Source of the DNA: Escherichia phage EI-SP-GF
DNA length: 64,000 nucleotides
Reading direction: 5' to 3' (one strand)
Sequence record: OR992645.1
This document shows positions 1 to 64,000 of this stretch, in pieces. Made by a program: the position numbers and the translations under genes. The notes below the pieces were generated by a model. The model did no database searches. It was not told the origin of the DNA and saw only the letters and a program-made list of their open reading frames with translations. Every line of letters starts with the position of its first letter. Positions within the stretch are counted from its first letter, which is position 1.

Positions 1-96
1 TCTGATGAAGCTTACACTACAAACGATATTGTTGCAAACATGACTGAGGTGTTTGACCTAGACGAAAGTAATATAACTTTCCAACAAACTATTTAA
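1..96 (+). CDS. 3' end of an upstream CDS (partial)
   Basis: Open frame from the window edge to TAA at 94-96; same strand as the downstream structural genes. Confidence 0.3.
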   Translation, partial: SDEAYTTNDIVANMTEVFDLDESNITFQQTI

Positions 97-107
97 GGCG
101 GTGAGAT

Positions 108-794
108 ATGGCAGAGATTAAGTCGGATGTCAACCACATCCACACTCTGCCAGATTTTGTTCAGGGAGGTCTTGATTACCTGCCTGGAGATTTTCTGGCT
201 GAGAAGGTTAATTTAGTCACATTCTTAACCGTGTACCTTAAAAGGTTGGAGGATGTTGATAAAATGCTGGTAGGCTTGGCTGAAGGAAGATTGCTTAACA
301 ATGCCAGCGGGAGATACCTTGACGAAGTTGGTAATCAACTCGGTATTCTTCGGAATGGGCTTTCAGATGCGGATTTTCGTGCTACCCTGGTTATTCAGCA
401 AGCAGCAGCATCAAGGGGTGGGACTCGCGAAGATGTCATCTCCACCTTGCGACAATTGTTCGGAAGAGACAATTTCGATACGTGGAAAGGTGACAATTTC
501 AGGTTTGACATAAACATTAGAAAAACTTGCTTTGACATATTGCAGTCTATCGACCAGATCTTAGATATGCTGCCATTGCCTTGTCATTTGCGTCTTACGG
601 AGTCGCAAGGGCAAGCTTTTGGTTTTGAAGGGGACTCTACAGCTCTCGGCTTCGGATCAGTGTGGGAAGAAAACCAGTTCGGGGTTGGTGGGCTGGCTAC
701 TTTGTTATATGTTCCTGACGTAAGACCTGATTGGGATACCACAACTATTTATTGTGAAAGTATTACAGTAAACGCAACTAGACAGGAGGGTTAA
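108..794 (+). CDS. hypothetical protein, tail/structural module (228 aa)
   Basis: ATG start with purine-rich RBS; stop overlaps the next start (TAATG); no motif recognised. Confidence 0.5.
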   Translation: MAEIKSDVNHIHTLPDFVQGGLDYLPGDFLAEKVNLVTFLTVYLKRLEDVDKMLVGLAEGRLLNNASGRYLDEVGNQLGILRNGLSDADFRATLVIQQAAASRGGTREDVISTLRQLFGRDNFDTWKGDNFRFDINIRKTCFDILQSIDQILDMLPLPCHLRLTESQGQAFGFEGDSTALGFGSVWEENQFGVGGLATLLYVPDVRPDWDTTTIYCESITVNATRQEG

Positions 795-2866
795 TGGCAA
801 CAGCTGTTTTTAAACCTTACCGTGATTACTCTACAATGGCTGCACGGTTTCATTACCGCACAGTTCAGGATACTGCAGTTCCGGGTAGGGATTATGATCA
901 TGTTGAGGGCGATGTAACTATCCCGGTTGGGGCAACCAGTATTGAGATCCCTGTAGAAATTGTTGACAAATTGCCAAACAGGTTGCCAAGAAGCTTCTTT
1001 ATGGAGTTTTCATCAAACTCCCAAGGGGTTATGATTGGAACACAAAGAGCGAAATGTACAATAGTTTCAGATGAGAATCTTGACAGAATATCTTGGGATA
1101 CCGTTGAGGAGAGAATGTTTCACCCAAGATACTGGGTTACAACCACACAGCAGACTGAAAGCACCTGTATTGTTGCGGATAATAACTGCTGTATTAACCG
1201 TTTAGTGTCAAGAACATATGGGGGCATGGCTGGGTGCATTTGGGAAACAGTTGACAAGTATGACCATTTCGGCATTGGATTTGATGATCACTACGAGATG
1301 AGAAACACCAAGCTTTGGTTCAGAATGTCAATAACCAATGCCAGCAACTTCTCCACCCCTGAAAAGATGATTATGACTGTAGACCTTGTTGATGGTACAA
1401 TCATCTATGTTCCTTTAGCTCAATATGCTGTCAGCATCTCAGAGGATAAGAATGTTGCAGAAATTCATATTGATTTCGAGGACTGCGTCGGGATGGACCA
1501 GAACAACAACATGATGGGTGTTGATCCTCGGCAGGTGAGAAGGATTCTAATACCACTTATGCCTAAAGATTGGGTAGGTAATAGCACAGACCCGAGAACG
1601 GAAAATGTAGAGTGTGAGTTGCGTCTAGATCTTCTTCAGCCGGACACAGGCTGGAAAATGATGCAACTTAACAATATTCAGGTGAAAGAACACGATGTTG
1701 GGATCTGCACAGCATATGACGATATGTGGAACGTATCCCCTTTAAGGGTGTTGAGCAATATCAAGCGTCTGGGCTATACAGGAACCATAAACCATTATGT
1801 TGGTATGAGCCATTATTATGACTACACATGGTCAGGAACCCAATGGTCTATAAACAAAACAGGAGCTCTAAACGCTGCAGCTTATAAATGGCATGATGAT
1901 TTTATGTACAATGCCAAACGACATGACTTCGACGTTATGCAGTCTGTAAGCTTTGAGCTTTATAGCGATGCCTGTCCGTTGGAATGGACCCAGAGAGACT
2001 GGAACGATAACTATGCTAAAACAGGCTATACGCCTTGTAGTTACCTCCTGTCTCCAACCATTGAAGAGGGCATGAATTTCCTTACTGCAGTATTTAAGAA
2101 TTTTGCATCAGCCGCTATGAGAAACAACCTGCCAGTGATTATGCAGATTGGTGAACCGTGGTGGTGGTTCAATACCGATACTCGTAAGCCTTGTATTTAT
2201 GACTACCCTACAAAGCAGGCGTTTTATGATGAGACTGGTGAATATGCACTAGACATTGGGACTATTGACGATCCTAAAACTGGCGGTGTTTATGACAAGT
2301 ATGTAGCATTTTGTCGTGGTAAGCTTGGCGCTCGTATTGCAGCCATTTCAAAGGCAATAAAAGCACACGCTGCATCGGCTCAGATGACAGCTTTACTGTT
2401 TTTCCCCACTATTATGGAAACCGAGCTTACGCAAAAACTGAACCTTGCTGACCAATATAAAAAGGAAGCAGGTGCTCTTGATTTCTTCTGCACTGAGTGC
2501 TACGATTGGGTGATGCAGGGAGGTATTGAAAAGGCAAAAGAGTCTGTAAACATACCTATCGTTAAGTTAGGTTGGAAACCGTCTGAAATACAATACCTTG
2601 CAGGGTTCGTTCCTAGCAAAGAGCTTGCTCCGGTATATGGCTACGACCCAACCAGGAATTACCAAGAATTTTTATGGAGATGTATTTGCGGAAACATGGC
2701 AACCATAGAGTATAGATACCCTGAGGTAAAACAGTATGTGTGGGCATACCCGCAAGTAATGTCTGACAGCATCACTGTTACCGCCAGAGATTCTACTGTT
2801 CTGCATATGGGGCAGGTTGCTCTGAAAGGGTATGTAGAAGATGTTGTTCCGCCAGACTTCTCATAA
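794..2866 (+). CDS. hypothetical structural protein (690 aa)
   Basis: Long ORF translationally coupled to neighbours inside the fibre module; no motif recognised. Confidence 0.5.
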   Translation: MATAVFKPYRDYSTMAARFHYRTVQDTAVPGRDYDHVEGDVTIPVGATSIEIPVEIVDKLPNRLPRSFFMEFSSNSQGVMIGTQRAKCTIVSDENLDRISWDTVEERMFHPRYWVTTTQQTESTCIVADNNCCINRLVSRTYGGMAGCIWETVDKYDHFGIGFDDHYEMRNTKLWFRMSITNASNFSTPEKMIMTVDLVDGTIIYVPLAQYAVSISEDKNVAEIHIDFEDCVGMDQNNNMMGVDPRQVRRILIPLMPKDWVGNSTDPRTENVECELRLDLLQPDTGWKMMQLNNIQVKEHDVGICTAYDDMWNVSPLRVLSNIKRLGYTGTINHYVGMSHYYDYTWSGTQWSINKTGALNAAAYKWHDDFMYNAKRHDFDVMQSVSFELYSDACPLEWTQRDWNDNYAKTGYTPCSYLLSPTIEEGMNFLTAVFKNFASAAMRNNLPVIMQIGEPWWWFNTDTRKPCIYDYPTKQAFYDETGEYALDIGTIDDPKTGGVYDKYVAFCRGKLGARIAAISKAIKAHAASAQMTALLFFPTIMETELTQKLNLADQYKKEAGALDFFCTECYDWVMQGGIEKAKESVNIPIVKLGWKPSEIQYLAGFVPSKELAPVYGYDPTRNYQEFLWRCICGNMATIEYRYPEVKQYVWAYPQVMSDSITVTARDSTVLHMGQVALKGYVEDVVPPDFS

Positions 2867-2878
2867 TCAGGAGATAAA

Positions 2879-3919
2879 ATGTCAAAACCTAGTTTTCCAT
2901 TAGAGATTTGGGCAGAGGAGGATCAGGTTCTGCCTAACACCCACAGACAGAACAGGCTACGCCCGATTGATGATTTGTGGAGAAAAGGTTGGGATCTTGG
3001 TCAAAAGCCGTCATGTGAAGAACTTAACTATATTTTCAATATGCTCGGGACTTGGGCAAAATATATTGCTGACGAGCAGATCCCCGCCCAAGAGGGCCGT
3101 TATCTGGTACGTGATAATAACCTGAGCGATCTTCTGAACATTCCTGTCGCCCGTAGAAACCTTGGGATTATTACTAAGGAAGAGGCAGACGCCAGGTATG
3201 TAAAAGTTACAGGAGATACAATGACAGGCCCCTTAGGTTTGCAGCGTATCAACTTTAAAGCTGCCGAGACAGATAAGGCTTGGATAGAGACAACTATTGG
3301 TCCAGATAAGACAACTCTCGACTTTGGGTTAAGTGATAACACTGGGGCGTTTGATGATGGTGGCACATCTACAGTAGATGCGTTTCGTTGGAGATTCCAG
3401 CCAACTCAGCCAGACATTAATCCAGAGTTCACTTTGATGTACCTGAACGCGATCACGGCTAACCGTGCGCTGTTGAAAGTGGTAGGTAATGTTGAAGTTG
3501 TCGATAACATGCGGTGTAACAACCTTACCATCAGCAGCACAGCAACATTCACCAACTGTAATGTGGCTAGTCAGTTGACAGCTGGGTCCGTATATGTTAA
3601 TGGCGGCGCAAGTTGTGACAGTATGGTTGTAAGAAGCCAGCATTGTGTTGTCGGTAACAGAAATGTGGTGCGCTCTGTGAATGGAGTGACGGCTAACGGT
3701 AACGGCGATGTAACGATCACCATCCCGCAGACAGGGGTACAGGATATCAGAATCGGTGCAAGACTTGTTGATGGTGTTTCTGAATCTCCAGTTCGCAACG
3801 GCTACGTTGTCACAGGTTGGCATTTTGGTGATAAAAAAGAGATGCGTGGTTCAACCTACTGGGCAGGACCTTTACAAAAACTTGTAAATGGTCAATGGAT
3901 CACTGTTAATTATGCGTAG
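2879..3919 (+). CDS. tail fibre protein, paralog A (346 aa)
   Basis: RBS GGAGATAAA before ATG; motifs YV.KTGDTMTGPL, LGLQRI, FRWRFQP, LNAITANRA; C-terminus KLVNGQWITVNYA shared with the 4932-5978 product. Confidence 0.6.
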   Translation: MSKPSFPLEIWAEEDQVLPNTHRQNRLRPIDDLWRKGWDLGQKPSCEELNYIFNMLGTWAKYIADEQIPAQEGRYLVRDNNLSDLLNIPVARRNLGIITKEEADARYVKVTGDTMTGPLGLQRINFKAAETDKAWIETTIGPDKTTLDFGLSDNTGAFDDGGTSTVDAFRWRFQPTQPDINPEFTLMYLNAITANRALLKVVGNVEVVDNMRCNNLTISSTATFTNCNVASQLTAGSVYVNGGASCDSMVVRSQHCVVGNRNVVRSVNGVTANGNGDVTITIPQTGVQDIRIGARLVDGVSESPVRNGYVVTGWHFGDKKEMRGSTYWAGPLQKLVNGQWITVNYA

Positions 3920-3933
3920 ATCGGAGGACTAGC

Positions 3934-4518
3934 ATGAAAATACTTCAAGAGTTTAAACTTTACCAACCGGGATCTGGCGAATACTACACCAACAAGGAGA
4001 CCAAGGAGCTGACTCCTCAGGAGGTTGAGGATTACACAGCATACACTGGATATTTTTTACGTAATGATGATGGCGATTGGTATGTGCAATCACGAACACT
4101 GCGACAAGAAAATCCCGGCTGTATCTTCTTACTTGTTGACGAGAAGGGTATTCTTAAGACATCTACAGAAGAACCTGATGCCTTGTGGCCTGCTCCAGGT
4201 CTTCGTGTGGTTATCGCCAAAAAAGAAGAGGTACCAGAAAACATTATGCTCCACCACGACGCTTTGCGTTTAGTTGGTGATGAATTTGTCACAGACAATG
4301 AATTCTTTGTTCAACAGGCAGAGGGTGTCATAGAGACAGAACTTGCTTGGGCTACTGCTAGAATTGGTGCCTATCAAGACATGATTGACCTTGAATACGA
4401 TCTTACTGATGACCAAAAACGCAACATCAGAGATTTGAAAATGTACAGGGTAAAACTTCTTGAAATAGATACATCTAAAGCCCCTGACATTTTCTTCCCG
4501 GAACGACCTACCCTCTAA
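3934..4518 (+). CDS. hypothetical protein downstream of fibre A (possible fibre accessory/assembly protein)
   Basis: 194-aa ORF with RBS GGAGGA; function inferred from position only. Confidence 0.4.
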   Translation: MKILQEFKLYQPGSGEYYTNKETKELTPQEVEDYTAYTGYFLRNDDGDWYVQSRTLRQENPGCIFLLVDEKGILKTSTEEPDALWPAPGLRVVIAKKEEVPENIMLHHDALRLVGDEFVTDNEFFVQQAEGVIETELAWATARIGAYQDMIDLEYDLTDDQKRNIRDLKMYRVKLLEIDTSKAPDIFFPERPTL

Positions 4519-4529
4519 GAGGAGGTGTT

Positions 4530-4844
4530 GTGGAGTTGGATTTGGCGGCATTGTACGGTATCTGCATGGGTACCGTTGTCCCGATCTGTGTATGGGCTTT
4601 CAACCAGTGGCACACCAAATGGAAAGGTATTTCCAAGAGGTTGGATGAGCTGGAGAAAGACCTCATTTTAGTGAAAAATAGCATGGTTACAAAAGATAGA
4701 CTTGATTCCATTATCGAGACCCGGTTAAGTAAGCTAGAGGCCGATATTAACGACCTTAAGCAAGATGTCAGGACAGATGTCTCCGGTATCCGAGCTGATG
4801 TACAAAAGATTTTGCACATGCTTGTAGAGCATAGTAAAAGGTAA
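4530..4844 (+). CDS. small membrane-anchored coiled-coil protein
   Basis: GTG start after RBS AAGAGGAGG; hydrophobic N-terminal segment followed by a charged heptad-like region. Confidence 0.4.
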   Translation: MELDLAALYGICMGTVVPICVWAFNQWHTKWKGISKRLDELEKDLILVKNSMVTKDRLDSIIETRLSKLEADINDLKQDVRTDVSGIRADVQKILHMLVEHSKR

Positions 4845-4931
4845 ACAAAGGTAAGAACGGTAAGGATGCCGTTCTTGCATTTTGTTCTCTAAAGTGTTAA
4901 AATAGTCCTTAAGGAATTTTCTCAGGAGAAT

Positions 4932-5978
4932 GTGATGACTAAACCAGTTATCCCTCTCGATATTTGGGCCAATCAGGATGTTGTGCTTGAAAATACAGGA
5001 GAGTTGAACAAGTCTCAACCGAACAAAGAAGAGAGATTGAAAGGTTGGGATATGACACAAAGGATAGCATGTGAAGTTGTTAACTTTGAACTCCACATGC
5101 TCTCTGCGTGGCTAAAGCATTTAACAGAAGATGTTGTCCCTGGATGGGATAATAGATTCTTAAGGGTCACTAATAATCTGGCAGACGTTCCAGACAAAGC
5201 TGCTGCACGTAAAGTCCTCAATGTATACTCGCCTGAAGAAATGGATGACCTGTATGTTGACAAGACTGGGGACACAATGACCCAGACTCAAACTTTGGGT
5301 CTTCAAAGAATCGAGTTTGCATCCGCGTCAACAGACAATGCAGCGATATACACCACCATAACTCCAGACAAAACGATGATGGATTTCTGGATTATGGACA
5401 ACATCGGCGGCGCTGACGGCACAGACCTTGATGATCCTTCTCACCAAATAGACGGTTTCCGTTGGAGATTTCAACCTTCTGGTGGGCAGCCTGTGTTTTC
5501 GGCTATGAAGCTTAATGCTATAACTGCCAACCGTGCAAGACTGGCTATCCAAGGGAATCTTGAATGCAATGATGCAAAAAGCTCCTCTGCAAATGCTAAT
5601 GCGGTAACGATACCAAGAGCCACTGTTAATGGACAACAATCCTGCGGCAGCGCTCAAATAGGTGGAAGAGTGGATTGTAACGATAACACCGCCAGGGGTC
5701 AATATGCAACAGTTGGTGGGAGAAACGTGGTCCGCAGGGTAAATGGTAGTAGCGCAGATAGCAGTGGTAACCTTACTATTCCTATGCCTAGTAGGGGTGT
5801 TGAAGATGTAAGGATAGCAAACCGTTTCAGAACCACCTACAGAGAATCAAGAGTATACCCTGGGCATGTAATGTGCTCCGGCAATTACGCCTATAAACAC
5901 CCGTATCAAGGCGACTATTGGACTGGTGCCATTCAAAAATTTGTAAACGGTCAATGGATCACTATATCTTATGCTTAA
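4932..5978 (+). CDS. tail fibre protein, paralog B (348 aa)
   Basis: Colinear similarity to the 2879-3919 product (DKTGDTMT, LGLQRI, FRWRFQP, LNAITANRA, C-terminal KFVNGQWITISYA); start may be the ATG at 4935. Confidence 0.6.
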   Translation: MMTKPVIPLDIWANQDVVLENTGELNKSQPNKEERLKGWDMTQRIACEVVNFELHMLSAWLKHLTEDVVPGWDNRFLRVTNNLADVPDKAAARKVLNVYSPEEMDDLYVDKTGDTMTQTQTLGLQRIEFASASTDNAAIYTTITPDKTMMDFWIMDNIGGADGTDLDDPSHQIDGFRWRFQPSGGQPVFSAMKLNAITANRARLAIQGNLECNDAKSSSANANAVTIPRATVNGQQSCGSAQIGGRVDCNDNTARGQYATVGGRNVVRRVNGSSADSSGNLTIPMPSRGVEDVRIANRFRTTYRESRVYPGHVMCSGNYAYKHPYQGDYWTGAIQKFVNGQWITISYA

Positions 5979-5987
5979 AGAGGGTAA

Positions 5988-6254
5988 ATGAAATTAACTC
6001 AGTTTTTATGGGGGTTGGTTGCGGCATCGGATGACCCTACGAAAGTGTCCCAATCTAAGCTATGGTCAAACATAGGCATGGCAGTGATGACTGGGGTGTT
6101 TATTCATATGGGGTACAATGATACGCTTCCTGAATGGTATGCGTGGATATACGCACCTTCAGTAGCCTGCCCCCAGCTTATTAGCAAATTCATCTCGCTC
6201 CGGTGGGGTTGCCAGCACCCTGACCACGTTAAAAACGAAGAGCAAAAAGCTTAA
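5988..6254 (+). CDS. small hypothetical protein downstream of fibre B
   Basis: 88-aa ORF with RBS AGAGGG; hydrophobic stretch. Confidence 0.4.
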   Translation: MKLTQFLWGLVAASDDPTKVSQSKLWSNIGMAVMTGVFIHMGYNDTLPEWYAWIYAPSVACPQLISKFISLRWGCQHPDHVKNEEQKA

Positions 6255-6263
6255 GGAGAAATC

Positions 6264-8009
6264 ATGGCGCAAGACATGACAAGCTTCGAGCAGGCGGTAG
6301 ATCAAGTAATTGTTGATTCTGAACGTTTGCACTTGGTTGTCAACGGTAACGCTGTGGATGAAGTTGTCGTAGAGGATGGGACCACTATCCCTACGGTACG
6401 AAAAGCCATGCTTGACAACCTTTATTTTAAAACGCCACCGATCCCTTGGGCGTATGGTGCATCCACAACAGTTTTTAACCAGCTGTATGAGTTTAAAGGA
6501 GATACAGGCCCTCAGTGGTGGTACGCTCCAGCAGCGTCAAAATCTAACCCGGTTAGGATGCCAGCAGATCCTTCACAATCTCCGAACTGGAGATTATACA
6601 CCGACTCTGCAGTAATGGCAAAATACTACGCAAAACTTAACAGCCCAAGGTTCGAAGGTGACCCGAGAGTACCTACACCTCCAATGGATGATAAGTCCGA
6701 GTCTATAGCAAACACAGAGTTTGTTGTTGACTATGTGGATAGCATATTTAAAGCCATGGAGGGGATGAAAGTTACTGTAGGATCTTTGGTGGTAAAAGGT
6801 CTTACAGAACTTGCTAACACTATAGTTGGGGGTACCCTTACCTTACACGGACCTGTTAATGGAGCAGATTCTACTGCACGCTTCAGGAACCTAATCCTTA
6901 CGGCAAATACTTCTACACTGACTTTTGCGTGGAGCGATCCTAAGCATGCAGACTGGAGAAGCACAGAGCTGCAACCTCATGAAGTATCAACTCACAGAGT
7001 TATAGCTGACACTATAACTTCTGGGAAACCAGTGGCTAATAACAACGATGTGCATTTTGATGGTCTAGGTAATAACTTTTTTGACTACGTGTACATTCGC
7101 GGTAATGCCATGAAGGCAGCCACCGAACCGACATTGCAGGTTGATGGGACCACCAGGGTTAAGAACCTTGAGGTGACAGGCACCGTTACAGGGATAACCT
7201 ACTCTGTAGATGGCACCATGATCTACCCTAGCTATATTGAAAGCACGGGAGATGCACTGATCAATGGAGATTTAGAGGTTGGCGGATCTATAGTCATTCG
7301 TGGCACAGCATCTGTCCAGAACATATCTTTAAATACTCTGAGGGTGAATGAGCGTGCCACTTTTGAAGGAGAAGGGCTTACAGCCAACAAAGGTGTAATT
7401 ACCGAGCTGACAACCACCACTTTAACTGCAACAACTGCAAACTCTGAAAACTGCAACGTTACCAGAAACTTGCAGGTAAATGGAGATGTTAGTTTAAACG
7501 CAGCAGGGACTGGCACCACCTACCTTCACAACCTTGAAATATCAGGTACAGTGACTGGGTGGCTGCCAGACTTCTCTAATGTCAACTTTGTCTGTAATGG
7601 CATTAACTCCAGTGGCAAGATAACCACCTCTCAAGAAATTGAAGCTGGTAAAACTATTACTGCCCCTGCTTTCCATGCAGGGAAGGTGGAGTTTGACTTA
7701 GAGGAGGCTGACGCATCTAGTGGGACATGGACACCTAACGGGCAGGCCAATATGTATGTTGTCCACGCGAAAGGGGACTTTACAATAGGGCAATGGCCTG
7801 GAACATCGGCTGAAGATAAACCTTACCCGTTCACTGCAATCATCTATGTCATTCAGGATGCTGTAGGCCACAACGTGACTTTACACGATAAATATGCCAT
7901 ACTGTCGGCTACTCCTGTTATTAACAACAAAGCCAACAGTGTCACCTTGCTACAATTGACATATTGTGGTGTTGGTGATATTGTGGATGTGGTTATTGCA
8001 CAACGTTAA
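6264..8009 (+). CDS. tail fibre / tail spike-like protein (581 aa)
   Basis: RBS AAGGAGA; repetitive G/T/V/N-rich beta-type segments (NLEVTGTVTG, TLTATTANSEN) typical of fibre shafts; terminator-like hairpin downstream. Confidence 0.5.
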   Translation: MAQDMTSFEQAVDQVIVDSERLHLVVNGNAVDEVVVEDGTTIPTVRKAMLDNLYFKTPPIPWAYGASTTVFNQLYEFKGDTGPQWWYAPAASKSNPVRMPADPSQSPNWRLYTDSAVMAKYYAKLNSPRFEGDPRVPTPPMDDKSESIANTEFVVDYVDSIFKAMEGMKVTVGSLVVKGLTELANTIVGGTLTLHGPVNGADSTARFRNLILTANTSTLTFAWSDPKHADWRSTELQPHEVSTHRVIADTITSGKPVANNNDVHFDGLGNNFFDYVYIRGNAMKAATEPTLQVDGTTRVKNLEVTGTVTGITYSVDGTMIYPSYIESTGDALINGDLEVGGSIVIRGTASVQNISLNTLRVNERATFEGEGLTANKGVITELTTTTLTATTANSENCNVTRNLQVNGDVSLNAAGTGTTYLHNLEISGTVTGWLPDFSNVNFVCNGINSSGKITTSQEIEAGKTITAPAFHAGKVEFDLEEADASSGTWTPNGQANMYVVHAKGDFTIGQWPGTSAEDKPYPFTAIIYVIQDAVGHNVTLHDKYAILSATPVINNKANSVTLLQLTYCGVGDIVDVVIAQR

Positions 8010-8057
8010 TATATCTGACCGCTCCTGACGGGGCGGTTTTCTTATCTGGAGAACACA

Positions 8058-8834
8058 ATGCTTCCAATCCCTTTGCTAAAACTTGGTCGTCATTTCCTCG
8101 ATAAGAGGGGTGGAGTTAAGGAACTTGCTGTTCTGTCATACCCAATAGACAACAGTGACGGTACAAGCACTACAGTAGCCTATGTAAATAGCTTAGCTAT
8201 ACTTTTTGACGATGGTCAGCTTAATATTACTGGCTATAACAAGTTCGGGGAGTGTCGCACTGGGGATCGTAACCCTATAAACTACCCGAGCGAGACGGCC
8301 TGGAATGTTGATCATGTGTGGAGAGCAGACCGTGCGTTTGTGATCCGGACTTTTGATAACCAGTTTTTCTACATCGGCTGCACTGCAGGTCTTATCGGAT
8401 CCACTGCGGCAGGTGGTAACGATGTTTGCGTAAACGAGTGGACACCTCTTCCGGAACAGATTGTTAAAGGATTGCACCTTGACACCCACCCAGAGCGCCT
8501 TATTGAGGTAATGGGAGGTATTAACAACACTGTCTGGGTTATTGCAGAGGCAGAAGGTACTGGCATACTGAACCTGTATGGGTCTGGTAACAACACCTAC
8601 GGATCTTTACATGTAGATAAAAACCAGCATGCAACTCCTGTAAAGATTGGTGAAACATCAGAAAATCCTGAAACAGGCCCTTGGAAAAACCCAAGTATCA
8701 ACTGCGAGGTGCATGACAACTCTGTTATTTTCGGTGGGCCTAGAGGTTTTTGGATTGCTGGATACGACTTTCTGAGAAACAACAGTAGAAACGACCTTGT
8801 TTGGCCCCTGCTCAGATTACTCGCAACGATTTGA
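8058..8834 (+). CDS. hypothetical tail-associated protein (258 aa)
   Basis: ATG with RBS TGGAGAA; 3' end overlaps the 5' region of the next long ORF in another frame. Confidence 0.4.
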   Translation: MLPIPLLKLGRHFLDKRGGVKELAVLSYPIDNSDGTSTTVAYVNSLAILFDDGQLNITGYNKFGECRTGDRNPINYPSETAWNVDHVWRADRAFVIRTFDNQFFYIGCTAGLIGSTAAGGNDVCVNEWTPLPEQIVKGLHLDTHPERLIEVMGGINNTVWVIAEAEGTGILNLYGSGNNTYGSLHVDKNQHATPVKIGETSENPETGPWKNPSINCEVHDNSVIFGGPRGFWIAGYDFLRNNSRNDLVWPLLRLLATI

Positions 8835-8869
8835 AAGGCATTCCTGCAGATGAGGAGTGGAAAGGATTC

Positions 8870-11800
8870 ATGTGTGGTCCGAACGGGGCGATAATTGCAA
8901 CGCAGAGGATGCACAAGCCTAATGATCAGCAACTTGTTAACGTATTCTACGGGCAAGATGTCTGGGGAGATGATACATGGCGTTCCTTAAATATTACCTA
9001 CACCCATGAAGTAATAATGGCTCGTGGGTACGGAACAAGTGGCATTTTCTTCAATAATGGTACTAAGCAGTATCGCGGATTCTCTCGCAACCTGTGCAAC
9101 GATATTGGAGCACAATCTGCAAACAATAATCCTCGCGCCAATTTTATCCATTATCAAGCTCTTGCTACAGCCAAGTATGTTGAGCAACGACTGCCAGTTA
9201 GCTGGACAGAGAGTGTTTACTTCCAGGGTATTCATAGAGAAGGTTTTTTAGGGACCTTTACCGTTGTTAATGGCAAACTTTGGTGGTCAGGCATCCCAAG
9301 GGGAAGTTTTGCAGGATCTAATAACCTGTTTGGCGGCAGACTTAACAGCCAGGGGTTCACAGAGGTTCCTGAGAATTGGTATAAAAATGTCCCAGTAGAT
9401 AGTTGGGATATTGATGATATTTTTGACGTTAACGGTGTTAGCAGTGTTAGCAATATTTACATCGGTGACACGGTCAAGATGAAATTGAAGCCTCAACCAG
9501 AGGGGGCCACGTTCATTATTGACAAGATTGAACTGGTAAATGCTGCAGGCACGGTTGTTACAGATGCAAATTACCAATTCTCCACCAACTGGAACCACGG
9601 CGGGGCCAACGAGGTTGTTGTTACTCAGTATAACAGAAATGTTAACAGACGCGGTCTGTACTCTGTAAAAATAACCTATCATGACAAGCATGGCACGGGC
9701 AGAACTCACACAACAAGGACTTTGAACTGGAACACTATAGTTCCTGCGTATCCGTCTGATGGTAAATGGCACACTGTAGGCAGAAACAAACAGTTCCATG
9801 TTAACGATACTGTGTACTTTGGGCTTAACGCTGCTCAGCCAGCTCCAGAAAGCGATACAGCGTATATGGTTCGGCTGCACAGGCAAGATGCTGGGTCTGT
9901 TACCTACGATGTGACCCAAGAGATCTACAATCAGAGACGCTCCACGTATGACAATATTGTGAAAACACAAGCCTTGTGGGAGTTCAACCCTAACGGCAAA
10001 GGTGGTAAAATGTTGCAGGTTAACGAGCAAAACGGAACATCGTTAACTGTCCACGAACACCCAGACCCTTGGCCTGACCCTGGTAAACCTAACTCAGGTG
10101 CTCGCACACTGCAAGTTGTCAGTCATGATGTAGGCTATTTTGGGATACGTTGGGAGGCCACAGTAAAATATGCCGATGGGACAACAAACAACATAGGGAT
10201 TACGCTTGGTGGCACTAGTGAGAGTAACTCGCTGAAAATTGCCTACACTCCTAGAGGTATCTCTATTGACAACATGGATATAGTCCGTAACGGTTACGGA
10301 GATGTAAACATCAAAGTTACTCTTGGTGAGCATCTTGGCGGAGAAAGGATCATTATGTATGCCTTTGATCATGACCCTCGAACCAACGGAACTTATGCAA
10401 ATCAGGCCTGGAGTTACCTGATAAGTGCACCTGAGCCGAATACTAAAGAATTCTACTACGGTATGAAGCGAGATGTGTGCAAGAAAACAGGAACACACGA
10501 CTGGATTGCTATCTGTGTTAAAGATGAGAGAACAGCTTGGGATGAGCCTGTTAACCGCTGGTTCATAGGTATTCCCACCAGAAGTGATAAATACGTTGAA
10601 GAATATATTGTATGTATGGGCGGCACCAACCTCAACATGTGTTGGAACGAGGACGCAAACAAATATTCTGATTATGACTATATGAGGGACTACTCTTGTA
10701 ATCAATGGTTCAACCAATCCGGGTATGCTAATAGACAGTCAAGGGTAAACCCTGCAATCTTCACAGATACGCAGGTTTTCTTGACAAAACAGGCCAACGA
10801 GGTTCAGACCTTCAAGAACAACTATGATCCTAACAAGTGGTTCTACAACTGTTCCGGAGCAATATTCTGGGGGCCTGGTGAACTGCCTGATAGTGGTTCT
10901 TGCTTCGAGGCTGCAACCTATGGCAGTGACTATATTATGGGGCAGGTCAAGAAGTACAAGATGATTCCAGGACCTGAAACTTTAGGTAATGCTGTTGACC
11001 CGTACATAAATTTCGCAGCTATACATGCTAATATGGATGGAGAGAGATATCCGTTTGTTGTTCCGTTAACTTGGGGGTACAAACGTGTCGTGATGATTAT
11101 TAAATGCGATCTGATCGGGAAGCAAGTTCTTGCAGAAAATGGAACATCCACACACCCTTTTGAAGTTGCTCTGCACTACCAGTTTGCAGACTCACCATAT
11201 GCAGGGGATAAAAGAATATCCGACACAGACTCTAAGCGCTGTAAGAAAGTTTTACTTGGAGCCGGGTGGTGGTGGTACGAGTTTGATTTGACAGATAAGT
11301 TCACAGATGATACCAAAACTCTCACAGGTATCCGTCTGGACCTTGGTGAGAACATGCATAAAAGTGTTTGTGATGGTACCTACGGTGACCCTACGGTATA
11401 TCTAAAGTATGTTTCTCTTGAGCATCGCGAAGAGGATGTTTACGGTCCAAAACTGAGATTGTTTGGCGCATGGATTGCCAAAGACAGAGTAGGTATGGGT
11501 AAGAAGGTGAGAGGCTTCTTGATAGATGTAGGGACAGAGGACATGCTGGTTAATGCAGTATGGCCTGAATTACCCGGAACTCAGTGGAACAACTCTGCCA
11601 AATCTATAAACTGGTACAATATTCACAGAGCTATGTGGACCACTAACTGCTACTTGTGGAGAGAGCTTAACGATCAGGCCTTTGGCTTTAGTAACGGCAG
11701 AAGGATGGCGATCATTTGCTGGACAACATTGCAAAGATGTTATGACCATGACTATGAGATTGGTGGTAGGGCATGGAAAGATATCAGGGACAGAGTTATA

Positions 11801-13681
11801 TACAATTTTGCAGACGATAATGGTGGCGGGGCATATAACTTTGGCACAAGCCGACTTATCCATTTGAACGGATCCTCAGCCTACAAGAAAGAGGGTTACT
11901 CTGGGTCTATGATTGAGTGGGGTCTGGTGAAAGATGCTCGCGTATTGATGGGTCAACAACTTGCTGCTGCAATAGGACCTAGCGCAGTGCAGTCGGTTAA
12001 ACCAGCGTGGTTCGATATCCCAATATGGTCATCTGGAACACCAGGAACTGCGGCAATTAACCCTACCACCGGAGATTTGGAAATCTCTTGGGAGGACTTA
12101 AAGCAGGTCGGTGGCTGGGATAAGACTGGGTACCAGGTGCAATGGTGGAGATCTGACGGATCGTTAGCGGCTGATGAGTTTGTTAAGGACAATTTCTACA
12201 CCATGTCCTCTGCAAAAGCACAACAATTGTTTGGTCAGGCCACCCCGTCAACGATCACTATGTCCATGTGCTGTAAAGACAACAGGACGGGAGCTCTGGG
12301 ACCAAGGGTTGCTAAAGTTTTCTCAGGTATTAAATGGAATCTCCCTGTTCAAAGTGTTTCATGGAAGCAAATAGGTGATAACAAGCTGCTGGTTACTCCT
12401 GCCTGTCAGTTCAACGCAACTCTTAACGTTGATCCTGCTGTTGCGGCAAACTCAGCTAAAGCTTCTGACTTCTCTGTGTCTAACACTGCTATGGCAGATG
12501 TGAGGAAGATTGACACACTGAACGCCAGAATTACCTGTAAAAACACTTATGGCACATTCCAGATCATCAACAACTTCACAGATGCTGATTCTAAGGTAGT
12601 AAGGACAGCAAGCCAGACTATGCAGTTGGGCACTCTGGCATACTCTGCCCTGATCACTGAACAATCTCCTACTCTTCAGGGTGGGGGTGTTGGTAAGTTG
12701 ATCACAACACCTGTGTGGAAGCCAAATGAGTGGGTTGTGTTTGATTTGACTGTAGACTTCTCCAGTGACAATAACTGGACATGGGTAAGGAATTGCTTGC
12801 CACAGTTGATGGGCGGTCCAAATTCCGTTAGTGATAGCCACGACTCTACCGATCCGAGCGTGTTCCAGGTGGGGAAAACTCACCCAGAGACTGGGGAAAC
12901 GTTGCCTGACAGGAAGTATGCTTTAGTTTGCATCTCCAACGGCAAGGCAGATATAACCTTCTCGGGGATACACTCGTATAACGGCACTTACAACTTCTCT
13001 AAAAAGTACAGCCTCAAGGCAGGTAACATTATAGACGAAGTTGGTCCGTTATATAACCCAGGTAACGGTATTGGGATTGTAACTGGTATTCTTCCTATGC
13101 AGGAGCCTTCTATAACCCCAGCCAACGTGCCTGGTATCAGAAAAACTTGGGAAAGTAGCAATACCAATATTGCAACAGTGGATGCTACCACAGGACTGGT
13201 AACATTTAAGGCTACCGGGAATGTCACCATAAGGTTTGTAGTTACAGATGATGCAGGCCGCAAAACGTCTTCAACATCGTTTACTGTCAAACAGATGGCA
13301 CCTCAGTGGTTTATTTGGGAAGGAAATCCTCTTGACGGGGCTTACCCTAGACCTGCAGGAACGTCTAATATGAGGGTCTTTACCGGTCCAGTCATGGACA
13401 ATCCAACCACAACCACCAACCCTGCATTTTTTGGTGCTTACATACCTGAAATTATTGGCCTACCAAGGAACCAAATACAATTGCTTTTCGGGGCAGGCGT
13501 TGATGGTCTAGCCACTTTCGGGTACAGTGACAACATTGATGCAGCCAGAAGCTCGGGTTGGATTGGATTTAAGTTCCAGTGGAACCCTGGTGGTAGAACA
13601 TTAGGTCTTGCAAGTGTAGGTGTTATGCTGCCTGGCAACCAGCAATACCATCTCGAAGCTTATACAAACTTCCCTAGTTAA
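8870..13681 (+). CDS. large tail fibre/host-specificity protein with Big_2-like Ig domain (about 1,600 aa)
   Basis: Long ORF; first ATG at 8870 with AAAGGA RBS (frame opens at a TTG at 8801); C-terminal segment NIATVDATTGLVTFKATGNVTIRFVVTDDAG resembles bacterial Ig-like group 2; followed by a strong hairpin terminator. Confidence 0.55.
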   Translation: MCGPNGAIIATQRMHKPNDQQLVNVFYGQDVWGDDTWRSLNITYTHEVIMARGYGTSGIFFNNGTKQYRGFSRNLCNDIGAQSANNNPRANFIHYQALATAKYVEQRLPVSWTESVYFQGIHREGFLGTFTVVNGKLWWSGIPRGSFAGSNNLFGGRLNSQGFTEVPENWYKNVPVDSWDIDDIFDVNGVSSVSNIYIGDTVKMKLKPQPEGATFIIDKIELVNAAGTVVTDANYQFSTNWNHGGANEVVVTQYNRNVNRRGLYSVKITYHDKHGTGRTHTTRTLNWNTIVPAYPSDGKWHTVGRNKQFHVNDTVYFGLNAAQPAPESDTAYMVRLHRQDAGSVTYDVTQEIYNQRRSTYDNIVKTQALWEFNPNGKGGKMLQVNEQNGTSLTVHEHPDPWPDPGKPNSGARTLQVVSHDVGYFGIRWEATVKYADGTTNNIGITLGGTSESNSLKIAYTPRGISIDNMDIVRNGYGDVNIKVTLGEHLGGERIIMYAFDHDPRTNGTYANQAWSYLISAPEPNTKEFYYGMKRDVCKKTGTHDWIAICVKDERTAWDEPVNRWFIGIPTRSDKYVEEYIVCMGGTNLNMCWNEDANKYSDYDYMRDYSCNQWFNQSGYANRQSRVNPAIFTDTQVFLTKQANEVQTFKNNYDPNKWFYNCSGAIFWGPGELPDSGSCFEAATYGSDYIMGQVKKYKMIPGPETLGNAVDPYINFAAIHANMDGERYPFVVPLTWGYKRVVMIIKCDLIGKQVLAENGTSTHPFEVALHYQFADSPYAGDKRISDTDSKRCKKVLLGAGWWWYEFDLTDKFTDDTKTLTGIRLDLGENMHKSVCDGTYGDPTVYLKYVSLEHREEDVYGPKLRLFGAWIAKDRVGMGKKVRGFLIDVGTEDMLVNAVWPELPGTQWNNSAKSINWYNIHRAMWTTNCYLWRELNDQAFGFSNGRRMAIICWTTLQRCYDHDYEIGGRAWKDIRDRVIYNFADDNGGGAYNFGTSRLIHLNGSSAYKKEGYSGSMIEWGLVKDARVLMGQQLAAAIGPSAVQSVKPAWFDIPIWSSGTPGTAAINPTTGDLEISWEDLKQVGGWDKTGYQVQWWRSDGSLAADEFVKDNFYTMSSAKAQQLFGQATPSTITMSMCCKDNRTGALGPRVAKVFSGIKWNLPVQSVSWKQIGDNKLLVTPACQFNATLNVDPAVAANSAKASDFSVSNTAMADVRKIDTLNARITCKNTYGTFQIINNFTDADSKVVRTASQTMQLGTLAYSALITEQSPTLQGGGVGKLITTPVWKPNEWVVFDLTVDFSSDNNWTWVRNCLPQLMGGPNSVSDSHDSTDPSVFQVGKTHPETGETLPDRKYALVCISNGKADITFSGIHSYNGTYNFSKKYSLKAGNIIDEVGPLYNPGNGIGIVTGILPMQEPSITPANVPGIRKTWESSNTNIATVDATTGLVTFKATGNVTIRFVVTDDAGRKTSSTSFTVKQMAPQWFIWEGNPLDGAYPRPAGTSNMRVFTGPVMDNPTTTTNPAFFGAYIPEIIGLPRNQIQLLFGAGVDGLATFGYSDNIDAARSSGWIGFKFQWNPGGRTLGLASVGVMLPGNQQYHLEAYTNFPS

Positions 13682-13691
13682 CAGGAGACAA

Positions 13692-13722
13692 ATAAAAAGG
13701 GGCCAAACGGCCCCTTTCTTTT
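13692..13722. terminator. bidirectional Rho-independent terminator between convergent genes
   Basis: AAAAAGGGGCCAAACGGCCCCTTTCTTTTT: GC stem flanked by an A-tract and a T-tract. Confidence 0.6.
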
Positions 13723-13727
13723 TATAG

Positions 13728-13928
13728 TTAGTAATACTCCCAACATGCCCCATCTTCAGACGGCTTGACTCGCTTACCCTTGTGGTCCACATAAGTGTAA
13801 CCGCAACCTTCGCAGATAACAGGTGCCGCATAACCTTCCTTCCACTGATCTTCTGTGATCAGTCCTTCCAGATCTCTGCAGTCAAAACCAAACAACTCTT
13901 CAGAACAATTTTTGCAAAAATCAGCCAT
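13728..13928 (-). CDS. small zinc-ribbon protein
   Basis: 66 aa with CxxC...CxxC (CKNC ... CEGC); ATG start. Confidence 0.4.
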   Translation of the reverse strand: MADFCKNCSEELFGFDCRDLEGLITEDQWKEGYAAPVICEGCGYTYVDHKGKRVKPSEDGACWEYY

Positions 13929-13931
13929 TTC

Positions 13932-14339
13932 TCAGTCCTCGCATTTAACAAATTTTTCTACAGATCCACCAAGCACAGCTTGTTGTTTGATGGCACTTTC
14001 TTCATCATAGTGGATAGACTTATGTTCCGTACCTCCGAACTTACCTGTGTGGAAGGTGTGCACCCAAATCTCTTTGGGAAGGGATTTATTCTCTTCTTCC
14101 ACCAATTCCCACATACCCCACAAGTGATCTGTGATATCTTTGATGAAATATCCCTCGCCGAGGTTTGTATTCACACTATAGGCCGATTCGTGATCTCCGT
14201 GAATATAACGGAAGGCAGTATACTCTTTCCCTGGCGTGAAGTGGGTATCCATCAGTATAGCTGTTAGAGAATTAGGGTCTCGAAAGCCCAAGAACTTTAG
14301 TTTAACAATTTCGACGTTCACACTTGCAAGATTATCCAT
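13932..14339 (-). CDS. hypothetical protein
   Basis: Start moved to the first ATG with GAGGAG RBS (the frame opens at a TTG at 14414); no confident motif. Confidence 0.4.
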   Translation of the reverse strand: MDNLASVNVEIVKLKFLGFRDPNSLTAILMDTHFTPGKEYTAFRYIHGDHESAYSVNTNLGEGYFIKDITDHLWGMWELVEEENKSLPKEIWVHTFHTGKFGGTEHKSIHYDEESAIKQQAVLGGSVEKFVKCED

Positions 14340-14502
14340 GACAATCTCCTCTGCTTGGTTGATGAGATAATCATATATAAATCTGGTGTTGATGTCAAGC
14401 TTAATTTTAAGCAATTTGAGAGGGTATTTTATTTAGAGAGGTAATCACACAGAGGTAGGCAGTTTATGAAGGCACAGGCCTCGTTTGAGGCCTTAAAACA
14501 GA

Positions 14503-14883
14503 TTATGACGATTTGACGTAGCGCTCTGACAAAGCTGGGAAGCCAAAAGCAGCACCTACACTACCGTACGCTATCCACCATTGAAGTTCATCGTGACACC
14601 ATTTTCCGATCAGAAAGGTGCTGGGGTAGCGAGTCAGTATTTTGGCATAAGCTTTAGGGTCTGCATCCTCTGGGATAATGATGCTTGGAACATCTTTGTT
14701 ATGACCACAGCAGCAGTTTAGAGTTTTCAATCCTGCCGCCCATAGACTCATGATAGGTTTAGCCATGCACTTATCAAGGCACACACGTTTTTTGCCGTCA
14801 CGGAGCTTTTTAGGCACATCAACGATAACATTTGGATGCTTGGCACCTTTCACTTTCCAATTATAAGATTTACACTTGCACAT
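14503..14883 (-). CDS. Cys-rich hypothetical protein (possible metal-binding/nuclease-like)
   Basis: 126 aa with CKCK, CLDKC and CCCGHN clusters; ATG start. Confidence 0.4.
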   Translation of the reverse strand: MCKCKSYNWKVKGAKHPNVIVDVPKKLRDGKKRVCLDKCMAKPIMSLWAAGLKTLNCCCGHNKDVPSIIIPEDADPKAYAKILTRYPSTFLIGKWCHDELQWWIAYGSVGAAFGFPALSERYVKSS

Positions 14884-14913
14884 TTAGTCAGTCTCCATCT
14901 AGAAAGCCATACT

Positions 14914-15084
14914 TTACTTAAAGTCTTTGTCACCTATTACGATTGCACGAATCCACTCATTGTGATGCTCAATGGATGTAAGGTGTAACATAATGCAGTG
15001 ATTGTCATTACCGAACACGGCTCGATAAGCCTTAGCAGCACCATGATATAACTTCCACATCACGTAATGGTATCTTCGTTTCAT
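14914..15084 (-). CDS. small His/Cys-rich protein (56 aa)
   Basis: Translated by hand; ATGA overlap with the stop of the upstream HAD gene; absent from the ORF track because it is under 60 aa. Confidence 0.3.
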   Translation of the reverse strand: MKRRYHYVMWKLYHGAAKAYRAVFGNDNHCIMLHLTSIEHHNEWIRAIVIGDKDFK

Positions 15085-15554
15085 GGTTCTTTCTCCGGTT
15101 CAGGATCTGGGTAATCTTCAATAATAAAGGGCCATCCGTTACGCTTAGCGTCAGACTTATACTCAATCTCCTTCATTGCAAACTCTAACTGATTCTTAGC
15201 CGGAATGCAAGCTGGAGAGTCATCAACCCAGATGTCTGGGTAGATATCAAACTGCGCCAGATAAGCGGCCTTCTGAACGCCTCCAGTATAAAACACTCCA
15301 ACATCGAGCTCCTTGCGCCAGTATTCGATGTCCACGTTGTCTTGAGTGATGAATCGGGAAGTCACAAGATAGACTGTCCACCCTTCCTTCTTCAGGTCCT
15401 TAATAAGGCGGGAGAAGATGAAAGGGCTCGCATTAAACGTTCCATCAAAGTCAATAGCAATGATGTGTGTGCCGTGACGAGTCTCATATGGATTACTCGT
15501 GGTGAGATTGCTGTAGTTAAAAGGTACTTCTTCTCCGCAGTAGCTGTAGTCCAT
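15081..15554 (-). CDS. HAD-superfamily phosphatase (nucleotidase-like)
   Basis: Motif I IAIDFDGT, motif II VYLVTSR, C-terminal acidic motif IWVDD; ATG with AAGGTG RBS. Confidence 0.55.
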   Translation of the reverse strand: MDYSYCGEEVPFNYSNLTTSNPYETRHGTHIIAIDFDGTFNASPFIFSRLIKDLKKEGWTVYLVTSRFITQDNVDIEYWRKELDVGVFYTGGVQKAAYLAQFDIYPDIWVDDSPACIPAKNQLEFAMKEIEYKSDAKRNGWPFIIEDYPDPEPEKEP

Positions 15555-15556
15555 AT

Positions 15557-15832
15557 TCACACCTTCTCGTTGATAAATTTACGGGCGGTTTGGTGAGTTG
15601 TTTCTGCTGTCTTCAGAATGATATTAATTTTATTGTCAAGATCATTCATCTCAGCAGTTAATTCAGGAATCTCTCCAGCATGCATGGTGAAATCATACAT
15701 AGACATACCCAGGATCTCATTGATGCGGCGGTTGCATTCTGCAGCACGCTGGTTCATTTTCCAAGCTAACACCAAAGCCTCCTGCGTAGCCTCCAGTGCA
15801 AAGTCTAATACGTCAGCTTCTTCTTTCGTCAT
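15557..15832 (-). CDS. hypothetical protein
   Basis: 91-aa ORF, ATG start, coupled to neighbours. Confidence 0.4.
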   Translation of the reverse strand: MTKEEADVLDFALEATQEALVLAWKMNQRAAECNRRINEILGMSMYDFTMHAGEIPELTAEMNDLDNKINIILKTAETTHQTARKFINEKV

Positions 15833-15888
15833 CTCAGTCTCTCTTGTTGTATTGTTGATAGGTGTATGAATGCTTTATAACTCACCTT

Positions 15889-16455
15889 TTATTCAAACTG
15901 CAATAGCAAATCCACTACCGCGCTAGGTCTGTCAACAAATTCCCCAGGCCCACATGCCCACAGAGGGTATCCGTCTACATACCGCCAAATCCAACCTGCA
16001 GTGTGGAGTTCTAGCAGGGCAGTACCGTCTTTACTGTCAACCACTCTTTCCCACAGTGTTGGGCAGCGAAGCTTGAGGATCGGATCCCCTCCCTTATACC
16101 CATCCATGTAGATACCCATCGCAAAGTTTAACATCATCTTTTTGTGCACTGACCTCTTACTGAGGGTGCTCATCACTTCCTCTTTGTGAATGTTTGTAAG
16201 CTTCTCCTTGGCTACCCGCAGATCGTTGCAGCCATTGTTCAGAAGATCTTCCAGACACTTGATCCGAAGGTCGTGAATATCTTTGTCGTGCACCGTTGGT
16301 ACAGGGTCGTAGCGATAGAGCACCGTTGATACAAGGTTGCTCGGGTGTGGGTCTGACAGCAACCCATAACCCCAATACTCCTCTGTATCTGAAAGGACAA
16401 GACACCCAATGTCTCTGTCAAGCTTTCCTGTGTTGTAAGCCACATTGACCGCCAT
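15889..16455 (-). CDS. hypothetical protein
   Basis: 188-aa ORF, ATG start. Confidence 0.4.
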   Translation of the reverse strand: MAVNVAYNTGKLDRDIGCLVLSDTEEYWGYGLLSDPHPSNLVSTVLYRYDPVPTVHDKDIHDLRIKCLEDLLNNGCNDLRVAKEKLTNIHKEEVMSTLSKRSVHKKMMLNFAMGIYMDGYKGGDPILKLRCPTLWERVVDSKDGTALLELHTAGWIWRYVDGYPLWACGPGEFVDRPSAVVDLLLQFE

Positions 16456-16457
16456 GA

Positions 16458-16703
16458 TTATAGCTCCACTAGCAAAGTGCTCTCAAAATGCCTCTCATGC
16501 AGACCGTTATAAGGAACCACTTCCACAACACCGTCGCGGATGTATGGAGCCATCATGGTGACATAATCACCGAACGGGTTGACATTATCACTAACCACGA
16601 CCACATGCTGGCCCTCCTTGGCAGAGTGCCAGATAGATCTGCACTTCATCATGTGTTCGAGAGCGCCAGGTAAAATCTTGTTACGTTCTTTACGGGTCTT
16701 CAT
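16458..16703 (-). CDS. hypothetical protein
   Basis: 81-aa ORF, ATG start, tightly packed. Confidence 0.35.
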   Translation of the reverse strand: MKTRKERNKILPGALEHMMKCRSIWHSAKEGQHVVVVSDNVNPFGDYVTMMAPYIRDGVVEVVPYNGLHERHFESTLLVEL

Positions 16704-17149
16704 AACAGATATAGCTCCTTATGAAAGTGGGCTTTCAATTTCTCACCGAGAAACTTCTTGATACCTTCCTCTAAAGTGTTTTCGATGTAGTCCAACTTAA
16801 CTGCTTCGATGGACATATCATAGATCGCCAGCTCTAAGCTGTCAAGTCCCATCATAGCATGAACCATAAGATTTTCATCTTCAGATACATTCAGGGGACT
16901 TCCTATAACATCTGGAGGTAGAATAGTTTCCCAATTATTCTGGGCGGTAGATCTCCCGCCATCCACCTTACGTCTCAGCTCGAATGTATTCTTAGTGTAG
17001 AACACTTCATAAGAAACGATACGACTGTCACTCTCATAATGGACGAAGTTCAAGTAGGAGCCCAGCCGTAGTCGGCAAACTTCTACCCCAAACCATTGTT
17101 TCTTATAAGAATTCAGGCTAATGCTGTCGCATTCACGTTTGCTCAACAC
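16700..17149 (-). CDS. hypothetical protein
   Basis: 149-aa ORF; GTG start preceded by AAGGAGAG RBS; ATGA-type overlap with the downstream gene. Confidence 0.4.
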   Translation of the reverse strand: MLSKRECDSISLNSYKKQWFGVEVCRLRLGSYLNFVHYESDSRIVSYEVFYTKNTFELRRKVDGGRSTAQNNWETILPPDVIGSPLNVSEDENLMVHAMMGLDSLELAIYDMSIEAVKLDYIENTLEEGIKKFLGEKLKAHFHKELYLL

Positions 17150-17165
17150 GGCTCTCTCCTTCTTG

Positions 17166-17399
17166 TTAATCTTCGTAAATAATGATTTCTGCTTTAGGTT
17201 TTCGTGCTTTCAGGTCCAGCTCTATCCAGTGCACCATCGCTGTTTCAAGAAAAACAGCCTGGATGCATCCGTCTTCAGCGTGCCCTACCAGCATAACAAG
17301 ATCTTCACATTCATCATCTGCATCACGGACATACAAGATCTCTCCAGATTCAAAGTCTTTCACAACCTGATTGCTGGATAATTTACGAATTTTTGCCAT
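17166..17399 (-). CDS. hypothetical protein
   Basis: 77-aa ORF, acidic. Confidence 0.35.
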   Translation of the reverse strand: MAKIRKLSSNQVVKDFESGEILYVRDADDECEDLVMLVGHAEDGCIQAVFLETAMVHWIELDLKARKPKAEIIIYED

Positions 17400-17400
17400 A

Positions 17401-17664
17401 TCAGAAACCCTCTAAAAAGCTCTTGTAGAAAATAATCTCAGTATCCACACCAGTCACGATCTTGTCGTTCCTGATTTCATCTGTAAGATAGGTGTCAAAA
17501 CGCAGCACCTGTGTGGTATTGTCACACATCCACTCGGCTGTGACCATGGCAAAAATCTTGGCATCTTCATTATCTGGTGTGAATGTTACCACCTCACCGC
17601 ATTTAAACTTTTCGATAGGTTGCGTGTTAGCTTTTGGTTCTGCAATGGTGATTTTTGTAGTCAT
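17401..17664 (-). CDS. hypothetical protein
   Basis: 87-aa ORF, ATG start. Confidence 0.35.
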   Translation of the reverse strand: MTTKITIAEPKANTQPIEKFKCGEVVTFTPDNEDAKIFAMVTAEWMCDNTTQVLRFDTYLTDEIRNDKIVTGVDTEIIFYKSFLEGF

Positions 17665-17930
17665 TACTCTTCCTCCATAGTTTCACCAAATACTTCGATA
17701 CGAGCGTCAAGCTCTGTTGCTTTCAGCTCCCCGACAAAATCTTTCAGTTCTTTCTCGTCAAGATCGTATGCCCACACACAAGATGAGCATGCAGATTTCA
17801 CGATTAGCAGTGTAGATACACGGCCTGACTCTGTAATCATGCTCACAATGGTTCCTACAGGGAACGTGTTGATAGCTTTTTTAACTGGGCGTTCAGCTTT
17901 AATTACTACCTCTGTTGCCATAAATACCAT
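17664..17930 (-). CDS. hypothetical protein
   Basis: 88-aa ORF, ATG start overlapping the upstream stop. Confidence 0.35.
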   Translation of the reverse strand: MVFMATEVVIKAERPVKKAINTFPVGTIVSMITESGRVSTLLIVKSACSSCVWAYDLDEKELKDFVGELKATELDARIEVFGETMEEE

Positions 17931-17936
17931 CCTCTC

Positions 17937-19397
17937 TTACTTAGCATACTCGATTAATTCCACAGTTTTCCCAAAGCTCGGGATATAATTTTTATTATAC
18001 CCTTCAGTGAGAACCCATAAAGTATCGTACTTTTTCCACTTGTTGTCAACAGCCTTTTGTTCAAAGTTATGCTCAAAGTAGAGGTCGGTAAGGACGATGA
18101 CATCTTTTGCATTCGGTATGTTAGCATCCAGATACTCGAACACGCAGGCGGCTGTTGTGCCCCATGTTGAGTGGACCTCATAGTTGATCATCTCATCGAT
18201 GTTACCGCGAGTGTATACTTTAACCTCTCCAACCTCGGTTGACCAACAGAACATCGTAACCTTAAACTCTTTATACAAATTGCACAACCCGGTGATCTCA
18301 TTGAACATTTTCTTTAAAGTTCTTTGCGAGATCGATCCAGAAACGTCCAAAGCCACTACAATATCTATGGTGTTTTCCGGATTACGACCAGGAACAATAA
18401 TGTGTTGATTCTTGTTTATAGCTCTAACTTTTCGCATTGTGGTGGTCAAAGACCCAGATCGGCGACCAGGTTTTCTGTAGGTTAGCTCGGCCTTTCGTTT
18501 AGACAACATACGTTGCTTAATAATATCTATATAGTTGATTACAGGCTTGCCTCTGTTTTTGACAAACTCGCGCACCGCCTCAGGGCAACGACCTCCTGAA
18601 GCTTGCATTGCTGCTTCCAACATGTCACCAGAGTCCTGCATGGCCTGATCTTTATCAGATTGACTGATTACTGGTTGCGGCTGATCATACCCCATAGCCT
18701 TTCCAAGATCATCACTAGTGCCACCGTTCCCGCTCATGTGATCATCGGTTTGTCGTTTATCTCCTTGGGAGTTCTCGCCTTTACCATTCTTACTTTTACC
18801 GCTATTCTGATCTCTTTGTTTATCAAGAACTGCATAGACGTTCTCAGCAATCCATCCATGAAACTTCATGTCGCAGTAGCAATTAGCTAAGAAGCCAAAA
18901 GGCTTACCTTTTACGAACTCAGTGCTTTTCCCCTTCGGGAAGAAAACACAAGGAGGCTTGCTAAAGTCAACCACAAGACCTGTGTTGATAACGTGATCAC
19001 AAGCAATATTGAACAGTTCCGGCTCAAAGCTTTTACCACGGACCAGATGATCACAGATAATATGCCCCACCTCATGTGACAGAAGGAAGGCCACCTCTTT
19101 CACAGATTTTGGGGAATAGAAAACCTCAGCCATCTCAAACTGCTTGTCAGTCAGAGATGCTTTAAGAATGGTTTTACGCTCATCTGCCAACCCCATAATG
19201 AACTCAGGGCTGTAGTAGATGCGTTTATGGTCTGTTGCCATAGTGGAGCACCATGTGTGGTTTTCTACGAACTGCAACCCTGACAACAGTGTGCCATAAA
19301 ACGGCAGCTTTTCAAGAAGGTACATGCGAGCGGCCTGCAGCATTCGCAAGGCATCATCTTTTTGTGCGGTAATGATTTCTGAACTTCTGCTATCCAT
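17937..19397 (-). CDS. vWA-domain protein with N-terminal HExxH metallopeptidase-like domain
   Basis: HEVGH zinc-binding motif in the N-terminal half; C-terminal MIDAS-like VVALDVSGSIS; start taken at ATG (MDSRSS) with GGAG RBS. Confidence 0.6.
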   Translation of the reverse strand: MDSRSSEIITAQKDDALRMLQAARMYLLEKLPFYGTLLSGLQFVENHTWCSTMATDHKRIYYSPEFIMGLADERKTILKASLTDKQFEMAEVFYSPKSVKEVAFLLSHEVGHIICDHLVRGKSFEPELFNIACDHVINTGLVVDFSKPPCVFFPKGKSTEFVKGKPFGFLANCYCDMKFHGWIAENVYAVLDKQRDQNSGKSKNGKGENSQGDKRQTDDHMSGNGGTSDDLGKAMGYDQPQPVISQSDKDQAMQDSGDMLEAAMQASGGRCPEAVREFVKNRGKPVINYIDIIKQRMLSKRKAELTYRKPGRRSGSLTTTMRKVRAINKNQHIIVPGRNPENTIDIVVALDVSGSISQRTLKKMFNEITGLCNLYKEFKVTMFCWSTEVGEVKVYTRGNIDEMINYEVHSTWGTTAACVFEYLDANIPNAKDVIVLTDLYFEHNFEQKAVDNKWKKYDTLWVLTEGYNKNYIPSFGKTVELIEYAK

Positions 19398-19430
19398 TAA
19401 AACTCCAGAAGGGGCCATTGGCCCCTGTCA

Positions 19431-20420
19431 TTATTTAACGTGCTTGAAAATACCAGCCAACTCGGTCATTGTCATGCGAGTGGTCTTCATAAGGTCTGTC
19501 ATAGCCTTCTCCATGATTGGAGATACTACCATGAAGTTACCTTTGGTGAAACCTTTGTTCCAGTCGGTAACTAATAGGGGTTTAAGTCCGGCACCGAGAC
19601 GTTCACCAGTTAAAGCACAACATTTTCGAATGTATGTGCTCTTAAACTGGCTGAATGACAGATCAACTTTCATACCTGCATCGTAGAACGTCTGGCAATA
19701 GAAAGTGTAAGCTTTGGCAATCTCAACATCGTCAGGCAGTGCAGGAACCTCTTCTGTAAGCTCTTCTTCGACCCCTTGAGGCTCTTTTTCCTCTTCGTAA
19801 GCCTGTTGCGTCATCTCTTCAATCTCCTCTACTACAGGCTCGTTTACAATGTCAGAAATGTGCTTGTTGGCTCCACGATTAGCCATGAAGTTTTTAAAAT
19901 CCTGCATTGGTGACATATCTTCCTCCCATTCTTCGTCAAAGAGTGCTAGTTTATCCTCTTCCGTTCCATATTGCAAGATGAAATCTTCAAAAGTGTAATC
20001 ACCTTTCAATTTCTCCATACGCTCTTCGCTCAGGTGGAGCATCATCTGCTGGACAATTTTTCGATCAGTTTTATCTTTAATCAGGACTGCGGTCTTTTTA
20101 TCTACCAGACAATCCTTTAGAGAGTTGCATCTCAATCCCACCACACAACAGTTATCAACCGCATAAGGACCTTCATCATCTATCCGCTCTAGAGATGGGT
20201 AGAAAGGATTTCCCAGTCCGTTTTCATCTGTGTGCATGTCGAAAGGTATAAGGGTATAGTCGCATACCCCCTCTCCTAAAAGTTTTTTACCAAATAGGAG
20301 ATATTCTTCCCATGACAGGTTGAACTCTATATCTCGTTTCCGTGCATTATTCTGTTTGCGTCTGTATTTTTTGAGCAAGCGCTCTAACTCTTCTGGTGTA
20401 TAATATTTTTCAAGATTCAT
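19431..20420 (-). CDS. hypothetical acidic protein
   Basis: Start taken at ATG (MNLEKYY); the frame opens at a TTG at 20486; Glu-rich central region. Confidence 0.45.
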   Translation of the reverse strand: MNLEKYYTPEELERLLKKYRRKQNNARKRDIEFNLSWEEYLLFGKKLLGEGVCDYTLIPFDMHTDENGLGNPFYPSLERIDDEGPYAVDNCCVVGLRCNSLKDCLVDKKTAVLIKDKTDRKIVQQMMLHLSEERMEKLKGDYTFEDFILQYGTEEDKLALFDEEWEEDMSPMQDFKNFMANRGANKHISDIVNEPVVEEIEEMTQQAYEEEKEPQGVEEELTEEVPALPDDVEIAKAYTFYCQTFYDAGMKVDLSFSQFKSTYIRKCCALTGERLGAGLKPLLVTDWNKGFTKGNFMVVSPIMEKAMTDLMKTTRMTMTELAGIFKHVK

Positions 20421-20493
20421 GAGTTGTCTCTTGTTCTCTGTGGGTGGAGAAATCTTACCAAGCGCCTGGGGAGATGTCAACCTCAAAAACGTG

Positions 20494-20522
20494 TTGACTT
20501 TACTCTAAATCTCCGATATAGT
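20494..20522 (+). promoter_or_regulatory. sigma70-like promoter for the rightward transcription unit
   Basis: TTGACT-17 nt-TATAGT in the divergent intergenic region; overlapping TCAAC/GTTGA inverted repeat. Confidence 0.45.
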
Positions 20523-20562
20523 GCACCCATTCGAAAGAAAACTAACATAGGAGCACTTATTC

Positions 20563-21462
20563 ATGGCAAATCTTAACAGTTTTAGCACCAGGTGGCAACA
20601 GGATATAACAACCAATCTTTCAGCTGGAGATATCCTTTCTGCAATTTACGAGGCTTTGGATGATAAAGCTACTTCAAGATCGGTTTGTACTAATCCGCTA
20701 ATTCCTATGGTGATGAAGGTAATTGAGCGGAGGTTGGTATCTGGGTCCGATAAGTGGACATACCTTGATAATGGAGGGCATACTTACTCCAACGGATATG
20801 TTGATATAAAAGTGGAATACGCAGTATCATACCGCCGGAGCGGTTCTGTAACTTTCAACTTCTCTGGAGGTTTCCGATCTCTGGCAACTTCACCTTTTGT
20901 TTCCTCAGAGGAGAAGTATGAGCTGCCATTTCTTTGGATGATGGCTAACGCGACAGGAAAAACCCCCGTTAGCATCCGAGTAAAATACAACTACAACGGA
21001 TCTAGTAAGATCTATGCCGAGAGTGTCTCAGCAAGTTTTTATTTTGTGATGGGGGATGGAATCCTCAAACATATAAAGATGTGCGATATGCATGATGTTA
21101 TAAATGAAGTGACTGATAAGAATGTCCTAGTGAAAGACCTCAATAATTTTTATACACCTGGAGACTATTACGTCAACCGCCCACTGTGCATCTTTAATGC
21201 CGCACACCCTTTAGGTGAGTATTTGATCGCCAATAGCGATATTGCCAATAATCGCTTCGAGGTAGCAAGAGTACAGAATGAGGTGTTGACATCTTGCAAG
21301 AGCGGTGATAAGTTTACCGAAGAAGAGATGGGTGTTTTAGAGATGATGGGATATAAGTGTAGCCTTTGGGTAGATGAGGTGTTTAATGACGGCATCTATG
21401 GACAGGATATTTACCCACTAAAGAAGTATACTGATTCCAGTTTAATTTACGCGGAGATTTGA
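20563..21462 (+). CDS. hypothetical protein (299 aa)
   Basis: ATG with AGGAG RBS; first gene of the rightward unit. Confidence 0.45.
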   Translation: MANLNSFSTRWQQDITTNLSAGDILSAIYEALDDKATSRSVCTNPLIPMVMKVIERRLVSGSDKWTYLDNGGHTYSNGYVDIKVEYAVSYRRSGSVTFNFSGGFRSLATSPFVSSEEKYELPFLWMMANATGKTPVSIRVKYNYNGSSKIYAESVSASFYFVMGDGILKHIKMCDMHDVINEVTDKNVLVKDLNNFYTPGDYYVNRPLCIFNAAHPLGEYLIANSDIANNRFEVARVQNEVLTSCKSGDKFTEEEMGVLEMMGYKCSLWVDEVFNDGIYGQDIYPLKKYTDSSLIYAEI

Positions 21463-21737
21463 CTATGATGAAGTCATGTGGTAGTGTATATTATGTTGGT
21501 GAGAATGTTCAGGCAGATAGTGTGTGGAAATCCATTAAGTCCACCACCGATGATGCCTTCTTGAGCGGGTTATGTTTCCCCAATCCTGGGGACATTCTCC
21601 CTCACCCTGGGGATTTTGTTGTCAACAAGACAGACGGTTATACCGTGTGCCTGATGGTTGAAAAAATCTTTTTAGACACTAGACACAATCACCGTCTTGT
21701 GCTAAAATTTCAAGAATGTAAAATGACAGTTGCCTAA
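21459..21737 (+). CDS. hypothetical protein
   Basis: 92-aa ORF, ATGA overlap with the upstream gene. Confidence 0.35.
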   Translation: MTMMKSCGSVYYVGENVQADSVWKSIKSTTDDAFLSGLCFPNPGDILPHPGDFVVNKTDGYTVCLMVEKIFLDTRHNHRLVLKFQECKMTVA

Positions 21738-21749
21738 GGAGGCCTATCA

Positions 21750-22106
21750 ATGTCTAAAGTTACTTATCGTGCAGCTATTTACTGCAATGAGCAACCAATC
21801 AATAGTGATGGTCACTGCTTTTTTAAAGAAAATCAGTTGGGCTGTATTGCCCTCCCTGATGAAGGGGAAGGTTATATGATTGCATTGACAGGGTTTGAGC
21901 CTGAAGCCTTGGAAGCCAATCTGGACTACCTAGTAGAGAAGGGTGCTGCAGACTTGGTTGCCAATGGCCTCTCCATAAGCCTTGAAGAAGTGGAGCGCTT
22001 CATGGGCAATTACCGTGTAGTGCGTGAGTTCACTATCGAGGTGGAAACTCCAGAGTGGGGTAGCACTGAAACTAATGCTGAAGAAAAAGAAGAGGGGGTA
22101 GAATAA
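21750..22106 (+). CDS. hypothetical acidic protein
   Basis: 118 aa, RBS AAGGAGG, Glu-rich C-terminus. Confidence 0.4.
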   Translation: MSKVTYRAAIYCNEQPINSDGHCFFKENQLGCIALPDEGEGYMIALTGFEPEALEANLDYLVEKGAADLVANGLSISLEEVERFMGNYRVVREFTIEVETPEWGSTETNAEEKEEGVE

Positions 22107-22363
22107 TGAAAGTGCAGATCTTGACTAATGCCGAGAAGATGTTTATCGAAGATACGCCTTTTGAAACTGGTGAGCTACAGTTTGTATATTTTGTTGACTT
22201 AGATAAGGTTTTTCCTGCGCTGAATCTGGGTTTGGAGAAAGTACCTTATAAAACTCTATGCCAGGTTGTCCGTGCCTTAGCAGCAGATGGAGAGTTCCAC
22301 ACCCTTGAAGATATCCAGACCTATGGGTATCTTGAACTGCAACGAGAAGAAGAGGTAGACTGA
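22106..22363 (+). CDS. hypothetical protein
   Basis: 85-aa ORF coupled (TAATG) to the upstream gene. Confidence 0.4.
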   Translation: MKVQILTNAEKMFIEDTPFETGELQFVYFVDLDKVFPALNLGLEKVPYKTLCQVVRALAADGEFHTLEDIQTYGYLELQREEEVD

Positions 22364-22365
22364 TA

Positions 22366-22746
22366 ATGGCCCAGTGGAAGACAACAGTTGACCTTCATGA
22401 TCAGTGGTTAGGACGCATAACTGAAGACGGGAAACTGGTAGAGTGGGACAACAAGCATGTTAGCGAGTTGGCAAGTATTGTGGCTGGCAAGTTACGCTCC
22501 AAGTTCCCTGAACAACTGGATCCTGATAATTCAAAGTTCGATCCTGAGTTGGAGGATGTTGTATACTACTTCGATACCGTGGATGACTACGATGCGTGGC
22601 TTGCAGCACGGAATCTTTACCCGCAAGGCTCTGCTATGCGCCAGATGGAAGAAGATTATCCTCCGTGTGAGCAATTCAATAGCGCAATGACTTGCCTCTA
22701 TGATTGGGCAGATAAGAACCTTGTCTGGATTCGAACTGCATTCTAG
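22366..22746 (+). CDS. hypothetical protein
   Basis: 126-aa ORF, ATG start. Confidence 0.4.
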   Translation: MAQWKTTVDLHDQWLGRITEDGKLVEWDNKHVSELASIVAGKLRSKFPEQLDPDNSKFDPELEDVVYYFDTVDDYDAWLAARNLYPQGSAMRQMEEDYPPCEQFNSAMTCLYDWADKNLVWIRTAF

Positions 22747-22749
22747 TAG

Positions 22750-23055
22750 GTGGTGGCAGGGATGCCGCTTAGAAGAGTAATAAACATGTTATACCAGAAA
22801 CACGAACTTTGTGCAGAAAAAGAGTTAAATTTTGACAAAGTTATCCACAGATATTGTTACGGGAAAACCGGAAGATACCTAAAAAGGTGGACTCCAGCAT
22901 TCTTTCACCCCAGCAGGAGACTAAGCCCTGAAGAAGCAACAGCAGAAAGGGTTGCATACAACTGGGAAGTTGTGTACGATATTGACAGATCCGATGTGAC
23001 ATCTGTTTTGGAAAACTTTGAAAACACTTACACACAAGTAGAGGACTTTTACTAA
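22750..23055 (+). CDS. hypothetical protein
   Basis: 101-aa ORF; start codon uncertain. Confidence 0.35.
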   Translation: MVAGMPLRRVINMLYQKHELCAEKELNFDKVIHRYCYGKTGRYLKRWTPAFFHPSRRLSPEEATAERVAYNWEVVYDIDRSDVTSVLENFENTYTQVEDFY

Positions 23056-24239
23056 TGTCAAGAAACGTATTTGAAAGTGGTCAAATCACTGTCCGTGAGT
23101 TGCCAGCTATTATTCAGTTTGCCCAGCGTCATAACCGATCTGTCCTGATTTTAGGACCAATGGGCGTGGGTAAGAGCCAGGTGATGAAGCAGATTGCCGA
23201 TAATATGTTCGGTGAGCGAGATGACAACCTGGTTGACGTGCGACTGTCAGATAAAGATCCTGCCGACTTATCTGGGCTACCTATCCCTGTAGAAGCGGAT
23301 GGAACTACACGTACAGTGTTTGCAATTCCAGAATTTTGGCCTTCGGATCCGGACTGGAGCGGAATTATCTTTCTGGATGAGCTTACTCATGCAGATAATT
23401 ACCTGCAAAAGGTTGCAATGCAGATTATGCTCGACCACAAGTGCGGCACCTATGCATTCCCTAAAGGCTCTGTTTTTGTGGCTGCGGGTAACCGTTCTAC
23501 AGATGGTGCGGTTCTTTCGGCGCTCGAAGCTCCTCTGGCTAACCGCTTTATCATTGTAGAGGTTACAAGCAATGCAGAGGTGTTTATTGAGGACTACGCA
23601 TTCCTTAATGGGGTGCATTCCTCTGTAATTGGATATCTGAAAAGAGTTCCATCAGCTATCGATAATTATGAGGCTATGGCTGAGATTAATTGTCCATCTT
23701 TTGCCACACCGCGATCTTGGGTTGCTGCATCTGATATCTTGCACGATTTTGACAGCGGTATTATTTCTGACGCTATGGCCCGTGTTCTTCTGCAAGGTGC
23801 TATTGGTCACACTGCAGCGGTAGAGATCTGGACCTACCACACCAAGAAACGCAACTTACCGGAAATCGGTCGGATTATGGCAGGTGGTTGCAAAGAATAC
23901 GTAGGTCCTAAGCAGCCAGACATCTTGTGGATTCTTGGATCTGAAGGTTGTATCGCTATTCGTAATATGATGGAAAATGCAAGTATCTCTGACGAAGATC
24001 TTGTCAGCTGCGTGGCAAACTTCCTCGATTTCCTTTGGGAAAACTTCAAGGACGAGAACCGAGATTTTGTATTCTCAGTCTTTATGGCGATGATGAAACC
24101 TAACGCCTTAGGAAATGCCTTGCTTATCGGTAAAGGGCGTGACAAGATCGTTGCTCAACTGATCAAAGCGTACCCAAACCTGATGAAGATTGTAAAAGAG
24201 TTTGGTGAAGAGTTTAGCGCCATTTTAGCTAAAGCTTGA
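23055..24239 (+). CDS. MoxR-like AAA+ ATPase
   Basis: Walker A LILGPMGVGKS, Walker B IIFLDELTHAD, downstream AAGNRS segment; about 390 aa as in MoxR/CbbQ-type ATPases. Confidence 0.6.
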   Translation: MSRNVFESGQITVRELPAIIQFAQRHNRSVLILGPMGVGKSQVMKQIADNMFGERDDNLVDVRLSDKDPADLSGLPIPVEADGTTRTVFAIPEFWPSDPDWSGIIFLDELTHADNYLQKVAMQIMLDHKCGTYAFPKGSVFVAAGNRSTDGAVLSALEAPLANRFIIVEVTSNAEVFIEDYAFLNGVHSSVIGYLKRVPSAIDNYEAMAEINCPSFATPRSWVAASDILHDFDSGIISDAMARVLLQGAIGHTAAVEIWTYHTKKRNLPEIGRIMAGGCKEYVGPKQPDILWILGSEGCIAIRNMMENASISDEDLVSCVANFLDFLWENFKDENRDFVFSVFMAMMKPNALGNALLIGKGRDKIVAQLIKAYPNLMKIVKEFGEEFSAILAKA

Positions 24240-24248
24240 GGAGGTTGT

Positions 24249-24629
24249 ATGGCTAAAGTAGGTAAGCGGGGAAACTACTTGGTGGTATTGACCGAGGAGC
24301 CGGAGAAGGAGTACGAATGCAGCTCCACTTGTGTGATCGATATCCGAGAAAAAGATGTGGATGAAATCTGGTTTAAAATACTGGACGCTTGCGACAGCAG
24401 TGACTATTTCTTCATCTATGTCAACGATAAAGCTGGGTTCTTCCATGACGATGGGGAATTACCGTATGAAATTTATGAACTTGTAGAGGCTTGCCATCGT
24501 GGAGATGCGGAGTTGTTTGGTCTACGGCTGAAAAGCGGTAAATTCTTCTATCAAGATGAATGCATGAATCTTCACAACTTCGTAGAGGGGACTTGCAACG
24601 ATGGAGAGATTTTGGCACACTACGATTAA
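24249..24629 (+). CDS. hypothetical protein
   Basis: 126-aa ORF with GAGGAGG RBS; followed by a hairpin terminator. Confidence 0.4.
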   Translation: MAKVGKRGNYLVVLTEEPEKEYECSSTCVIDIREKDVDEIWFKILDACDSSDYFFIYVNDKAGFFHDDGELPYEIYELVEACHRGDAELFGLRLKSGKFFYQDECMNLHNFVEGTCNDGEILAHYD

Positions 24630-24643
24630 TTTCTAAGACACAC

Positions 24644-24670
24644 CCCCGCTTCGGCGGGGATTTTCTATTT
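24644..24670 (+). terminator. Rho-independent terminator
   Basis: CCCCGC-TTCG-GCGGGG followed by ATTTTCTATTT. Confidence 0.5.
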
Positions 24671-24679
24671 GGAGCTATT

Positions 24680-25180
24680 GTGAAAATTAAAATCTTTGCT
24701 ATTATTTTGAGCGCATTTTTATCGCTGCCTGTTGTTGCAGCACCAAAACAAAAAGTATATCACACTTGCAAGCCGTCGGATACTAAGGAAAACATTCTAG
24801 CATGCAATATCTACAGGGAGGCTAGAGGGGATGGCACGATGGGTATGCTGGCATCCGGATTTGCCACACTAAACAGGAAATCCCACCCCAAATACCCAGA
24901 CACTATAAGAAAGATTGTCTACCAACCTAACCAGTTTTCGTGGACAAACCACGGCAAAACTTTTAAGGTGACAGAAAAAGATTCATGGGATCACGCTAAA
25001 AGTCTTGCAAAGATGCTTCTAAAGGTCTATAATAACAACCATGTTGCATACATGGCTATGGATATAACAGGTGGAGCAACACACTACCATACAACAAAAG
25101 TACGACCGAAATGGGCAAAAAAGATGCAGAGGACAGCTCAATTCGGGAGTCATATCTACTACAAGGAGCGCAATAAATGA
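24680..25180 (+). CDS. secreted SleB/CwlJ-like cell-wall hydrolase
   Basis: GTG start with GGAG RBS; N-terminal signal-peptide-like KIKIFAIILSAFLSLPVVAAP; motif CNIYREARGDG...ATLNRK...QPNQFSW resembles the SleB hydrolase family. Confidence 0.55.
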   Translation: MKIKIFAIILSAFLSLPVVAAPKQKVYHTCKPSDTKENILACNIYREARGDGTMGMLASGFATLNRKSHPKYPDTIRKIVYQPNQFSWTNHGKTFKVTEKDSWDHAKSLAKMLLKVYNNNHVAYMAMDITGGATHYHTTKVRPKWAKKMQRTAQFGSHIYYKERNK

Positions 25181-27159
25181 TTGTAAACAGCAATGAAACT
25201 AAAGCGGTGCTAACTGGGAATATGGAGGTAACCCGGGGATCAATTTCTCTGAACAAAGAGACTTTTGGGCTAATCATCAAAGGGATTTATGAAGATAAGG
25301 TACTGGCAAGCTGCCGTGAACCGATCTTCAATGCTGTGGACTCCCATGTTGAGTCTGGACGGGGTGATGTTCCGATCATCATTCACTCTCCTACAGACCT
25401 TGAACCATACTTCTTTGTGCAGGACGTTGGATTAGGCATGTCAGAAGAGATGGTCCGCAACACCTTCATGAACCTCGGAGAGTCAACCAAGCGCAACAGC
25501 AACGCTCTGGTAGGCAATAAAGGTGTTGGTTCAAAGGCCCCGTTCAGTATGGTGGACACTTTCGATGTAATCAGTGTGCACAACGGTGTGGAAAGCACAT
25601 ACCTATTGTTCTTAGACCAGGGTATCCCAAATGTCACCAAGATCCGTGAGCGGAAGACTGAAGAGCACAATGGGGTAAAAGTTCAGTTTCATGTTAAGAA
25701 AGAGCATGTTCTGAAATATCGTACCGCTATTGCATCATGCCTGCGCTATGCAAAATTTCCGTTCACTGTCACCGATCCGATGACGAGCAAGATGCTGGAG
25801 GGGGACAAAGTAGAGGCGCAGTATCGCTACGAGAAAGATGGTTGGAAAATGACTATCCTGAAAGGTTATACCAGCTCTGATGAGAGCCGTGTTGTGATGG
25901 GTCACCAACCTTACCGCTCTAAGTTCCTGGAGACATTGACCGATTACCCTGCAATCTGCGTGGAAATTCCTATTGGGGATTGCAATATTAACCCTGGGCG
26001 TGAATGGACCATAGAGGGCCATGACGACGGTGGATTCCAGGATCGCCTGGAGGCCTTTGTCAAAGAAGGTATACGTCTTCGCGGGGCAGAAGTTGTTGCA
26101 GAACTGGAGACGGCAAAAACCTCCGCAGAAGCACGTGAAATGATGAAGAATAGTGGGGTGTTCGGACACATCTTCGGTAAAAACTTTATGTGGAACCGTT
26201 GGGAAGAAACAGGACTTGGAGACTTAGGCGATTGTGAAATTTTCGCTGGCGGCTTAAATAAAGGCCGCATAGGCTATGCTCGTTATGGAAAGTCAGAGTT
26301 CTTACGGGGAGTCTATTTAGTATTTAACGACGGAGACGGCAAATATAACCGAAATAAGTGTAACTACTTAAGCGAGATCACCGGACGCAACGTTTTCTAT
26401 TGCCGTAACACGGATCTGGTGGAAGAGTTTAAAGAAGCGGCACACCACCCGTTCTTTGCAGATACGGTCAAATTGTTATCAGAGCTCCCTCGCCGACCTG
26501 TCAAGAAAGGTGAAACAAAAACTCGTTATGAGCCAGGCTATTGGGTTAAAAAACTTGAGAAGGATGGTTACTTCCGCCGTGAACGTATTACTAAGGCAGA
26601 GTTCCGGAAGATTAAACACTGCATCCCTTATGAGGGTGATATCCAACGTGGAAGTTGTTGGCTGGGGCAGATGAGTAACATCTACCAGCAAGATTATGAC
26701 CGTGTACGTGCGGCACTTCAGATTCCTGAAGGTGAAGATCTGTATCTGGTATCTGAATCTCGTCTGCTTTGGACTGATCCTGATTGCCAGTATGTTACAG
26801 AGAAGAATGTGGAGCACCTGTTGAAAGAGGATGCTTGGAAATTCTTACTGACCCGTGCAGCAAATGAGACTTCTTATGACAGCCTGTATAGACAATTAGG
26901 GAAAATTATTCCCATGCAAGATTTTGGAAATTATCGGCCACATTTCCACAAGTGGGAAGGTAACACCACGTGGAAGCACAGTGAGCTAAATCATCGTGCC
27001 AAAATCTTAATCGCCAACCGAGTTAAATGCGGGAAGGCCTATATTGCAAGATTGGAAAAGAAATACCCACTTTTGAAGCATGTAGGCTTGAAATATTGGG
27101 ACACCCCTGCTATGATTGAATACCGTGAGCTGATTGATACAAAGAATAACACCAAATAA
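25177..27159 (+). CDS. rIIA: rIIA-like protein with GHKL-type ATPase domain
   Basis: N-box-like EPIFNAVDSH, G1-like QDVGLGMS, G2-like GNKGVGSKAPFSM; as far as I recall these match the T4 rIIA N-terminal ATPase motifs; followed by a co-oriented partner gene. Confidence 0.6.
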   Translation: MIVNSNETKAVLTGNMEVTRGSISLNKETFGLIIKGIYEDKVLASCREPIFNAVDSHVESGRGDVPIIIHSPTDLEPYFFVQDVGLGMSEEMVRNTFMNLGESTKRNSNALVGNKGVGSKAPFSMVDTFDVISVHNGVESTYLLFLDQGIPNVTKIRERKTEEHNGVKVQFHVKKEHVLKYRTAIASCLRYAKFPFTVTDPMTSKMLEGDKVEAQYRYEKDGWKMTILKGYTSSDESRVVMGHQPYRSKFLETLTDYPAICVEIPIGDCNINPGREWTIEGHDDGGFQDRLEAFVKEGIRLRGAEVVAELETAKTSAEAREMMKNSGVFGHIFGKNFMWNRWEETGLGDLGDCEIFAGGLNKGRIGYARYGKSEFLRGVYLVFNDGDGKYNRNKCNYLSEITGRNVFYCRNTDLVEEFKEAAHHPFFADTVKLLSELPRRPVKKGETKTRYEPGYWVKKLEKDGYFRRERITKAEFRKIKHCIPYEGDIQRGSCWLGQMSNIYQQDYDRVRAALQIPEGEDLYLVSESRLLWTDPDCQYVTEKNVEHLLKEDAWKFLLTRAANETSYDSLYRQLGKIIPMQDFGNYRPHFHKWEGNTTWKHSELNHRAKILIANRVKCGKAYIARLEKKYPLLKHVGLKYWDTPAMIEYRELIDTKNNTK

Positions 27160-27169
27160 GGAGACAGTT

Positions 27170-28375
27170 ATGATTTTCATCTACGAACACTTCAAAACTC
27201 GTAAAGAAGCACGCGACCGCCGTGCAGAACTTGAGAAGAAGGGTTTCACATGTGCCATTGAGAAAGGTGACACAACCTGGACACTGGCAGTTGGTGCCCC
27301 AGAGTTGTTCGATCCTGACCGTGACAGCGTCTGCTACACCCGTGAGGATTTTGAAACCCGCGAAGAGGCCCGTTTATTTCGATACGGTCTGGAAGATAAC
27401 GGTAAGTACGCTATGATCTTAGATTTAGGCGAAGGTTCCGTTAAACGTTGGGGCGTGGTATACCCACTGTGTGTTGTTCACGGTGTGGGGTTCACTGGGG
27501 TAGCAATCAAGTCAGAAGAACCTTTAGTAGAAGTCAAAGATCCGGTGCTGGAGGTGGTGAGCAGTGTGTCTCAGCAACAGACTCGAAGCATCGAGCCTTT
27601 GGTGGTTATTTGCGGGGAACTCCTCCAGATCACCTGCAACGAAGGCATTTTTGAAATTCGCCGCAGTGAAAGTGAGGAAGTTTACCAGAAAGTCTTCGAC
27701 CATATCTCTGTTCAGGAATATGACGAGGCAATTGGTGAAATCCTTGTCTGGCTGGAACGCAAGAATGAGTTCACCACACTTGCAGACAACCTGATCATGA
27801 AAGATGGTAAGCTCTACTACTACGGTGTAGAGATGCGATCCACCATTGCAAAGAAAATTGAGAAAGATTATGCAGACGGAACACTGGATGACCGCTATGT
27901 GAAATTCCTCGTTCGCCTGCTACGCAATCCTTCTGCAAAATCTGTAAACATGCTCTACGATTTTATGCAGGCAAACGACATTCAGATTGCAGAAGATGGT
28001 CGAATCATTTGCTACAAAGGGGTTCAGTTTAACGGCGACAAGTGGGTGGATTGGCACAGTGGTAAAGTCCCACAATACCAGGGGGCTTTTGTATCCATGC
28101 CTCGTAACTTTGTAGAGGATGATCCGGAAGCTGCATGCTCTTATGGCCTGCACTGTGCCAGCAAAGAGTATGCAAAGAGCTACGGAACTGTGATGACGGT
28201 TATGGTTGACCCTGCCGATGTAGTTAGTGTACCTTACCAACACAACAGCGCCAAGTGTCGTGCATGCCGCTACGAAATCGTAGTAGCTCCAGAATCACGC
28301 AAAGATGGCGACCCAATTGAGTACGTGGTTGACCGCGACGGTAATACTATCGACATTATCTACGAGGAGGCGTAA
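27170..28375 (+). CDS. rIIB-like protein (assigned by synteny only)
   Basis: ATG with AAGGAGA RBS, directly downstream of and coupled to the rIIA-like gene; no motif recognised. Confidence 0.4.
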   Translation: MIFIYEHFKTRKEARDRRAELEKKGFTCAIEKGDTTWTLAVGAPELFDPDRDSVCYTREDFETREEARLFRYGLEDNGKYAMILDLGEGSVKRWGVVYPLCVVHGVGFTGVAIKSEEPLVEVKDPVLEVVSSVSQQQTRSIEPLVVICGELLQITCNEGIFEIRRSESEEVYQKVFDHISVQEYDEAIGEILVWLERKNEFTTLADNLIMKDGKLYYYGVEMRSTIAKKIEKDYADGTLDDRYVKFLVRLLRNPSAKSVNMLYDFMQANDIQIAEDGRIICYKGVQFNGDKWVDWHSGKVPQYQGAFVSMPRNFVEDDPEAACSYGLHCASKEYAKSYGTVMTVMVDPADVVSVPYQHNSAKCRACRYEIVVAPESRKDGDPIEYVVDRDGNTIDIIYEEA

Positions 28376-29745
28376 TGGAAAAAGGGCAGTACGATGTAGG
28401 CACAGATGCTGCCCTTGTTGCAATCATGAGTGGTGAGAATGTCTTCGTAAGTGGACCTGGTGGAACCGGGAAGACATATCTTATCAACATGATCCAGTCC
28501 ATGTATGGAGACTCTTGCATAACGGTTGCCCCGACAGGGGTAGCCGCTTTAAACGTTAATGGAGCAACAGCGCACCGAACTTTCGATCTTGCCGCAGGTG
28601 TGAGCATGGAGTCAGACTGGACAGCAATAAGGGCAAAAACAGCAAAGCCTCTGAAAAGCAAGGCATTTACCATCCTAATTATCGATGAAATTTCTATGAT
28701 CCGTGCTGACAAGTTCATAGAGATGGATAGAAAACTCCGCTTTCTTCGGAAAAATGACAAACCTTTCGGGGGCATTCAGGTGTTATTGTTTGGAGATTTC
28801 TACCAAGCACCTCCGGTTGTCTCTTCTATGGAGAAGGAAGCCTACTTCAACTTCTACCACACAGATCTGTGTTGCTATACAGAGTCTTGGGAGGATCTTA
28901 ATCTTCACAATATAGCTTTAGTAGACCAGTTCCGTCAGGAATCTGTTCGCTTCGCCACAATGTTGAACTGTGTTCGTGAAGGTCGTCGCATAAAAGAGGT
29001 TGTAGCAGAGCTTAACACTCGTTGCTATCATGGTGGTGTCCCAACCGATGCCTTGACCATCTGTGCCACCAATAAGCAAGCAGAAGAGGTGAACAGACGT
29101 TTCTATGATGCCATCAAGGCCCCAGAGAAGACCTACATTGGTAAAATGAAAGGTAAGTTCCCCTCCACACTACCTGTGGAGCAGGAAATGAGGCTGAAGA
29201 TAGGGATGAAGGTTATGATAACCTCAAACGATGTTGACCCGACACACAAAGTTCCGTACTATGTCAACGGGACACGCGCCACAGTGGTAAAATTCAAGAC
29301 CAAGTCTGTGGTGGTTGAGCTGGAAGACGGGACACAGGTTGAAATCGAGCCGAGATTGTGGGAGAATAACGAGTACAAACCTTCCCAGAGGTACAATATT
29401 GCCGAAAGGAAGATGGAGAAGTTCATAGAGAGGGTTGTGATCGGGTCTTATGAGCAACTTCCTTTGAAATCTGGGTACGCAGTAACATCGCATAAAAGTC
29501 AAGGACTTACGTTAGATTGTTACAACCTAGACCTCGGAAAGAACGGAGCTTTCTCTCCCGGAATGACGTATGTTGCCTTGAGTCGGGTTAAGACGATACA
29601 AGGAATAAACTTGTTGCGTCCATTAAGAGAGGTGGATATTATTGTTGACCCGAGAGTCGTAGAGTTTTATAATACAACTTTCCCTGGCTTAGACGAGAAA
29701 GTCAGGAAAGATTTTGAAACTAGAGCAGAAAAGGGGGACGTATGA
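28375..29745 (+). CDS. Dda/Pif1/RecD-like superfamily-1 DNA helicase
   Basis: Walker A VSGPGGTGKTY, Walker B ILIIDEISM, C-terminal VTSHKSQGLTLD motif typical of RecD/Pif1-type helicases. Confidence 0.7.
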   Translation: MEKGQYDVGTDAALVAIMSGENVFVSGPGGTGKTYLINMIQSMYGDSCITVAPTGVAALNVNGATAHRTFDLAAGVSMESDWTAIRAKTAKPLKSKAFTILIIDEISMIRADKFIEMDRKLRFLRKNDKPFGGIQVLLFGDFYQAPPVVSSMEKEAYFNFYHTDLCCYTESWEDLNLHNIALVDQFRQESVRFATMLNCVREGRRIKEVVAELNTRCYHGGVPTDALTICATNKQAEEVNRRFYDAIKAPEKTYIGKMKGKFPSTLPVEQEMRLKIGMKVMITSNDVDPTHKVPYYVNGTRATVVKFKTKSVVVELEDGTQVEIEPRLWENNEYKPSQRYNIAERKMEKFIERVVIGSYEQLPLKSGYAVTSHKSQGLTLDCYNLDLGKNGAFSPGMTYVALSRVKTIQGINLLRPLREVDIIVDPRVVEFYNTTFPGLDEKVRKDFETRAEKGDV

Positions 29746-30083
29746 GTTTGTGGAGAAATATAGTTAACTACGTGTGCGGTAATCCAAATCCTGAAGAGAA
29801 GGATGTTGTGATTCACGATTTTACTAAAAGATCTCGTGAAAAAGACCTCCTGCTAACAAAGGTGATCGATAAAGACCCTGCAGTAGGAGATTGGGCAGGT
29901 TTTGCGTTTACATCTGACAAATACACCTTTAACAAAGGTGACTACCTTGTTGTGGATTTTAACGAAGACATCGAGGGTGCTGAACCTTACTATCAGACCC
30001 TTATCGTTGCAGAGTGTGTTGAGCTCTCTGCAAACATGCACAGTTTGATTCTTTTTGAGCTTGACTCTGAAGACCTTCAGTAG
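29742..30083 (+). CDS. hypothetical protein
   Basis: 113-aa ORF, ATGA overlap with the helicase gene. Confidence 0.4.
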   Translation: MSLWRNIVNYVCGNPNPEEKDVVIHDFTKRSREKDLLLTKVIDKDPAVGDWAGFAFTSDKYTFNKGDYLVVDFNEDIEGAEPYYQTLIVAECVELSANMHSLILFELDSEDLQ

Positions 30084-30143
30084 TAAGATGTGAGTCTAAA
30101 GGGGAGGCACTCCTCCCCACAAAAACTAAGGAAGCACTAAACG

Positions 30144-30446
30144 ATGAAACGTTATAAACCATACACTTTTGAAATCGATTTCGAACTTGACGATATGTTT
30201 ACTGTGGAAGCTCAGGCAGTTGTCCAGTTGCCAGACCCGGAGTGCCGTGATTCTGATGTTGACTATTACGGATTTAGACAAATTACCGATGTGCATGTTT
30301 ACCACAACGGTGAAGAGGTGAACTTCCACCAACTGCCAAACGATATGCGCCACTCAATTTACAAACGTGCAGCCCGTGAACTAGAGTCCTATCTGGATGC
30401 AGCGACGACAGCAGCTGCGTTTGCGGAAGAAGTAGGAGGTTTCTGA
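30144..30446 (+). CDS. hypothetical protein
   Basis: 100-aa ORF with AAGGAAG RBS. Confidence 0.4.
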   Translation: MKRYKPYTFEIDFELDDMFTVEAQAVVQLPDPECRDSDVDYYGFRQITDVHVYHNGEEVNFHQLPNDMRHSIYKRAARELESYLDAATTAAAFAEEVGGF

Positions 30447-30841
30447 TGATTACAGGTGTGAAGATTATCCAATACCACTTAACCAAATTGGAGGATGCTG
30501 AAAAAGAGCTTGCAGAAGTTCTGAATAGTGGATATACTTTGCTATCATGCGCCTGCTCAGACACCTACGCTGTGTGGACACTTATCCGGAAGGAAGAGCC
30601 TGCGGGGATCTTGGTGCCAAACCCTAAGATCATTAGTGAGGTGGATGACTACGCTCAGGACGGCCTTCCAGAAGGCTGGGAAGTATGGGAAGGTGGTGAA
30701 AACCCTGCGCCAGGTAAGTGGGTAAAATACAAACTACGTAGCGGTGCACAGCACGCTGGATACTCTGATAACCTGGACTGGAGTCATTCTTCACCGGAAT
30801 CATTGGTAAGTGCATATGATATCATAGCTTTTAAGGAATAA
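30446..30841 (+). CDS. hypothetical protein
   Basis: 131-aa ORF coupled to the upstream gene. Confidence 0.4.
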   Translation: MITGVKIIQYHLTKLEDAEKELAEVLNSGYTLLSCACSDTYAVWTLIRKEEPAGILVPNPKIISEVDDYAQDGLPEGWEVWEGGENPAPGKWVKYKLRSGAQHAGYSDNLDWSHSSPESLVSAYDIIAFKE

Positions 30842-30853
30842 GGAGAAGGCGGT

Positions 30854-31336
30854 ATGTCAGATTTTATGTGGAAAGTGGGTTATGCCTCTCCTGAAATGTG
30901 CGAGGCTTGCTTTGTAAAAATAGGCCGCGAGGATATTGACAAAGTAATCTTTAAGTTTCGTGATGTATCTGTGATCGGCAACCGAGTGCTTAAGCACTTA
31001 AAGAATCTGAAGCTCACCAAAAAGAAGTTCTTCGGACTTTTCGAAGAGAAAGTTGATGCTTGGACCCATTGCATTCAGGAAGCTAAATCTCACTACAGTG
31101 CTATCGTTACCCCAGAACGGGTAGCCAAGATGGAAGGATTCATCAACAGCACAGAGTTTGAGTGCCTAAAGGCTGCCCTTGATAGCTATCCAAAGTGCCT
31201 CAAACACCTTGACAAGTATGTAGAAAAGGATGGTGAAATGTATCTCACTCTGGACGCATACTATGAGATGCAAGAAATTTTAAATTTAGATTTGACATTG
31301 GTATCCACCGAGTATACAATAGGTATCCGGGTTTAA
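30854..31336 (+). CDS. hypothetical protein
   Basis: 160-aa ORF, RBS AAGGAGAAGG; terminator downstream. Confidence 0.4.
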   Translation: MSDFMWKVGYASPEMCEACFVKIGREDIDKVIFKFRDVSVIGNRVLKHLKNLKLTKKKFFGLFEEKVDAWTHCIQEAKSHYSAIVTPERVAKMEGFINSTEFECLKAALDSYPKCLKHLDKYVEKDGEMYLTLDAYYEMQEILNLDLTLVSTEYTIGIRV

Positions 31337-31341
31337 CACTA

Positions 31342-31370
31342 GGCCCTGCCCGAAAGGGTGGGGCTTTTTG
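31342..31370 (+). terminator. Rho-independent terminator (copy 1 of a duplicated 22-nt hairpin)
   Basis: GCCCTGCCCGAAAGGGTGGGGC followed by TTTTT; identical hairpin at 42142. Confidence 0.55.
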
Positions 31371-31387
31371 CATTAGGAGACAGCAAA

Positions 31388-32152
31388 TTGAAATTTATCT
31401 ACAAAGACCACTACCACAAAGGTGTTGTGTGGAGTCTATTTGACGGGTCTGGTGGTGCAGTTATTGACTGGGCAAAAGCTGGGTACCTGTGCCTGTGCTT
31501 TAATGCAGAAGGTGCTGACCACGGTAGTTATGCAGAGGTGATAACCGATCATCCCAATATTCACTATGTGGATTATTGGATTGACCCATGGTTCCCTCAG
31601 GAAACTTTTTGCATGTACCCAGCTCCAGACTTTATTCTTGCATTTCCTCCGTGCACGCATTTAGCGGTGTCGGGTGCTGCACATTTTAAGAAAAAGCTGG
31701 CTAAGGACCCCCTGATCCAAATTAATGCTGTAAAGGATGCTCGGGTTGCGGAAGAGCTGGGAGAGATTTACGATTGCCCGTGGCATGTAGAGAATCCTGT
31801 TGGTGTTATGTCCACACTGTGGCGCAAACCTGATTACCGTTTTCATCCTTCTGACTATGGCGGGTATTTACCGGAGGATGATGTAAACCCCTGGTTTCCT
31901 GAATTTATAGCTCCACGTGATGCCTATCCAAAAATAACTTGCGGCTGGATAGGTAATGGATTTATAATCCCGGCCACAAAACCTGTCCCGCAAATAGTTG
32001 ACGCGGTTAGCGGGTATTCCATGCAACACGCCAAGCTGGGTGGAAAGAGTGCAAGAACGAAGATGATCCGAAGCCTCACACCACGTGGCTGGGCAAAAGC
32101 CGTATTCTTAGCAAATGAGCCTGTAGTAAGGAGCAGAATTAATGGGAAGTAA
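31388..32152 (+). CDS. C5-cytosine methyltransferase-like protein (short, PCT variant)
   Basis: Motif I-like SLFDGSGG, motif IV-like FPPCTHLAVSG, motif VI-like HVENPVG in canonical order; TTG start 7 nt after AGGAGA; only about 254 aa. Confidence 0.45.
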   Translation: MKFIYKDHYHKGVVWSLFDGSGGAVIDWAKAGYLCLCFNAEGADHGSYAEVITDHPNIHYVDYWIDPWFPQETFCMYPAPDFILAFPPCTHLAVSGAAHFKKKLAKDPLIQINAVKDARVAEELGEIYDCPWHVENPVGVMSTLWRKPDYRFHPSDYGGYLPEDDVNPWFPEFIAPRDAYPKITCGWIGNGFIIPATKPVPQIVDAVSGYSMQHAKLGGKSARTKMIRSLTPRGWAKAVFLANEPVVRSRINGK

Positions 32153-34220
32153 ATTTATGGCATCTGCATACAACCGTTTCGGTGAGCCAAACCCGAAAGC
32201 AACTAAGTATAAAAGTGGGGGAAGTGTGAAACGAGACTATCGTGATGAAAAAGAAGTTGAAACTGTAGAGACTGTTTTAGAAAATACTAAAATTGTCCCT
32301 GTTCCACAACAAAATATCGGACTGATGGCTGCACAGTATTTCGGTGTACGATCATCCCTATCCCAAGAGGATGGTGTAACTGTTACTGCCACCTACTTCC
32401 CGTATTATGACCGCTACGGTAATCTATCTGGCTTTAAAAAGCGTGACTGGACAATCCCTAAAGAGCAAAGGGGCCATTTCTCAGTTGTTGGCATAGTAAA
32501 AGCCAACTCCCAGATGTTTGGTCAAAAGCTGTGTGCATCTTCCAACAACCGTAAGCAGATTAACGTTTGTGAGGGAGAAGGTGATGTTATTGCAGCATGG
32601 CAGGCTGCATATCAGGTGCAAGTAAAAGGAATTCTCACCAATGCTAAAGCCCCAGCGAAGGTGGAGCAGTGGGCTAAAGAGGTCCAGGATGGGATCGATG
32701 CAGTTATCAACGGCGGCGATCTTGCAGGAAAACCCTGCCTACCTTTTGTTGGAATTAACTGCGGGTGTGCAAACGCAGTAGACACTTTTGCGAACAATGA
32801 GAAATTTATCCGTAGCTACGGAACAGTAGTCCTTGCAATGGACAACGATGCAGCTAACGAGGTAGAGAAGCAAAAACACGTTATCAAAGGTGTTGAAGCC
32901 ACACATAATATCGCGGCATTTTTGATGGCTGATAACGTTTACCACGTGGAATACCCCAGTGAGGTAAACGACCCTGACGGTGTAAAAGATATCCGTGACA
33001 TGCTGAAGGCTAAAAAGCTGGAAGATATTGTCAACATGTTCCGTCACCCAGTCAAATATGTGCCTGATGCTGTATCTGATTTAGAAGACTTCTCCATTGA
33101 ATCTCTTCGTAAGAAGACTTCTAATGGCGTAGATATCAGCGCGGAGTTCCCTAAATTGCAGAAGATGCTGAAAGGACTTCACAAAGGCACCTTGATGATG
33201 CTGACAGGCCCATCTGGCGGTGGTAAAACAACTGTAGCCAAGAAACTAGAACACTGCATTGCAAAATACTTGATGGATCCTACATGCCCTAAAGCCGATG
33301 ATTATGAAGAGGATGATCGCCTGTGTCTGATTCACCTTGAAGAGGACCCTGAGGAAGCAATTAACTCTCTATACGCCAACCAGTTGGGGTTTGATGTTAA
33401 AGAGTTTGTTGAAGACCCTAGTCAGTTCCTGACTGATCAGGAGCATGCTGAGATTCACCAATCTTGGGCCAAGGCTGGAAAAATCAAAGTGTTCAAGCAT
33501 TTTGGGTCTATTCCTGTAGATGAGTTGATCACTAAGCTTAAACAAATGGTGTGTCTGTATCACTGCCGTTATATTGTGCTGGATCACCTATCCATGGTAA
33601 TTTCAGGGCTTAATGTTAAGGATGAGCGAAAAGAGCTGGACATGGCTATGACCCAACTAGCCGCGTTCTGTAAGCAGTTTAATGTATTTATCTTGGTGAT
33701 CGCTCACCTGAAACGCACAGAGATTGTGCCTCCAAAGGACAAGGATGGGAATCCGTTACCTTTCTGGTATCCTGTACGAAAAGAGAACCTTCGAGGTAGT
33801 GCCGGATTGGAGCAACTTAGCTGGGTAGTTGTTGGGGTGGAGGCAGAAGAGATGGTGGATCGTTCCCGTGGACGTGTCCGACTGGTAGGTCTTAAAAACC
33901 GCCCAGCAAAAACGTTAGGCATTGCGGATACCTTAGTTATGGATCCTCACACAGGTAAGTTCCATGATGCCAGCAATTGGTACTGGGACAAAGAAATGCA
34001 GATGTTCACAGACGGCGAAGGCGGGGAGGTTGTTTGGAGACCTCAAGCTATGTTTGAGGATCAAGAGCACGCAGTTGTAGAAACACCTGTAGGTAGGGTT
34101 GTGGCTGATAAGGTTGTAACTCCTACTGTTAACCCTGTTGACACACAAGAAGACCTTCCGTATGATGATCCGTCCTCTGACCCTGTTCCCGGTTTTGAAG
34201 ACGATGAAACACCTTTTTAA
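32142..34220 (+). CDS. primase-helicase (TOPRIM primase fused to DnaB-like helicase)
   Basis: TOPRIM-like CEGEGD and LAMDNDAANE; helicase Walker A LTGPSGGGKTT and Walker B YIVLDHLSM; arrangement as in T7 gp4-type proteins. Confidence 0.65.
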   Translation: MGSKFMASAYNRFGEPNPKATKYKSGGSVKRDYRDEKEVETVETVLENTKIVPVPQQNIGLMAAQYFGVRSSLSQEDGVTVTATYFPYYDRYGNLSGFKKRDWTIPKEQRGHFSVVGIVKANSQMFGQKLCASSNNRKQINVCEGEGDVIAAWQAAYQVQVKGILTNAKAPAKVEQWAKEVQDGIDAVINGGDLAGKPCLPFVGINCGCANAVDTFANNEKFIRSYGTVVLAMDNDAANEVEKQKHVIKGVEATHNIAAFLMADNVYHVEYPSEVNDPDGVKDIRDMLKAKKLEDIVNMFRHPVKYVPDAVSDLEDFSIESLRKKTSNGVDISAEFPKLQKMLKGLHKGTLMMLTGPSGGGKTTVAKKLEHCIAKYLMDPTCPKADDYEEDDRLCLIHLEEDPEEAINSLYANQLGFDVKEFVEDPSQFLTDQEHAEIHQSWAKAGKIKVFKHFGSIPVDELITKLKQMVCLYHCRYIVLDHLSMVISGLNVKDERKELDMAMTQLAAFCKQFNVFILVIAHLKRTEIVPPKDKDGNPLPFWYPVRKENLRGSAGLEQLSWVVVGVEAEEMVDRSRGRVRLVGLKNRPAKTLGIADTLVMDPHTGKFHDASNWYWDKEMQMFTDGEGGEVVWRPQAMFEDQEHAVVETPVGRVVADKVVTPTVNPVDTQEDLPYDDPSSDPVPGFEDDETPF

Positions 34221-34278
34221 TGTTTAACCAAGAGTGGGAGGGGTAGTACAACCGCCTCCCCTTTAAGGAGAACTGTAT

Positions 34279-37056
34279 ATGAGTATGTGGTCTTTCGACC
34301 TGGAGGCCTCTGGTTTACTAGAAGACCTAGATCTTTATTATCACTGCGGCTTGTTTAAAGAGCTGAATAAGAACCGTTTTATGCTGTTCCTTCCTCTAAA
34401 TGACCGCACACACTACTCTGAAGAGGATATAGAGAAGGCTAAGAACTTTATTCTGGCAAAGAAAACTCTTTATAAAGATTTTGAAGTTCGCATAGCAGAT
34501 TTTTCAGAGTTGGAAGGTTGGCTTACAGGCAATTCTGACTGGTCACCCACAGCTTTGAACTGCCACAACTGCTACAGCTACGACTTTATGCTGATGGAGA
34601 GATTGTCCGGTATTCATTTTGATATGTTCCGTGACCCTAAGTGTATGGGGACTATCAACGACCACCAGGTTAATCTGTTTGATACGTTGGCGATGAGCCG
34701 AATCTTGTGGCCTGATCGCCCTTTACCAAAAGGTTGTCCGGACTCTGTATTCAACCCGGTTACTAAGAAAATGCAGCCTGTTGGTCCTCACGGACTTATG
34801 GCATGGGGCTACGCCCTTGGTAACCAGAAAGTTCAAATTGATGACTGGCGCGATCTTCCGTTGTGGAAGTATGTGGATCGTGTATTCGAGGACGTTATCA
34901 TCCAGGAGCTGCTCTGGAAAGAGCTGGTAGCGGAATCAAAAGGTGTATTCTACGGCAAATCTGACATGCAGAACTTTATGTACGATCCAGCCAAAGAGAA
35001 GCCGAAAGGGTTCAAGAAGATCACCTGGAAGAACGCATTACGTCGAGGCATGCTGCAGCACTTCCTGATGGAGCTGCAGGCCCGTCAGGGTGTATACTTC
35101 GACATAGATGGAGCTATTGCTTTACGTGACCGTTGCGATGCGTGGATGAAAGAAATAGCTGATCGTGTTGAACCACAACTGCCTTTAAAAGAGCTGTCAA
35201 TGTCTCAGCGGCCCAAGTTCCCTGAAAAGCCGTTTAACCAAGACGGGACAATCTCTAATAATGGTTGGAAATGGTTAAAAGATAAGCTTGGCTATCCTGT
35301 AGACATGAGCGCTTTAGAGTTCAAAGCCCCGCCTAAGAGAGCATTTACCTCTACAGGGGATGTCAGCAAGATGGGGATAAAATGGTGTGAAGAGATGGGC
35401 TGCAAAGACCCCGATAAGATGGCTGATTTCTTGAGAGGCTATATTAAGGGCACTTCCACACCACACCCTTTGCCTAAAGAGCTGATGGATCAGGCAATAA
35501 GTGATCTACAGCAGAAGCGAATGCCGGACTGCAAGATACCTATGAAAATCAGCAATCAGGACGACATTAAGCGGTATCTGATCAGCGCTGGCTGGCTCCC
35601 GACAATGTGGAGAACTAAGGATGTAACTAAAGACAGCAAGAAGAAAGCTCTACCTGATGCAGATGTTGATGCACGAGTATATGCTTATATGGACGAGCTT
35701 TTAGAGTCAGAGTATTGTGACCTAATTATCAACTTCTGGAACAAAACTGATGCTAAGTTCCAGACAACCGTGCACAAGTTCCGAAGCTTTCCTAACTCCG
35801 AAAGGATTAAAAAGGAAGTGTTCGGGAAAATACGTAGAAAAGCCAGGGCACTTATTACTTCTCCGCAACTGAAAGATACGTTTGGACACCTGTGTCCGAA
35901 TCTTGAAAAATTGAACGGAGAGATGGCTAAAGATATCGTCTTGTGGTTATCATTGCGAAACCGCAGATCGGTCCTTGACCCAATCAAGGAGGATAAGGTT
36001 GATACTGGTCTTCTTAATCACCCACGTTTGAAGATTGACCATAAGCTTCCTGCTAAAAGTTCTGGGCTAACAAACACTTCCAGACAGAAACACAGTATTT
36101 GTGCAAACATGCCTAAACCATCTCCTAAAGTGGTTATGGGTAAAGAGATGCGTAGTCTATGGGGTGTTCCTCCTGGATACTTTCAGATCGGTATTGACGG
36201 GTCCAACTTAGAGCAGCTTATCGGGGCTTGGGGTGCCTTTGAGTTCGACAACGGCCTGTATTATGATGTTGTAAGTAACGGAGACGCACACCAAAACAAT
36301 GCTGAGGCATATACAAAAGTAGCAGGCAGAGAGGTGTCCCGTAACGACGGTAAACCTATCACGTATGGTGTTATGTACGGGGCACAAAAAGATAAAGTTG
36401 CAGATATGCTGGACATCTCTCCAGAGTTGGGGCAAAGGGTAATAGATGCACTTTGGGATGCCAACCCCGGTCTTAAGGGGCGCAAAGAGGATCTGGAGAA
36501 ATTCTGGGAAGCAACAGGTAAGAAGTTTATCTACTCTTTTGACGGTCATGCTATTTGGACACGCTCTAAACACTCTTTGCTTAATGCATATCAGCAAAAT
36601 GGCGGTGCATCACTGTGTGACCTAGTTGGGATACTCATGCACCACCAGATGGTGAAGCGTGGATGGTATGATGAGGGTGTTCGTCGTATTATCTATTACC
36701 ATGACGAATATCAGCTTCAAGTGCCTGACACACCTAAGTATAAAACCGTATACACCTTCGACACAATTGAAGAGCTGGAAACATTTAAAGCCCAACAAGA
36801 GGCTAAACTTCATGTGTTCGACGGTCATAAGTACAAAAAGGCACGCAAAGATGAGGACGGAAACGAAGTGGTTGACAAGGATGGAAATACGGTATACGAT
36901 CCTATCTTGAACGATGACGGAAAGCTTGAACTTATCTGGAGCCCTGTGGGCGAAATGGTGGTGCATTGCTTCTGGCAGGCTTCTAAAATGATGGGCGTTC
37001 CGTTCCAGATCACAGGTGAATACTTGTGCGGTCGTAACTGGGGCGATTGTCACTAA
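34279..37056 (+). CDS. family-A DNA polymerase with 3'-5' exonuclease domain
   Basis: Exo I-like FDLEASG near the N-terminus; motif B-like R..GK.ITYGVMYG; motif C YYHDEYQ; 925 aa. Confidence 0.75.
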   Translation: MSMWSFDLEASGLLEDLDLYYHCGLFKELNKNRFMLFLPLNDRTHYSEEDIEKAKNFILAKKTLYKDFEVRIADFSELEGWLTGNSDWSPTALNCHNCYSYDFMLMERLSGIHFDMFRDPKCMGTINDHQVNLFDTLAMSRILWPDRPLPKGCPDSVFNPVTKKMQPVGPHGLMAWGYALGNQKVQIDDWRDLPLWKYVDRVFEDVIIQELLWKELVAESKGVFYGKSDMQNFMYDPAKEKPKGFKKITWKNALRRGMLQHFLMELQARQGVYFDIDGAIALRDRCDAWMKEIADRVEPQLPLKELSMSQRPKFPEKPFNQDGTISNNGWKWLKDKLGYPVDMSALEFKAPPKRAFTSTGDVSKMGIKWCEEMGCKDPDKMADFLRGYIKGTSTPHPLPKELMDQAISDLQQKRMPDCKIPMKISNQDDIKRYLISAGWLPTMWRTKDVTKDSKKKALPDADVDARVYAYMDELLESEYCDLIINFWNKTDAKFQTTVHKFRSFPNSERIKKEVFGKIRRKARALITSPQLKDTFGHLCPNLEKLNGEMAKDIVLWLSLRNRRSVLDPIKEDKVDTGLLNHPRLKIDHKLPAKSSGLTNTSRQKHSICANMPKPSPKVVMGKEMRSLWGVPPGYFQIGIDGSNLEQLIGAWGAFEFDNGLYYDVVSNGDAHQNNAEAYTKVAGREVSRNDGKPITYGVMYGAQKDKVADMLDISPELGQRVIDALWDANPGLKGRKEDLEKFWEATGKKFIYSFDGHAIWTRSKHSLLNAYQQNGGASLCDLVGILMHHQMVKRGWYDEGVRRIIYYHDEYQLQVPDTPKYKTVYTFDTIEELETFKAQQEAKLHVFDGHKYKKARKDEDGNEVVDKDGNTVYDPILNDDGKLELIWSPVGEMVVHCFWQASKMMGVPFQITGEYLCGRNWGDCH

Positions 37057-37107
37057 TGTAAACTATCAACACACGGAAGTGTTGTTAGACAAAGAGAGGA
37101 GACTTTT

Positions 37108-37392
37108 ATGGTAGTAGAACCAACAAAAACATTTACCTCCATGACTATCCCTGTCATTATGCAGGTAGAATGCGTTCAGGTGTCCCAAGTATGGCCCGGT
37201 ACTAAAATTCCAACAGGACCTGATTTCTTTCAGGTTGGCAAAGTGTACAATGTCTGGAAGGCACCAGATTGTTATCCTTTCATTAAAGATGACCGTGGAA
37301 TGCTGTGGTATCTTGGAAATGATTTGACACTGCACCTTGGGAATGCTATTATTGCAGTATTCAGACTTAACAAGAAGGAGACTGATCAATGA
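37108..37392 (+). CDS. small protein, member 1 of a tandem paralogous family
   Basis: Shared pattern GKxY...KDD.G..WYL with the next two genes; RBS GAGAGGAGA. Confidence 0.4.
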   Translation: MVVEPTKTFTSMTIPVIMQVECVQVSQVWPGTKIPTGPDFFQVGKVYNVWKAPDCYPFIKDDRGMLWYLGNDLTLHLGNAIIAVFRLNKKETDQ

Positions 37393-37616
37393 CGACTTTG
37401 GTTAAAGCTACCTTTGTAGAAGAAAAGATGACAGACCTGTCATTCTTTAAAGAAGGAAAGACCTACGAGGTTTATTACGATAAAGCTCGTGCAAATAAAA
37501 TGATTAAAGACGAGGAGGGTATCTCCTGGTATATCTCCCATCTGGCAAATGGTGAGTATCATATCTATGGAACCACCCTACTTGCCAAGTTTGTAGCTGT
37601 TGAAGAGGATCTATGA
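37389..37616 (+). CDS. small protein, member 2 of the tandem paralogous family
   Basis: GKTYEVYYD...KDEEGISWYIS; ATGA coupling. Confidence 0.4.
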   Translation: MTTLVKATFVEEKMTDLSFFKEGKTYEVYYDKARANKMIKDEEGISWYISHLANGEYHIYGTTLLAKFVAVEEDL

Positions 37617-37807
37617 AAGTAAAGTATCTGGCTGAAGGTATGAGTAGGTATTTTACCCTTGGAGAAGAATATTGGCCCTTTACAAGTAACGGCGATGTCT
37701 ACGTGAAAGATAATTTCGGTACGCCGTGGTTTTTACACTCTAACGGGTTAGGATATTCTATTTATCGCAGTGCAATGAGTAACACAACCCTTGCAGAGTT
37801 TGTATAG
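37613..37807 (+). CDS. small protein, member 3 of the tandem paralogous family
   Basis: GEEYWPF...KDNFGTPWFLH; ATGA coupling. Confidence 0.4.
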   Translation: MKVKYLAEGMSRYFTLGEEYWPFTSNGDVYVKDNFGTPWFLHSNGLGYSIYRSAMSNTTLAEFV

Positions 37808-37817
37808 AGGAGGTAGA

Positions 37818-38189
37818 ATGTTAGTAAAAGGTACCCACACAGTCAAACAGCGTATTGAAGTTGAGATTGATGATTGTGAGCTGAAGCATATTCTACGGTC
37901 ATGCTCTAACGTTTTGCTCCTTAGTATTCTCCAGGAGCGAGCGGAGAACGAGTTCTTAAATGCACTGGCAGGCCACCCTGGCGACTTCTGTGTGCGTAAA
38001 CGTGGAAATAACAAGCCTTGGCTATGGGAAATTGATGCCAGTTGGGATTACCACAAAAATGAAGGCATAGACGAACCTATCCGAGAGCTAACCGAAAATG
38101 AGGTTCAGATGTATGAAGATGTTTGCCAATGGGCAAAAAGTCAACAGACCTATCTCGATCCCTGGTGGATGATTGAAAATAGTCGTTGA
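37818..38189 (+). CDS. hypothetical protein
   Basis: ATG after GAGGAGG RBS; 123 aa. Confidence 0.4.
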   Translation: MLVKGTHTVKQRIEVEIDDCELKHILRSCSNVLLLSILQERAENEFLNALAGHPGDFCVRKRGNNKPWLWEIDASWDYHKNEGIDEPIRELTENEVQMYEDVCQWAKSQQTYLDPWWMIENSR

Positions 38190-38265
38190 CAAGAAGTAAG
38201 ATTAGATATAAGATGCTCCACACAAATAGGGAGTTGATTTTTAAACAATTGAGGAGACTGCTAAA

Positions 38266-38520
38266 ATGAAAATTACTTTGAAGCCAGAATGCGTTGCAAA
38301 TGACCGAGCTTTTAAAGATTGCACACTCGGTGCAATTTATGAAGCAGAGTTTTGTGAGAACCCTCTGGTAAAAGCCCTTCTGGAAGAAGGAACCTGTTTA
38401 TCACAAGAAGAACTTGATGAGTTGGAAAACTCGGCCCAGTGTCTTACCTTTAAAGATGATGAAGGGGATTCTGTCTGGTGCACTGTTAACGAAGTAGTTT
38501 TTGTAAAACCTGAGCATTAA
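38266..38520 (+). CDS. small protein, related family member
   Basis: KPECVANDRAFKDCT...FKDDEGDSVWCT parallels the next gene's product; RBS GAGGAGA. Confidence 0.4.
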   Translation: MKITLKPECVANDRAFKDCTLGAIYEAEFCENPLVKALLEEGTCLSQEELDELENSAQCLTFKDDEGDSVWCTVNEVVFVKPEH

Positions 38521-38583
38521 TACTTGACAATAGAGATGGGGTCTAATATAATGGCCCTATCAAAACGAAAGGAGACCACAGCA

Positions 38584-38856
38584 ATGACCAAACAATATCA
38601 ACGAATTAAAGCCAAGGTTAAGCCAGACTATCTGGAGAAGGACTCTGCTTTTCGGGACTGCACAGCAGACAAAATTTACACAGGGGCCGTCCTGCTAAAC
38701 GATGAATTTGAAGTGGATGTGCTAGGTAAGGAGGCTACTATCAAGGATGACCAGGGAGATTATGTTTGTTGCACCACCAGAGAGCTGGAGGTATTAGAAT
38801 ACTTCGGTGAAATCTTCACCTCTCTTGATGATTACTTAGATGACGAGGAAGCGTGA
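38584..38856 (+). CDS. small protein, related family member
   Basis: KPDYLEKDSAFRDCT...IKDDQGDYVCCT; start taken at ATG (MTKQYQ). Confidence 0.4.
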   Translation: MTKQYQRIKAKVKPDYLEKDSAFRDCTADKIYTGAVLLNDEFEVDVLGKEATIKDDQGDYVCCTTRELEVLEYFGEIFTSLDDYLDDEEA

Positions 38857-39257
38857 TGAAAAACATTTGGGATATTAATATCTTTGAAGCCTCTGAGCTT
38901 GACGGTGCCGATGGAGTTATTATAGTCTCTGATGGAAAGGCAACATTGACCTCTGGACTGACCTATGAGGACACTACCTACGCACTGGGAGATCTTGCCT
39001 TGTTGAAATCCACAGGTGACTCTCTGGAAGAACGTCTGCAAGGATTTGCCTTTAAAGAAGGCACAAGCACCACACTGATGTGCACTACACGCACTGTTCA
39101 GTTGGGCAACGGAGTCTATATGGTCATTGCAGTGTGCCCCAAATTCAGCAACATCAATAAAGATGATGCTGACGCTGTCAACGACGTGGTTGTCCTCTTC
39201 GTTGGTGACGCTATGGCAGATCTGATGAATGCAGGAGAAGCAGCAAATGAAGACTGA
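38853..39257 (+). CDS. hypothetical protein
   Basis: 134-aa ORF, ATGA coupling. Confidence 0.4.
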   Translation: MMKNIWDINIFEASELDGADGVIIVSDGKATLTSGLTYEDTTYALGDLALLKSTGDSLEERLQGFAFKEGTSTTLMCTTRTVQLGNGVYMVIAVCPKFSNINKDDADAVNDVVVLFVGDAMADLMNAGEAANED

Positions 39258-39549
39258 AAACATAAACCCAACAGGGTTCTTGAAAGTATACCGTGAACTG
39301 CTGTATACTACAGAGGACAGTGTTCTAGAGTATCCAGAATACCTTTTGCTGTATAAGTATCTACAGGAAGCTGGTGAAAATCTACCAGTTAGTGCAGAAG
39401 GCGGTCCGAACTGGATATACAGCGCATGGAGAAAGGTTGACATTCTCCCAGATCCAGGAAAAGATATGGTAGTTTGGCAGCTTATCAACAACATCGGGAT
39501 TCCAATCTTTGATGAAGCTGTTAAAATCTATTTTGAACTTGACGATTAA
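39247..39549 (+). CDS. hypothetical protein
   Basis: Start at ATG (MKTENI) with AGGAGA RBS. Confidence 0.4.
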   Translation: MKTENINPTGFLKVYRELLYTTEDSVLEYPEYLLLYKYLQEAGENLPVSAEGGPNWIYSAWRKVDILPDPGKDMVVWQLINNIGIPIFDEAVKIYFELDD

Positions 39550-39566
39550 TATCAGGAGACCTTAAG

Positions 39567-39812
39567 ATGGCTGAAGTAGTTGCTCGCGCAGGACAGAAAG
39601 TACGTTGTGTTGAAGTAGGTTTTGGTGGCAAAGGGTGTCAAAACTTGACTCAAGGTAAGGAATACACTGTTGTTTCTGGTGGTGGTGACGAAAGTATTGT
39701 GTTCGATGACCATATTCTGGATGTTGAAAACTTTGAAATAATTGACGATGATGGTGATCCGATCACCTGCCTGCTGAACGGGAGTTGGGGCACTTTCGAA
39801 GTAATTGGCTAA
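39567..39812 (+). CDS. small protein, possible distant family member
   Basis: 81 aa; GKEYTVV...DDGD pattern; RBS AGGAGA. Confidence 0.35.
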   Translation: MAEVVARAGQKVRCVEVGFGGKGCQNLTQGKEYTVVSGGGDESIVFDDHILDVENFEIIDDDGDPITCLLNGSWGTFEVIG

Positions 39813-39849
39813 TAAATAGCTGTTGTAATTTACAGAAGGAGATGCTAAA

Positions 39850-40260
39850 ATGGTGTCTCCTTTATGTTGTTCAAATAAAATCGGAGATTCCACAATGGAA
39901 CAAATGAACGATCAAGCGTCGGTTGCGATGAACGAGCAAGAACAACCTCAAGAATTTTTCTTAGGGTTAAGCAAAGATCAAGTGTCTCTTCTGCTGGTAC
40001 TTTCTTCTTTTATGGGAAGACTTCAGGAGCTCACACAACAACCAGAGGCTGAACAGTTATTTCAGGCTCTGCGCGAAGAAGAAAAATATCGTCGTTTGGA
40101 TTATGCCTTAGGTTGGGTAGCTCAGCAACGAGATATGCTAATGGCCCTTTCTGGGACGACAAGTTTTGCAATGGGCCTGTTGGCTCAAGTGCAGGACAAA
40201 TTAATTCAAGCAGGGTTTGCACACACAGCAAACACCAACGAAGAACAAGGAGACAAATAA
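39850..40260 (+). CDS. hypothetical protein
   Basis: 136-aa ORF, RBS AAGGAGA. Confidence 0.4.
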   Translation: MVSPLCCSNKIGDSTMEQMNDQASVAMNEQEQPQEFFLGLSKDQVSLLLVLSSFMGRLQELTQQPEAEQLFQALREEEKYRRLDYALGWVAQQRDMLMALSGTTSFAMGLLAQVQDKLIQAGFAHTANTNEEQGDK

Positions 40261-41531
40261 TGAGCGTTATTCAACAATTTGCCAACCCGATGAATCCGCG
40301 TGAAACTGTTTTACTGGCTCACGGTATGATTAAACGTGTCAGCATCAAGCCCATTAAAGGTGCTGATCCTACAACAGGTATTAAAACCACTGTGTGGCAA
40401 GGTAAGAAAATTGAATCCAGCCACACCATCTCTTTACTGATTTCTGAACTGGACTCCTCTGATAACCTGCTCCAAGGTGGTGAAGAAGTTTGGATCAGTA
40501 TGGGTGATAAACTGCTTAAGCATGGTCATCAAGACTCCGTCTCTGTTAAAATTGACGACAAGTGGGAAACCGTAACGCCAGGATGGATCGTAAATATCCC
40601 TTTGAAGGCAAACGAGCATAACGGCAAGACCTACTACAAAGGCTCACTGGCTAAAATGGTTAAGTTGGGGGCAGGAGAGGCTCCAGCAGCGCCACAGCAA
40701 CAAAAACAGCAACAAGGCACACAATCACAAGGCCAGAAGCAGAAACCTCAGCAGAATGCCAATCAGGACGTTTTACGCATCTATGGTGATGTGACTCAGA
40801 TTGTTGGCAACGTGGTTACTGTCAATGATCACAAGATTGGTGAAGGTGCTATGGTTGTCACGGATGAGCAGCTTAAAGACCTGGTGGTAGGTGGTCGTGT
40901 TGCAGCCATTGTTGACAAAGACACCGGAAACATTATCAGTGGTTTCAAAGCCTACCCACCTAAGGCAGAGAACGGTACACAAGGTTCTGGTGGTAAGCGT
41001 AAATCCTCTTACGACCCCATCGGTGTAGAGACAGGGCACAGTATCAATGCATTGCAGATCATCCTGGATCGCGGGTTTAAGATTGACAGCCCTTTAGATG
41101 TGGCTAAAACACTGCACGTGGTCACCATCGAGCTTAAGAAAGAGTACGCTCAAGCCACTAACCGAACTGAAGATGAAGTAGGTGCCAGTGTTGGTAATGC
41201 GGTATTGAACGCTTGTCGCCGTATTGACAAGAAAACGAAAGTTGATGATTTTGCAGTAGCAATTACTGCAGAGGCAAAAGATGTCTTGACTAATCTTGCT
41301 GAACCGTTGTATGATTGGATCAAGAACGGTGCTGGAGCCACTGACCATCAAGAGCCTCAAGCTGCCAAACAGGAAGCCGCCCCACAGCAAAACACTGTAG
41401 ACGCTCCTCCTGTAGATGATGCGGAAGACGACCCGATGGATCAGAATCCGGCACAGTACGACTTCTGTGATGACATACCTTTCGCTCCGGTAGGTCTGCA
41501 ATATGGTAAAAGTAGAATCTACGCATTGTAA
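40260..41531 (+). CDS. putative ssDNA-binding protein with Gln-rich linker and DDIPF motif
   Basis: Start at ATG overlapping the upstream stop (TAATG); low-complexity Q-rich linker; acidic C-terminal region containing DDIPF about 17 residues before the end; sits between polymerase and nuclease-like genes. Confidence 0.4.
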
Positions 41532-42126
41532 GAGGTGCATCAAGTGCGGAGAGGTGAAAAACCTCTCCGAGTTCTACAAACATCCAAAGATGGCTGACGG
41601 TCATCTTAATAAGTGCAAAGAGTGCTGTAAGAAGGCCAGCAGAGAGGCTGACCAGTTTTCCCACAACTCTTCGGAAAAAGGTGTAATACGCGTGCTGTAC
41701 AAGTCTCAAAAGTGCAACAGCAAGCAAAGAGGTCACCCTCCTCCGACTTACACCAAAAAAGAGTTTAAGGAGTGGCTATACCTAAACGGTTACAAAGAGT
41801 TGTATGATCAGTGGGTAGCCAGCGGATACGACAAAAGGAAAAAGCCTTCTTGTGACAGGATAGATGATTTCAAAGGGTACTCTTTTGATAATATCCGTTT
41901 AACGACTTGGGGAGAAAATAAAGATAAGCAGACGGAGGATATTCTGTTGCATAGAAGCACCAGCGGTAGACGGTGTAAAAATGTAAGGAGGCTGGACATG
42001 AATGGCAACGTTCTTAAAGAATGGGTATCCCACAATTCTTGCCGAAGAGAAACAGGGATATGTGTTGATTACTACATTCATGAAAAAATTCCAGCTCCCG
42101 ATGGATACCTCTATGAATACTTCTAA
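41503..42126 (+). CDS. HNH-like (degenerate) endonuclease / zinc-finger protein
   Basis: N-terminal CxxC...CxxCC cluster; later CDRIDD...[12 protein letters not shown] resembles an HNH core with the His replaced; start uncertain. Confidence 0.4.
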
Positions 42127-42141
42127 CATTTAGTTAACATA

Positions 42142-42170
42142 GCCCTGCCCGAAAGGGTGGGGCATTTTTG
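42142..42170 (+). terminator. Rho-independent terminator (copy 2 of the duplicated 22-nt hairpin)
   Basis: GCCCTGCCCGAAAGGGTGGGGC followed by ATTTTT; identical to the hairpin at 31342. Confidence 0.55.
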
Positions 42171-42187
42171 TATAAGGAGATCTAAAA

Positions 42188-42604
42188 ATGACATTAGAAG
42201 ATATCATTGTTAAACCTGAGAACTATGACCGATACAACCTGTCAACTCAATCTGTAGACCTTGGATGCGCCACGGTCAGTGCGTGGCTGGTTAACGGAAA
42301 AGAGCTGGATAAATGCTTAGAAGCTCACATGTCTATTAACAAGTTTCTGGATGAAAATACTCACTGGCTGGAAGGTGCAGGTGTATACGCTTCGTGGCTA
42401 GAGAGTATGGGATTTGACTACCAATCTGAAGAGGGGTGGTGGAGCTATCTGGCTATCTGTCCAGAGACATTGCAATGCTTCATGAAATATTCTGAAGATT
42501 TGGAGTACCGGGCGGTGGTTGACAGTGCTATTGCTCGTTATAGCCGTAAACCTTTTTCCCACGACATTAAAACTGTGGAAGAATTTGTTGAAGTTTTCTG
42601 TTGA
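42188..42604 (+). CDS. hypothetical protein
   Basis: 138-aa ORF with AAGGAGA RBS. Confidence 0.4.
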   Translation: MTLEDIIVKPENYDRYNLSTQSVDLGCATVSAWLVNGKELDKCLEAHMSINKFLDENTHWLEGAGVYASWLESMGFDYQSEEGWWSYLAICPETLQCFMKYSEDLEYRAVVDSAIARYSRKPFSHDIKTVEEFVEVFC

Positions 42605-42700
42605 CACAGGTTGTAAGGTGTGCAATTATAACCTTGTTGAGCTGGAGGATGTGATGAACGAAGAAAACTGGGATGTATAACTAACAGGAGGCCACTGCCC

Positions 42701-42898
42701 ATGATTTATCGAATCCGTGTGAGAGAAGATGCACCAGGTTGTTACTTTGACTGGCGTGGGTGGTGGTTTCTCCACCCAATGGATGGACTCACAGATAGAA
42801 TGCTAGATGCTGCCCTTTACACAGATACTGACATAGAGTATAATCTTTACTTGAAGGATGGTATCGATAACGGCCTGTTTGAAGCAATTCCTGCGTAA
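42701..42898 (+). CDS. hypothetical small protein
   Basis: 65-aa ORF with AGGAGG RBS. Confidence 0.35.
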   Translation: MIYRIRVREDAPGCYFDWRGWWFLHPMDGLTDRMLDAALYTDTDIEYNLYLKDGIDNGLFEAIPA

Positions 42899-42963
42899 GA
42901 GAATGTGATCGCCATGTTTTATGATCTTCCTGTAGCACCACCTATTGATCCTGGAGAACTACG

Positions 42964-43389
42964 ATGATTTATGAAATGCCAAAACTGATTCGTGACGATG
43001 CACGAAACGCCCACACCTTTATTATGGGCAAGCGCATGGATATTATTTGCCACAAAGACTTCTGGGAAGGAAGCTACTTCACAGAATATTTTGGAAAAAT
43101 GGATGATGGCCTACTGATCCAGTTTTACACCGATGCGGAAAACAACATTAGTTGGGAGTTCGAGACCGAAGATATCCATAAACTTTTCACCTTCCTCGAC
43201 ATTAAGGTTAAGGCCAAGTTTGAAGAAGGTGAGTGCGACGATTGTGGATTTTATGAGGTAACAGATTTCTATCTTCCGAGCGGTAAAAACCTTTACTATG
43301 AAAGCCACTTCGGTAACTCCAATATGCCACAGTGCTGGACTGAGTTTTTTGAAATTGTGGAAGAGGAGCTGGAATATCGTGATTATTGA
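42964..43389 (+). CDS. hypothetical protein
   Basis: 141-aa ORF, ATG start. Confidence 0.4.
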   Translation: MIYEMPKLIRDDARNAHTFIMGKRMDIICHKDFWEGSYFTEYFGKMDDGLLIQFYTDAENNISWEFETEDIHKLFTFLDIKVKAKFEEGECDDCGFYEVTDFYLPSGKNLYYESHFGNSNMPQCWTEFFEIVEEELEYRDY

Positions 43390-43837
43390 TACTGTAGAGG
43401 GAGATTTAATCTCCCTTTTTAAGAGCGGTGCTGGTCACCTGATCCACGGTTGTAACTGCTTCCACACAATGGGTAAGGGTGTAGCAAAACAGATTGCCCG
43501 TGAGTTCCCTCAAGCATTGGAAGCTGATAAAATGACTATGCACGGTTGCCTAAGCAAACTGGGCGCGTTCTCCCGCTGGGAGCACTTATCTCCGATAGGT
43601 ATTGTCTACGGAATAAATCTGTATACTCAGTTCTACCCAGGGCCTAATGCTGAATATTTCTCAATACTGAAAGGCTTTGAGCGAGTCAATGAAGTATTTG
43701 AGGGGTCGATTTTACCATTCTACATCCCTAAGATCGGGTGCGGCATAGGCGGTTTGAAGTGGGAACATGTAGAGGACATTATTAACCTTGCCACTTTTGA
43801 TATAGATATTATAGTGGTGGAGTACAAAGGGTGTTGA
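43379..43837 (+). CDS. macro-domain protein (TARG1/DarG-like ADP-ribose hydrolase fold)
   Basis: GTG start after GAGGAG; EGDLISLFKSGAGHLIHGCNCFHTMGKGVAKQIAREFP resembles, from memory, the TARG1-type macro-domain signature GDLF...AH.IS.DC.MGAGIA. Confidence 0.45.
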   Translation: MIIDTVEGDLISLFKSGAGHLIHGCNCFHTMGKGVAKQIAREFPQALEADKMTMHGCLSKLGAFSRWEHLSPIGIVYGINLYTQFYPGPNAEYFSILKGFERVNEVFEGSILPFYIPKIGCGIGGLKWEHVEDIINLATFDIDIIVVEYKGC

Positions 43838-43891
43838 CAGCTATATTTTAAGGTGGTATAGTCACCACAACGATTAAGACAGGGGAGCACT

Positions 43892-44086
43892 ATGGAGACT
43901 AAAATCCTAATTCTAGCTGTGATAGATACAACAGAAGGAGCCATGTTTGAATCTGCAGGAGGGTATTTCTACCTGCCCTATGGAAAAAGAACTTCCGAGC
44001 CGAGTAAAGATTCAATCCTCAAAGTGTTCCCGTGTGCTTTCTGGCTGGAGATTCTGGTAGAAGATTGCAGAGGACTAGGGAGATAA
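43892..44086 (+). CDS. hypothetical small protein
   Basis: 64-aa ORF with AGGGGAG RBS. Confidence 0.3.
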   Translation: METKILILAVIDTTEGAMFESAGGYFYLPYGKRTSEPSKDSILKVFPCAFWLEILVEDCRGLGR

Positions 44087-44088
44087 TT

Positions 44089-44283
44089 ATGAGAAACAAG
44101 AAAGAGCTTTACTCTGGTGAGTGGATAAACGATCAACAGGTAGGAGAGGTAACCTGCTTCCGGTGCTTTACTCGGTACAATCTTAAAACTGCACCAAAAA
44201 GTGTTCCAAAGACTGATGGTTATTACATAAAAGAACCCCATTGCCCGAAGTGTAAATGCCGATTATACTGGAGTAACCTGTAA
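44089..44283 (+). CDS. small zinc-ribbon protein
   Basis: CFRC...CPKC pair; ATG with GGGAGA RBS. Confidence 0.4.
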   Translation: MRNKKELYSGEWINDQQVGEVTCFRCFTRYNLKTAPKSVPKTDGYYIKEPHCPKCKCRLYWSNL

Positions 44284-44346
44284 AAGGTTGACATCTGAAA
44301 ACTGCAGTATATAATACAAACATAGACTAGCAGAGAGGGATAAATT

Positions 44347-44538
44347 ATGGTAATTTTTAATCGAGACGGTATCATAGTTAGACAGCACCCATTCCTTGAA
44401 TACTATCAAGTTGAGCAATGGTGTTACGGGGATTGCAGTCATTCCTATGGGCAAAGTTGGGGATATCGCACAGTTTTTGAATCAACAGACATTGATAAAG
44501 TAAAACAGAAAGTTTTAGAACTTCTTAACAACAAGTGA
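44347..44538 (+). CDS. hypothetical small protein
   Basis: 63-aa ORF with AGAGGGA RBS. Confidence 0.35.
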   Translation: MVIFNRDGIIVRQHPFLEYYQVEQWCYGDCSHSYGQSWGYRTVFESTDIDKVKQKVLELLNNK

Positions 44539-44548
44539 GTATCGTACC

Positions 44549-44881
44549 ATGGTAACATTAGAAAGACGTAAAGCTATCGCCGCCACACTGGCAGACATTT
44601 TTTGGGATTGTAATTTAAAATCTACCCGAAATTGTGGCGCATCTGTAGATGTATTATTCCCACGGCCTACTATTGTTGCAATGGGCAACCTGCTCGATGT
44701 GGTATATGGAGCATGGGACAAGGAAGGTGGATTCTATATCTGGCAACCTGACTACGGGACTTGGAAAGAGGTTAGTGGTTCTACGGACTTCACCCCTGCA
44801 GTGGCTAAAATGGATGGCTGGAAAATCTATGTCGGTAACGACATGGAACTGAAAGGCGAAATTGTTTACTGGTTACCTTAA
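44549..44881 (+). CDS. hypothetical protein
   Basis: 110-aa ORF. Confidence 0.4.
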   Translation: MVTLERRKAIAATLADIFWDCNLKSTRNCGASVDVLFPRPTIVAMGNLLDVVYGAWDKEGGFYIWQPDYGTWKEVSGSTDFTPAVAKMDGWKIYVGNDMELKGEIVYWLP

Positions 44882-44901
44882 GAAAGTGCAGGAGATAAAG
44901 T

Positions 44902-45147
44902 ATGAACAAAGGGTGGACATTTGTAGACGGCGTTAAAAACATGCCTCTCGGAAAGTATATTGTAGCCATGGCAGATGAGAATGGCAAGGTGGATTTCGGA
45001 GTTTGCGAGATTGTTCTTGCAGGATCTGGTGACTATGCCCACAAAACTGGGATAATTAACGGTCATTTCTACTTTGATTACAACCCTGTCGTGGCGTATA
45101 TGGCTATGCCAGAGTTAGAGCTCCCAAAGGAGGGTGCAGATGTTTAA
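44902..45147 (+). CDS. hypothetical protein
   Basis: 81-aa ORF with AGGAGA RBS. Confidence 0.4.
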   Translation: MNKGWTFVDGVKNMPLGKYIVAMADENGKVDFGVCEIVLAGSGDYAHKTGIINGHFYFDYNPVVAYMAMPELELPKEGADV

Positions 45148-45337
45148 GCTTAAATCTGCATGGAACATTGCTGTGGGTGATGAGATCCGCATTCCGGGTG
45201 GGAAGACCGTTATGAAGATATCCCGTATTGAATACGAAGGAGACCGTGTATTCCACATCTTTGCAGAAGATGGTCGGGAAATTTATGTACAAGCAGGCTC
45301 TCACATCTATATCCGTAAGAAAGGGGATGACAAATGA
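45134..45337 (+). CDS. hypothetical protein
   Basis: 67-aa ORF coupled to neighbours; RBS AAGGAGGG. Confidence 0.4.
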   Translation: MQMFKLKSAWNIAVGDEIRIPGGKTVMKISRIEYEGDRVFHIFAEDGREIYVQAGSHIYIRKKGDDK

Positions 45338-45663
45338 CAGAGATCATTATTTCAACTGCAGGGTATGTATTCCTGACAATCATTGCTCTGACCATTTTGG
45401 TGGCGGTATATGGATTTGTTATTCTACCTATTCTTGAGACAATTAGTTTGTGTCGGTGTTGGAGAAAGGCTTACGGTCCACAGCCGTGGAGGGACTGGCC
45501 CCACCTGGTTCGCATAGCGTTCTCTTATGCTTATGATCACGCCAGCAGTGCATGCATAACAGGGTATCACGCTCACAATTGGAACTGGGAAGGGTTGGGT
45601 AGATGGAATGTTATAAAGACCATACCTCTACGTATGCACAAGCCTAAAAACAAAGACAATTGA
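45334..45663 (+). CDS. small membrane protein
   Basis: 109 aa; N-terminal hydrophobic segment VFLTIIALTILVAVYGFVILPIL; ATGA coupling. Confidence 0.4.
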   Translation: MTEIIISTAGYVFLTIIALTILVAVYGFVILPILETISLCRCWRKAYGPQPWRDWPHLVRIAFSYAYDHASSACITGYHAHNWNWEGLGRWNVIKTIPLRMHKPKNKDN

Positions 45664-45974
45664 TACTTGAAAATCCCTGGCACATCAAGTATAAGGAGGA
45701 TTTCTAAAATGGATTTCCTCCTTTTGATATTTTACCTAGCCGGATATTTTAAAATTCTTAGAAAATCAGAAAATGGATCGAAAACTAAAATGGATTTTTC
45801 AAGACAGGCGCGATAAGATGTGCTGCTCATTCTATCGTTCGCACCGTACTTTAAGTTACTATTCCAGATTTTCCGCACATACCCTCACCCTTCTACCAGA
45901 ACTTTCCCAGCTTACCTTTGACCTTTTATAACAATAAGCCCATTATTCTCAGTAGGTTTTGATACATCTCTCTC

Positions 45975-46062
45975 AGTACTCGATCTGTTTTTCGTTTCAA
46001 AGATTGAATTTTCTGAAAATTTTTCTCGATAAATTTCTTAGTACTCGATCTGTTTTTCGTTT
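45975..46062. repeat. tandem repeat in an AT-rich non-coding region
   Basis: AGTACTCGATCTGTTTTTCGTTT at about 45975 and 46040 (65-bp period) with degenerate further copies (CGATTTTTCGTTTTC, TTTTCTGAAAAT/TTTTCTGGAAAT). Confidence 0.6.
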
Positions 46063-46267
46063 TCTGAATCAGATTTTCTGGAAATCGTTCCGGAGCTCGA
46101 CCTGAAATTTTTGGGGACGAAATCGATTTTTCGTTTTCGGAAATGGATTTTTAAAATTTGTATATGGAAATATTTAAGGAGGTATTATTTTATATAGAAT
46201 TGTCACGGTAGGTAATTAGCATGCTAACTAAATTTATGAAATGCGAAAAGTTCTCATTTAGAATTTT

Positions 46268-46478
46268 GAATGATAATCATTCTCGTTTGCAGAATAACGG
46301 GCACCCCCGGTGATTGTCTCCCGGCCCCTGTTGCCCCGGCTTGTTATTATAGTATCACACAGGACAAAGAAAGCAAGGATTTTTTGCATAAATTTTTAAA
46401 TGATAATGATAACCGTTCTCATTTTATGCAGCGCCCATCCCCGGTGGTTGTCTCCCCCGTCACCGGTGCCTGCCGTCC
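46268..46478. repeat. two paralogous GC-rich elements of about 75 nt (possible structured RNAs)
   Basis: AATGATAATCATTCTCG...GGCACCCCCGGTGATTGTCTCCCGGCCCC versus AATGATAATGATAACCG...GCCCATCCCCGGTGGTTGTCTCCCCCGTCACCGG; no convincing ORF. Confidence 0.5.
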
Positions 46479-46923
46479 TTTCGATAGGTATATTGTGCCA
46501 CCTGTCGGGGCCGCTGTCAACACTTTTCAAAAAAAAAATTCTAACCTGATGCGCTAACCGTTGCAACCTGGCGGGGCCAGCCTGACCAGGTAGGAGAGAG
46601 TGAAAGCTTGCAAACCTGGTAGGCCTATGCTACAGGGCAGGTAACAATTGAAGAGGAGGTACAAAAATGAAAGGTAATTTGATCCCCTGGAAATGTAGCG
46701 ATTAATGACGCTGAGGCTATCGCCCTGGTTGAAAAGGCTATGGCGGGAGCGTTGGAACATAAAGAAGAGTACGAAAAAATGATGGTTAACCTGGTAGGGG
46801 CGGCGGCTGGAGAATTCTGCCCAAAAAATAATTCTAACTAATGGTTGACAGCTCGGATAGTTCTGTTATTCTTATCCTTGCAAGGTGAACAACACCACAC
46901 TAATTAACAGAGAGGATAAAATC

Positions 46924-47121
46924 ATGAACGCCTACGGAATTAAAGTACGTCGCAACACTTGCCAGGCCGTCACCGATCAAATGATTTGCCAGGTGGACGT
47001 AACCATCAACAACGGGCAAGGCCTTTATAAATTCCGTCGCGGTCAGAGCTATACCCGGCAACAGCTTAATCGTTGCGCCCTGACAAAAGGCCAGATCAAC
47101 CACTGGTTTAATAAAAAATAA
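46924..47121 (+). CDS. small early-region protein
   Basis: ATG after AGAGAGGATAAAATC; TTGACA promoter-like box upstream; 65 aa. Confidence 0.45.
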   Translation: MNAYGIKVRRNTCQAVTDQMICQVDVTINNGQGLYKFRRGQSYTRQQLNRCALTKGQINHWFNKK

Positions 47122-47124
47122 GTA

Positions 47125-47153
47125 TTGACATACAGTCCGACACCAAATACACT
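47125..47153 (+). promoter_or_regulatory. sigma70-like promoter
   Basis: TTGACA-17 nt-TACACT. Confidence 0.45.
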
Positions 47154-47185
47154 AAAAGCACAAAAGACACTAAGAGGATAAAATC

Positions 47186-47584
47186 ATGAAAACCACTACC
47201 TTTAATTTTGATAATGCGGACTTTTCTTTTTCTGATGTCAAGAACTGCCGCCGTGATCGTGGATTTTACAAGGCTTATAATCTGGTGGGCCTGGACGATG
47301 ACAATAATTTGCACGAAGTAGCTGAGATCCGGTATTATGCCGCCGCCAGCGGGAACACTCAATACTGCGTTTTTTGGATTCACGACAACAAGAACAATAA
47401 GTACGGTTATACTGGCGGGAAGGCGAGCGGTCACGGTTACGATAAAGCTAATGCAGCACTTGAGAGCGCATTAAATGCTATGGGGATCACTGCCAACGGC
47501 TGGATCTATGAAGAAGAGTTTTTGTCGGCACTTGCTAACCACCTGGGCTATAAAAAGCACATTGTAACATGCGCCCACGAATAA
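47186..47584 (+). CDS. small early-region protein
   Basis: ATG after AAGAGGATAAAATC (same leader as the previous gene); 132 aa. Confidence 0.5.
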   Translation: MKTTTFNFDNADFSFSDVKNCRRDRGFYKAYNLVGLDDDNNLHEVAEIRYYAAASGNTQYCVFWIHDNKNNKYGYTGGKASGHGYDKANAALESALNAMGITANGWIYEEEFLSALANHLGYKKHIVTCAHE

Positions 47585-47591
47585 AAAATTA

Positions 47592-47619
47592 TTGACACGC
47601 TGCAAAATTAAAGTAAACT
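47592..47619 (+). promoter_or_regulatory. sigma70-like promoter
   Basis: TTGACA-16 nt-TAAACT, followed by leader hairpin GGCGGGAA-TGTT-TCCCGCC. Confidence 0.5.
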
Positions 47620-47667
47620 AGGCACAAAAGGCGGGAATGTTTCCCGCCAACACAAAGGAAAAAGATC

Positions 47668-48063
47668 ATGAATAAGAACGTACGCCGCATCATGAACGAA
47701 CTGGCAAACGATGAAAAAATTATTGATATGCATTTGGTCAACATTTGCCGCCGTTGTGTAACATATAACAACCGCGCCGCAAAAGCGCGTGAGATGAACG
47801 CAAAAGGCACCTTAAAGCCCTTTCAGGTGGTTGTAAAATCTATAACTAATGCAGCAGGCCAGGCGCATGACCACAACAACGAGAGCACTAATATTGATCC
47901 GTCTTACGTAATGAAACGGATCCGGACTTGCAAGAATAAAGATCAGGTGTATAACGTCATAGATTGGCTGGACTCCATGGGCGATGTTGTTTATAATAGG
48001 TTTTCTGCAGCTATCGAGATCCAGCTTGACAGACTGGACGGGAAAGTACTGAAAACTTACTAA
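47668..48063 (+). CDS. small early-region protein
   Basis: 131 aa; RBS AAAGGAAAAAG. Confidence 0.5.
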   Translation: MNKNVRRIMNELANDEKIIDMHLVNICRRCVTYNNRAAKAREMNAKGTLKPFQVVVKSITNAAGQAHDHNNESTNIDPSYVMKRIRTCKNKDQVYNVIDWLDSMGDVVYNRFSAAIEIQLDRLDGKVLKTY

Positions 48064-48074
48064 GTTTATTTTTA

Positions 48075-48111
48075 GATGGCCTTGACTCCAGGGCCATCAA
48101 TAAAGTAAACT
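48075..48111 (+). promoter_or_regulatory. palindrome-embedded promoter element, copy 1
   Basis: GATGGCC-TTGACTCCAG-GGCCATC hairpin with TTGACT as -35 and TAAACT 18 nt downstream. Confidence 0.5.
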
Positions 48112-48142
48112 AATCCCAGTTAAGCTAAAAGGGGGCTTAAAG

Positions 48143-48262
48143 ATGAGCACTACACGCCAGCACACAAAGGTAACTATTATCGTTTGCATCATTGGTTATA
48201 TCCTGGCGCAAATGTTGATGGGTAGCGCCAACAGTGTCGCAAAATTTTTCTTAAACTTTTAA
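48143..48262 (+). CDS. small hydrophobic peptide (39 aa)
   Basis: Hand-translated: MSTTRQHTKVTIIVCIIGYILAQMLMGSANSVAKFFLNF; RBS AGGGGG; directly after promoter element copy 1; under the track threshold. Confidence 0.3.
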   Translation: MSTTRQHTKVTIIVCIIGYILAQMLMGSANSVAKFFLNF

Positions 48263-48290
48263 TTGACAAGCTAACTTAGATCAGTATACT
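48263..48290 (+). promoter_or_regulatory. sigma70-like promoter
   Basis: TTGACA-16 nt-TATACT; leader hairpin GGGAAAACTTCCC downstream. Confidence 0.55.
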
Positions 48291-48340
48291 AAACACATCA
48301 ACGGGAAAACTTCCCAGAACACACAAAAGGAGAAAACACC

Positions 48341-48682
48341 ATGACTACTATGACCGCCGCAGAAAAAGCTATTCAGATCGCTGCCCTGAAAAAACAGATC
48401 GCAGACCTTGAGAATAAGATCGATAACTTTGAAATCGACGAGGACAAGTACGACGAAAACTATGATGAATGGTTAGACGAGATCTACGGCGAAATTATGA
48501 TCGGAAACATTTCTTTTCTTCCGTCGCGTATCCTCAAGGAGCTAGATCCTATCGCTTACCGCTGCGGATTTAGCGACTACATCGACAGCCTGGATATTGA
48601 GGACGATGAAGAATACCAGGAATTACAGACAGAGTTGGAAGAAGCAAAAGAAGAGCTTGCGGAGCTGGAAGAAAACGAGTAA
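48341..48682 (+). CDS. highly acidic coiled-coil protein
   Basis: 113 aa, strongly D/E-rich (DEDKYDENYDEWLDE, ELEEAKEELAELEENE); RBS AAGGAGA. Confidence 0.5.
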   Translation: MTTMTAAEKAIQIAALKKQIADLENKIDNFEIDEDKYDENYDEWLDEIYGEIMIGNISFLPSRILKELDPIAYRCGFSDYIDSLDIEDDEEYQELQTELEEAKEELAELEENE

Positions 48683-48693
48683 GATTATTTTTA

Positions 48694-48730
48694 GATGGCC
48701 TTGACTCCAGGGCCATCAATAAAGTAAACT
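48694..48730 (+). promoter_or_regulatory. palindrome-embedded promoter element, copy 2
   Basis: Identical to copy 1 (GATGGCCTTGACTCCAGGGCCATCAATAAAGTAAACT). Confidence 0.5.
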
Positions 48731-48771
48731 TTATACTGTTAACACTGAACTAATGCATAGGAGTTAAAACC

Positions 48772-49017
48772 ATGGCAGCACTAATCACTAAATATTACGC
48801 CCCTACCAACACCAAAAGCGCCCGTATCATGGTAAAAGGCTTCGGACGTAAAAAGGTTTACACCTGGGATTATTCCCTAGACATGGAAGACAACTACACC
48901 AACGCGATGACTGATTTTATTAATGAACTAAATAAGCAGATCTTAACCAATTATAAGGTGACCGACATCGCCTATGTTGGGGAAGGTGGGATCTGTTTTG
49001 TCGGTATTGTCAAATAA
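48772..49017 (+). CDS. small early-region protein
   Basis: 81 aa; RBS TAGGAG. Confidence 0.45.
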   Translation: MAALITKYYAPTNTKSARIMVKGFGRKKVYTWDYSLDMEDNYTNAMTDFINELNKQILTNYKVTDIAYVGEGGICFVGIVK

Positions 49018-49092
49018 ACTGTTTTTTCGGTGGCCCTGGTGGCAGGGCCATCTATAAAGATAGTTTATTAACACCATGAAAGGAGAAAGTAC

Positions 49093-49446
49093 ATGATCAG
49101 CGGGGCTAGTTTTATTATTGGCGCTATTGCTACAGCTTTAATTGTAAACAAGATCCAGGATAAAAAGGAAAGAGGAAGTACCGCCCTTGCAGAATATCCA
49201 TTTTGGACATTCAACGATAACGAAGATTATATTATAAAGTATAAAAATAAAGAAGGTTACCAAGTAACACCGCGACCGATCCCGGCTTACAAGATGCAGG
49301 AAACACTATACCGCTTGGAGGCAGGGGGCGCAAAAATTGTGGACTTTTGGGGATACGATCACACAGATCAGGAAGTTATAAAGCGCCGTATCCGGGCTAT
49401 TCAGGCCAATATTGAAGTTAGCAAGGGGGGAATATATGAAGATTAA
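49093..49446 (+). CDS. small membrane-anchored protein
   Basis: 117 aa with hydrophobic N-terminus ISGASFIIGAIATALIV; RBS AAAGGAGAAAG. Confidence 0.45.
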   Translation: MISGASFIIGAIATALIVNKIQDKKERGSTALAEYPFWTFNDNEDYIIKYKNKEGYQVTPRPIPAYKMQETLYRLEAGGAKIVDFWGYDHTDQEVIKRRIRAIQANIEVSKGGIYED

Positions 49447-49633
49447 TTTTGAGAAAATTGTAAAGCGATCTCATGATTCCGAAGAGCTGCCGGAACGCCG
49501 CCAGCGTAACAATAAACTGAATAAGCCAAAAAGATTTGGGAAGATCTGGCGGAATCATTATGATCGTAAATTGCCGGGCCTCCTTTTGGAACGTGAACGG
49601 CAGGCGGAACGATACCGCCACAAAGGCAACTAA
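49436..49633 (+). CDS. small basic protein
   Basis: Start at ATG (MKINFEK) after AAGGGGGG; Arg/Lys-rich; canonical terminator downstream. Confidence 0.4.
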   Translation: MKINFEKIVKRSHDSEELPERRQRNNKLNKPKRFGKIWRNHYDRKLPGLLLERERQAERYRHKGN

Positions 49634-49641
49634 CAACCAAC

Positions 49642-49670
49642 GCCCCGCCATCGTGCGGGGCTTTTTATTT
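49642..49670 (+). terminator. Rho-independent terminator
   Basis: GCCCCGC-CATCGT-GCGGGGC followed by TTTTTATTT. Confidence 0.6.
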
Positions 49671-49791
49671 CTACCCTACAAATAGCGCCCCTGGTTGGCC
49701 CCACAACGCCCTAAAAGCCCCCTACCCATGCAATCCCCTTTCTTAACCTGAAAACATCGTCAAAGGCTGTTTTAAAGCGTTAAAAATATTG

Positions 49792-49819
49792 TTGACATCT
49801 AAAATATTCTAGATATACT
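49792..49819 (+). promoter_or_regulatory. sigma70-like promoter
   Basis: TTGACA-16 nt-TATACT. Confidence 0.55.
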
Positions 49820-49854
49820 AATCACATCAAAGCGAGAAGTAAGGAGTAAACGCC

Positions 49855-50115
49855 ATGCGTAAATTGAAAAATTTTGATAAAGTCGATGTTGTCCTAAATA
49901 ATTTTTACTACTGCAATAACAAGGCCGTTTGGTGGCGTGATAGTTCCACCGATAAAGTCAAGGCGCGCTTTCTCCAGGGGCACTGGCAAGGCCGCCCAGT
50001 GATTAAAATCATGGGGCAATTGGTAGCGTTTAAAAATTGCCGCCGTGTTGATGACGTTGAAGAGATTTTAAACATTTTGCGCCACAATAATTTAAAAAAT
50101 AGTGTTGACAAGTAA
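49855..50115 (+). CDS. small early-region protein
   Basis: 86 aa; RBS TAAGGAG. Confidence 0.45.
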   Translation: MRKLKNFDKVDVVLNNFYYCNNKAVWWRDSSTDKVKARFLQGHWQGRPVIKIMGQLVAFKNCRRVDDVEEILNILRHNNLKNSVDK

Positions 50116-50132
50116 ATCTCAATAAGTATACT
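50105..50132 (+). promoter_or_regulatory. sigma70-like promoter
   Basis: TTGACA-16 nt-TATACT overlapping the end of the upstream gene; leader hairpin GGCGGGAAAACTTCCCGCC. Confidence 0.55.
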
Positions 50133-50189
50133 TAAACACACAGGCGGGAAAACTTCCCGCCACCAACAAAGAAAATAGGAGAAAATATC

Positions 50190-50813
50190 ATGACTACCGT
50201 TAACATTACCACAGGTTACAATTTAGCTTTCGACGTGCTGACCGACGAACAAAAAGAAAAAGCCGTGGAAATGGTCCGCGAAAGAGAAGAACACAGCGGG
50301 GATAACTTTTTTGCAGAAAGTGTAATTGAGTACTATAAAGAATATGTTTTTCCAGAGTACGGCCTTGAAGATACCGATGTACATTGGTCAGGCTTTTGGT
50401 GCCAGGGTGACGGCGCGTCAATCAGTGCGGAAAACGTGGATTTAGAAAAATTCTTGCGTAAAGTCAAGTCTCTGACTAAATTCCGCTCAATTCGTCACTT
50501 GTTCGGCACAATGCACGATGGCGAGTTATCCGCAAGTGTTGAGCGTGATCCATATAGCCGCTATAGTCACGAAAACACTGTAAACGGGTACATCGATACT
50601 ACATGGCTAGACCTGACCACCAAGCAAGAAAACAAAGTGGAAGATCTGGAAGAGCTGATCACCGAGACGGTACGGGAGTTATCCCGCAAGGTTTACGTAG
50701 ACCTGGAGGAGGCCTATCTAGAACAGTTCACTACCGAAAACCTGATCGGCCTTATTGAGGCCAATGATTGGCGGTTTGATGTCGATGAACACGGTGAGAT
50801 GACTTTTTCATAA
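50190..50813 (+). CDS. acidic early-region protein (207 aa)
   Basis: RBS ATAGGAGAAAA; D/E-rich throughout. Confidence 0.5.
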   Translation: MTTVNITTGYNLAFDVLTDEQKEKAVEMVREREEHSGDNFFAESVIEYYKEYVFPEYGLEDTDVHWSGFWCQGDGASISAENVDLEKFLRKVKSLTKFRSIRHLFGTMHDGELSASVERDPYSRYSHENTVNGYIDTTWLDLTTKQENKVEDLEELITETVRELSRKVYVDLEEAYLEQFTTENLIGLIEANDWRFDVDEHGEMTFS

Positions 50814-50821
50814 ATAAAGTG

Positions 50822-50849
50822 TTGCAATAACCTAAAAACCTGCTATATT
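50822..50849 (+). promoter_or_regulatory. sigma70-like promoter
   Basis: TTGCAA-16 nt-TATATT; leader hairpin GGGGCAAGACGTTTGCCCC. Confidence 0.45.
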
Positions 50850-50902
50850 AAAACTCAAGGGGCAAGACGTTTGCCCCCACACAAAACAAAGAGGTAAACA
50901 TT

Positions 50903-51283
50903 ATGAAAAACACTACTAAAGCTATTGACACCGTTATGTTTAACCTGGTTACCTTTCGCGAGGATATGAAAGATCTTCCACGTGAAACAGTGTGCGATCA
51001 CATTGAAAACTATCGCAAACTAATCAAAGAGTTGCCTTTAAAACGTGATCAGTATGCGGCTAACGCCATGCTTAATGCCATGATCAAAAAGATGATCCAG
51101 TGTGATTTAACTTTGGCCTATGACTATGCTGGTGGTCGTTTTGCAGTATACAATCAGCCCGTGCCCGGTATGGGCACCACCGAAGAATTGCACGCGCTCA
51201 ATCTAAAACAAGACGTGTGGGATAGTATGCCCCGCGTGGTGGTGTGGGCAGAAAGCGGAAAGATTTACGGCGATAATTTTTAA
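50903..51283 (+). CDS. small early-region protein
   Basis: 126 aa; RBS AAAGAGGTAAAC. Confidence 0.5.
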   Translation: MKNTTKAIDTVMFNLVTFREDMKDLPRETVCDHIENYRKLIKELPLKRDQYAANAMLNAMIKKMIQCDLTLAYDYAGGRFAVYNQPVPGMGTTEELHALNLKQDVWDSMPRVVVWAESGKIYGDNF

Positions 51284-51293
51284 TCAGGTAACA

Positions 51294-51319
51294 GGCGGCA
51301 TATTTGCCGCCTTATTGTT
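51294..51319 (+). terminator. Rho-independent terminator
   Basis: GGCGGCA-TATT-TGCCGCC followed by TTATTGTT. Confidence 0.5.
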
Positions 51320-51347
51320 AAACAGAACTGCAAAAGAGGTACATAGA

Positions 51348-51719
51348 ATGGAATTTATTATTTTGGCTGTATTGGTTGCCTTGTTTAACGCCTGGATCGC
51401 TGGCAAGATGGGCAGATCCGCCTTTTTATGGTTTATTATATCTATTTTCCTGGGGGTGGTTGCAACTATTGTATTGGTTATCCTTGCAATTGTTGACAAG
51501 GGGAATAATAGAAAGGGTAAAGTATTTTCAGACCTGTACGACGCTCAAACGTTTGTCAACGCCTATTATAGTGATCTTCCAGTCTCCCTACGCTGCAGCC
51601 TGGCACAACAGGTTTTTGATGAGGCTAAAACCAGAGATCAAGCCCATGAGATATGTTTAACTGAGGCGGATCGCCTATTTGAGAGGAATAGAAAATATGT
51701 GGGCCAACCGTTTAAATAA
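51348..51719 (+). CDS. small membrane protein
   Basis: Start at ATG (MEFIILAV) after AAAGAGG; two hydrophobic segments. Confidence 0.45.
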   Translation: MEFIILAVLVALFNAWIAGKMGRSAFLWFIISIFLGVVATIVLVILAIVDKGNNRKGKVFSDLYDAQTFVNAYYSDLPVSLRCSLAQQVFDEAKTRDQAHEICLTEADRLFERNRKYVGQPFK

Positions 51720-51942
51720 TGCCACGTTAATTAATTCCTTTAGTGAAGATTTGAAGCCAGCCGCCTGGCGTGACGGATTCAATAACGAACGCTTTATTTT
51801 CAGGCCTGATCTTGAGGAATTTTATAACAATGGATCGAACAACAGCGGAGATAATTTTTCTTGTGGTGTGTGTCGTGATAGGACTCCTGGGGGCCATTGT
51901 AGATCGCGTCACTACTACCGGGAGGAAAGGGGGAGACGATGA
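51697..51942 (+). CDS. small early-region protein
   Basis: Start at ATG (MWANRL) after GAGAGGAA; overlaps the upstream gene by about 23 nt. Confidence 0.35.
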   Translation: MWANRLNNATLINSFSEDLKPAAWRDGFNNERFIFRPDLEEFYNNGSNNSGDNFSCGVCRDRTPGGHCRSRHYYREERGRR

Positions 51943-52062
51943 CAACCAAGGATAAGCCATGCACCGATAAGGTGCGCCGCGTTATGGTATGGCTTGAGAT
52001 TATCGCCCTTGAAATATTGCTAGGCGTAGGGATGTACTTTATCGCTGTAAGTAACTAGGAAC

Positions 52063-52091
52063 GGCCCCCGATCATGGGGGCCTATCTTTTT
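52063..52091 (+). terminator. Rho-independent terminator
   Basis: GGCCCCC-GATCAT-GGGGGCC followed by TATCTTTTT. Confidence 0.55.
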
Positions 52092-52197
52092 AAAAAATTT
52101 TTCTTCCGTGGTGTTGCAATCCGGTCCGGAATGTGGATAATAACAATCAACGGGGAGCTAATCCTCACCACCACAAAAACCAGAAAGGAGAAACAAA

Positions 52198-52398
52198 ATG
52201 AGCAACAATATCCGCGTTATTAACTTCAAAAAAGAAGAAAAAATTGCCGTGCTGATTGACGGTCAAGAAATCTTCAAGGGCGACTATGAAGATCATCAAA
52301 CGGCGATTAGTATCACTCGCGTGATTGGTTACCATAATTTTTACCCCCAAGGAGCTGAGGCAGCGGTTAAACGAATCAAAGAGATTGTAGGCCTGTAA
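52198..52398 (+). CDS. small early-region protein
   Basis: 66 aa; RBS AAAGGAGAAAC. Confidence 0.45.
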   Translation: MSNNIRVINFKKEEKIAVLIDGQEIFKGDYEDHQTAISITRVIGYHNFYPQGAEAAVKRIKEIVGL

Positions 52399-52410
52399 AA
52401 TTTATTTTTA

Positions 52411-52447
52411 GATGGCCTTGACTCCAGGGCCATCAATAAAGTAAATT
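52411..52447 (+). promoter_or_regulatory. palindrome-embedded promoter element, copy 3
   Basis: GATGGCCTTGACTCCAGGGCCATCAATAAAGTAAATT; same element as at 48075 and 48694. Confidence 0.5.
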
Positions 52448-52491
52448 TAAACCCTGTTAAAATACCACGCAGTTAACAAGGAGTGATAGAC

Positions 52492-52791
52492 ATGTTTATC
52501 CAGGCTAATAATCTTTATTTCTTTGATGGTCAGATCGTAGATGGTGTGGAAGTGGAGATCACTGGGTGCCCTGGCGGTCAGGCTATGACTTTTCGGAATA
52601 ATGCCTTTGATGATTCTCATATCGTTATGAGAATGGAAGTTACGAAGCTGGATGACAAGAAAACACTCATTGACTATTCTGTGAAAGATCATCCAGACTA
52701 CCACATGATCTATGGTGATTTGTGCATTGTTGACCGTGACAAGGTGAGCGGCATTGTGATCGCTATTGTGAACGATGTTTTCTCAAACTAA
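52492..52791 (+). CDS. small early-region protein
   Basis: Start at ATG (MFIQANN) after AAGGAG. Confidence 0.45.
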   Translation: MFIQANNLYFFDGQIVDGVEVEITGCPGGQAMTFRNNAFDDSHIVMRMEVTKLDDKKTLIDYSVKDHPDYHMIYGDLCIVDRDKVSGIVIAIVNDVFSN

Positions 52792-52808
52792 TTTCAACAG
52801 GTGATTTT

Positions 52809-53159
52809 ATGAAAGTTAAATTATATTACCTTAATGAGCTTAACCCCCTTGCCCAGGTCCGCGCCCTAGCTAATACCTTGATTTGTGAGAAATCTGTATA
52901 TTGTGTTGAGCTTAACGCCATGCGTGAACGTCTCAAAGGTGGTTACTTTAACATCCATGCTGCAATCAACGGCCTGAATATGGAATTTATCCGTTTACGT
53001 AACAGCCGCCGGAATCTGGCAAGAATGGAACAAGATCCGGCCCACCTTCGTAAGCTGGTTATTGAAAATCATCTGATGTTTAATGCCGAGGGTGATTATT
53101 ACCATTTTCACCGCAAACGCTGGTACCGTGGCGGCAATACAGGCAAGAATGCAAAATAA
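52809..53159 (+). CDS. small early-region protein
   Basis: 116 aa; basic C-terminus. Confidence 0.45.
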   Translation: MKVKLYYLNELNPLAQVRALANTLICEKSVYCVELNAMRERLKGGYFNIHAAINGLNMEFIRLRNSRRNLARMEQDPAHLRKLVIENHLMFNAEGDYYHFHRKRWYRGGNTGKNAK

Positions 53160-53197
53160 GGCCCCAGGCAGGGCCTACAGCGACCTAAACACTAGCA

Positions 53198-53228
53198 GGC
53201 TATGCAATCGCATAGCCTTTATTGTTTT
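53198..53228 (+). terminator. Rho-independent terminator
   Basis: GGCTATGC-AATC-GCATAGCC followed by TTTATTGTTTT. Confidence 0.55.
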
Positions 53229-53275
53229 GACGTTACAACGGCCCTAAGGCGCTTAAAAAATTTTTAAAGAAGTAC

Positions 53276-53304
53276 TTGCATCATTCCCGACAATATGGAT
53301 AATA
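53276..53304 (+). promoter_or_regulatory. sigma70-like promoter
   Basis: TTGCAT-17 nt-(G)ATAATA. Confidence 0.45.
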
Positions 53305-53361
53305 AGAGTTGTCGAGGGGGGAGGCCCCCAATCATTGACCAGATAGATAGGAGTTAAAATC

Positions 53362-53646
53362 ATGGCTATTGTTACCGCTGGCGATGTAGTAGAAATGGAA
53401 GCAAAATACTTAAAAGCGGGTATGCATATCCTACGGAATGATCAAGAGTTATTATTAACGATGGTTGACTATAATCCCGGCCAGGATTATCCAAGCATCG
53501 ACTACTTTTTTGAGTATGTTAATGAAGAGTTGAAAGAGGATGAGGCCTACTGCGGTGAGTTCTGCAACTTCTTTTGTCCTGATGAGGTTGTAAAGGTTAT
53601 TTATCAACCTGGCGTAGCTTTCCCGCTGCACGCTATCAATAAATAA
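53362..53646 (+). CDS. small early-region protein
   Basis: 94 aa; RBS TAGGAG; N-terminus MAIV.. like the 54020 product. Confidence 0.45.
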   Translation: MAIVTAGDVVEMEAKYLKAGMHILRNDQELLLTMVDYNPGQDYPSIDYFFEYVNEELKEDEAYCGEFCNFFCPDEVVKVIYQPGVAFPLHAINK

Positions 53647-53710
53647 ACCTGGCGGGGCCGAAAAGGCCCCTACAGCATAAAATTATGAAAATAAAGAGAG
53701 GTAAATCATC

Positions 53711-53944
53711 ATGATGGAACAAATTAAACGCACCGAGGCTATTAATGGCAATGTGATCTATTTTGTTAGCAATAACGAGAAAGGCGTACCATATGCAGCG
53801 GTAATAGTACAGCCTGACGGTGATTATTGGTTTACTGTATACGGATCTTATTCTTTCGGGCGTCCGGTGCATGATAGAATTTTGAAAGTAGCGAACCCTA
53901 CCGGGAAGAATATCACAGCAGAAAAATTTTTTGAAAATAGTTGA
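53711..53944 (+). CDS. small early-region protein
   Basis: 77 aa; RBS AGAGAGG. Confidence 0.45.
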   Translation: MMEQIKRTEAINGNVIYFVSNNEKGVPYAAVIVQPDGDYWFTVYGSYSFGRPVHDRILKVANPTGKNITAEKFFENS

Positions 53945-53968
53945 CATGACCATATAAAACTGTAATAT
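53941..53968 (+). promoter_or_regulatory. sigma70-like promoter
   Basis: TTGACA-16 nt-TAATAT overlapping the upstream stop. Confidence 0.5.
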
Positions 53969-54019
53969 ATAAATCAAAGGGAGCAACAAGCCCCACCAAC
54001 CACAAAGAGGATAAAAATC

Positions 54020-54199
54020 ATGGCTATTATTGCAAAGACCGAGATCGTAGGCTTAGATTCTATTCTCCTCGCATATGAGGAAGCTATAGAAATGTATGTG
54101 GTTTCCTATGGTGAGTATATCCGTGAATATGAATCTATTGATCTAGCTTTTGAATGTTATATTCGCCAGGTTAATAAAGCGTACGATGATTATCGTTAA
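54020..54199 (+). CDS. small early-region protein (59 aa, absent from ORF track)
   Basis: Hand-translated MAIIAKTEIVGLDSILLAYEEAIEMYVVSYGEYIREYESIDLAFECYIRQVNKAYDDYR; RBS AAAGAGGATAAAAATC identical in style to other leaders. Confidence 0.4.
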   Translation: MAIIAKTEIVGLDSILLAYEEAIEMYVVSYGEYIREYESIDLAFECYIRQVNKAYDDYR

Positions 54200-54291
54200 A
54201 ATAGTTTGACAACAAACAACCATCTAACAAAGCATAATACATAAGGTGGTAGAATGATCCGCCACCCCGGAACAAAGAAGAGGTAAACACC

Positions 54292-54537
54292 ATGAAAAGC
54301 AATAAAGGTTATAACGGTTACAAAAACAAAACTCATTGGAATGTAAGCCTTTGGATTAATAACGATGAGTCATTGTACCGGTTGGCCCAAGGCTTTATTA
54401 ACGCTAATGCTAATCGTAATGATGCGGCGCGGGATATGATGCTTTTTCTGGAGCTAACCGGACAAGATAAGACCCCGGACGGCTTCAAGTACAGCACTAC
54501 GGCGATCCGTGCCGCGATGGTTGGAATGAAACACTAA
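54292..54537 (+). CDS. small early-region protein
   Basis: 81 aa; RBS AGAAGAGGTAAAC. Confidence 0.45.
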   Translation: MKSNKGYNGYKNKTHWNVSLWINNDESLYRLAQGFINANANRNDAARDMMLFLELTGQDKTPDGFKYSTTAIRAAMVGMKH

Positions 54538-54614
54538 AAGCACATAGCCGCCTTACCCTGGGGCTGTGGTAGCGGCCCCATGAATAAGGTTACTAACAGA
54601 AGAGAATAAACACC

Positions 54615-54719
54615 ATGAAACAGAAATTAATCGATGCAGTGATCTTGATTATTGCCCTGGGTATTGGCCTGATTGCAACCATGTCTAATATGATCTTGTC
54701 TTCCAACGGTATCGGGTGA
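54615..54719 (+). CDS. small hydrophobic peptide (34 aa)
   Basis: Hand-translated MKQKLIDAVILIIALGIGLIATMSNMILSSNGIG; RBS AGAGAATAAAC; under the track threshold. Confidence 0.3.
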   Translation: MKQKLIDAVILIIALGIGLIATMSNMILSSNGIG

Positions 54720-54728
54720 GGTTGGCAA

Positions 54729-54944
54729 ATGATCACTAACAAAACTGGCAAAACAGAATTTTTACGCAACTTACAGATCGGCAAGCCTGAGATCTGGTAC
54801 TGCACTAAAACACCGCGTGACGAAATGAAAGACTTCACCGCCACGCTGCAACGGGTAAAGATATCTATCACGCAGAAAAAGGCCTTACTAGTGGTGGAAG
54901 GGGAAATCCCCCAAACCGTTGTTATAGTTGAGCGTACAGCATAG
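54729..54944 (+). CDS. small early-region protein
   Basis: 71-aa ORF. Confidence 0.4.
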   Translation: MITNKTGKTEFLRNLQIGKPEIWYCTKTPRDEMKDFTATLQRVKISITQKKALLVVEGEIPQTVVIVERTA

Positions 54945-55035
54945 TTTAATTTATACCGATACCCGAAAATTAACCAACAAATCATAAACAGGCGGTTACC
55001 GCCGCCTTAAACGTAGCAGAAAGAGGATAGACACA

Positions 55036-55326
55036 ATGAAAAAGATGATCGCAGTGGTTGCCCTGGTTGTTGGACTTAGTGCGCCTGCAATGGCTAATGA
55101 GCTGGCAAAAGAGGTTAATCTAACGGATATTCATGCCGTCAATCGAATCGGGGTTACTTATCGCTTATGCCTTGCCACTAAAACTTTTAATGACGGTACA
55201 ACAGAGTACTACGGATTCGAGGGTATCCGGTGCGGTGAACTTGCTCGCGACCTTAAGGAAGATCCAGACCTGGAAGATTTGCCGATGACGGTAAACGGTA
55301 AAGCTTACGTAAACCGCCAACAATAA
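55036..55326 (+). CDS. small secreted/periplasmic protein
   Basis: Signal-peptide-like N-terminus MKKMIAVVALVVGLSAPAMA; RBS AAAGAGGATAG. Confidence 0.5.
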   Translation: MKKMIAVVALVVGLSAPAMANELAKEVNLTDIHAVNRIGVTYRLCLATKTFNDGTTEYYGFEGIRCGELARDLKEDPDLEDLPMTVNGKAYVNRQQ

Positions 55327-55342
55327 GTAAGGGCGATGTAAA

Positions 55343-55534
55343 ATGAATACTGAACAAGTTAGAAAGGTATTGGCGGTACTGCGTTATCATAATCATAAAA
55401 AGGTGATAGACGATCCTGATTATGTAGATTCAAGCCTGGAAGAGGACACGCTACAAGCTATAGGCCATATGCAAGAATTGCTTAAACGCATGACAGAGAA
55501 AAACCGACCGGACTACATAGGGGGTAAAATATGA
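55343..55534 (+). CDS. small early-region protein
   Basis: 63-aa ORF. Confidence 0.4.
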   Translation: MNTEQVRKVLAVLRYHNHKKVIDDPDYVDSSLEEDTLQAIGHMQELLKRMTEKNRPDYIGGKI

Positions 55535-55842
55535 TCGCTATTACGCCAACCGTTTTAGATTGGTATCGGCAACGCATAGCGCCTCCACTGGCTATCTTCA
55601 AAGATGCGGAAGCAAAACAACGCCGGATCTCAATACATGAGATCATCAACCTTAACGCTGGAGGCACACCATACCGCCCAGGACCTGGCCGTGAGATGGA
55701 CAATACATTGGCGATCCTGAAGATACGCCGTAAACGGTCCTCCCTTACGCTGGATTCATTACACACAATGCAGTCTCCGTTCCAGGTGACTGGGAAACGG
55801 ATCGCCAGGTCCTGGACAAAGGCCAATGACCGGACCGTATAA
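55531..55842 (+). CDS. small early-region protein
   Basis: 103 aa; ATGA coupling; basic. Confidence 0.4.
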   Translation: MIAITPTVLDWYRQRIAPPLAIFKDAEAKQRRISIHEIINLNAGGTPYRPGPGREMDNTLAILKIRRKRSSLTLDSLHTMQSPFQVTGKRIARSWTKANDRTV

Positions 55843-55976
55843 ATAAAAGTGTTTTGGTACTGATTTTGGGGTTGACTTGTTCGGCCCCTTTTGCTATTCT
55901 TATTAAACGGGCGGCACTTGGGAACAGGTGGAGACAATCACCGGGCCTGCCTGTCATATAAGAACTATAAAAACCG

Positions 55977-56005
55977 TTGACATCTGCCATGGGGTGGGGT
56001 AACAT
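55977..56005 (+). promoter_or_regulatory. sigma70-like promoter
   Basis: TTGACA-17 nt-TAACAT. Confidence 0.45.
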
Positions 56006-56059
56006 TTATCTTGAAGGGGCAAAGGTGCCCACACAACAACCAGAAGAGAGGAAAACACT

Positions 56060-56332
56060 ATGTCAAGCTGGATTAATCAAGAAGTCGAATCACGTTTTAA
56101 TGCTATTTGGGATCTCATCGAAAAAGAAGACGGCACATCAAGCCCCTACCTCAACAATTTGGAATTCCATTTTGTGGAAGCGATGAACGCAGAACATGAT
56201 CACGAAGGTGGTGCGGACGAGTTCGCTAAAGGGTATGGCTTCAACAATGCCAACGAAATGATCGAGGCGGTTGTACTCCAGGCTGAGGAAGATTATCAAT
56301 TAAAAACGCTTGAATTCTGCCGCCGTAAGTAA
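56060..56332 (+). CDS. small acidic early-region protein
   Basis: 90 aa; RBS AGAGAGGAAAAC. Confidence 0.45.
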   Translation: MSSWINQEVESRFNAIWDLIEKEDGTSSPYLNNLEFHFVEAMNAEHDHEGGADEFAKGYGFNNANEMIEAVVLQAEEDYQLKTLEFCRRK

Positions 56333-56392
56333 TAAGATAATGACACGGGCCGGGAGGCCCACTAATCAGAACCGCACAAAGAGGTAAACATC

Positions 56393-56656
56393 ATGAAACG
56401 TCTTGATCAGCTTAAACTAGTTCAGTACATGGCCTACAAAATTCTTGAAGTCCAAAAAGGTAGCAAAAAAGAGGTTTGCGAGAAAGCGTACAAGATCTTT
56501 ACTCGTAAAAAAGACGATTGGATGTTGCGCCAGACTAAAAAGGCTGACATCTTGGGGTACCTGGAAGAAGAGATCCGACTTGAAGAGCAAGAAGAGATCC
56601 GCCGTAGTGAGGCAGATTATCAGGCAGCCTGGGAAAGCTGGATGAATAACAAATAA
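56393..56656 (+). CDS. small early-region protein
   Basis: 87 aa; RBS AAAGAGGTAAAC. Confidence 0.45.
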   Translation: MKRLDQLKLVQYMAYKILEVQKGSKKEVCEKAYKIFTRKKDDWMLRQTKKADILGYLEEEIRLEEQEEIRRSEADYQAAWESWMNNK

Positions 56657-56723
56657 TACAACAGGTTGCATGGTCAGGGGCGATAAAGCCCCTTGATCAC
56701 ATAAAAAATTATGCTATCCCTTG

Positions 56724-56752
56724 TTGACAGGGATCGGCAGTTTTGCTATATT
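56724..56752 (+). promoter_or_regulatory. sigma70-like promoter
   Basis: TTGACA-17 nt-TATATT. Confidence 0.5.
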
Positions 56753-56801
56753 CTTTTTTGAAGGGAAGTTGTAAGAAAATTAACTAAGAGGTAAAAACAC
56801 C

Positions 56802-57221
56802 ATGAACATTAAATCTGATAATCCGGCATATAGCTTTGATAACGCTTTTTGTCACGGTCCGGCGGCGAAAGGATTCGAAATCGATGGTAAACTAGTTATT
56901 GTCAATGTTGACGGGGAAGAGGTTGCAGTATATCCGGTGGCAGACGTTAAAAGCCGTCTACAATGCCGCATCGATGTTACCGCCTACCAGCTTGATCCGG
57001 TCCGGGTAGTTGCCCTGGTCCTGGAAGAAGAAATTAAAGCAATGCACCACAGCAACAAGTTTATTGGTGACGCTCAAGATAATATGAAGGTGTGCCGCCA
57101 TAAAGTTAATGAAGTGCTTAAAGAATATGGCTTTAAAGATCTGATGATCAAACGTGAGGAAAAATTCCGCTACCGTAACGACCTGGCAAATCGGATTTTT
57201 GAAATATACGAATCATTATAA
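56802..57221 (+). CDS. early-region protein (139 aa)
   Basis: RBS TAAGAGGTAAAAAC; last + strand gene before a strong terminator. Confidence 0.5.
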   Translation: MNIKSDNPAYSFDNAFCHGPAAKGFEIDGKLVIVNVDGEEVAVYPVADVKSRLQCRIDVTAYQLDPVRVVALVLEEEIKAMHHSNKFIGDAQDNMKVCRHKVNEVLKEYGFKDLMIKREEKFRYRNDLANRIFEIYESL

Positions 57222-57240
57222 TTTCTTAACTGAATTATCA

Positions 57241-57266
57241 AGGGGCTTAAAGGCCCCTTTCTTTTT
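57241..57266 (+). terminator. Rho-independent terminator ending the rightward early unit
   Basis: AGGGGC-TTAAA-GGCCCCT followed by TTCTTTTT. Confidence 0.6.
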
Positions 57267-57874
57267 GTCTGCTCTTCTCCTACCATAAACGGCCCTACCT
57301 GGCAAGTGGAATAATTGACTAGCCATCAATCCCACACACTGTACAAATATACATGGAAAATAACTATTGCATAATCTTTCATTGTGTGGTAGCAAGGCCA
57401 TTTTTACCCGTTTTCTCTCCCAAAAGTGCACGTAATGCAGCTATTGCACAAATTTTAACCTGATGCATATCTCCAATATCTTGTCAACAACTAAAAATCT
57501 TTATAAGTCATACACTTACACAGCATCGAAAGCGTGTTCTACGCGAAAAATCGAGTATAACTATAGCCGCCAGATCTCAGAATTCACGTACGCACGCCAT
57601 TCTATAGCCTGCAAAGTATTTATTCCAACCACAGAATAACGGAATAGTCAATACCTGCATAAAATAATTATTCGTGTAAACTGCATAACATAAATCAGCT
57701 CAGGTGTCAACATTTTTCGTAAACAGTCCGAAATTATCACGATGAGTTATCATAAACAGAGAAATCTTTAGTCGTCTAATGTTTACTGTACATTACTATA
57801 CTGACTGGAATCATTAGATGACTAAGAAAAAGATAAGAAATAATTAATAATGTAATTGTTTTACCTGTAACAAT

Positions 57875-58053
57875 AAGGCAACTATGCAAACGAATGGCAT
57901 GGCGCGACGGAGTCGCGACATAATATAAAAGCAGTAACCATCACCCCCGTGATGGTTTTTCTGCAATCTATTATTCAGATCATAGTTGCCTTGTATTTAG
58001 TTAATCATGACATAACAAGCAAGGCAACTGTAGATCTTCTAATAGTTGCCCTG
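57875..58053. repeat. alternating-orientation 12-mer repeats (ATAGTTGCCTTG family) plus a duplicated 20-mer
   Basis: ATAGTTGCC(T/C)TG at about 57983 and 58042, reverse complement at about 57875 and 58018; ATGCAAACGAATG(G/T)CATGGC at 57884 and 58142. Confidence 0.55.
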
Positions 58054-58174
58054 CTTTTATATTATGTCATAGATTATTAACTTATTAACTGTCAGCTTGT
58101 TGGCTGTTAGCTTGTCAATTGTTATCTTGTTAATTGTTTTCATGCAAACGAATGTCATGGCTTATCATCTCTGT

Positions 58175-58227
58175 GTAAACAGTTTGGGCGTAAACTATTC
58201 AGGCGTAAACAGTCTATGAGTAAACAG
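58175..58227. repeat. phased iteron array
   Basis: GTAAAC(A/T)(G/A) at 58175, 58190, 58205 and 58220, exactly 15 bp apart; further GTAAACAG copies at about 57719, 58532 and 59273 and inverted at about 58387. Confidence 0.6.
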
Positions 58228-59761
58228 TGAGATATGGAATAGTAACAGCCGTTATTGTGTCATATTGTGCTGCAGTGCGTTATGTTGTGCCATATTGTGT
58301 CACTATTATGTCAGACAAGTTTTTCCTCTCTTTGTCAAGTGCTGCATGAAAAATTTACAAACTGGTATGGTAGCATTTTTGCGGCCCTGTTTACATTCAG
58401 TTGTGTATGTATAACCCTTGTTGTGTGGGCGTTTAGACGTCTGGACGGTCAGAAGTCCGCAGGTTAATATCTAATCTATTGGCTGCTGACTATATCCCAC
58501 ACAAATAGTAAGAAATATAATTGTTATATGCGTAAACAGTAACCCATGTTATCAATCCCTGTATGTATCGCCAGTGGTGCGCATAATGGGTATTATGTTA
58601 AATTGCCCGTAATGATAACCATTCTCACAATGATAGGTATTCTCATTCACTCCCACAAGATAGATTGCAAATGTTGTGCCACTGTGTGAACGGCCTGGCC
58701 TATTAATTTGCCTCACTGCCTCGATATTTGAGAATTATTATAAAAATGAGAAGTATTCCCATTCCGTCCGCCTGGCAGCACTCCAGTCGCTACCGGCTCC
58801 TGACAGGGCAGCACTCCTGTAGGACAAGCACAAAATCGGGGCATAACTGCCTGTTCAGATATTTCTGGCTAACTCTTCAGGCCTGTGTGGGAAAAGCCAA
58901 CCTCTCCGGCGGCGGGGAGGGGTCAATTAAAAAATTTAGGTGGTGTATGAAGCGCTCTTCAGGCAAGGTGTGTATTATGGGATGAAACCCTCTTCAGGTG
59001 ATGATATTTGTGGGTGTGATATTTGCTGGAAAGCCAGATATGACGGGACTCCCGGCGGGGCAGGGGTAGTACAGGCAGGGAAAATGTGAGGATGTGGTGG
59101 GAGTAAATTGATCAGGCAGGTAGGATATGGAATATGTTACAAGTATGTTAAATATGGAGGCAGGATATTTGTAAGATTTGTGTGTAAAATCAAAGACTTA
59201 AGTGGTGTTGTGGTATTTTCTATAAATAATTCAAGTTTAATAGGTAATATTTGTCTCTATCCGCTTTGTGTGGTAAACAGATTCTAATTGAATTGGTTTA
59301 CAAGTGTATATAAAGTATACAAATTAAAGATATAAGAAACCCCCCTCCCCCTTCGGCTACCATTCACCTTTTCCTCTGACTGGTACTTAAACACTTATTC
59401 AGACTCTTCAGGTTATCACCCATATACTATATGGCAGTGACTGGTGTCCTCCGGCCCCTCTTTCGTCACCCGTCCGCTTCGCCATGCTAATGCCATAGCT
59501 AAAGGTTCGGTTGTTCACCCTGTTCACTCAGGTGTATCTCCATACCCCTTCAAACCGAAGAGAACAGAAAACCCGAATTACTCGGTAAAAGAAAAGAGAA
59601 GAACTTAATTTTATCAGGATAGGCAAGAATGTCAAGGGATGACTGCTCACTAAACAAGCAAACAGTCATGTGTGGTAGGTAAGTGATTGTGGTGGTGGAA
59701 AATTTAGTTGAAAGATGTGTTATAGTGCTTCCAGCACTTTAGCCGGGCGGCTAATTGTGTG

Positions 59762-59977
59762 TCAGTCCAGCGGTTCATCCTCCACTTCACTGAAATCAAT
59801 GTTCAGGGTCTCTTCCCAACCATCGATCTCAGCACAAGAGTGAAGTTCTTTAGGGTTTACTCCCAAAGCCTCAGCAACAGAGTCTATATTTAACACCTCT
59901 GGCAGGTATGATTCATCGAATTCAAGGTAAATCAGGCCACGAGTGTTGTCAGCTCCACCAAATATTTCTATCTTCAT
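59762..59977 (-). CDS. small acidic protein
   Basis: 71-aa ORF; its 3' end faces the large non-coding region. Confidence 0.4.
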   Translation of the reverse strand: MKIEIFGGADNTRGLIYLEFDESYLPEVLNIDSVAEALGVNPKELHSCAEIDGWEETLNIDFSEVEDEPLD

Positions 59978-60098
59978 GAAATCTCCTCTGGAAATGAGAG
60001 TGTGAACAGGGTTTTATACGTCCCAATGCACAGGAATTATGCACGTTTGCCTCTTCAGGCCATGCTTTAGCATGAGGAACCTGTGTGGGCTCGGTGCT

Positions 60099-60437
60099 TC
60101 ATAGTCTACCACCTCTGAACTCTTCGTGCTCAGGCATAATAGAGAACCAGATATCTACGATGTCCTCCCACGTCAGGTCATCAGCCTCAGGATCTACCTG
60201 GAGCGAAGATGGAGAATCTTCAGAATCGAAGTTTTCCTCTTTCACTGGCTCAGCCAATGGACATATGGTCACTCCTTCAGATGTCTCTTCAGATGCATGT
60301 GTGTTGATCATGTTCCACCCGTGAGTATTCCGGCAACAGCCGCTATGGACGTAATGATCATCAGGATCACCACTAAAACTTCGGACAATGTTCTCATTGT
60401 GTATTCCATATTCTCCAAACTGTGTGGATACTATCAC
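60099..60437 (-). CDS. hypothetical acidic protein
   Basis: 112-aa ORF. Confidence 0.4.
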   Translation of the reverse strand: MIVSTQFGEYGIHNENIVRSFSGDPDDHYVHSGCCRNTHGWNMINTHASEETSEGVTICPLAEPVKEENFDSEDSPSSLQVDPEADDLTWEDIVDIWFSIMPEHEEFRGGRL

Positions 60438-60669
60438 TGTAGCGGTAATGTGTCAACAGAAACGCCGCGAGGGTTTGGTTAAAATCCGAGCGTATGGTGA
60501 TTTGGGTCAAAACGGACGTGCGTTCTCGCTACGCTCGAAATAGAGAGTTGTTTGTAGGAAGCTCTTAAACGCTTTGTAATGAGATTAACTACCCAAGGTA
60601 TGCAATCGTGCACCAGATAAAGAAAAGGACGCCACAGAGCGTCCTAGGTGTCTTAAATTTGATGTTTTG

Positions 60670-60981
60670 CTATACCCATGAGGGCTTATCAAGGTTGGAG
60701 TAGCTGAAAGGTGTCAAAAGGTGACTGTCAAAATCTCTCAAACTATCCAGATCTTTTTCCTCGTCCTGACACCATCTGTGCCTACATTTATTGTTGTAGT
60801 GCATAGAATGCATAGCGTTCTGCAACTTAACAGGCACAAGCGATTCAGGAGTAGATAGTATTGTTGGGTATGCCAGGACTATCTCAAACAATGGAAACAC
60901 ATCGAAACTGAAGTTTGTTTCTGCAGAGGTTGATGGCATGTAGGAGTATTTAGCCGCCTTTGTAGACATAATCCACCTCAC
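60670..60981 (-). CDS. hypothetical protein
   Basis: 103-aa ORF coupled to the upstream gene. Confidence 0.4.
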   Translation of the reverse strand: MRWIMSTKAAKYSYMPSTSAETNFSFDVFPLFEIVLAYPTILSTPESLVPVKLQNAMHSMHYNNKCRHRWCQDEEKDLDSLRDFDSHLLTPFSYSNLDKPSWV

Positions 60982-61310
60982 ACAGGTTTGATAATACCTT
61001 CACCGAATAACTCTTCGTATCTAATCTTGTCCGGATCCCACTCCTGGATAATTTCGAAGATAATATCCAACCCTGGGATAATCACTTCTCCAGTGTCAAG
61101 CTTAGCAAGAACAAAACCGGAAGGTTGAATGGTTTCCCAGTTACGGCGATCAGAATAAAATACTTCGAAAATATCACCAACCTCAATCCGTTTCTGTTGC
61201 TCAAGATGCTCAAGGTTCTCTTTCATACGGATGCAGCGGATTTTTCGTGCAGGCCATAGACCACCTGCATCACGTTCATTCAATTCTTTTACAGTGATCG
61301 GCATACCCAT
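60978..61310 (-). CDS. hypothetical protein
   Basis: 110-aa ORF. Confidence 0.4.
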   Translation of the reverse strand: MGMPITVKELNERDAGGLWPARKIRCIRMKENLEHLEQQKRIEVGDIFEVFYSDRRNWETIQPSGFVLAKLDTGEVIIPGLDIIFEIIQEWDPDKIRYEELFGEGIIKPV

Positions 61311-61363
61311 CTCAAATCTCCTTCATAGGTAGTAAAAAGAGGGGCTTGGGCCCCTCTTTGTCA

Positions 61364-61669
61364 TTATTCTACAGAGCGTTTGAACAGAATGTCTGCCTCA
61401 GACATGTGCTCAACCTCTTCTTCGATTTTAGCTCGACGTTTTTCAGCCTCATAGCGAATATCGAACTCGGTAGCCACCAGAGATTTGATGAATTTAGGAG
61501 AATACAGGTGATCCTGCTTCTCAACGAGAATGATATCCTTAATGGCATCTTTCAGATCTTTAATCTGAAGTTGGAGTTCCACCAGTTCTTCGATTGTTTT
61601 GCGGAGGCGATCACGCTCTGCAGTGTCAGAAGGAAGAGAGGTGAACAGTTCAACTTTAGATTTAGCCAT
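61364..61669 (-). CDS. hypothetical coiled-coil protein
   Basis: 101 aa; charged heptad-like sequence. Confidence 0.4.
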   Translation of the reverse strand: MAKSKVELFTSLPSDTAERDRLRKTIEELVELQLQIKDLKDAIKDIILVEKQDHLYSPKFIKSLVATEFDIRYEAEKRRAKIEEEVEHMSEADILFKRSVE

Positions 61670-61697
61670 AGTAAGAGTCTCCTTATGTTGTTTTAAA

Positions 61698-61949
61698 TTA
61701 ACGTTCTACAAAAATACCGTTCAGTTCAATAACCAGGAATTTCTGGTCTTCACTATCGTCTCGTGCCAGCACCTCACAGACGTATCGGTCATCTCCATCA
61801 TCATCGCAGTCAAATACAAGACTGAGGACTTTATCATGATAAACCTTCGCCACTACCGCCTCGTAAGTATTGCCGATTGTGAATCCAAGATAATCTCCAA
61901 TGCATTTGACAACAACATGATCGCCAGCATTCAAGTCAATCTTCGTCAT
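61698..61949 (-). CDS. hypothetical protein
   Basis: Start at ATG (MTKIDLNAGD) after AAGGAG RBS; the frame opens upstream at 62015 with no start signal there. Confidence 0.4.
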   Translation of the reverse strand: MTKIDLNAGDHVVVKCIGDYLGFTIGNTYEAVVAKVYHDKVLSLVFDCDDDGDDRYVCEVLARDDSEDQKFLVIELNGIFVER

Positions 61950-62104
61950 TACTGCGCTCCTTGGGTAATAATACTGTATGTAAAACTTTAACCAGAGATG
62001 TGAATAACGCCCCAAAACACACCGATAGCGCTAAAACAGACAAGGCCATCATTAAAGCTTCAGTAAAATCAGTCACTCCTCACCTCTTGTTAGTCACTAT
62101 ACTG

Positions 62105-62368
62105 TCATTTATCCTTGCCGTCAAGAACTTTTTTAAATCTTTCAGGTATATCGCCTGTTCTTAGATAGCTCATGACCTCACAAGGTTCCCATTTGAATTT
62201 CTTGCAAAGCAGGGCGGCTGAGATTGTTTCATTGCGAAAAGAAAGGATATTAATATCCCATTCTGAGAACCCCAACTTCCGAAGGGTAGCTACAGAAATC
62301 CTCACCGCAACCCAGCAGCAAAAACATGCAACAAACGCCACTGCTATAACCCACATCAGGATGTTCAT
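62105..62368 (-). CDS. small membrane protein
   Basis: Hydrophobic N-terminus ILMWVIAVAFVACFCCWVAV. Confidence 0.4.
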   Translation of the reverse strand: MNILMWVIAVAFVACFCCWVAVRISVATLRKLGFSEWDINILSFRNETISAALLCKKFKWEPCEVMSYLRTGDIPERFKKVLDGKDK

Positions 62369-62457
62369 ACAAGCACCTCACTGAAATACAAGACACAGTG
62401 TTAAGGTTGCAGACCAGCAAATAATTAACAGTGCCGTTGCAACCTTGGCAAGATTTA

Positions 62458-62745
62458 TCATAGTGCCTCTAAGATTTCATACCCTTCGGGTCGGAATACA
62501 AGCCACTCCGTGGATCCGTTTGGTCGATACGCTTTATACAGAACAACCTGATCTCGGCACATGCACATAGCTACATAGTTTTCATCCACACCTGCAGCCT
62601 GCATTGCATCTTCTTCTCCGGTAACTGCTTTGCTTACAACCTCCTTAGTAGGCAGGTGTGCGATCAGCTCGTCACCATCATTAATTCCAAAATGGCTGAG
62701 TTCTCCACTGGTATCTTTAATCTTGATCTTAACCAAATCCTTCAT
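62458..62745 (-). CDS. hypothetical protein
   Basis: 95-aa ORF. Confidence 0.4.
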   Translation of the reverse strand: MKDLVKIKIKDTSGELSHFGINDGDELIAHLPTKEVVSKAVTGEEDAMQAAGVDENYVAMCMCRDQVVLYKAYRPNGSTEWLVFRPEGYEILEAL

Positions 62746-63074
62746 TAGTCTTCCCCCAAGTTCAAAGGTCCTAAGATTTCATATGCCAGATTAGAAGTTA
62801 CCAGGGGATCTTCTGCATCTTTAGTATTATACCACCCGTGAATAACCAGAGTCCCACTTTGCTTCATGTCTAACTGGAACTGTTCTGCCGTTTCCTCATC
62901 CATCTCCAAGATCTCCATGAGGTATTTGATGTTAGGAAGGTATGCAGCTGTTACAGTCCCCTCTACCAGGCCTTCAGGCCAACCTACATCCGGATGACAA
63001 GTAGGGACCAGAGAGGTCAGCTTGATAGTGTATGCTTTTTCTGCACGAGCCTTCAGTAACGGATCAATTTTCAT
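62745..63074 (-). CDS. hypothetical protein
   Basis: 109-aa ORF coupled to neighbours. Confidence 0.4.
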   Translation of the reverse strand: MKIDPLLKARAEKAYTIKLTSLVPTCHPDVGWPEGLVEGTVTAAYLPNIKYLMEILEMDEETAEQFQLDMKQSGTLVIHGWYNTKDAEDPLVTSNLAYEILGPLNLGED

Positions 63075-63424
63075 TATTCTTCCTCCTCTTCGGTGCCTGC
63101 TTCCAGTAGTAAGTTAAGAACATCTTCAGCAGAAGGTTCGTAGAACTCTTGGCCTTCGTTGTCGATGATACGATAGTCATCACCACGAATAATTAGAGGA
63201 TCGTCATCAAAACCTTCAAGACCTTTAACAACGACAACACGGTCGATTGCCATCATTGTAAGAACTTTATCAACATCTTCCTCTGCTACACCATACTGCA
63301 GCAGAATGTCTTTGGTAGGAGGGACAGCATCCACCACAACACCGTTACCAAAACCTTCCGGAAGTTTAGCTAAAATATCTTCCGGAACCACATTCATATC
63401 AAAACCTGTGATCTCTACTTTCAT
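63074..63424 (-). CDS. hypothetical acidic protein
   Basis: 116-aa ORF. Confidence 0.4.
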   Translation of the reverse strand: MKVEITGFDMNVVPEDILAKLPEGFGNGVVVDAVPPTKDILLQYGVAEEDVDKVLTMMAIDRVVVVKGLEGFDDDPLIIRGDDYRIIDNEGQEFYEPSAEDVLNLLLEAGTEEEEE

Positions 63425-63685
63425 TTACAGAACCTCTTCGTCAACTACTTCATAAAAATGGCTTGGGATTGCAATGGCGTTCTCGCCTTCACCTAAGAAC
63501 ACTGTCCCACTAACGATTAACATTAGAAGAACGTCTGCGATACCTTCCTCTGGGACGTTGCCAAAACCTTTAATCAGCTCGTAGGTTGGAAGATTTACCT
63601 CTAAGATGTCACCATCCTTAGAACGGAAATCAACACCGTCCTGAATCTCTGCCGTTTCAAGGTTTTTCAATTTAATCTTCATCAA
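63425..63685 (-). CDS. hypothetical protein
   Basis: 86-aa ORF. Confidence 0.4.
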   Translation of the reverse strand: MMKIKLKNLETAEIQDGVDFRSKDGDILEVNLPTYELIKGFGNVPEEGIADVLLMLIVSGTVFLGEGENAIAIPSHFYEVVDEEVL

Positions 63686-63761
63686 TCAGTCTCCTGTCTT
63701 GTTAAGATGAAGGTATTATTGCACACAGGGTTGGTGTTGTCAACACCTGTGTGTCATAAAA

Positions 63762-64000
63762 TTACTGAAACAGTGCAGATAAATTACCTTCTGGTGGGAA
63801 CTTATCTGCCAGGAATGGGGTTAGAACAGTGGCCTTCTGAAGATCAGGGGTCCACTCATTGTTCAGAACATCCCAGTAGTACGCAATGTTGCTGTGTGGG
63901 TGACGCATTACGAACTTTTTCCCTTCGTAGCCATCTGAAACCTCTACAGAAGAAATAACAACAGAATCTTCAAGGGTTTCTTCATAGAAAGATCCGCCTT
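63762..64000 (-). CDS. hypothetical protein (partial; 5' end beyond the window)
   Basis: Hand-translated minus-strand frame open from the window edge to a stop at about 63762; preferred over the + strand ORF 63707-63958 because it matches the orientation of its neighbours. Confidence 0.3.
   Translation of the reverse strand, partial: GGSFYEETLEDSVVISSVEVSDGYEGKKFVMRHPHSNIAYYWDVLNNEWTPDLQKATVLTPFLADKFPPEGNLSALFQ

Follow-up and report, generated by a model that had tools for sequence, protein, structure and literature searches.

The short-tail-fibre module of this vequintavirus, Escherichia phage EI-SP-GF, is best explained as a whole by two fibres of the Mu gpS type and a single chaperone (Tfa) of the Mu gpU type, a reading that I consider likely. 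The window, a stretch of 64,000 nucleotides, comes from a Vequintavirus (an rV5-like E. coli myovirus) and is 99.7% identical in nucleotides to phage ECP26; matches spanning at least 80% of the query come from 110 phage records. On its + strand, short tail fibre paralogue 1 (STF1, 346 aa, 2879..3919) is followed by the tail-fibre assembly chaperone Tfa (194 aa, 3934..4518), a 104-aa protein (4530..4844), short tail fibre paralogue 2 (STF2, 347 aa, 4935..5978) and an 88-aa protein (5988..6254), the orthologues of rV5 gp33, gp32, gp31, gp30 and gp29, respectively. It is the same locus in rV5: the order gp34-gp33-gp32-gp31-gp30-gp29-gp28 is retained, the lengths of all five products are identical, and the genes share 92-97% nucleotide identity (98.8% of amino acids for STF1 and 96.3% for STF2). 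Nothing essential differs, and the window carries the ECP26-type allele of STF2, about 96% identical in amino acids to the common allele.

The two-fibre locus is thus an already published feature of the genus, and finding it adds no new biology in itself. Kropinski 2013 (PMC3606486) described rV5 gp33 and gp30 as tail-fibre paralogues that are 42.3% identical, and also put into print the idea that the pair serves two LPS chemotypes. Maffei 2021 (PMC8594841) described the pair as paralogs, both short tail fibres, with homology to Mu GpS/GpU.

All four ORFs reported in an earlier note on this DNA are present on the + strand where it had placed them, except that the likelier start of STF2 is the ATG at 4935 and not the GTG at 4932, because the ATG has AGGAG 7 nt upstream, is the start used in all GenBank records, and gives a product (MTKP) that parallels STF1 (MSKP). 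The two fibres are colinear paralogues, as that note had claimed: an end-to-end alignment has 153 identities in 356 positions (43%, E 8e-95). Both match phrog_4465 'tail fiber protein' over its full length (STF1 1-346 against profile 1-342/342, E 4.5e-171; STF2 1-347 against 1-342/342, E 1.8e-163). Among the shared motifs it had listed, LGLQRI, FRWRFQP, LNAITANRA and a C-terminal NGQWIT(V/I)xYA are found in both fibres, but 'DKTGDTMT' is not, since STF1 has VKVTGDTMT and the shared core is TGDTMT. Furthermore, the terminal IQKxVNGxWxT is family-wide, occurring also in Mu gpS, the phiTE short fibre and all single-copy relatives, and only the ending 'xYA' is specific to STF1 and STF2. At the DNA level the two genes are saturated, the longest exact stretch common to both being 15 nt. 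At identities of at least 93%, STF2 occurs only in 116 Vequintavirus records, and its next best match is at most 43% identical.

What kind of fibre do the two genes encode? STF1 is laid out as an N-terminal baseplate-docking domain, a collar motif (NNLSDLxxxxxARRNLG), a beta-rich shaft and a Mu gpS-like C-terminal tip. STF2 has the same layout, but its docking domain (40% identity to STF1) and its tip (34% over residues 286-320) have diverged. Phmmer aligns residues 1-108 of STF1 with 9cuy, the phiTE short fibre (E 1.5e-19), as it does the N-terminus of STF2 (E 2.3e-8), and in this domain the family profile recovers both 9cuy (E 2.6e-33) and Pakpunavirus P7-1 gp92 (9zd7, E 5.7e-39). At the other end, residues 286-343 of STF1 match Mu gpS 5yvq (single-sequence E 1.4e-6). 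The family profile matches 5yvq (E 6.8e-14) and the S/S' chimera 8ju3 (E 6.5e-7); STF2 alone gave no phmmer match to 5yvq. Structure prediction, which the earlier note had proposed, brings the two together: 5yvq_A is the sole significant PDB fold match both of the STF1 model (Foldseek E 2.9e-10, prob 1.00) and of the STF2 model (Foldseek E 2.3e-8, prob 1.00), the models being AF2 monomers of moderate confidence (pLDDT 72 and 70, respectively; pTM 0.38).

The closest known counterparts are single-copy fibres. The syntenic orthologue is phi92 gp147 ('fiber III'), the single short fibre of Justusliebigvirus, which lies in the same order of wedge, baseplate protein, STF and Tfa; phi92-like fibres have the same N-terminal domain and a type-A tip 56-60% identical to that of STF1, but they are single-copy, and there is no sequence relationship in the central shaft (10-23% identity). 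The single-copy fibres phiTE gp236 (9CUY) and P7-1 gp92 (9ZD7) share the homologous docking domain, the collar (NLADVxxKAxARxNLG) and the terminal IQKxVNGxW, although phiTE is flagellotropic and LPS-independent. T4 gp12 is comparable in function, being a trimer on the baseplate that attaches irreversibly to the LPS core, but its chaperone differs, being gp57A as opposed to the gpU-type Tfa here. No sequence, profile or fold homology to gp12 was recovered in this analysis, no gp12 chain appearing among the PDB matches of STF1 and STF2; HHpred matches of the rV5 fibres to the gp12 structure 1PDI have been reported (Kropinski 2013, PMC3606486).

The earlier note read the locus as a duplicated cassette in which each fibre has its own small partner gene. 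This does not hold, as there is one Tfa only, and the 88-aa gene is ancestral and also present in single-fibre relatives. Tfa carries Pfam PF02413 (Caudo_TAP) on residues 121-192 (1e-11; 45.5 bits, cut-off 22.1) and matches phrog_136 (E 9.7e-37), and across relatives its N-terminal domain changes together with the type of fibre tip. A tblastn search with 10 Tfa proteins as queries found no second Tfa in the 64-kb window. A Caudo_TAP gene lies directly downstream of STF1 but not of STF2, whose next gene belongs to phrog_1322, 'membrane protein' (the 88-aa protein, E 2.7e-32). The families of Tfa (phrog_136) and of the 88-aa protein (phrog_1322) are distinct, and BLASTP gave no match between the two proteins at E <= 0.01. 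The 88-aa protein has orthologues in Av-05 (E 3e-30) and SalP219 (E 4e-32) in the same place, before a fibre gene of about 580 aa. Because these orthologues hold that place in single-fibre relatives, the 88-aa gene predates STF2. A 19-residue hydrophobicity scan of this protein found no strong TM segment (maximum 1.05). The 104-aa gene between Tfa and STF2, overlooked by the earlier note, encodes a protein of phrog_5345 (E 1.1e-48) with one N-terminal TM segment (residues 5-23, Kyte-Doolittle) and an otherwise coiled-coil-like sequence; by BLASTP, its orthologues come after the Tfa gene in Av-05 (E 8e-20) and SalP219 (E 7e-22). The 104-aa and 88-aa genes are therefore ancestral membrane-protein genes (by annotation) that are unrelated to the duplication, and the 88-aa protein is not a partner of STF2.

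Tracing the locus through relatives demonstrates what was added. In Av-05, TH18, SalP219, GAP31, FENT2, BIS47 and L019, the order is STF, Tfa, 104-aa, 157-aa, ~88-aa and ~580-aa fibre (the ~88-aa gene of BIS47 is shorter as annotated). In the window and in seven single-fibre relatives, STF1 or its counterpart lies between the baseplate wedge genes and Tfa. STF2 lies about 1 kb further on, past the Tfa and 104-aa genes, and fills the slot of the relatives' 157-aa gene. Thus, the fibre gene alone was added, replacing a 157-aa multi-pass membrane-protein gene. STF1 with Tfa behind it, as in the single-fibre relatives, is the ancestral layout, and STF2 is an old extra copy; STF1 is also closer than STF2 to the single fibre of the outgroups (48%/45% against 38%/39%). 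STF2 may have arisen by duplication within the lineage or have been acquired from an unsampled relative, the bootstrap in the NJ tree being 66-70%.

The insertion site also carries candidate expression signals. At 4851..4878 (+ strand), a consensus scan found a hairpin of 12 pairs followed by ATTTTGTT, which may act as the terminator of the STF1-Tfa-104 block; its folding energy is -20.5 kcal/mol in the window and -17.5 in rV5, and it is weak in the deeper lineages B and C described below. At 4873..4903 (+) is a promoter-like element, TTGCAT-N17-TAAAAT with TGn before the -10 hexamer, in which the two hexamers do not vary among lineages A, B and C but the 17-nt spacer does. It equals rV5 P030, listed as a putative late promoter (Kropinski 2013 Table S4C, PMC3606486). 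No such intergenic stretch exists in single-fibre relatives, where the 104-aa gene overlaps the 157-aa gene. STF2 would thus have its own conserved, putative promoter.

These signals bear on a different assignment of STF2. The promoter-like element, together with a terminator (8017-8038) after the 581-aa fibre gene, could delimit a unit of STF2, the 88-aa gene and the 581-aa gene, and the N-terminus of STF2 is further than that of STF1 from the phiTE wedge-binding domain (the phmmer E values above). On such grounds STF2 might be a component or adaptor of a lateral fibre assembly, acting with the 581-aa protein, and not a baseplate short fibre. I regard this as improbable: the 581-aa gene (PF26208/PF26209 in orthologues) is conserved in all single-fibre relatives, which lack STF2, and STF2 retains the full short-fibre layout and a gpS-like tip.

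Both fibres are intact and under strong purifying selection. Across eight Vequintavirus genomes dN/dS is 0.025 for STF1 and 0.052 for STF2, and all eight copies of each are free of stops and frameshifts; the neighbours give 0.041 (Tfa), 0.028 (104-aa) and 0.007 (88-aa). Within the genus, dN over residues 1-70 of STF1 is zero. Furthermore, five metagenomic contigs from two deeper lineages, at about 75% nucleotide identity or less, keep the two-fibre architecture. Compared with the window, lineage B (L016-18) has amino acid identities of 88% for STF1 and 77.5% for STF2, and lineage C (L020/L021) of 72% for STF1, 52% for STF2 and 47% for Tfa, from which it can be added that the rate of evolution of STF2 is about double that of STF1. 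This faster rate, and a GenBank record of phage Alma in which STF1 is fragmented, could be taken to mean that one copy is decaying or non-functional. Such decay is scarcely credible given the low dN/dS, the absence of stops and frameshifts in eight genomes, and the retention of both copies in the deeper lineages. The Alma copy is the sole fragmented one that emerged when relatives were examined for a pseudogene, and most of its neighbours (the Tfa, 104-aa and 581-aa genes) are fragmented too, which points to sequencing errors and does not refute the earlier note's reading of the pair.

Homology to Mu gpS, the phiTE short fibre and phi92 fiber III suggests that STF1 and STF2 each form a homotrimer, attached to the baseplate wedge by about 90 N-terminal residues; the gpS-like knob at the C-terminus would bind the LPS core, giving irreversible adsorption and triggering contraction. 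In phiTE, residues 3-92 of the short fibre bind wedge 1. In phi92, cryo-EM places six gp147 trimers under the wedge, hanging from the bottom of the wedge protein gp145; they reorient on contraction and are proposed to mediate irreversible binding. That the fibres studied here bind the LPS core irreversibly and so trigger contraction is suggested by analogy with phi92 fiber III and by the waaC/waaG dependence of Vequintavirinae. Among the papers searched, none gave a baseplate structure for Vequintavirus. The often-cited proteomic support for both fibres in the virion is absent from the deposited MS table of rV5: neither fibre is among its 19 proteins, none of which has 346, 347 or 194 aa (Kropinski 2013, PMC3606486).

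Do the two fibres occupy the same place on the baseplate? Since a single wedge protein offers six short-fibre positions in phi92 and phiTE, and both paralogues have a recognisable phiTE-type N-terminal domain, STF1 and STF2 might compete for the same six positions, yielding mixed virions or varying ratios as a form of bet-hedging or redundancy, and the putative STF2 promoter could set the ratio. I find this unlikely. Over residues 1-70, the two N-termini are only 37-40% identical in all three lineages, yet each is conserved between lineages A and C (77% in STF1, 61% in STF2). Together with the absence of nonsynonymous change in this part of STF1 within the genus, the overall pattern suggests two distinct constrained partners. 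STF1 and STF2 therefore probably dock at different sites and do not compete for one. The second site is hypothetical because the baseplates of phi92 and phiTE offer six positions for short fibres and no more.

Divergence of the tips, which differ most at residues 286-320, makes it probable that STF1 and STF2 recognise different LPS-core structures in this genus. A single Tfa would fold both fibres, and the last ~25 residues, which are kept alike in STF1 and STF2 with the same lineage-specific ending, fit one chaperone for both. The dual receptor specificity suggested by the earlier note is a reasonable hypothesis, because both diverged copies are intact and selectively maintained. It cannot, however, explain in every lineage why two copies are kept, since in lineage C the two tips are ~85-89% identical (89% over residues 286-320, against 34% in lineage A). 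Synonymous sites in these alike tips are saturated (pS 0.5-0.9), so there has been no recent gene conversion. The uniform waaC/waaG dependence and little allelic variation in BASEL equally fit one shared terminal receptor (Maffei 2021, PMC8594841). Tentatively, and at somewhat less than even chances, the parts could be combined as follows: STF1 would sit at the canonical wedge site and STF2 at a second, lineage-specific site reached through its diverged N-terminus; they would share one chaperone, with STF2 under its own promoter; and the fast-evolving STF2 tip would have been re-specified in the rV5 lineage, giving two LPS-core specificities per particle.

Mu invites one further comparison. 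Mu gpS and gpU (PDB 5YVQ), with S'/U', resemble the locus in several ways: the shaft is homologous for the most part, as is the receptor-binding domain at the C-terminus; a Caudo_TAP chaperone is encoded immediately downstream; each genome has two alternative fibre versions; and the target is the LPS core. However, Mu relies on Gin-mediated inversion to make only one version at any time, with a common constant N-terminal part and a chaperone for each version, whereas the window has two complete direct genes and one chaperone gene. STF1 and STF2 are probably co-expressed late, unlike the Mu versions. The earlier note had also suggested that the pair could be a substrate for recombinational host-range switching. 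The homology to genes that Mu switches by inversion would favour programmed or frequent switching, whether as in the Mu G-segment (S/S') or by swapping of cassettes, as would the 3' ends, which are the most similar DNA of the pair (the best repeat, 63 nt at 76% identity). Switching is nevertheless very improbable. Each copy is complete, with its own N-terminus, RBS and start, and both are direct on the + strand; identical stretches reach 15-29 nt at most; within 2700-6400 the strongest inverted repeat has 19 nt with 79% complementarity and is not positioned around the two genes; the arrangement is fixed in 8/8 Vequintavirus genomes and in the five contigs of the two deeper lineages; and the alike tips of lineage C show no recent gene conversion. 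Among the ORFs in 1-13.7 kb, no site-specific invertase (Gin/Cin/Hin) was found by Pfam, PHROGs or GenBank annotation, and the neighbours of the fibres there are baseplate, fibre or small membrane proteins. An invertible switch of the Mu G-segment type was accordingly rejected, as inverted orientation, flanking inverted repeats and a single constant N-terminal part are all missing.

Phages of the rV5 type rank with the E. coli myoviruses that are isolated most often, and they serve in typing, biocontrol and therapy cocktails. For predicting and engineering host range it therefore matters which of their proteins contact the cell irreversibly. Besides the point on the MS table, the picture of this locus is corrected as follows: the fibre gene was duplicated alone, the small genes that flank it are ancestral, and STF2 evolves faster and has its own, putative, promoter. 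Finally, if two sets of fibres are indeed carried at separate sites, the alike tips of lineage C would mean that the first benefit of the duplication was avidity or geometry, and not specificity.

The window comes from a Vequintavirus (an rV5-like E. coli myovirus): vB_EcoM-ECP26 is 99.7% identical across window 2500-8500, and 110 phage records span at least 80% of that interval, with identity of 90% or higher in almost all of them. The tail-fibre locus consists of five consecutive plus-strand ORFs spaced 9-15 nt apart, except for a single 90-nt gap before the fourth. They are the short tail-fibre gene STF1 (2879-3919, 346 aa; rV5 gp33), the tail-fibre assembly chaperone gene Tfa (3934-4518, 194 aa; gp32), a 104-aa ORF that the earlier note had passed over (4530-4844; gp31), the second short tail-fibre gene STF2 (4932/4935-5978, 347 aa counted from the ATG at 4935; gp30) and an 88-aa ORF (5988-6254; gp29); in rV5 the block lies between gp34 (690 aa) and gp28 (581 aa). 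The ATG at 4935 is the most likely start of STF2, since it has AGGAG 7 nt upstream and is the start used in all GenBank records. The 88-aa gene is intact in ECP26 and YN3 (loci L002 and L015) yet left unannotated in both GenBank records.

That STF1 and STF2 are colinear paralogues, as the earlier note proposed, is borne out: they align over their full length at 43% identity (E 8e-95), and both match phrog_4465, "tail fiber protein", from end to end. The motif DKTGDTMT, said to occur in both, is common to them only in part and not as the full motif. The N-terminal domain of each is homologous to the wedge-bound part of the phiTE short fibre (PDB 9CUY; E 1.5e-19 for STF1, 2.3e-8 for STF2, 2.6e-33 for the family profile), which in cryo-EM is bound to baseplate wedge protein 1. 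A collar motif of both fibres recurs, repeated, in Pakpunavirus P7-1 gp92 (9ZD7), and the C-terminal region is homologous to the receptor-binding end of the Mu tail fibre gpS (5YVQ; profile E 6.8e-14). AlphaFold2 monomers are of moderate quality (pLDDT 72 for STF1, 70 for STF2) with one and the same layout of secondary structure, and the sole significant PDB fold match of each is Mu gpS (5yvq_A; E 2.9e-10 and 2.3e-8, respectively).

The idea of a duplicated cassette, in which each fibre has its own small downstream gene, does not hold. I compared the locus with single-fibre relatives from four groups: Avunavirus Av-05; the unclassified TH18; Seunavirus SalP219, GAP31 and FENT2; Mydovirus BIS47; and a metagenomic contig, L019. 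Their gene order is STF, Tfa, a 104-aa gene, a 157-aa multi-pass membrane-protein gene, a gene of about 88 aa (annotated shorter in BIS47) and a fibre of about 580 aa. The 104-aa and 88-aa proteins have orthologues in Av-05 (E 8e-20 and 3e-30) and SalP219, and the other single-fibre relatives carry genes of equal size at matching positions. STF2 of Vequintavirus occupies the exact place of the relatives' 157-aa gene; thus, the fibre gene alone was added. The C-terminal 72 residues of Tfa match Pfam Caudo_TAP (1e-11), the protein also matches phrog_136 (1e-36), and no second Tfa gene is present in the 64-kb window. The 88-aa gene is therefore no partner of STF2, already being present where there is one fibre, and the locus has two fibres and one chaperone.

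Within their tail-fibre module, the Vequintavirinae examined have a conserved trio of small genes, annotated as membrane proteins in records and PHROGs: the 104-aa protein (a single TM segment plus a coiled-coil-like tail), the multi-pass 157-aa protein (Pfam PF26221, Phage_phiTE_239), lost in Vequintavirus where STF2 sits, and the protein of about 88 aa, in which a simple scan finds no strong hydrophobic segment. Members lie at window 4530-4844 and 5988-6254, and at 6949-7422 in Av-05 (L003) and 6997-7470 in SalP219 (L004). Because T4 gene t adjoins gene 38, a role as holin or spanin was considered, but nothing supports it; the proposed rV5 holin is gp129 (Kropinski 2013, PMC3606486).

Where STF2 came from is compatible with two histories, since a bootstrapped neighbour-joining tree accommodates both in-lineage duplication and acquisition. 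A tblastn search for a closer donor against 50,697 phage records returned nothing between 93% and 43% identity, and a search of 5.8 billion proteins returned only Vequintavirus-type relatives. The relatives' 104- and 157-aa genes overlap, whereas Vequintavirus instead has the 90-nt spacer ahead of STF2, holding a hairpin (4851-4878) and a promoter-like element, TTGCAT-N17-TGnTAAAAT, listed as putative late promoter P030 (Kropinski 2013, Table S4C, PMC3606486). Its hexamers are invariant in three lineages and its spacer is variable. The late-promoter pattern TGNTAAAATA shows no enrichment, with 2 matches in the window vs 1.15 expected, so support for the promoter comes from conservation across lineages and not from motif counts.

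The three lineages are the window's own (A) and two deeper ones found through the search of 5.8 billion proteins followed by contig retrieval. Amino-acid identity to the window for STF1, STF2 and Tfa is 88%, 77.5% and 78% in lineage B (L016-L018), and 72%, 52% and 47% in lineage C (L020, L021). Both retain the two-fibre architecture, and the pair is therefore old. In all eight Vequintavirus genomes used to compute dN/dS, both fibre genes are intact, with values of 0.025 for STF1, 0.052 for STF2 and 0.041 for Tfa; STF2 has evolved at roughly twice the rate of STF1. Purifying selection on the 104-aa and 88-aa genes is very strong (0.028 and 0.007, respectively). One record, phage Alma, has a fragmented STF1, but this points to sequencing errors because most of its neighbouring genes are broken up as well. 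Pseudogenisation of either copy, which the earlier note had named as a possible refutation, is thus ruled out by the intact copies and low dN/dS.

In each of the three lineages the N-terminal docking domains of STF1 and STF2 share only 37-40% identity, and each copy's domain is conserved across lineages (within the genus, dN is 0 for STF1 residues 1-70). In the window's lineage the most diverged segment is the tip, residues 286-320, at 34% identity. The last 25 or so residues are similar in both copies and close with an ending specific to the lineage: xYA in A and B, QTL in C. The tips of STF1 and STF2 in lineage C are 85-89% identical in amino acids with saturated synonymous sites, so the same tip has been preserved by selection rather than by recent gene conversion; synonymous sites are in fact saturated everywhere, which disposes of recent conversion between the copies generally. 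These lineage C fibres, from metagenome assemblies, lie at 3913-4953 and 6001-7065 in L020 and at 116-1156 and 2190-3254 in L021; the chaperone there has 204-208 aa and only 47% identity to the window's Tfa, and the 88-aa gene is lengthened to 117-118 aa by an acidic, repetitive tail. Separately, the last 58 or so residues of STF1 (287-344; window 3737-3910) are 57-59% identical to fibre tips found in unrelated myoviruses of 52 kb (brorfarstad, swi3, birk and others) and in phi92-like phages, and different tips are present in closely related phages, TH18 and GAP31 among them, showing that the gpS-like tip is exchanged as a module together with its chaperone.

The suggestion that the pair is a substrate for recombinational host-range switching finds no footing here. 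The genes are in direct orientation, both are complete and no meaningful inverted repeats flank them, which rejects an invertible switch; they have only 15 nt of identical DNA in common, and every genome seen keeps the two-fibre arrangement unchanged.

What might the two fibres do? By homology with phi92 gp147, the phiTE short fibre and Mu gpS, STF1 and STF2 would form two homotrimeric short fibres, probably made late in infection, and their sequences suggest docking on the baseplate through different N-terminal domains. A single Tfa would fold both, a reading supported by the retained C-terminal ending and by co-variation of the Tfa N-domain with fibre-tip type. Both may bind LPS core, again by homology, and in the rV5 lineage each probably recognises a different core structure. 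In phi92 the single orthologue gp147, "fiber III", forms six trimers hanging below wedge protein gp145, reorients upon contraction and is the proposed agent of irreversible binding. Against this mechanism, phi92 and phiTE have only six short-fibre sites, and the BASEL data are compatible with one shared terminal receptor (Maffei et al., 2021, PMC8594841). The literature searched yielded no Vequintavirus baseplate structure and no host-range mutants mapping to these genes. According to the rV5 paper, "total phage proteomics" revealed gp30, gp32 and gp33 (Kropinski 2013, PMC3606486); the deposited MS table (Table S5/Additional file 5, DTASelect) has 19 proteins, gp34 (690 aa) among them and none of 346, 347 or 194 aa. 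A search for another Vequintavirus virion proteome returned only the W70 Septuagintavirus paper.

Neighbouring genes deserve comment. The 690-aa protein upstream of STF1 (window 794-2866) matches the TIM-barrel and N-terminal domains of the "non-contractile tail sheath protein" of N4 gp65 type, together with Calx-beta (PF23845 at 6.7e-80), and is labelled the glycan-deacetylase lateral fibre in BASEL; Vequintavirus and Avunavirus carry its gene, which is missing from the loci of Seunavirus, Mydovirus and phi92-like phages. In the window the large lateral tail-fibre gene with Ig-like/intimin domains (8058-13681), one ORF in rV5 (gp27, 1878 aa) and RudolfGeigy, is split into ORFs of 258 aa (8058-8834) and 1626 aa (8801-13681) because a C-run is 1 nt shorter than in RudolfGeigy and ECP26. 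This frameshift, near 8805-8807, reflects either an error in sequencing or a genuine mutation that inactivates the gene or is phase-variable. Finally, 16-21 GenBank records (MG0656xx) named "Campylobacter phage", with C. jejuni as stated host, are about 95% identical to the E. coli Vequintavirus locus, suggesting that these genomes are mislabelled or contaminant.

At its core the two-fibre locus is already known (Kropinski 2013, PMC3606486; Maffei et al., 2021, PMC8594841). The latter reported no considerable allelic variation in the paralogues and single copies in phi92-like phages and Phapecoctavirus, and BASEL records call both fibre genes "short tail fiber protein" and the 194-aa gene "tail fiber chaperone". 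This feature of Vequintavirus genomes is genuine and was rightly spotted, and a specialist would find it ordinary. The additions made here are modest: the gap in proteomic evidence, the insertion history of STF2, the single chaperone, the separate putative promoter, the faster evolution of STF2 and the like-tipped lineage C.

Follow-up and report, generated by a model that had tools for sequence, protein, structure and literature searches.

A small gene of Escherichia phage EI-SP-GF very probably encodes an active, orphan, SAM-dependent DNA cytosine-C5 methyltransferase of the family PHROG 757. The gene lies at positions 31388..32152 (plus strand) of what we call the window, the whole stretch of DNA that was analysed: 64,000 nucleotides of sequence record OR992645.1, from a Vequintavirus (rV5-like) genome. 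It is a CDS of 765 nt for a Dcm-like C5-cytosine DNA methyltransferase of 254 aa, with a TTG start and a TAA stop. The original prediction, made from the letters of the sequence, had set three readings side by side: a minimal DNA methyltransferase used for anti-restriction, an enzyme acting on nucleotides or RNA, and a catalytically altered binding protein. The first fits as far as a minimal DNA methyltransferase goes. It agrees with the fold matches, an invariant cysteine and glutamate, purifying selection and a 54%-identical homologue reported to form 5mC.

The reading frame has stood up well. A Shine–Dalgarno AGGAG (31375..31379, plus strand), read from the sequence, lies 8 nt 5' of the TTG, which is also the start in homologues and in the GenBank annotations of near-identical phages; a CDS of identical 765-nt extent is annotated in Bas59, JEP1 and Gotham. 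The program-made open reading frame opens instead at an in-frame GTG, 31358, within a GC-rich, terminator-like hairpin followed by a T-run (31341..31366, plus strand; RNA fold −22.8 kcal/mol, z −2.6) that sits between the upstream open reading frame and the ribosome-binding site. Within the 3' end of that upstream frame is a putative sigma-70-like promoter, a bare consensus match (TTGACA-17-TACAAT, 11/12; 31292..31320, plus strand). On the other side, the gene stands directly upstream of the primase-helicase and polymerase genes, just as had been proposed. The ATG of the DNA primase/helicase gene (32142..34220, plus strand) overlaps the stop region of the methyltransferase by 11 nt, and a 925-aa DNA polymerase open reading frame (34279..37056) follows downstream. 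The overlap probably means co-transcription and translational coupling. The methyltransferase would then be expressed with the replication genes and, given its overlap with the primase/helicase gene, would methylate phage DNA in the course of its synthesis.

The gene is already known. Near-identical genomes label it a Dcm-like methyltransferase, and one homologue has been studied experimentally. At the nucleotide level it is 96–98% identical to its counterparts in more than 100 Escherichia phages of the rV5-like genus Vequintavirus. In the BASEL phage EduardKellenberger (Bas59), the same CDS is labelled "Dcm-like C5 cytosine methyltransferase" and is flanked by hypothetical genes on one side and by the primase/helicase and polymerase genes on the other. 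In other records the label is "putative site specific DNA methylase", "DNA methyltransferase" or "hypothetical protein". The value of the gene as a discovery is therefore small: it is a conserved, annotated component of rV5-like phages and belongs to a family found in more than 1,500 sequenced phages. "Dcm-like" should be taken as a name and not as an established specificity, because orthology to E. coli Dcm is undetectable. When the family alignment was compared by hhalign with the single sequence of E. coli K-12 Dcm, the result was insignificant (probability 0.4%), with just 25 columns aligned, all of them around motif IV.

What, then, is the family? The protein matches the PHROG 757 profile, "DNA methyltransferase", with an E value of 1.2e-86, residues 2–251 aligning to profile positions 5–226 of 247, and the complete PHROG 757 signature is present: PPCT, ENP, D-x-Y-x-K-x-T-x-x-W, GGK and RS-TPRG. 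At 254 aa the protein also falls within the family's typical size range, about 210–260 aa. There are 3,545 homologues in a database clustered at 90% identity. A tblastn search found a homologue in 1,503 phage records, among them Vequintavirinae, Drexlerviridae, a Jersey-type Salmonella phage, Dhillonvirus, Escherichia and Shigella phages of 164–169 kb, phiKO2, and Vibrio and Arthrobacter phages. When 1.84 billion cluster representatives (50% identity) were scanned exhaustively with HMMER, 2,016 clusters scored below E 1e-3, of which 200 fell below 1e-30; the best 150 cluster representatives are almost all 200–260 aa long. Numbers of this kind leave no room for a chance arrangement of motifs. 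In other phages the homologues adjoin helicase, primase or Dam genes. On the E. coli chromosome, a homologue lies in the nin region of a lambdoid prophage, beside Dam, NinG, RusA and antiterminator Q, with no endonuclease gene next to it. These proteins are orphans in that sense, having replication-module neighbours and no cognate restriction endonuclease. PHROG 757 is thus a large family whose compact members are carried by phages as orphans, and we know of no solved structure for any member.

The most informative member comes from work on retron Ec86. K42 is a strain of KarlJaspers (Bas06, Drexlerviridae), and phages that escaped the retron mapped to a 711-bp gene called "Dcm" (bioRxiv 10.1101/2023.08.16.553469). 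The KarlJaspers genome contains exactly one 711-bp Dcm-like gene, which encodes a protein sharing 54% identity with the window protein along its entire length (E 3e-86). Expression of K42 Dcm was toxic only when the retron was present, and by LC-MS the wild-type enzyme gave high 5mC on Ec86 msDNA; 5mC was low with a C82A/E128A/K175A/K176A mutant and low with empty vector (bioRxiv 10.1101/2023.08.16.553469). Three of the four mutated residues are retained in our protein (C82 is Cys89, E128 is Glu135 and K175 is Lys182), and K176 is replaced by Ile183. The empty-vector control deserves attention. It was made in E. coli MG1655, which carries dcm, and that is what makes it informative: low msDNA methylation in a dcm+ strain means that the phage enzyme differs from host Dcm in level or in substrate preference. 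The same study found that defence was lost when the CCTGG of the msDNA stem was mutated; CCWGG as the site of the K42 enzyme was assumed from E. coli Dcm and not mapped (bioRxiv 10.1101/2023.08.16.553469).

Sequence evidence for a C5-methyltransferase is thin, and the evidence from the structural model is what decides the matter. The window protein has no match to Pfam PF00145 even at E 10, and NCBIfam and PADLOC scans of it gave no informative match. Its relatives do somewhat better. PF00145 is matched at E<1 by 18 of 25 close relatives, and three of them (P0069, P0054 and P0072) exceed the gathering score of 22 with 24.7–28.5 bits, these above-cut-off matches spanning just profile positions 4–94 of 324, that is, motifs I–IV. 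Likeness to PF00145 by sequence is accordingly confined to the N-terminal third. A profile of close relatives (A1) searched against PDB sequences places residues 5–86 in register with DNMT3B and M.HaeIII, aligning SLFDG with SLFDGIATG and PPCTDLA with SPCNDLS of DNMT3B. Overall, searching PDB sequences with phmmer or with profiles gave marginal matches only (E 0.16–1), and a more diverse profile (A2) found no C5-methyltransferase among the PDB sequences, returning SDR Rossmann proteins at E ~0.1. Of the profile comparisons that had been suggested as a check, PHROG 757 and the in-register A1 alignment count for the assignment, and PF00145, NCBIfam and the A2 profile count against it.

The AlphaFold2 model (pLDDT 89.2, pTM 0.89) shows strands and helices alternating as expected, with the fold and strand order of a C5-methyltransferase catalytic domain. 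Foldseek with this model finds DNMT3A/B at E ~1e-5 and TM ~0.55. DNMT3B, 3g7u, M.HhaI and M.HaeIII score about level with CmoX, and the DNA methyltransferases rank above DNMT2. The last point bears on whether the protein could be a DNMT2-like m5C methyltransferase of RNA (tRNA) or of free nucleotides, a reading we consider very remote. Besides the ranking, the window protein lacks the CFT motif typical of DNMT2, there are no tRNA genes in the 64-kb window, and across phage families the gene is housed in DNA-replication modules, beside helicase and primase genes. The K42 homologue, moreover, acts on DNA, in the form of msDNA. Between them, the fold ranking and this homologue speak against the nucleotide or RNA enzyme that had originally been entertained.

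A further rival is that the fold might serve a transfer other than that of methyl: a CmoX-like cytosine C5-carboxymethyltransferase, for example, using Cx-SAM from host CmoA and possibly providing a handle for hypermodification. CmoX, a phage enzyme acting on DNA, is recognised by an SPPC motif, an Arg replacing Asn304 of M.HhaI and an adjacent CmoA (PDB 8yf3; PMC12783734). The window protein has FPPC rather than SPPC and lacks the Arg that binds the carboxylate of Cx-SAM; its family instead carries a conserved Asn243 near the C-terminus (60 of 79 representatives). CmoX has CmoA/CmoY partner genes, and none is annotated, nor is an amide-ligase gene, in the corresponding 42 kb of Bas59 examined (55.7–98.0 kb). 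With classical DNA methyltransferases scoring about as well as CmoX, and with an enzyme 54% identical to ours making 5mC, carboxymethyl transfer strikes us as most improbable.

We return to DNA methylation, and to whether the protein has the residues for it. Conservation was read from an alignment of 79 full-length representatives, most of them drawn from a library of 50%-identity clusters, and mutually less than 50% identical. Across this diverse set Cys89, Glu135, Pro154, Tyr180, Trp187 and Pro195 are invariant (79/79), and Asn136, Pro137, Asp178, Lys182, Thr184, Arg228, Pro232 and Gly234 are nearly so. Motifs I, IV and VI do occur in the canonical order, at aa 18–23, 86–96 and 133–139, all encoded on the plus strand. 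Motif I, FDGSGG (31439..31456), which follows strand 1, is presumed to be the SAM-binding loop, and its aligned counterparts are SLFDGIATG in DNMT3B and SLFSGAGG in M.HaeIII; in the 79 representatives its consensus is degenerate, LFDx[TS]G. Motif IV, FPPCTHLAVSG (31643..31675), holds the presumed catalytic nucleophile, Cys89 (31652–31654). Motif VI, HVENPVG (31784..31804), holds Glu135 (31790–31792), the presumed proton donor to cytosine N3, followed by Asn136 (75/79) and by Pro137 (78/79), a proline in place of the canonical valine.

The PCT of motif IV had been seen as a departure from the canonical PCQ. The threonine is certainly there, and yet it is no anomaly: Thr90 is found in 71 of the 79 representatives, so PCT is the family norm and no defect, and Gln follows the cysteine in just one representative. 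DNMT3A and DNMT3B, which are active enzymes, read PCN. A second departure is at the motif II position, where Asn39 (31502..31504, plus strand) occupies, by analogy, the place of the ribose-binding acidic residue. The acidic residue is Asp in 74 of the 79; Asn is what the enterobacterial-phage subgroup of the protein has, and the KarlJaspers/K42-type enzyme too. Since that enzyme carries Asn as well, Asn39 is no argument against activity. The KarlJaspers protein also scores 11 bits only on PF00145 and so, having both features, demonstrates that a weak score and a motif II Asn do not preclude activity.

These departures are what would speak for a catalytically dead or altered DNA-binding protein, one that kept the fold and lost methyl transfer through PCT, Asn39 and a missing RxR. 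One may add in its favour the absent Pfam match, a non-canonical motif VIII, and Ile183 in place of one of the lysines changed in the K42 Dcm mutant. Set against this are Cys89 and Glu135, invariant in all the representatives, a PCT that is the family consensus and is shared with an enzyme reported active, the Asn39 held in common with the KarlJaspers/K42-type enzyme, and the activity of DNMT3A/B with PCN. Selection argues the same way. Compared with JEP1, the gene has 48 nucleotide and 5 amino-acid differences (dN/dS 0.027); compared with Gotham, 38 and 3 (dN/dS 0.021). Two alleles compared in this way show the methyltransferase gene to be under strong purifying selection in Vequintavirus, a constraint that is hard to square with a lost activity. 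We regard a dead or altered protein as highly unlikely.

Towards the C-terminus, too, the protein departs from canonical enzymes. The canonical QxRxR of motif VIII was not found. The matching strand, RDAYPKITCGW (aa 177–187; 31916..31948, plus strand), reads D-x-Y-x-K-x-T-x-x-W, with D178 (76/79), Y180 (79/79), K182 (78/79), T184 (78/79) and W187 (79/79) standing in for QxRxR. This motif VIII-like strand is followed by a short stretch of some 40 variable residues (188–226; 31949..32065, plus strand), placed where a target-recognition domain would lie and reaching up to a motif IX-like RSLTPRG; in the model it falls between the strand at 184–189 and helices from 212. The stretch differs by subgroup, GYSxQH... 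in one and DNPGW... in another (alignments A1 and A3). The protein had been described as having no obvious target-recognition domain. The reduction is real, but the description overstates it, as a variable segment does occupy the place, far under the M.HhaI-type size and similar to that of DNMT3. C-terminal to it lies just one motif IX/X-like element, RSLTPRG...AN, in full IRSLTPRGWAKAVFLAN (aa 227–243; 32066..32116, plus strand), which forms the last helix (233–251 in the model) and is conserved at R228 (77/79), P232 (75/79), G234 (77/79), A238 (74/79) and N243.

From the C5-methyltransferase paradigm, the mechanism would run as follows. The target cytosine would be flipped from the helix, whereupon Cys89 of motif IV (PPC-T) would attack C6 and Glu135 of motif VI (ENP) would protonate N3; the methyl group of SAM would pass to C5, and beta-elimination would free the enzyme. 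The large Rossmann-type domain is complete, and the recognition module is reduced to about 40 residues plus the motif IX-like RSLTPRG, as in a minimal DNMT3 catalytic domain.

Which sequence might be methylated? Our working guess, by analogy, is CCWGG, an EcoRII-type target, and we would put it at somewhat under an even chance. The window has 138 CCWGG sites in 64 kb, an observed/expected ratio of 0.86 by a Markov model and 1.66 by mononucleotide composition. The site is not avoided, then, which is compatible with protection and proves no specificity. Phage KP36 encodes a family member, gp74: KP36 DNA is fully resistant to EcoRII despite 155 sites, and the authors overlooked gp74 and credited host Dcm. 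As evidence the resistance is confounded, because host Dcm could indeed account for the methylation of KP36. The likely benefit of the enzyme would be protection from restriction enzymes that are blocked by m5C in their target, and an anti-restriction purpose is plausible. Any such protection must be narrow, because in the BASEL phenotyping the Vequintavirinae proved "exceptionally susceptible" to the restriction–modification systems tested. Our literature search turned up neither methylomes nor restriction digests of a Vequintavirus. A known cost is that enzymes of this kind can trigger retron Ec86/Eco1.

It is also conceivable, if unlikely, that the family differs functionally from Dcm, acting at some site besides the inner C of CCWGG or favouring atypical DNA such as hairpins, single strands or replication forks. 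The features behind this thought are the absent RxR, the recognition module of about 40 aa and the fact that Pfam sees the N-terminal third only. Consistent with it are the rise in msDNA 5mC caused by the K42 enzyme against a low dcm+ MG1655 empty-vector control, the probable translational coupling to the primase/helicase, and the high restriction–modification sensitivity of Vequintavirinae. If true, the selective benefit would be something besides classical anti-restriction.

Practical consequences follow from the prediction of an active enzyme. The 5mC predicted in virion DNA would bear on restriction maps, on base-calling by nanopore and on how sensitive the phage is to type IV (methyl-dependent) restriction. 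The gene may also shape the host range of therapeutic Vequintaviruses, because enzymes of the family are documented as triggers of retron Ec86/Eco1.

How does the protein sit among C5-methyltransferases that are already understood? With M.HhaI, M.HaeIII and E. coli Dcm it shares the fold, the motif order I, IV, VI, IX and the presumed Cys/Glu chemistry. It is some 70–220 aa shorter than the canonical bacterial enzymes and Dcm, and no orthology was detected between Dcm and its family. Canonical type II enzymes have PCQ, ENV, QxRxR and a target-recognition domain of at least about 80 aa, whereas the window protein has PCT, ENP, no QxRxR and about 40 aa. The structurally closest solved enzymes are DNMT3A and DNMT3B, likewise without Gln in motif IV. 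The resemblance has its bounds: sequence identity is only 12–15%, DNMT3 has ENV and RxR where the phage family has ENP and D-x-Y-x-K-x-T, and DNMT3 is a eukaryotic, regulated, oligomeric enzyme.

Closest of all is the K42/KarlJaspers Dcm, of the same family and architecture, with PPCT, ENP, PK-T-W, RSLTPRG and the motif II Asn common to both. The two part company in their surroundings, Drexlerviridae there and a myovirus, Vequintavirus, here, with different gene neighbourhoods, and in K176 there against Ile183 here. They also differ within the variable segment (aa ~200–215), which reads DNPGW in the K42 enzyme and GYSMQH in the window protein, and because the subtype of this segment differs, the target sequence of our enzyme could differ from that of its relative.

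The compact Dcm-like methyltransferase encoded at 31388–32152 has unusual residues at two positions. At the motif II position, where 74/79 family representatives have Asp, the enterobacterial-phage subgroup to which it belongs has Asn (Asn39, 31502–31504), and just past this residue the subgroup carries an invariant Asp44-His45-Gly46. Further along, the Vequintavirus protein reads PKIT rather than PKKT, Ile183 (31934–31936) occupying the place of the second Lys found in most relatives.

Upstream of the gene on the plus strand lies a near-consensus match to a sigma-70 promoter (31292–31320; TTGACA-17-TACAAT, 11/12). About 20 nt after it begins a strong hairpin that resembles a terminator and includes a T-run (31341–31366, also plus strand; −22.8 kcal/mol, z −2.6); this hairpin sits directly 5′ of the methyltransferase ribosome-binding site. 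Read from the sequence, a transcript from the predicted promoter would run into this hairpin almost immediately. The hairpin might mark the end of the upstream unit, or it might serve as a 5′ stabilizer or as an attenuator.

The gene is 97–98% identical to sequence in 16 unannotated GenBank records titled 'Campylobacter phage' (MG065644, MG065690 and MG065662 among them), 135–143 kb in size and with Campylobacter jejuni as the stated host. Records of the same kind also match the window over its initial 25 kb. The 16 look like mislabelled or contaminant genomes of rV5-like coliphages.

Elsewhere in the family, the Dcm-like gene is often accompanied within one phage or prophage by a Dam-type N6-adenine methyltransferase. 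Such pairs occur in phage Sortsne (1729–3720), in KarlJaspers (33019–33720 and 40087–40797) and in an E. coli lambdoid prophage (4494–6747), the two genes being no more than about 2 kb apart in Sortsne and the prophage. Within the inspected part of a related Vequintavirus genome, no Dam-like gene is annotated. Across the whole window (1–64000), several short palindromes are rarer than Markov expectation: CTAG (70 observed, 128 expected), GTAC (128 against 202), CCGG (111 against 152) and CCCGGG (1 against 4.2). Over the same span neither GATC nor CCWGG is depleted, and ARAGORN finds no tRNA genes.

A family member 48% identical to our protein, gp74, is encoded by Klebsiella phage KP36 (NC_029099, 1489–2181). 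The DNA of KP36 resists EcoRII, and its 2013 description, which declared the phage to be without a cytosine methyltransferase, credited the host Dcm. That view may have to be reconsidered.

Follow-up and report, generated by a model that had tools for sequence, protein, structure and literature searches.

Tandem genes for small proteins with a predicted Gp54-like barrel fold lie between the DNA polymerase and SSB-like genes of a Vequintavirus

Layout of the region from the DNA polymerase to the SSB-like gene

The 64-kb stretch of DNA analysed here (the window) is a Vequintavirus (rV5/FV3-like) genome, with 80-96% nucleotide identity to 117 matching phage records, all of which are rV5/FV3-like. 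Six family genes, called A1, A2, A3, B1, B2 and E, reside between its DNA polymerase gene and its SSB-like gene. The open reading frames (ORFs) of all six were confirmed at the coordinates given by the initial annotation, on the plus strand, and each is preceded by a good ribosome-binding site. The features of this region are listed below, with barrel folds and strand positions as predicted.

37108 to 37392, + strand: A1, 94 aa; A-family small beta-barrel whose N-terminus and beta1-beta2 loop are longer; PHROG 12922
37389 to 37616, + strand: A2, 75 aa; A-family small beta-barrel; PHROG 12623; start overlaps the A1 stop (ATGA)
37613 to 37807, + strand: A3, 64 aa; A-family small beta-barrel; PHROG 12802; start overlaps the A2 stop (ATGA)
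37818 to 38189, + strand: X, 123 aa; intervening gene outside the family; PHROG 6273
38266 to 38520, + strand: B1, 84 aa; B-family SH3-like barrel in which two helices are inserted between beta2 and beta3; PHROG 12544
38524 to 38552, + strand: sigma-70-type promoter upstream of B2 (TTGACA, 17 nt, TATAAT)
38584 to 38856, + strand: B2, 90 aa; B-family protein whose insert is shorter and whose C-terminal tail is acidic; PHROG 11936
39567 to 39812, + strand: E, 81 aa; distant superfamily member (PHROG 4927 type) in which an insertion separates beta2 from beta3

A1 overlaps A2, and A2 overlaps A3, by the four nucleotides ATGA. Conservation extends to the ribosome-binding sites and the translational coupling, and the order of the genes is kept in nine isolate-type loci. 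The promoter before B2 matches the sigma-70 hexamers TTGACA/TATAAT at 12 of 12 positions, and in 9 of 11 Vequintavirus loci each hexamer is likewise perfect, with a spacer that varies. Host-type promoters have been reported throughout the genome of rV5 (PMC3606486). The intervening genes X, C, D and F, of which D is a member of Pfam DUF7238, exhibit no relation to the six family genes in hhalign comparisons (P >= 0.05), and X likewise yields no significant similarity to A, B or E in pairwise shuffles. HMM scans of the rest of the window detected no further family copies.

Relationships among the small proteins and their predicted folds

Pairwise similarities, judged against 2000 shuffles, give z values of 12.7 for B1-B2, 10.5 for A1-A2 and 5.6 for A2-A3, the last with an observed score that was reached in none of the 2000 shuffles. 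A1 and A3 are linked mainly via A2 because their own comparison yields a z of only 3.0. When ortholog profiles are aligned with hhalign, the corresponding values are 95.5% (P 1.4e-8) for B1-B2, 76.5% (P 2.2e-5) for A1-A2 and 22% (P 9e-4) for A2-A3. All six proteins align over their full length with their respective PHROGs (E 1e-26 to 1e-67), and PHROG cross-hits among the families are reciprocal. Paralogy is far beyond chance both within the translationally coupled trio A1, A2 and A3 and within the second set, B1/B2, and the features expected of tandem duplication are present: A1-A2-A3 are contiguous with 4-nt overlaps, B1 and B2 are adjacent, and z ranges from 5.6 to 12.7. The initial annotation had proposed this same arrangement and had named non-significant alignments as one outcome that would overturn it; the alignments proved significant.

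A search of 1.84 billion proteins with the A-family profile returned single-domain relatives together with the multi-repeat proteins P0089, P0091, P0094, P0095, P0098 and P0099, in which the same domain occurs as 2-5 tandem repeats inside a single protein. Hits from this library to P0088 (ankyrin), P0090 (beta-helix), P0093 (fn3) and P0097 (Vgb-lyase-like) were rejected as spurious short-motif matches. Word-indexed protein searches and an IMG/VR scan returned only Vequintavirus sequences, with no diversity beyond the genus. Repeat protein P0089 matches the A3 PHROG at 3.6e-6, P0099 and P0091 carry PHROG 4927-type and PHROG 3523-type repeats in one chain, and the PHROG network ties the A/E-type families and the repeat proteins together through weak cross-hits.

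A second profile drew solely on repeat units taken from unrelated metagenomic proteins, outside this phage genus. The top four of 1837 ORFs found by this outside-repeat HMM are, in order, A2 (E 2.5e-8), A1 (3.8e-7), A3 (5.3e-7) and E (3.9e-5), and the next ORF follows at 0.073. In hhalign, the same profile gives 97% for A and 89-94% for E (P 2e-7 to 2e-6), compared with P >= 0.025 for controls consisting of neighbouring genes and reversed decoys. Direct pairwise comparison of E with the other five proteins yields nothing significant (z <= 3.5 among 45 pairs; hhalign <= 5%), and direct hhalign of the shallow A, B and E profiles gives alignments limited to the DDxG turn, such that enriched profiles are needed. 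Because the outside-repeat profile matches E significantly, we regard E as a distant A-type member. The initial annotation had ventured that E might be a distant relative, listing it after the B pair; the relationship is borne out, but the profiles group E with the A-type domain rather than the B pair.

These comparisons suggest that a single widespread phage domain of ~60-75 residues is present as a stand-alone copy in each of A1, A2, A3 and E. We use the term GKxY/DDxG small-barrel superfamily for PHROGs 3523, 4927, 3249, 10169, 12623, 12802 and 12922, which on sequence evidence appear to constitute a single domain superfamily whose members are found either as tandem genes or as repeats within a gene. 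This grouping is derived here and is absent from PHROGs.

The A2 fold is predicted with high confidence, and the model indicates that the A-type domain is a six-stranded, SH3-related beta-barrel. The predicted fold matches the six-stranded barrel of Gp54 from Escherichia phage Bas11 (JohannLBurckhardt; PDB 9AXB). The predicted SH3-like fold includes a five-stranded barrel superposable on SH3, KOW or Mib-HERC2 domains. BFVD matches at TM 0.7-0.8 are numerous and consist of small uncharacterised proteins from Drexlerviridae and from other phages of enterobacteria. On the modelled barrel, GKxY starts strand beta2, DDxG forms the beta3-beta4 hairpin turn and the conserved Trp lies on beta4, so the common motif GKxY...DDxG..W is explained by structural positions in a small barrel. 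The B1 model, of moderate confidence, is an SH3-like barrel with a helical insert. Structure prediction, which had been proposed as a check for a common fold, returns small SH3-related barrels for both A2 and B1. Common ancestry of the A and B families is suggestive only.

B1 and B2 probably represent a divergent branch of the A/E superfamily. With enriched profiles, hhalign matches B to the superfamily at 46-59% (P 9e-5 to 2e-4; best 59% at P 9e-5, which is ~250 times below the best control), and the match spans 44-46 columns, covering beta1 and beta2 and reaching across the insertion to the beta3 turn. The insertion in E is at the same position as that of B, between beta2 and beta3, and PHROG 17459 is matched by B1, B2 and repeat protein P0095. 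These observations weigh against the alternative that B1/B2 are an independent SH3-like family whose KDDxGD and GxxY motifs are convergent beta-hairpin features. Such independence would fit the direct A-B and E-B profile comparisons, which give <= 2% probability with 13 residues aligned around the DDxG turn only, and also the weak hmmsearch results of the outside-repeat HMM with the B pair (E 1.5 for B2 and 14 for B1). We consider an independent origin somewhat unlikely, though a serious contender.

Purifying selection, divergence and copy number

Gene-wide dN/dS estimates for the family genes have medians of 0.01-0.16 and a maximum pairwise value of 0.38, at dS of 0.2-0.65. Values are 0.01 for A1, 0.07 for B2, 0.14 for E and 0.16 for A2, and those of the polymerase and the SSB-like gene are 0.02 and 0.05. 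All family genes are under purifying selection, with A1 among the most constrained genes of the region, and positive selection was not detected gene-wide. The families diverge faster than the replication genes, as the initial annotation had anticipated: the polymerase encoded by contig L016 is 99.9% identical to that of the window, whereas A1 is 74% and A2 only 42% identical, and the dN/dS values of A2 and E exceed that of the polymerase.

The A array comprises three genes in nine of nine isolate-type loci inspected, and each of 111 isolate records searched has a single A2-like place. Copy number differs in two uncultured lineages, which carry four (L016) or seven (L015) A-type copies; the extra 67-aa copy is absent from all 111 isolate records searched. 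No family members came to light when the stretches that follow the polymerase in Mydovirus, Certrevirus, Henunavirus and ICP1 (L002-L005) were scanned with HMMs.

An arms race with a host factor had been offered as the reason for this divergence. Clear purifying selection on every gene speaks against it, and neither dN/dS > 1 nor relaxed selection is seen gene-wide. However, copy-number variation and allele turnover do occur among close relatives, and an arms race is plausible.

Possible roles and relation to known barrels

Zhang et al. (Nature 2024, PMC11578894) described Gp54 as an alternative trigger of CapRel-SJ46, a fused toxin-antitoxin. It is non-essential for the phage, and even close Gp54 homologs fail to trigger CapRel (PMC11578894). 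Since the predicted fold matches that of Gp54, we read the array as a real accessory gene family. Our overall explanation, which we hold to be moderately probable, is that the locus is a cluster of small accessory genes whose products carry a Gp54-like barrel domain, arose by tandem duplication and serve as binding modules. The genes would lie within the replication-gene transcription unit of an rV5-like (Vequintavirus) phage and be transcribed from host-type promoters. Copies arose through tandem duplication, and in other phages the domain was duplicated inside one gene to give 2-5 repeats. The proteins may be non-enzymatic, each binding a host or phage protein partner as an accessory host-takeover or counter-defence factor. 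As with Gp54, laboratory growth of the phage may not require them, and bacterial sensors such as CapRel may detect them.

The position between the polymerase and the SSB-like gene and the fusion to DUF3310 in P0098 fit a replication or nucleotide-metabolism role no less than one in host interaction. Under such a scheme, the targets of the SH3-like or OB-like barrels would be DNA, RNA or a component of the replisome (polymerase, primase-helicase or SSB-like protein), and the barrels would tune replication rather than act on host factors. P0098 consists of two domain copies fused to DUF3310, a domain common to PHROGs annotated as nucleotide kinase, and the P0095 gene resides among dNMP kinase, nucleoside deoxyribosyltransferase and RNA ligase genes. 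However, other Vequintavirinae genera and ICP1 share the polymerase and primase-helicase and are without detectable copies at this position, which argues that the genes are not part of the conserved replisome. Copy numbers of 3 to 7, whole-allele swaps beside near-identical polymerases and the non-essential nature of the structural match Gp54 also count against a replisome accessory, which we judge unlikely.

The accessory-gene explanation could be extended to a more specific proposal, in which the array represents a growing set of Gp54-like barrels with binding roles in counter-defence or host takeover, each paralog neutralising or decoying a different host factor. Examples of such factors would be sensors of the CapRel type, which open the barrel to bind its core, and duplication, allele replacement and intragenic repeats would be the phage's way to diversify a binding scaffold. 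If true, the Gp54 fold would represent a large unrecognised class of phage immune-interface proteins (Drexlerviridae, Vequintavirinae, Gram-positive phages), although we find this extension rather doubtful. Least credible by far is the reading that the similarities are due to chance or that the ORFs are remnants without function: the proteins are indeed short and few residues of the motif are fixed, but shuffle z values reach 12.7, an independent outside profile singles out these ORFs among 1837, purifying selection is evident at the dS values given above, ribosome-binding sites and coupling are conserved, and the A2 fold is confidently predicted.

At least four genes of a common E. coli myophage genus, along with many metagenomic multi-repeat proteins, can now be placed in a sequence superfamily with a predicted fold that matches Gp54, and this orphan CapRel trigger thereby gains a much larger structural family. 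For Vequintavirus annotation, six hypothetical genes receive a concrete label. The 3, 4 or 7 copies and the swapped alleles beside near-identical polymerases constitute a natural experiment that could be used to ask what the barrels bind. Literature searches yielded neither a functional study of these Vequintavirus genes nor a function for Gp54, and practical impact is limited until a function is found.

Among existing classifications, PHROGs keep 12922/12623/12802 (A1/A2/A3), 12544/11936 (B1/B2), 4927 (E) and the multi-repeat 3523, 3249, 10169 and 16833 as separate unannotated families. Pfam has no significant family for A1-A3, B1, B2 or E, and none that covers the superfamily; DUF7244 (PF23896) is matched weakly by E (15.6 bits) and P0095 (21.8 bits), both under its gathering score of 27, and not by A1-A3 or B1-B2. 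SH3-like small barrels (the RecD SH3 domain, FeoA, the DtxR/ScaR C-terminal domain, eukaryotic SH3, Mib-HERC2, KOW and the retroviral integrase C-terminal domain) have a related fold, to which the A type adds a sixth strand and a long beta1-beta2 loop, with neither a sequence relationship nor the proline-peptide-binding signature.

The closest known counterpart is Gp54, whose barrel topology was earlier described as very rare, with no known relatives beyond close T1-like homologs, and whose structure is the sole solved representative of the fold. Gp54 has 14% identity to the proteins studied here, and homology is not detectable at the sequence level: three profiles run as HMM searches against PDB sequences did not reach 9AXB (E <= 10), hhalign against the window families gives P 0.26-0.5, and Gp54 matches only PHROG 7421, which differs from those of the window proteins. 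The link is by predicted fold only, and may reflect convergence on a small barrel. Bas11 is a T1-like siphovirus in which the comparison covered Gp54 alone and noted this one homolog, whereas the Vequintavirus described here carries a tandem array.

Gene content and paralogy of the array

The best-supported reading of the array is a tandemly duplicated family of small barrel proteins resembling SH3-like domains and Gp54 of phage Bas11 (PDB 9AXB). The 3.4-kb region that carries it has nucleotide matches of 80-96% identity in 117 phage records, every one from an rV5/FV3-like Vequintavirus E. coli myophage, and all small genes of the cluster are annotated as hypothetical proteins in RefSeq and GenBank. 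A Shine-Dalgarno sequence lies ahead of every gene in the mapped cluster, and ATGA overlaps occur at the A1/A2 and A2/A3 junctions.

Genes of the cluster and its flanks
32142-34220, + strand, primase-helicase
34279-37056, + strand, DNA polymerase, intact, 925 aa
37108-37392, + strand, A1, 94 aa
37389-37616, + strand, A2, 75 aa
37613-37807, + strand, A3, 64 aa
37818-38189, + strand, X
38266-38520, + strand, B1, 84 aa
38584-38856, + strand, B2, 90 aa
38856-39257, + strand, C
39229-39549, + strand, D
39567-39812, + strand, E, 81 aa
about 39895-40260, + strand, F
40260-41531, + strand, 423-aa protein, termed "SSB-like" in the initial annotation

Several features of the surrounding genes were also recorded. 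In FV3, rV5_ev146, APECc02 and several metagenomic relatives, a 168-aa HNH homing endonuclease gene interrupts the polymerase gene, leaving parts of 809 and 118 aa. Between the SSB-like gene and a 138-aa gene lies a 207-aa ORF (41503-42126) whose N-terminus is Cys-rich; it is present in the window and in the uncultured lineage L016, is absent from FV3, rV5_ev146, ECP2303 and APECc02, and yields no match in a Pfam search. It resembles a mobile insertion and may be a homing endonuclease. At 30.6 bits, above the gathering score of 27, gene D (39229-39549) belongs to Pfam DUF7238; no other small gene of the cluster is as conserved, its identity being 96% even in the uncultured lineage L015.

The initial annotation had proposed two paralog groups, A1-A2-A3 and B1-B2. 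Smith-Waterman scores were compared with those of 2000 shuffles per pair, giving z = 12.7 for B1-B2, 10.5 for A1-A2 and 5.6 for A2-A3 (none of the 2000 shuffles reaching any of these), and z = 3.0 for A1-A3. Ortholog alignments from nine Vequintavirus loci, compared by hhalign, gave probabilities of 95.5% for B1-B2, 76.5% for A1-A2 and 22% for A2-A3 (P 9e-4), and PHROG scans reciprocally cross-matched A1 with A2, and B1 with B2 at 2e-5 and 5e-6. Both proposed groups are therefore real. Alignment of shallow A and B family profiles is limited to a 13-residue KDDxGD turn, and direct similarity of E to each of the other five proteins is not significant.

A barrel domain shared with multi-repeat proteins

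An AlphaFold2 model of A2, run on a 21-sequence alignment (pLDDT 90, pTM 0.77), has strands at residues 3-10, 25-31, 36-40, 46-48, 56-60 and 64-70; the long beta1-beta2 loop holds a short helix. The GKxY...KDD.G..W motif noticed initially is the sequence signature of this small barrel, its elements falling where beta2 begins, at the turn of the beta3-beta4 hairpin and, for the conserved Trp, on beta4. Foldseek against BFVD finds the same fold (TM 0.7-0.8) in many small uncharacterised proteins of Drexlerviridae and other enterobacterial phages and in some Enterococcus phage DUF3310 proteins. In the APECc02 ortholog of A1 (P0034, L013 3207-3524), an 11-residue internal tandem duplication (APDCHPFIKEK / APNCYPFIKDD) occupies the beta2-beta3 region.

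An exhaustive HMMER search of 1.84 billion representative proteins with the A-family profile recovered divergent single-domain relatives (P0087, P0092, P0096) and proteins with 2-5 tandem domain repeats each (P0089, P0091, P0094, P0095, P0098, P0099). Four further matches, an ankyrin, a beta-helix, an fn3 protein and a Vgb lyase, were rejected as spurious. The domain is covered by no Pfam family. Of the repeat proteins, P0098 (L018 6001-6615) carries two small-barrel repeats fused to DUF3310 on a phi29-like 17-kb contig, and P0095 (L017 6001-7167) carries five on a 60-kb element that also encodes a ParM/Alp7A-like protein, a resolvase and ArdA.

The window and four distant loci supplied 1837 ORFs, which were searched with an HMM built from the outside repeat units and containing no window sequence. 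At the top of the ranking stood A2 (2.5e-8), A1 (3.8e-7), A3 (5.3e-7) and E (3.9e-5), followed by the next ORF at 0.073, B2 at 1.5 and B1 at 14. The matches to the A genes are partly circular because the A profile had found those repeats; the match to E is independent of this circularity. P0089 and P0098 match the A3 and A2 PHROGs, and P0099 and P0091 carry E-type repeats (PHROG 4927, 1e-23 and 2e-18) beside PHROG 3523-type repeats in a single chain. With enriched profiles, hhalign gave 97% for the outside repeats against A, 89-94% for the superfamily against E (P 2e-7 to 2e-6) and 46-59% against B (P 9e-5 to 2e-4), compared with P >= 0.025 for controls (X, C, D, F and reversed decoys). Judged by these profiles against the controls, E is a superfamily member, which bears out the earlier suggestion that it might be a distant one, though it groups with the A type rather than the B pair. 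The B pair probably represents a divergent branch, as yet unproven: it aligns to the superfamily from beta1 through beta2, over the B insertion, up to the DDxG turn, and the E insertion sits at the same point.

Turnover and expression signals

Gene order and the three A genes are kept in nine isolate-type Vequintavirus loci, and an A2-like gene occurs in one place only in all 111 isolate records having such a gene. L015 and L016 were reached via an A1-like protein, P0050. L016, whose polymerase is 99.9% identical to that of the window, has A1 and A2 alleles of 74% and 42% identity, a fourth A-type gene and an inserted Ead/Ea22-like gene. L015 has seven A-type genes; its polymerase is 90% identical to the window, its SSB-like protein, primase-helicase and polymerase together span 84-92%, and identity drops to 66% for B1, 45% for B2 and 59% for E. 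Between A1 and A2, both lineages hold a 200-aa Ead/Ea22-like gene plus a 63-aa gene (7274-8069 in each). The extra 67-aa A-type copy has zero matches among 50,697 isolate phage genomes.

Median Nei-Gojobori dN/dS is 0.01 for A1, 0.16 for A2, 0.09 for A3, 0.10 for B1, 0.07 for B2 and 0.14 for E, against 0.02 for the polymerase, 0.05 for the SSB-like gene and 0.04 for the primase-helicase. No pairwise value exceeds 0.38, and gene-wide positive selection is not seen by this measure. The six small genes are therefore real and under selection. Compared with the replication core their evolution is several-fold faster, in agreement with their initial description as rapidly diverging, and they turn over through recombination and duplication.

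A perfect sigma-70 consensus promoter (TTGACA-17-TATAAT, 38524-38552) lies between B1 and B2, ahead of B2, and further promoter-like matches (10-11/12) precede A2 and B1. Both hexamers of the B2 promoter match the consensus exactly in 9 of 11 loci despite a differing spacer, a sign that the promoter itself is under selection. Some records annotate a longer, TTG-start B2; the promoter overlaps this extension, which favours the ATG at 38584 as the real start codon. In rV5, these genes share a long transcription unit with the polymerase, and sigma-70-type promoters have been reported across the genome (PMC3606486). A hairpin with a 13-bp stem (39835-39863) takes in both the Shine-Dalgarno sequence of gene F and its first ATG (39850); other annotations use a downstream ATG (39895) for this gene.

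Possible roles and relation to Gp54

The domain has no catalytic signature, and in other phages it is repeated like a binding module and sometimes fused to DUF3310. By analogy with SH3-like domains and Gp54, the proteins may serve as small protein-binding accessory factors for host or phage partners. The main rival is an accessory role in the replisome or nucleotide metabolism. It would fit the fusion to DUF3310, the genes that surround P0095 and P0098, and the placement of the array with the polymerase on one side and the SSB-like gene on the other; speaking against it are the unstable copy number and the lack of detectable copies at this position in other genera with the same replisome.

Databases already list these genes and their PHROGs, as hypotheticals. 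Apparently new, in the literature searched, are the union of A1-A3 and E in one superfamily with intragenic-repeat relatives, the Gp54(Bas11) fold predicted for it by modelling, and the range of the array from 3 to 7 copies. We consider the finding a solid structural and evolutionary lead.

Gp54 has a very rare topology, is non-essential and without known function, and directly activates the CapRel-SJ46 fused toxin-antitoxin, binding after partial unfolding (Zhang et al., Nature 2024, PMC11578894). Although sequence similarity between Gp54 (taken from Bas11 record MZ501085.1) and the A family is not detectable, the hhalign register sets Gp54 IFKKGIEITI opposite A2 FFKEGKTYEV and GLTWKV opposite GISWYI, so that the conserved Gly and Trp of the A family face G24 and W43 of Gp54.

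What the first reader, a model, noticed from the sequence alone, without database searches (positions are those of the whole stretch)
40260..41531. SSB-like protein carrying an internal E. coli-type DDIPF motif followed by a 17-residue extension
The acidic C-terminal region ends ...[29 protein letters not shown] is the extreme C-terminal tip of E. coli SSB, through which it recruits partner proteins. Its presence in a phage protein suggests mimicry of the host SSB tail, but here it is not terminal, which is unusual; the extension may be real or may reflect a frameshift or an alternative stop.
Basis: partly seen in the sequence, partly recalled or inferred. Interest (0 to 1): 0.4.

Follow-up and report, generated by a model that had tools for sequence, protein, structure and literature searches.

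The report
Phage SSB-like protein, tip capped by extension
This rV5-type phage gene encodes a predicted single-strand-DNA-binding protein that copies the E. coli SSB tail, and here the tail carries 15 extra residues that arrived with a selfish endonuclease gene yet match a conserved, apparently undescribed add-on found on many phage SSB tails.

Summary
ORF 40260-41531 (+) encodes 423 aa ending ...[24 protein letters not shown]. The extension is 15 residues, not 17.

The extension is not a frameshift. About half of sequenced relatives end at DDIPF-stop. In the others, including this window, a 640-nt insert sits between the Phe codon and the terminator. It carries the 15 codons plus an EndoVII/HNH-type homing endonuclease gene, whose start codon lies inside the extension.

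The extension is also not junk. The motif AP[VI]GLQY-x4-hydrophobic follows DDIPF in at least five different phage SSB cores, mostly without any endonuclease, and its codons vary while the amino acids stay fixed. I found no paper describing it, and its function is unknown. My best guess is that it masks or redirects the host-mimicking tip.

The parts
40260..41531 (+). SSB-like protein gene (423 aa), orthologue of Bas52_0087; PHROG 4477
   Evidence: ORF and sequence. PHROG 4477 E=2.5e-172, with the profile ending at residue 408. 395/408 identical to Bas52_0087, same synteny.
40260..40679 (+). N-terminal beta domain (res 1-140), predicted OB fold
40686..40763 (+). Q-rich disordered linker (res 143-168)
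   Evidence: pLDDT <50; sequence [20 protein letters not shown].
40770..40955 (+). Second small beta barrel (res 171-232), called OB-fold-2 in the preprint; absent from the short family members (phi92 gp156 type)
   Evidence: AF2 strands 171-232. Deleted in P0061-P0069 in alignment A2. Preprint Fig. S6 legend.
41016..41324 (+). Four-helix bundle (res 253-355) with the conserved GVETGH..N and [12 protein letters not shown] motifs; holds D252 and Y351, the DRT10-escape positions in Bas52
   Evidence: AF2 helices 253-270, 278-300, 304-321, 328-355, pLDDT 86-95. Near-invariant D252, G255, G259, H260, N263, G308, G312. Escape mutants D252V and Y351C.
41325..41468 (+). Acidic intrinsically disordered linker (res 356-403)
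   Evidence: pLDDT <50; composition read from the sequence.
41469..41483 (+). DDIPF, E. coli SSB-type C-terminal tip, internal in this allele
   Evidence: Sequence. P407 and F408 invariant. 41 of 68 close and 105 of 146 distant family representatives end exactly here.
41484..41528 (+). 15-codon extension [15 protein letters not shown] (type B of the AP[VI]GLQY-x4-hydrophobic module); stop codon at 41529-41531
   Evidence: Absent from ECP2303, Bas52 and other HEG-less alleles. Motif conserved in distant homologues and in canonical SSBs.
41503..42126 (+). Free-standing homing endonuclease gene (207 aa; N-terminal Zn ribbon plus EndoVII/HNH-type nuclease). Its ATG lies in the Tyr-Gly codons (TATGGT) of the extension, in the +1 frame, with a 29-nt overlap
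   Evidence: PHROG 1035 'endonuclease VII' E=1.4e-40, weak HNH PHROG and PacI matches. Present in 51 of 115 Vequintavirus records, absent from the others at the same site. Annotated 'putative homing endonuclease' in the BASEL phages.
42142..42163 (+). Intrinsic terminator closing the transcription unit; in HEG-less alleles it follows the DDIPF stop directly
   Evidence: Terminator scan; alignment of HEG+ and HEG- alleles.
39850..40260 (+). Upstream gene (PHROG 7310, function unknown), coupled by a TAATG overlap; syntenic with bas52_0086

Best explanation
The ORF is the SSB-like protein of the rV5 group. Its layout is OB fold, Q-rich linker, second beta barrel, four-helix bundle, acidic disordered linker, then an E. 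coli-type DFxDDIPF tip.

Inferred function: it coats phage ssDNA made by the adjacent helicase, primase and polymerase module. It oligomerises through the helical bundle. Its tip engages or competes for host proteins that dock on the SSB C-terminus, such as ExoI/SbcB.

In this phage the gene is in its occupied allelic state. A 640-nt insert lies between the Phe408 codon and the stop/terminator. The insert carries 15 extra codons and a free-standing EndoVII/HNH-type homing endonuclease gene (HEG). The HEG's Shine-Dalgarno-like GG run and ATG are embedded in the extension in the +1 frame, so it is probably translated by coupling to the highly expressed SSB-like gene.

The 15 residues belong to a conserved portable tail module, AP[VI]GLQY-x4-hydrophobic, that phages append after DDIPF on several unrelated SSB cores. 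Because host partners hold the last Phe in a pocket flanked by basic residues, the extension most likely masks or re-targets the tip while adding a second docking motif. The HEG uses this module as a landing pad and carries it into DDIPF-terminal alleles.

Shown: orthology, predicted fold, allele polymorphism, insert boundaries, motif conservation.
Inferred: ssDNA binding, partner recruitment, masking, translational coupling, homing.
For: Identity and fold:
- PHROG 4477.
- 97% identity and synteny with Bas52_0087, the genetically defined DRT10 trigger predicted to be SSB-like.
- Replication genes lie upstream on the same strand, and the window holds no canonical SSB.

Tip:
- P407 and F408 invariant.
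- 41 of 68 and 105 of 146 relatives end at [IVLM]PF.

HEG allele:
- ECP2303 and Bas52 end ...DDDIPF-TAA. Identity with the window resumes at TT(C/T)TAACAT after the HEG.
- 51 of 115 records carry the HEG.
- The more distant relatives L008 and L099 are also extension+ HEG+.

The extension is a selected module:
- Among homologues retrieved by full-length similarity, GLQY is 27/27 invariant. The first seven extension residues are 90% identical even where protein bodies are below 35% identical.
- All synonymous codons are in use.
- It occurs without any HEG in phi92 gp156, Kashira, L012, L015 and L101, and in most of 47 IMG/VR SSB loci.
- It occurs on PF00436 SSBs and on at least three other cores.
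- HEG-less type B copies keep GKSRIYAL with a TCG/AGT serine switch. That switch breaks the +1 frame, so the extension frame is the constrained one.

Pocket requirement: the ultimate Phe sits in a hydrophobic pocket flanked by basic residues that bind the acidic residues and/or the terminal carboxyl (PMC3632105).
Against: - No biochemical data exist for ssDNA binding or partner binding by any member of the family.
- Within Vequintavirus and its near relatives I saw the extension only together with the HEG. In this lineage it could therefore persist simply because it carries the HEG start.
- The HEG also exists without the extension, with its own ribosome-binding site (slur16, L005).
- AF2 gives the tail pLDDT below 50 and docks it nowhere.
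- No partner for the extension has been identified. It fits neither the beta-clamp motif nor any other motif I know.
- Extension-plus and extension-minus phages both thrive, so the module is dispensable.
Confidence: 0.75

Rival explanations
1. The extension is a neutral by-product of the endonuclease insertion. It is read-through into the 5' end of the mobile cassette and is kept only because it holds the HEG's ribosome-binding site and start codon. It has no function as a peptide.
For: In Vequintavirus and its near relatives, extension and HEG come and go together. The HEG ATG sits in the QYG codons, and HEG+ copies use TAT where three HEG-less type B copies use TAC. The same arrangement, with a 29-nt overlap and a homologous HEG N-terminus, is found next to a canonical ssb in phage morffagbaw.
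Against: Most extension-bearing genes have no HEG downstream. APxGLQY is held at the amino-acid level with saturated synonymous variation, including type A copies with no ATG. Length is fixed at 14-17 residues in all 27 extension-bearing homologues (19 of them exactly 15), with no premature stops. HEG-less type B copies conserve the extension frame, not the HEG frame.
Confidence: 0.15
2. The extension is an artefact: a frameshift, an assembly error or a miscalled stop, and the true protein ends at DDIPF.
For: Bacterial SSB tips are terminal, and many relatives of this protein end at DDIPF.
Against: The identical frame and 15-codon extension appear in about 50 independent GenBank genomes and in metagenome contigs. 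There is no stop codon after Phe408 in any frame-0 reading. The difference from DDIPF-terminal alleles is a clean 640-nt insertion, not an indel of 1-2 nt.
Confidence: 0.01
3. The protein is not a working SSB. It is a decoy whose main job is to present many SSB-like tips and soak up or misdirect host SSB-interacting proteins such as ExoI. The OB folds would serve protein contacts or only weak DNA binding.
For: No Pfam SSB match. The core shows no sequence similarity to any solved SSB. The tip is the most conserved element. The preprint links the orthologue to SbcB/ExoI dosage and DRT10 activation.
Against: The fold resembles ssDNA-binding OB domains. The gene sits by the replication module. 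No other SSB candidate lies in the 64-kb window, though the rest of the genome was not seen. In this allele the tip is capped, which fits poorly with a pure tip-decoy role.
Confidence: 0.15
4. The extension is a removable cap or a degradation tag. It would be clipped after Phe408 to release an active tip at the right time, or its hydrophobic end (..IYAL, ..LLMCM) would target the protein to a host protease.
For: Type B ends (YAL, YALA, YALS) loosely recall the YALAA end of the ssrA tag; that comparison rests on my own knowledge. The extension is disordered in the model.
Against: There is no known protease site, no supporting data, and type A ends (..LLxCM) do not resemble ssrA.
Confidence: 0.05

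Closest known systems
Bas52_0087 of Escherichia phage RudolfGeigy (QXV84166.1), the phage trigger of the DRT10/UG17 reverse-transcriptase defence (bioRxiv 10.64898/2026.04.29.721553)
   Same: 395/408 identical and at the same genomic position. Same predicted OB-OB-four-helix-bundle-disordered-tail layout. D252 and Y351 are conserved, and the tip is FxDDIPF.
   Different: Bas52_0087 ends at DDDIPF and has no endonuclease gene downstream. The window protein has DFCDDIPF plus 15 more residues and an overlapping HEG. The preprint does not mention extended alleles.
E. coli SSB and other PF00436 bacterial or phage SSBs
   Same: OB-fold core (predicted), a long low-complexity linker, and an acidic tip ...DFDDDIPF that is near-identical in many family members.
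   Different: No PF00436 match. There is an extra beta barrel and a four-helix bundle in place of the tetramer-forming OB core. In this allele the tip is not C-terminal.
Phage SSBs carrying the DDIPF + APIGLQY... tail (Salmonella phage c341 gp30, Escherichia phage morffagbaw Ssb, Vibrio phage SSBs, phi92 gp156)
   Same: The same tail module after the tip. morffagbaw also has a Zn-ribbon HEG overlapping the last 29 nt of ssb.
   Different: Different N-terminal cores: PF00436 or others. Most carry the type A ending (P[AQ]LLxC[MI]) and no HEG.
Free-standing phage homing endonucleases, as in the T4 seg/mob genes (comparison from general knowledge)
   Same: An optional gene inserted between conserved genes, with presence/absence polymorphism among near-identical phages, an HNH/EndoVII-type nuclease, and expression tied to the upstream gene.
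   Different: The insertion lies exactly at the stop codon and lengthens the host protein by a conserved peptide. Cleavage and homing have not been shown.
T7 gp2.5 and HK620 SSB C-terminal tails
   Same: Phage SSBs whose last acidic-aromatic residues recruit partner proteins. In HK620 SSB the last six residues, NDYPPF, are needed to stimulate Sak4. T7 gp2.5 F232 is needed for polymerase binding.
   Different: In those proteins the aromatic residue is terminal. Here it is followed by 15 residues.

Membership tests
PHROG 4477 / Bas52_0087 family (rV5-, phi92-, Kashira-type SSB-like proteins) | Full-length sequence match to the family profile | tested here: met
   E=2.5e-172, residues 1-408 on profile 1-393 of 393. 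328 representatives at E<=1e-3 in the 50%-clustered library.
PHROG 4477 / Bas52_0087 family | Orthology to the experimentally studied member (identity, synteny, conserved escape-mutation residues) | tested here: met
   395/408 identical, D252 and Y351 present. Same flanking genes.
OB-fold nucleic-acid-binding superfamily | Five-stranded beta-barrel fold similar to known ssDNA-binding OB domains | tested here: met
OB-fold ssDNA-binding proteins | Binds single-stranded DNA | not testable with these tools
Bacterial-type SSB (Pfam PF00436) | Match to the PF00436 OB domain | tested here: not met
   No Pfam hit at E<=1 other than two sub-threshold unrelated families. A profile against PDB sequences matches only the SSB tail.
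Bacterial-type SSB (Pfam PF00436) | Acidic tip D-D-D-I-P-F at the extreme C-terminus with a free carboxylate | tested here: not met
   DDIPF is present but followed by 15 residues in this allele. The feature is met in the HEG-less alleles of sister phages.
Free-standing homing endonuclease gene | Presence/absence polymorphism at one precise site among otherwise collinear, near-identical genomes | tested here: met
   640-nt insert with clean boundaries. 51 of 115 records HEG+.
Free-standing homing endonuclease gene | Encodes a nuclease of a known homing-endonuclease superfamily | tested here: met
   PHROG 1035 endonuclease VII E=1.4e-40. Weaker matches to HNH PHROGs 2255 and 3377 and to PacI, E=0.05. 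No Pfam hit.
Free-standing homing endonuclease gene | Cleaves the empty allele and is over-inherited in mixed infection | not testable with these tools
   Needs an experiment.
SSB tails with the DDIPF + AP[VI]GLQY-x4-hydrophobic extension (class defined in this work) | Motif directly after the IPF tip, 14-17 residues, with a hydrophobic end | tested here: met
   [15 protein letters not shown] matches. The identical GKSRIYAL ending occurs in PF00436 SSBs L037 and L072.
Beta-clamp-binding motif (QL[SD]LF / QLxLxL) | Pattern match in the extension | tested here: not met
   [11 protein letters not shown] and LQYPALLMCM do not fit the consensus. This was an inspection of the sequences; the consensus is from my own knowledge.

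The most novel reading that the evidence does not exclude
The AP[VI]GLQY-x4-hydrophobic tail would be an undescribed, independently selected short linear motif. Phages of gamma-proteobacteria bolt it onto host-mimicking SSB tips, on at least five different SSB cores. Its role would be to hide the tip's terminal Phe-carboxylate from some host partners or defence sensors (ExoI/SbcB-linked DRT10 is the obvious candidate) while docking another, still unknown, conserved partner. A family of Zn-ribbon homing endonucleases would have adopted its coding sequence as landing pad and translation start, and so drive the capped allele through phage populations.
Probability: 0.45. Interest if true: 0.7.

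Novelty: new variant of a known kind. Interest (0 to 1): 0.5.

Why it matters
The free C-terminal Phe of the SSB tip is treated as indispensable for recruiting more than a dozen genome-maintenance proteins. A conserved 15-residue cap on that tip is therefore unexpected. It occurs on hundreds of phage SSBs and on this SSB-like defence trigger, and it points to a layer of partner selection or immune evasion that has not been studied.

The system is directly testable. The BASEL collection already holds near-isogenic phages with the cap (Bas49, Bas50, Bas54) and without it (Bas52). Bas52's uncapped protein is a known trigger of DRT10 whose output depends on ExoI, a tip-binding protein.

The locus also shows a homing endonuclease that changes the protein product of its host gene. 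That is a way for a selfish element to spread a phenotype.

Tried and rejected
- **Frameshift or alternative stop.** Rejected: the same frame appears in dozens of genomes, and the difference from short alleles is a clean 640-nt insert.
- **Extension as a pure HEG scar.** Weakened by extension-plus, HEG-minus genes in phi92, Kashira, L012, L015, L101 and most canonical SSB loci.
- **L009 derived from an extension-plus allele by a 23-nt deletion that recreates F-TAA.** Rejected: the alignment with L101 shows homology simply ends at the Phe codon and the downstream DNA is unrelated.
- **'DFC' versus 'AFD' upstream of the tip as a strict HEG-linked marker.** Rejected: L096 has DFCDDIPF-stop and no HEG.
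- **Pfam on the protein and on the HEG.** Nothing usable.
- **Literature searches.** Searches for DDIPF plus phage, and for the strings IGLQY, IPFAP and VGLQY, found no description of the extension. The HK620 and DARNA papers concern terminal tails only.
- **Per-phage DRT10 sensitivities of Bas49, Bas50 and Bas54 against Bas52.** Not available in the preprint text or the held supplements.
- **RNA hairpin over the HEG start.** Only marginal, z=-2.1.
- **Clamp-binding motif and ssrA-like degron.** Considered by eye; poor fit.
- **A second copy of the HEG or a canonical SSB in the window.** None found.

Full report
**What is in the sequence**

The ORF at 40260-41531 on the + strand is intact. It starts at an ATG preceded by AAGGAG and overlaps the stop of the upstream gene as TAATG. 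It encodes 423 residues.

DDIPF is residues 404-408 (nt 41469-41483), at the end of an acidic, proline- and glutamine-rich stretch. It is followed by [15 protein letters not shown] and a TAA.

A second ORF, 41503-42126, starts in the +1 frame inside the extension. A strong terminator lies at 42142-42163.

**Origin of the window and identity of the protein**

The locus is 90-99% identical to 115 GenBank phage records, nearly all Vequintavirus (rV5-like). Pfam finds nothing. PHROGs places the protein in family 4477, 'unknown function', at E=2.5e-172, and the profile ends at residue 408, the Phe of the tip.

A full-text search turned up a 2026 preprint (bioRxiv 10.64898/2026.04.29.721553). In it, escape mutants of BASEL phage Bas52 against the DRT10 (UG17) reverse-transcriptase defence map to Bas52_0087, with substitutions D252V and Y351C. 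The authors predict that protein to be SSB-like, with two OB folds, a four-helix bundle, a disordered C-terminal region and an FDDDIPF 'C-tip'. They link its effect to host ExoI/SbcB.

Bas52 is phage RudolfGeigy. Its gene bas52_0087 sits in the same gene order as the window ORF, and the two proteins are 395/408 identical, including D252 and Y351. So the SSB-like reading of this family already exists in the literature, as a prediction.

**Independent test of the fold**

I ran AlphaFold2 on an alignment of 30 homologues. It gave:
- a confident all-beta domain (residues 1-140);
- a disordered Q-rich linker (143-168);
- a small beta barrel (171-232);
- a four-helix bundle (253-355);
- a disordered tail from about residue 362 to the end.

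A family profile searched against PDB sequences matches only the last 26 residues of E. coli SSB. The core is therefore not a PF00436 SSB, although the tail is SSB-like.

The gene lies about 3 kb downstream of a Dda-like helicase, a primase/helicase and a DNA polymerase on the same strand. No canonical SSB is detectable in the window. ssDNA binding itself remains untested.

**The tip**

In 30 homologues spanning 26-97% identity, P407 and F408 are invariant and D403 and D405 nearly so. This is the best-conserved stretch of the protein. Many members read ...PPMDFDDDIPF, as E. coli SSB does.

- Of 68 complete homologues from the first search, 41 end exactly at [IVL]PF.
- Of 146 further representatives from an exhaustive profile search of a 50%-clustered library, 105 do. 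Most of the rest end in acidic-aromatic variants.

A terminal tip is therefore the norm for the family.

**Why the tip is internal here**

Phages ECP2303 and Bas52, and roughly half of the genus, lack ORF 41503-42126. Their protein ends ...DDDIPF-TAA, followed directly by the same terminator.

Aligning the two states shows a clean 640-nt insertion in the window. It runs from the first base after the Phe408 codon (41484) to the last sense codon of the second ORF (42123). Identity resumes at TT(C/T)TAACAT.

The inserted ORF is a 207-aa protein with an N-terminal zinc ribbon. It matches PHROG 1035 'endonuclease VII' at E=1.4e-40, with weaker HNH and PacI matches. BASEL annotators call it a putative homing endonuclease. 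It is present in 51 of the 115 records.

This is the signature of a free-standing homing endonuclease gene (HEG). Its ATG lies in the Tyr-Gly codons of the extension (CAATATGGT), 29 nt before the SSB-like stop, with a GG-rich stretch upstream. That arrangement suggests translational coupling, which I infer rather than show.

Other allele combinations exist:
- slur16 and a metagenomic relative have the HEG without the extension, using their own ribosome-binding site.
- One lineage has DFCDDIPF-stop without the HEG.
- More distant relatives at 44% and 75% identity have both extension and HEG.

**The extension is not junk**

Of the 69 homologues, 27 carry an extension of 14-17 residues with the pattern [AS]P[VI]GLQY-x4-[ILV][YHFW]x[LIVM]. 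These include proteins only about 30% identical to the window's, such as those of Serratia phage Kashira and Salmonella phage SSBI34, and phi92 gp156.

This sample was gathered by full-length similarity, not by the motif. In it, GLQY is 27/27 invariant. The first seven extension residues are 90% identical even between proteins whose bodies are below 35% identical.

Several of these genes have no HEG at all. A terminator, a methyltransferase gene or a convergent tail-fibre gene follows instead (L012, L015, L016, phi92, Kashira, L101).

A 26-residue tail query finds 243 phage records covering at least 80% of it. Many are annotated single-stranded DNA-binding proteins, for example Salmonella phage c341 gp30, Escherichia phage morffagbaw Ssb, and Vibrio phage SSBs.

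A degenerate DNA pattern for IPFAPxGLQY gives very different yields by collection:
- 47 loci in IMG/VR;
- 11 loci in representative genomes of 185,579 bacterial species;
- about 25 plasmid records, mostly Vibrio and Salmonella replicons of 48-104 kb.

The carriers include PF00436 SSBs and at least three other cores without Pfam matches.

Codon usage at A, P, G, L, Q and Y covers all synonymous codons. In the pattern-selected set the amino-acid identity is imposed by the search, so there only the synonymous saturation is informative.

Two flavours are visible:
- Type A is APIGLQY-P[AQ]LLxC[MI]. It is common on canonical SSBs, has no internal ATG and no HEG.
- Type B is AP[VIF]GLQY-GKSRI[YH]AL, the window's kind.

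HEG-less type B copies (L037, L063, L072) keep the peptide GKSRIYA[LI] while changing Ser from AGT to TCG and Tyr from TAT to TAC. Those changes destroy the +1-frame start and alter the +1-frame peptide. The extension's own frame is therefore the one under constraint.

**How extension and HEG relate**

HEGs with the same N-terminal zinc ribbon (CxxCG...EFY...[10 protein letters not shown]) but different nuclease domains sit immediately after DDIPF or DDIPF-extension stops in unrelated phages (L011, L027, morffagbaw, L067, L078, L080). The conserved coding end of SSB-type tails thus seems to be a landing hot spot.

The most economical reading has three steps. First, the extension arose as a functional tail module on phage SSBs. 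Second, one HEG lineage came to overlap its 3' end. Third, that HEG carried the type B extension into the DDIPF-terminal gene of rV5-like phages, where it now segregates as a unit. The order of these events is inferred.

**What the extension might do**

Structural work on SSB partners places the ultimate Phe in a hydrophobic pocket. That pocket is flanked by basic residues that bind the acidic residues and/or the terminal carboxyl group (PMC3632105). Fifteen added residues should weaken or change that docking.

Simple masking would not need a conserved sequence. The motif is attached to several unrelated cores in phages of many gamma-proteobacterial hosts. I therefore think it contacts a conserved external partner, probably a host protein, while altering which tip-binding proteins are engaged.

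Phage SSBs are sensed by several defences: DRT10 for this very family, and DARNA, Hna and Retron-Eco8 for others. Capped and uncapped alleles coexist in near-identical phages. An arms-race role is plausible but untested.

AlphaFold leaves the tail disordered. The motif does not fit the clamp-binding consensus, and I found no paper that mentions it.

**Verdict**

The finding is real. Its 'SSB-like protein with a host-type tip' reading is supported, and was already made for the orthologue in a 2026 preprint. The artefact explanations are excluded.

The new elements are:
- the explanation of the internal tip by a homing-endonuclease-linked allele;
- the recognition that the extra residues belong to a widespread, selected and apparently undescribed tail module.

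The function of that module is the open question, and the BASEL phages offer a ready experimental system for it.

Noticed in passing
L011, L027, L031, L067, L078, L080 (just downstream of the SSB-type stop codons): Homing endonucleases share one N-terminal zinc ribbon (CxxCG..K...EFY..[12 protein letters not shown]) but carry different nuclease domains. They sit directly after DDIPF or DDIPF-extension stops in unrelated phages. The tail-coding end of SSB genes looks like a general HEG landing site.
   Followed up: partly
L060 and L065 (canonical SSB with type B extension): The +1 frame begins MEKAESTH/MAKAGSTR, like the window's HEG. It then continues into an unrelated 97-aa ORF, which may be a remnant of a lost or replaced HEG.
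   Followed up: no
GenBank MG0656xx records (hits H6, H7, H108, H109, H140): Sixteen records named 'Campylobacter phage' are 91-94% identical to E. coli rV5-like phages across this locus. The host label looks doubtful.
   Followed up: no
P0109, P0131, P0132, P0136, L027; P0121, P0167: Several distant family members end ...IPFN or ...IPFS, with one extra residue after the tip. This is a minimal departure from the terminal-Phe rule.
   Followed up: no
window 41490-41522: A weak RNA hairpin pairs the SD-like GUAGGU upstream of the HEG start with AAUCUAC and leaves the ATG in the loop. Its energy is only 2.1 sd below shuffles.
   Followed up: partly
window 17937-19418 (-): A 493-aa HNH endonuclease (PHROG 1314) lies on the opposite strand among structural genes. 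It may be another mobile endonuclease.
   Followed up: no
window 25177-28375 (+): rIIA-like and rIIB-like genes lie directly upstream of the Dda-like helicase (28375-29745). The primase/helicase (32142-34220) and DNA polymerase (34279-37056) follow.
   Followed up: no
L101 versus L009 (phi92/phAPEC8-type relatives): Two near-identical genes differ by presence of the extension. Homology stops exactly at the Phe codon and the downstream terminators are unrelated. The end of the tip coding sequence therefore acts as a recombination junction even without a HEG.
   Followed up: partly
window 50190-50813 (+): An ORF of 207 aa, the same length as the HEG, shows no detectable similarity to it. It was not characterised.
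   Followed up: no
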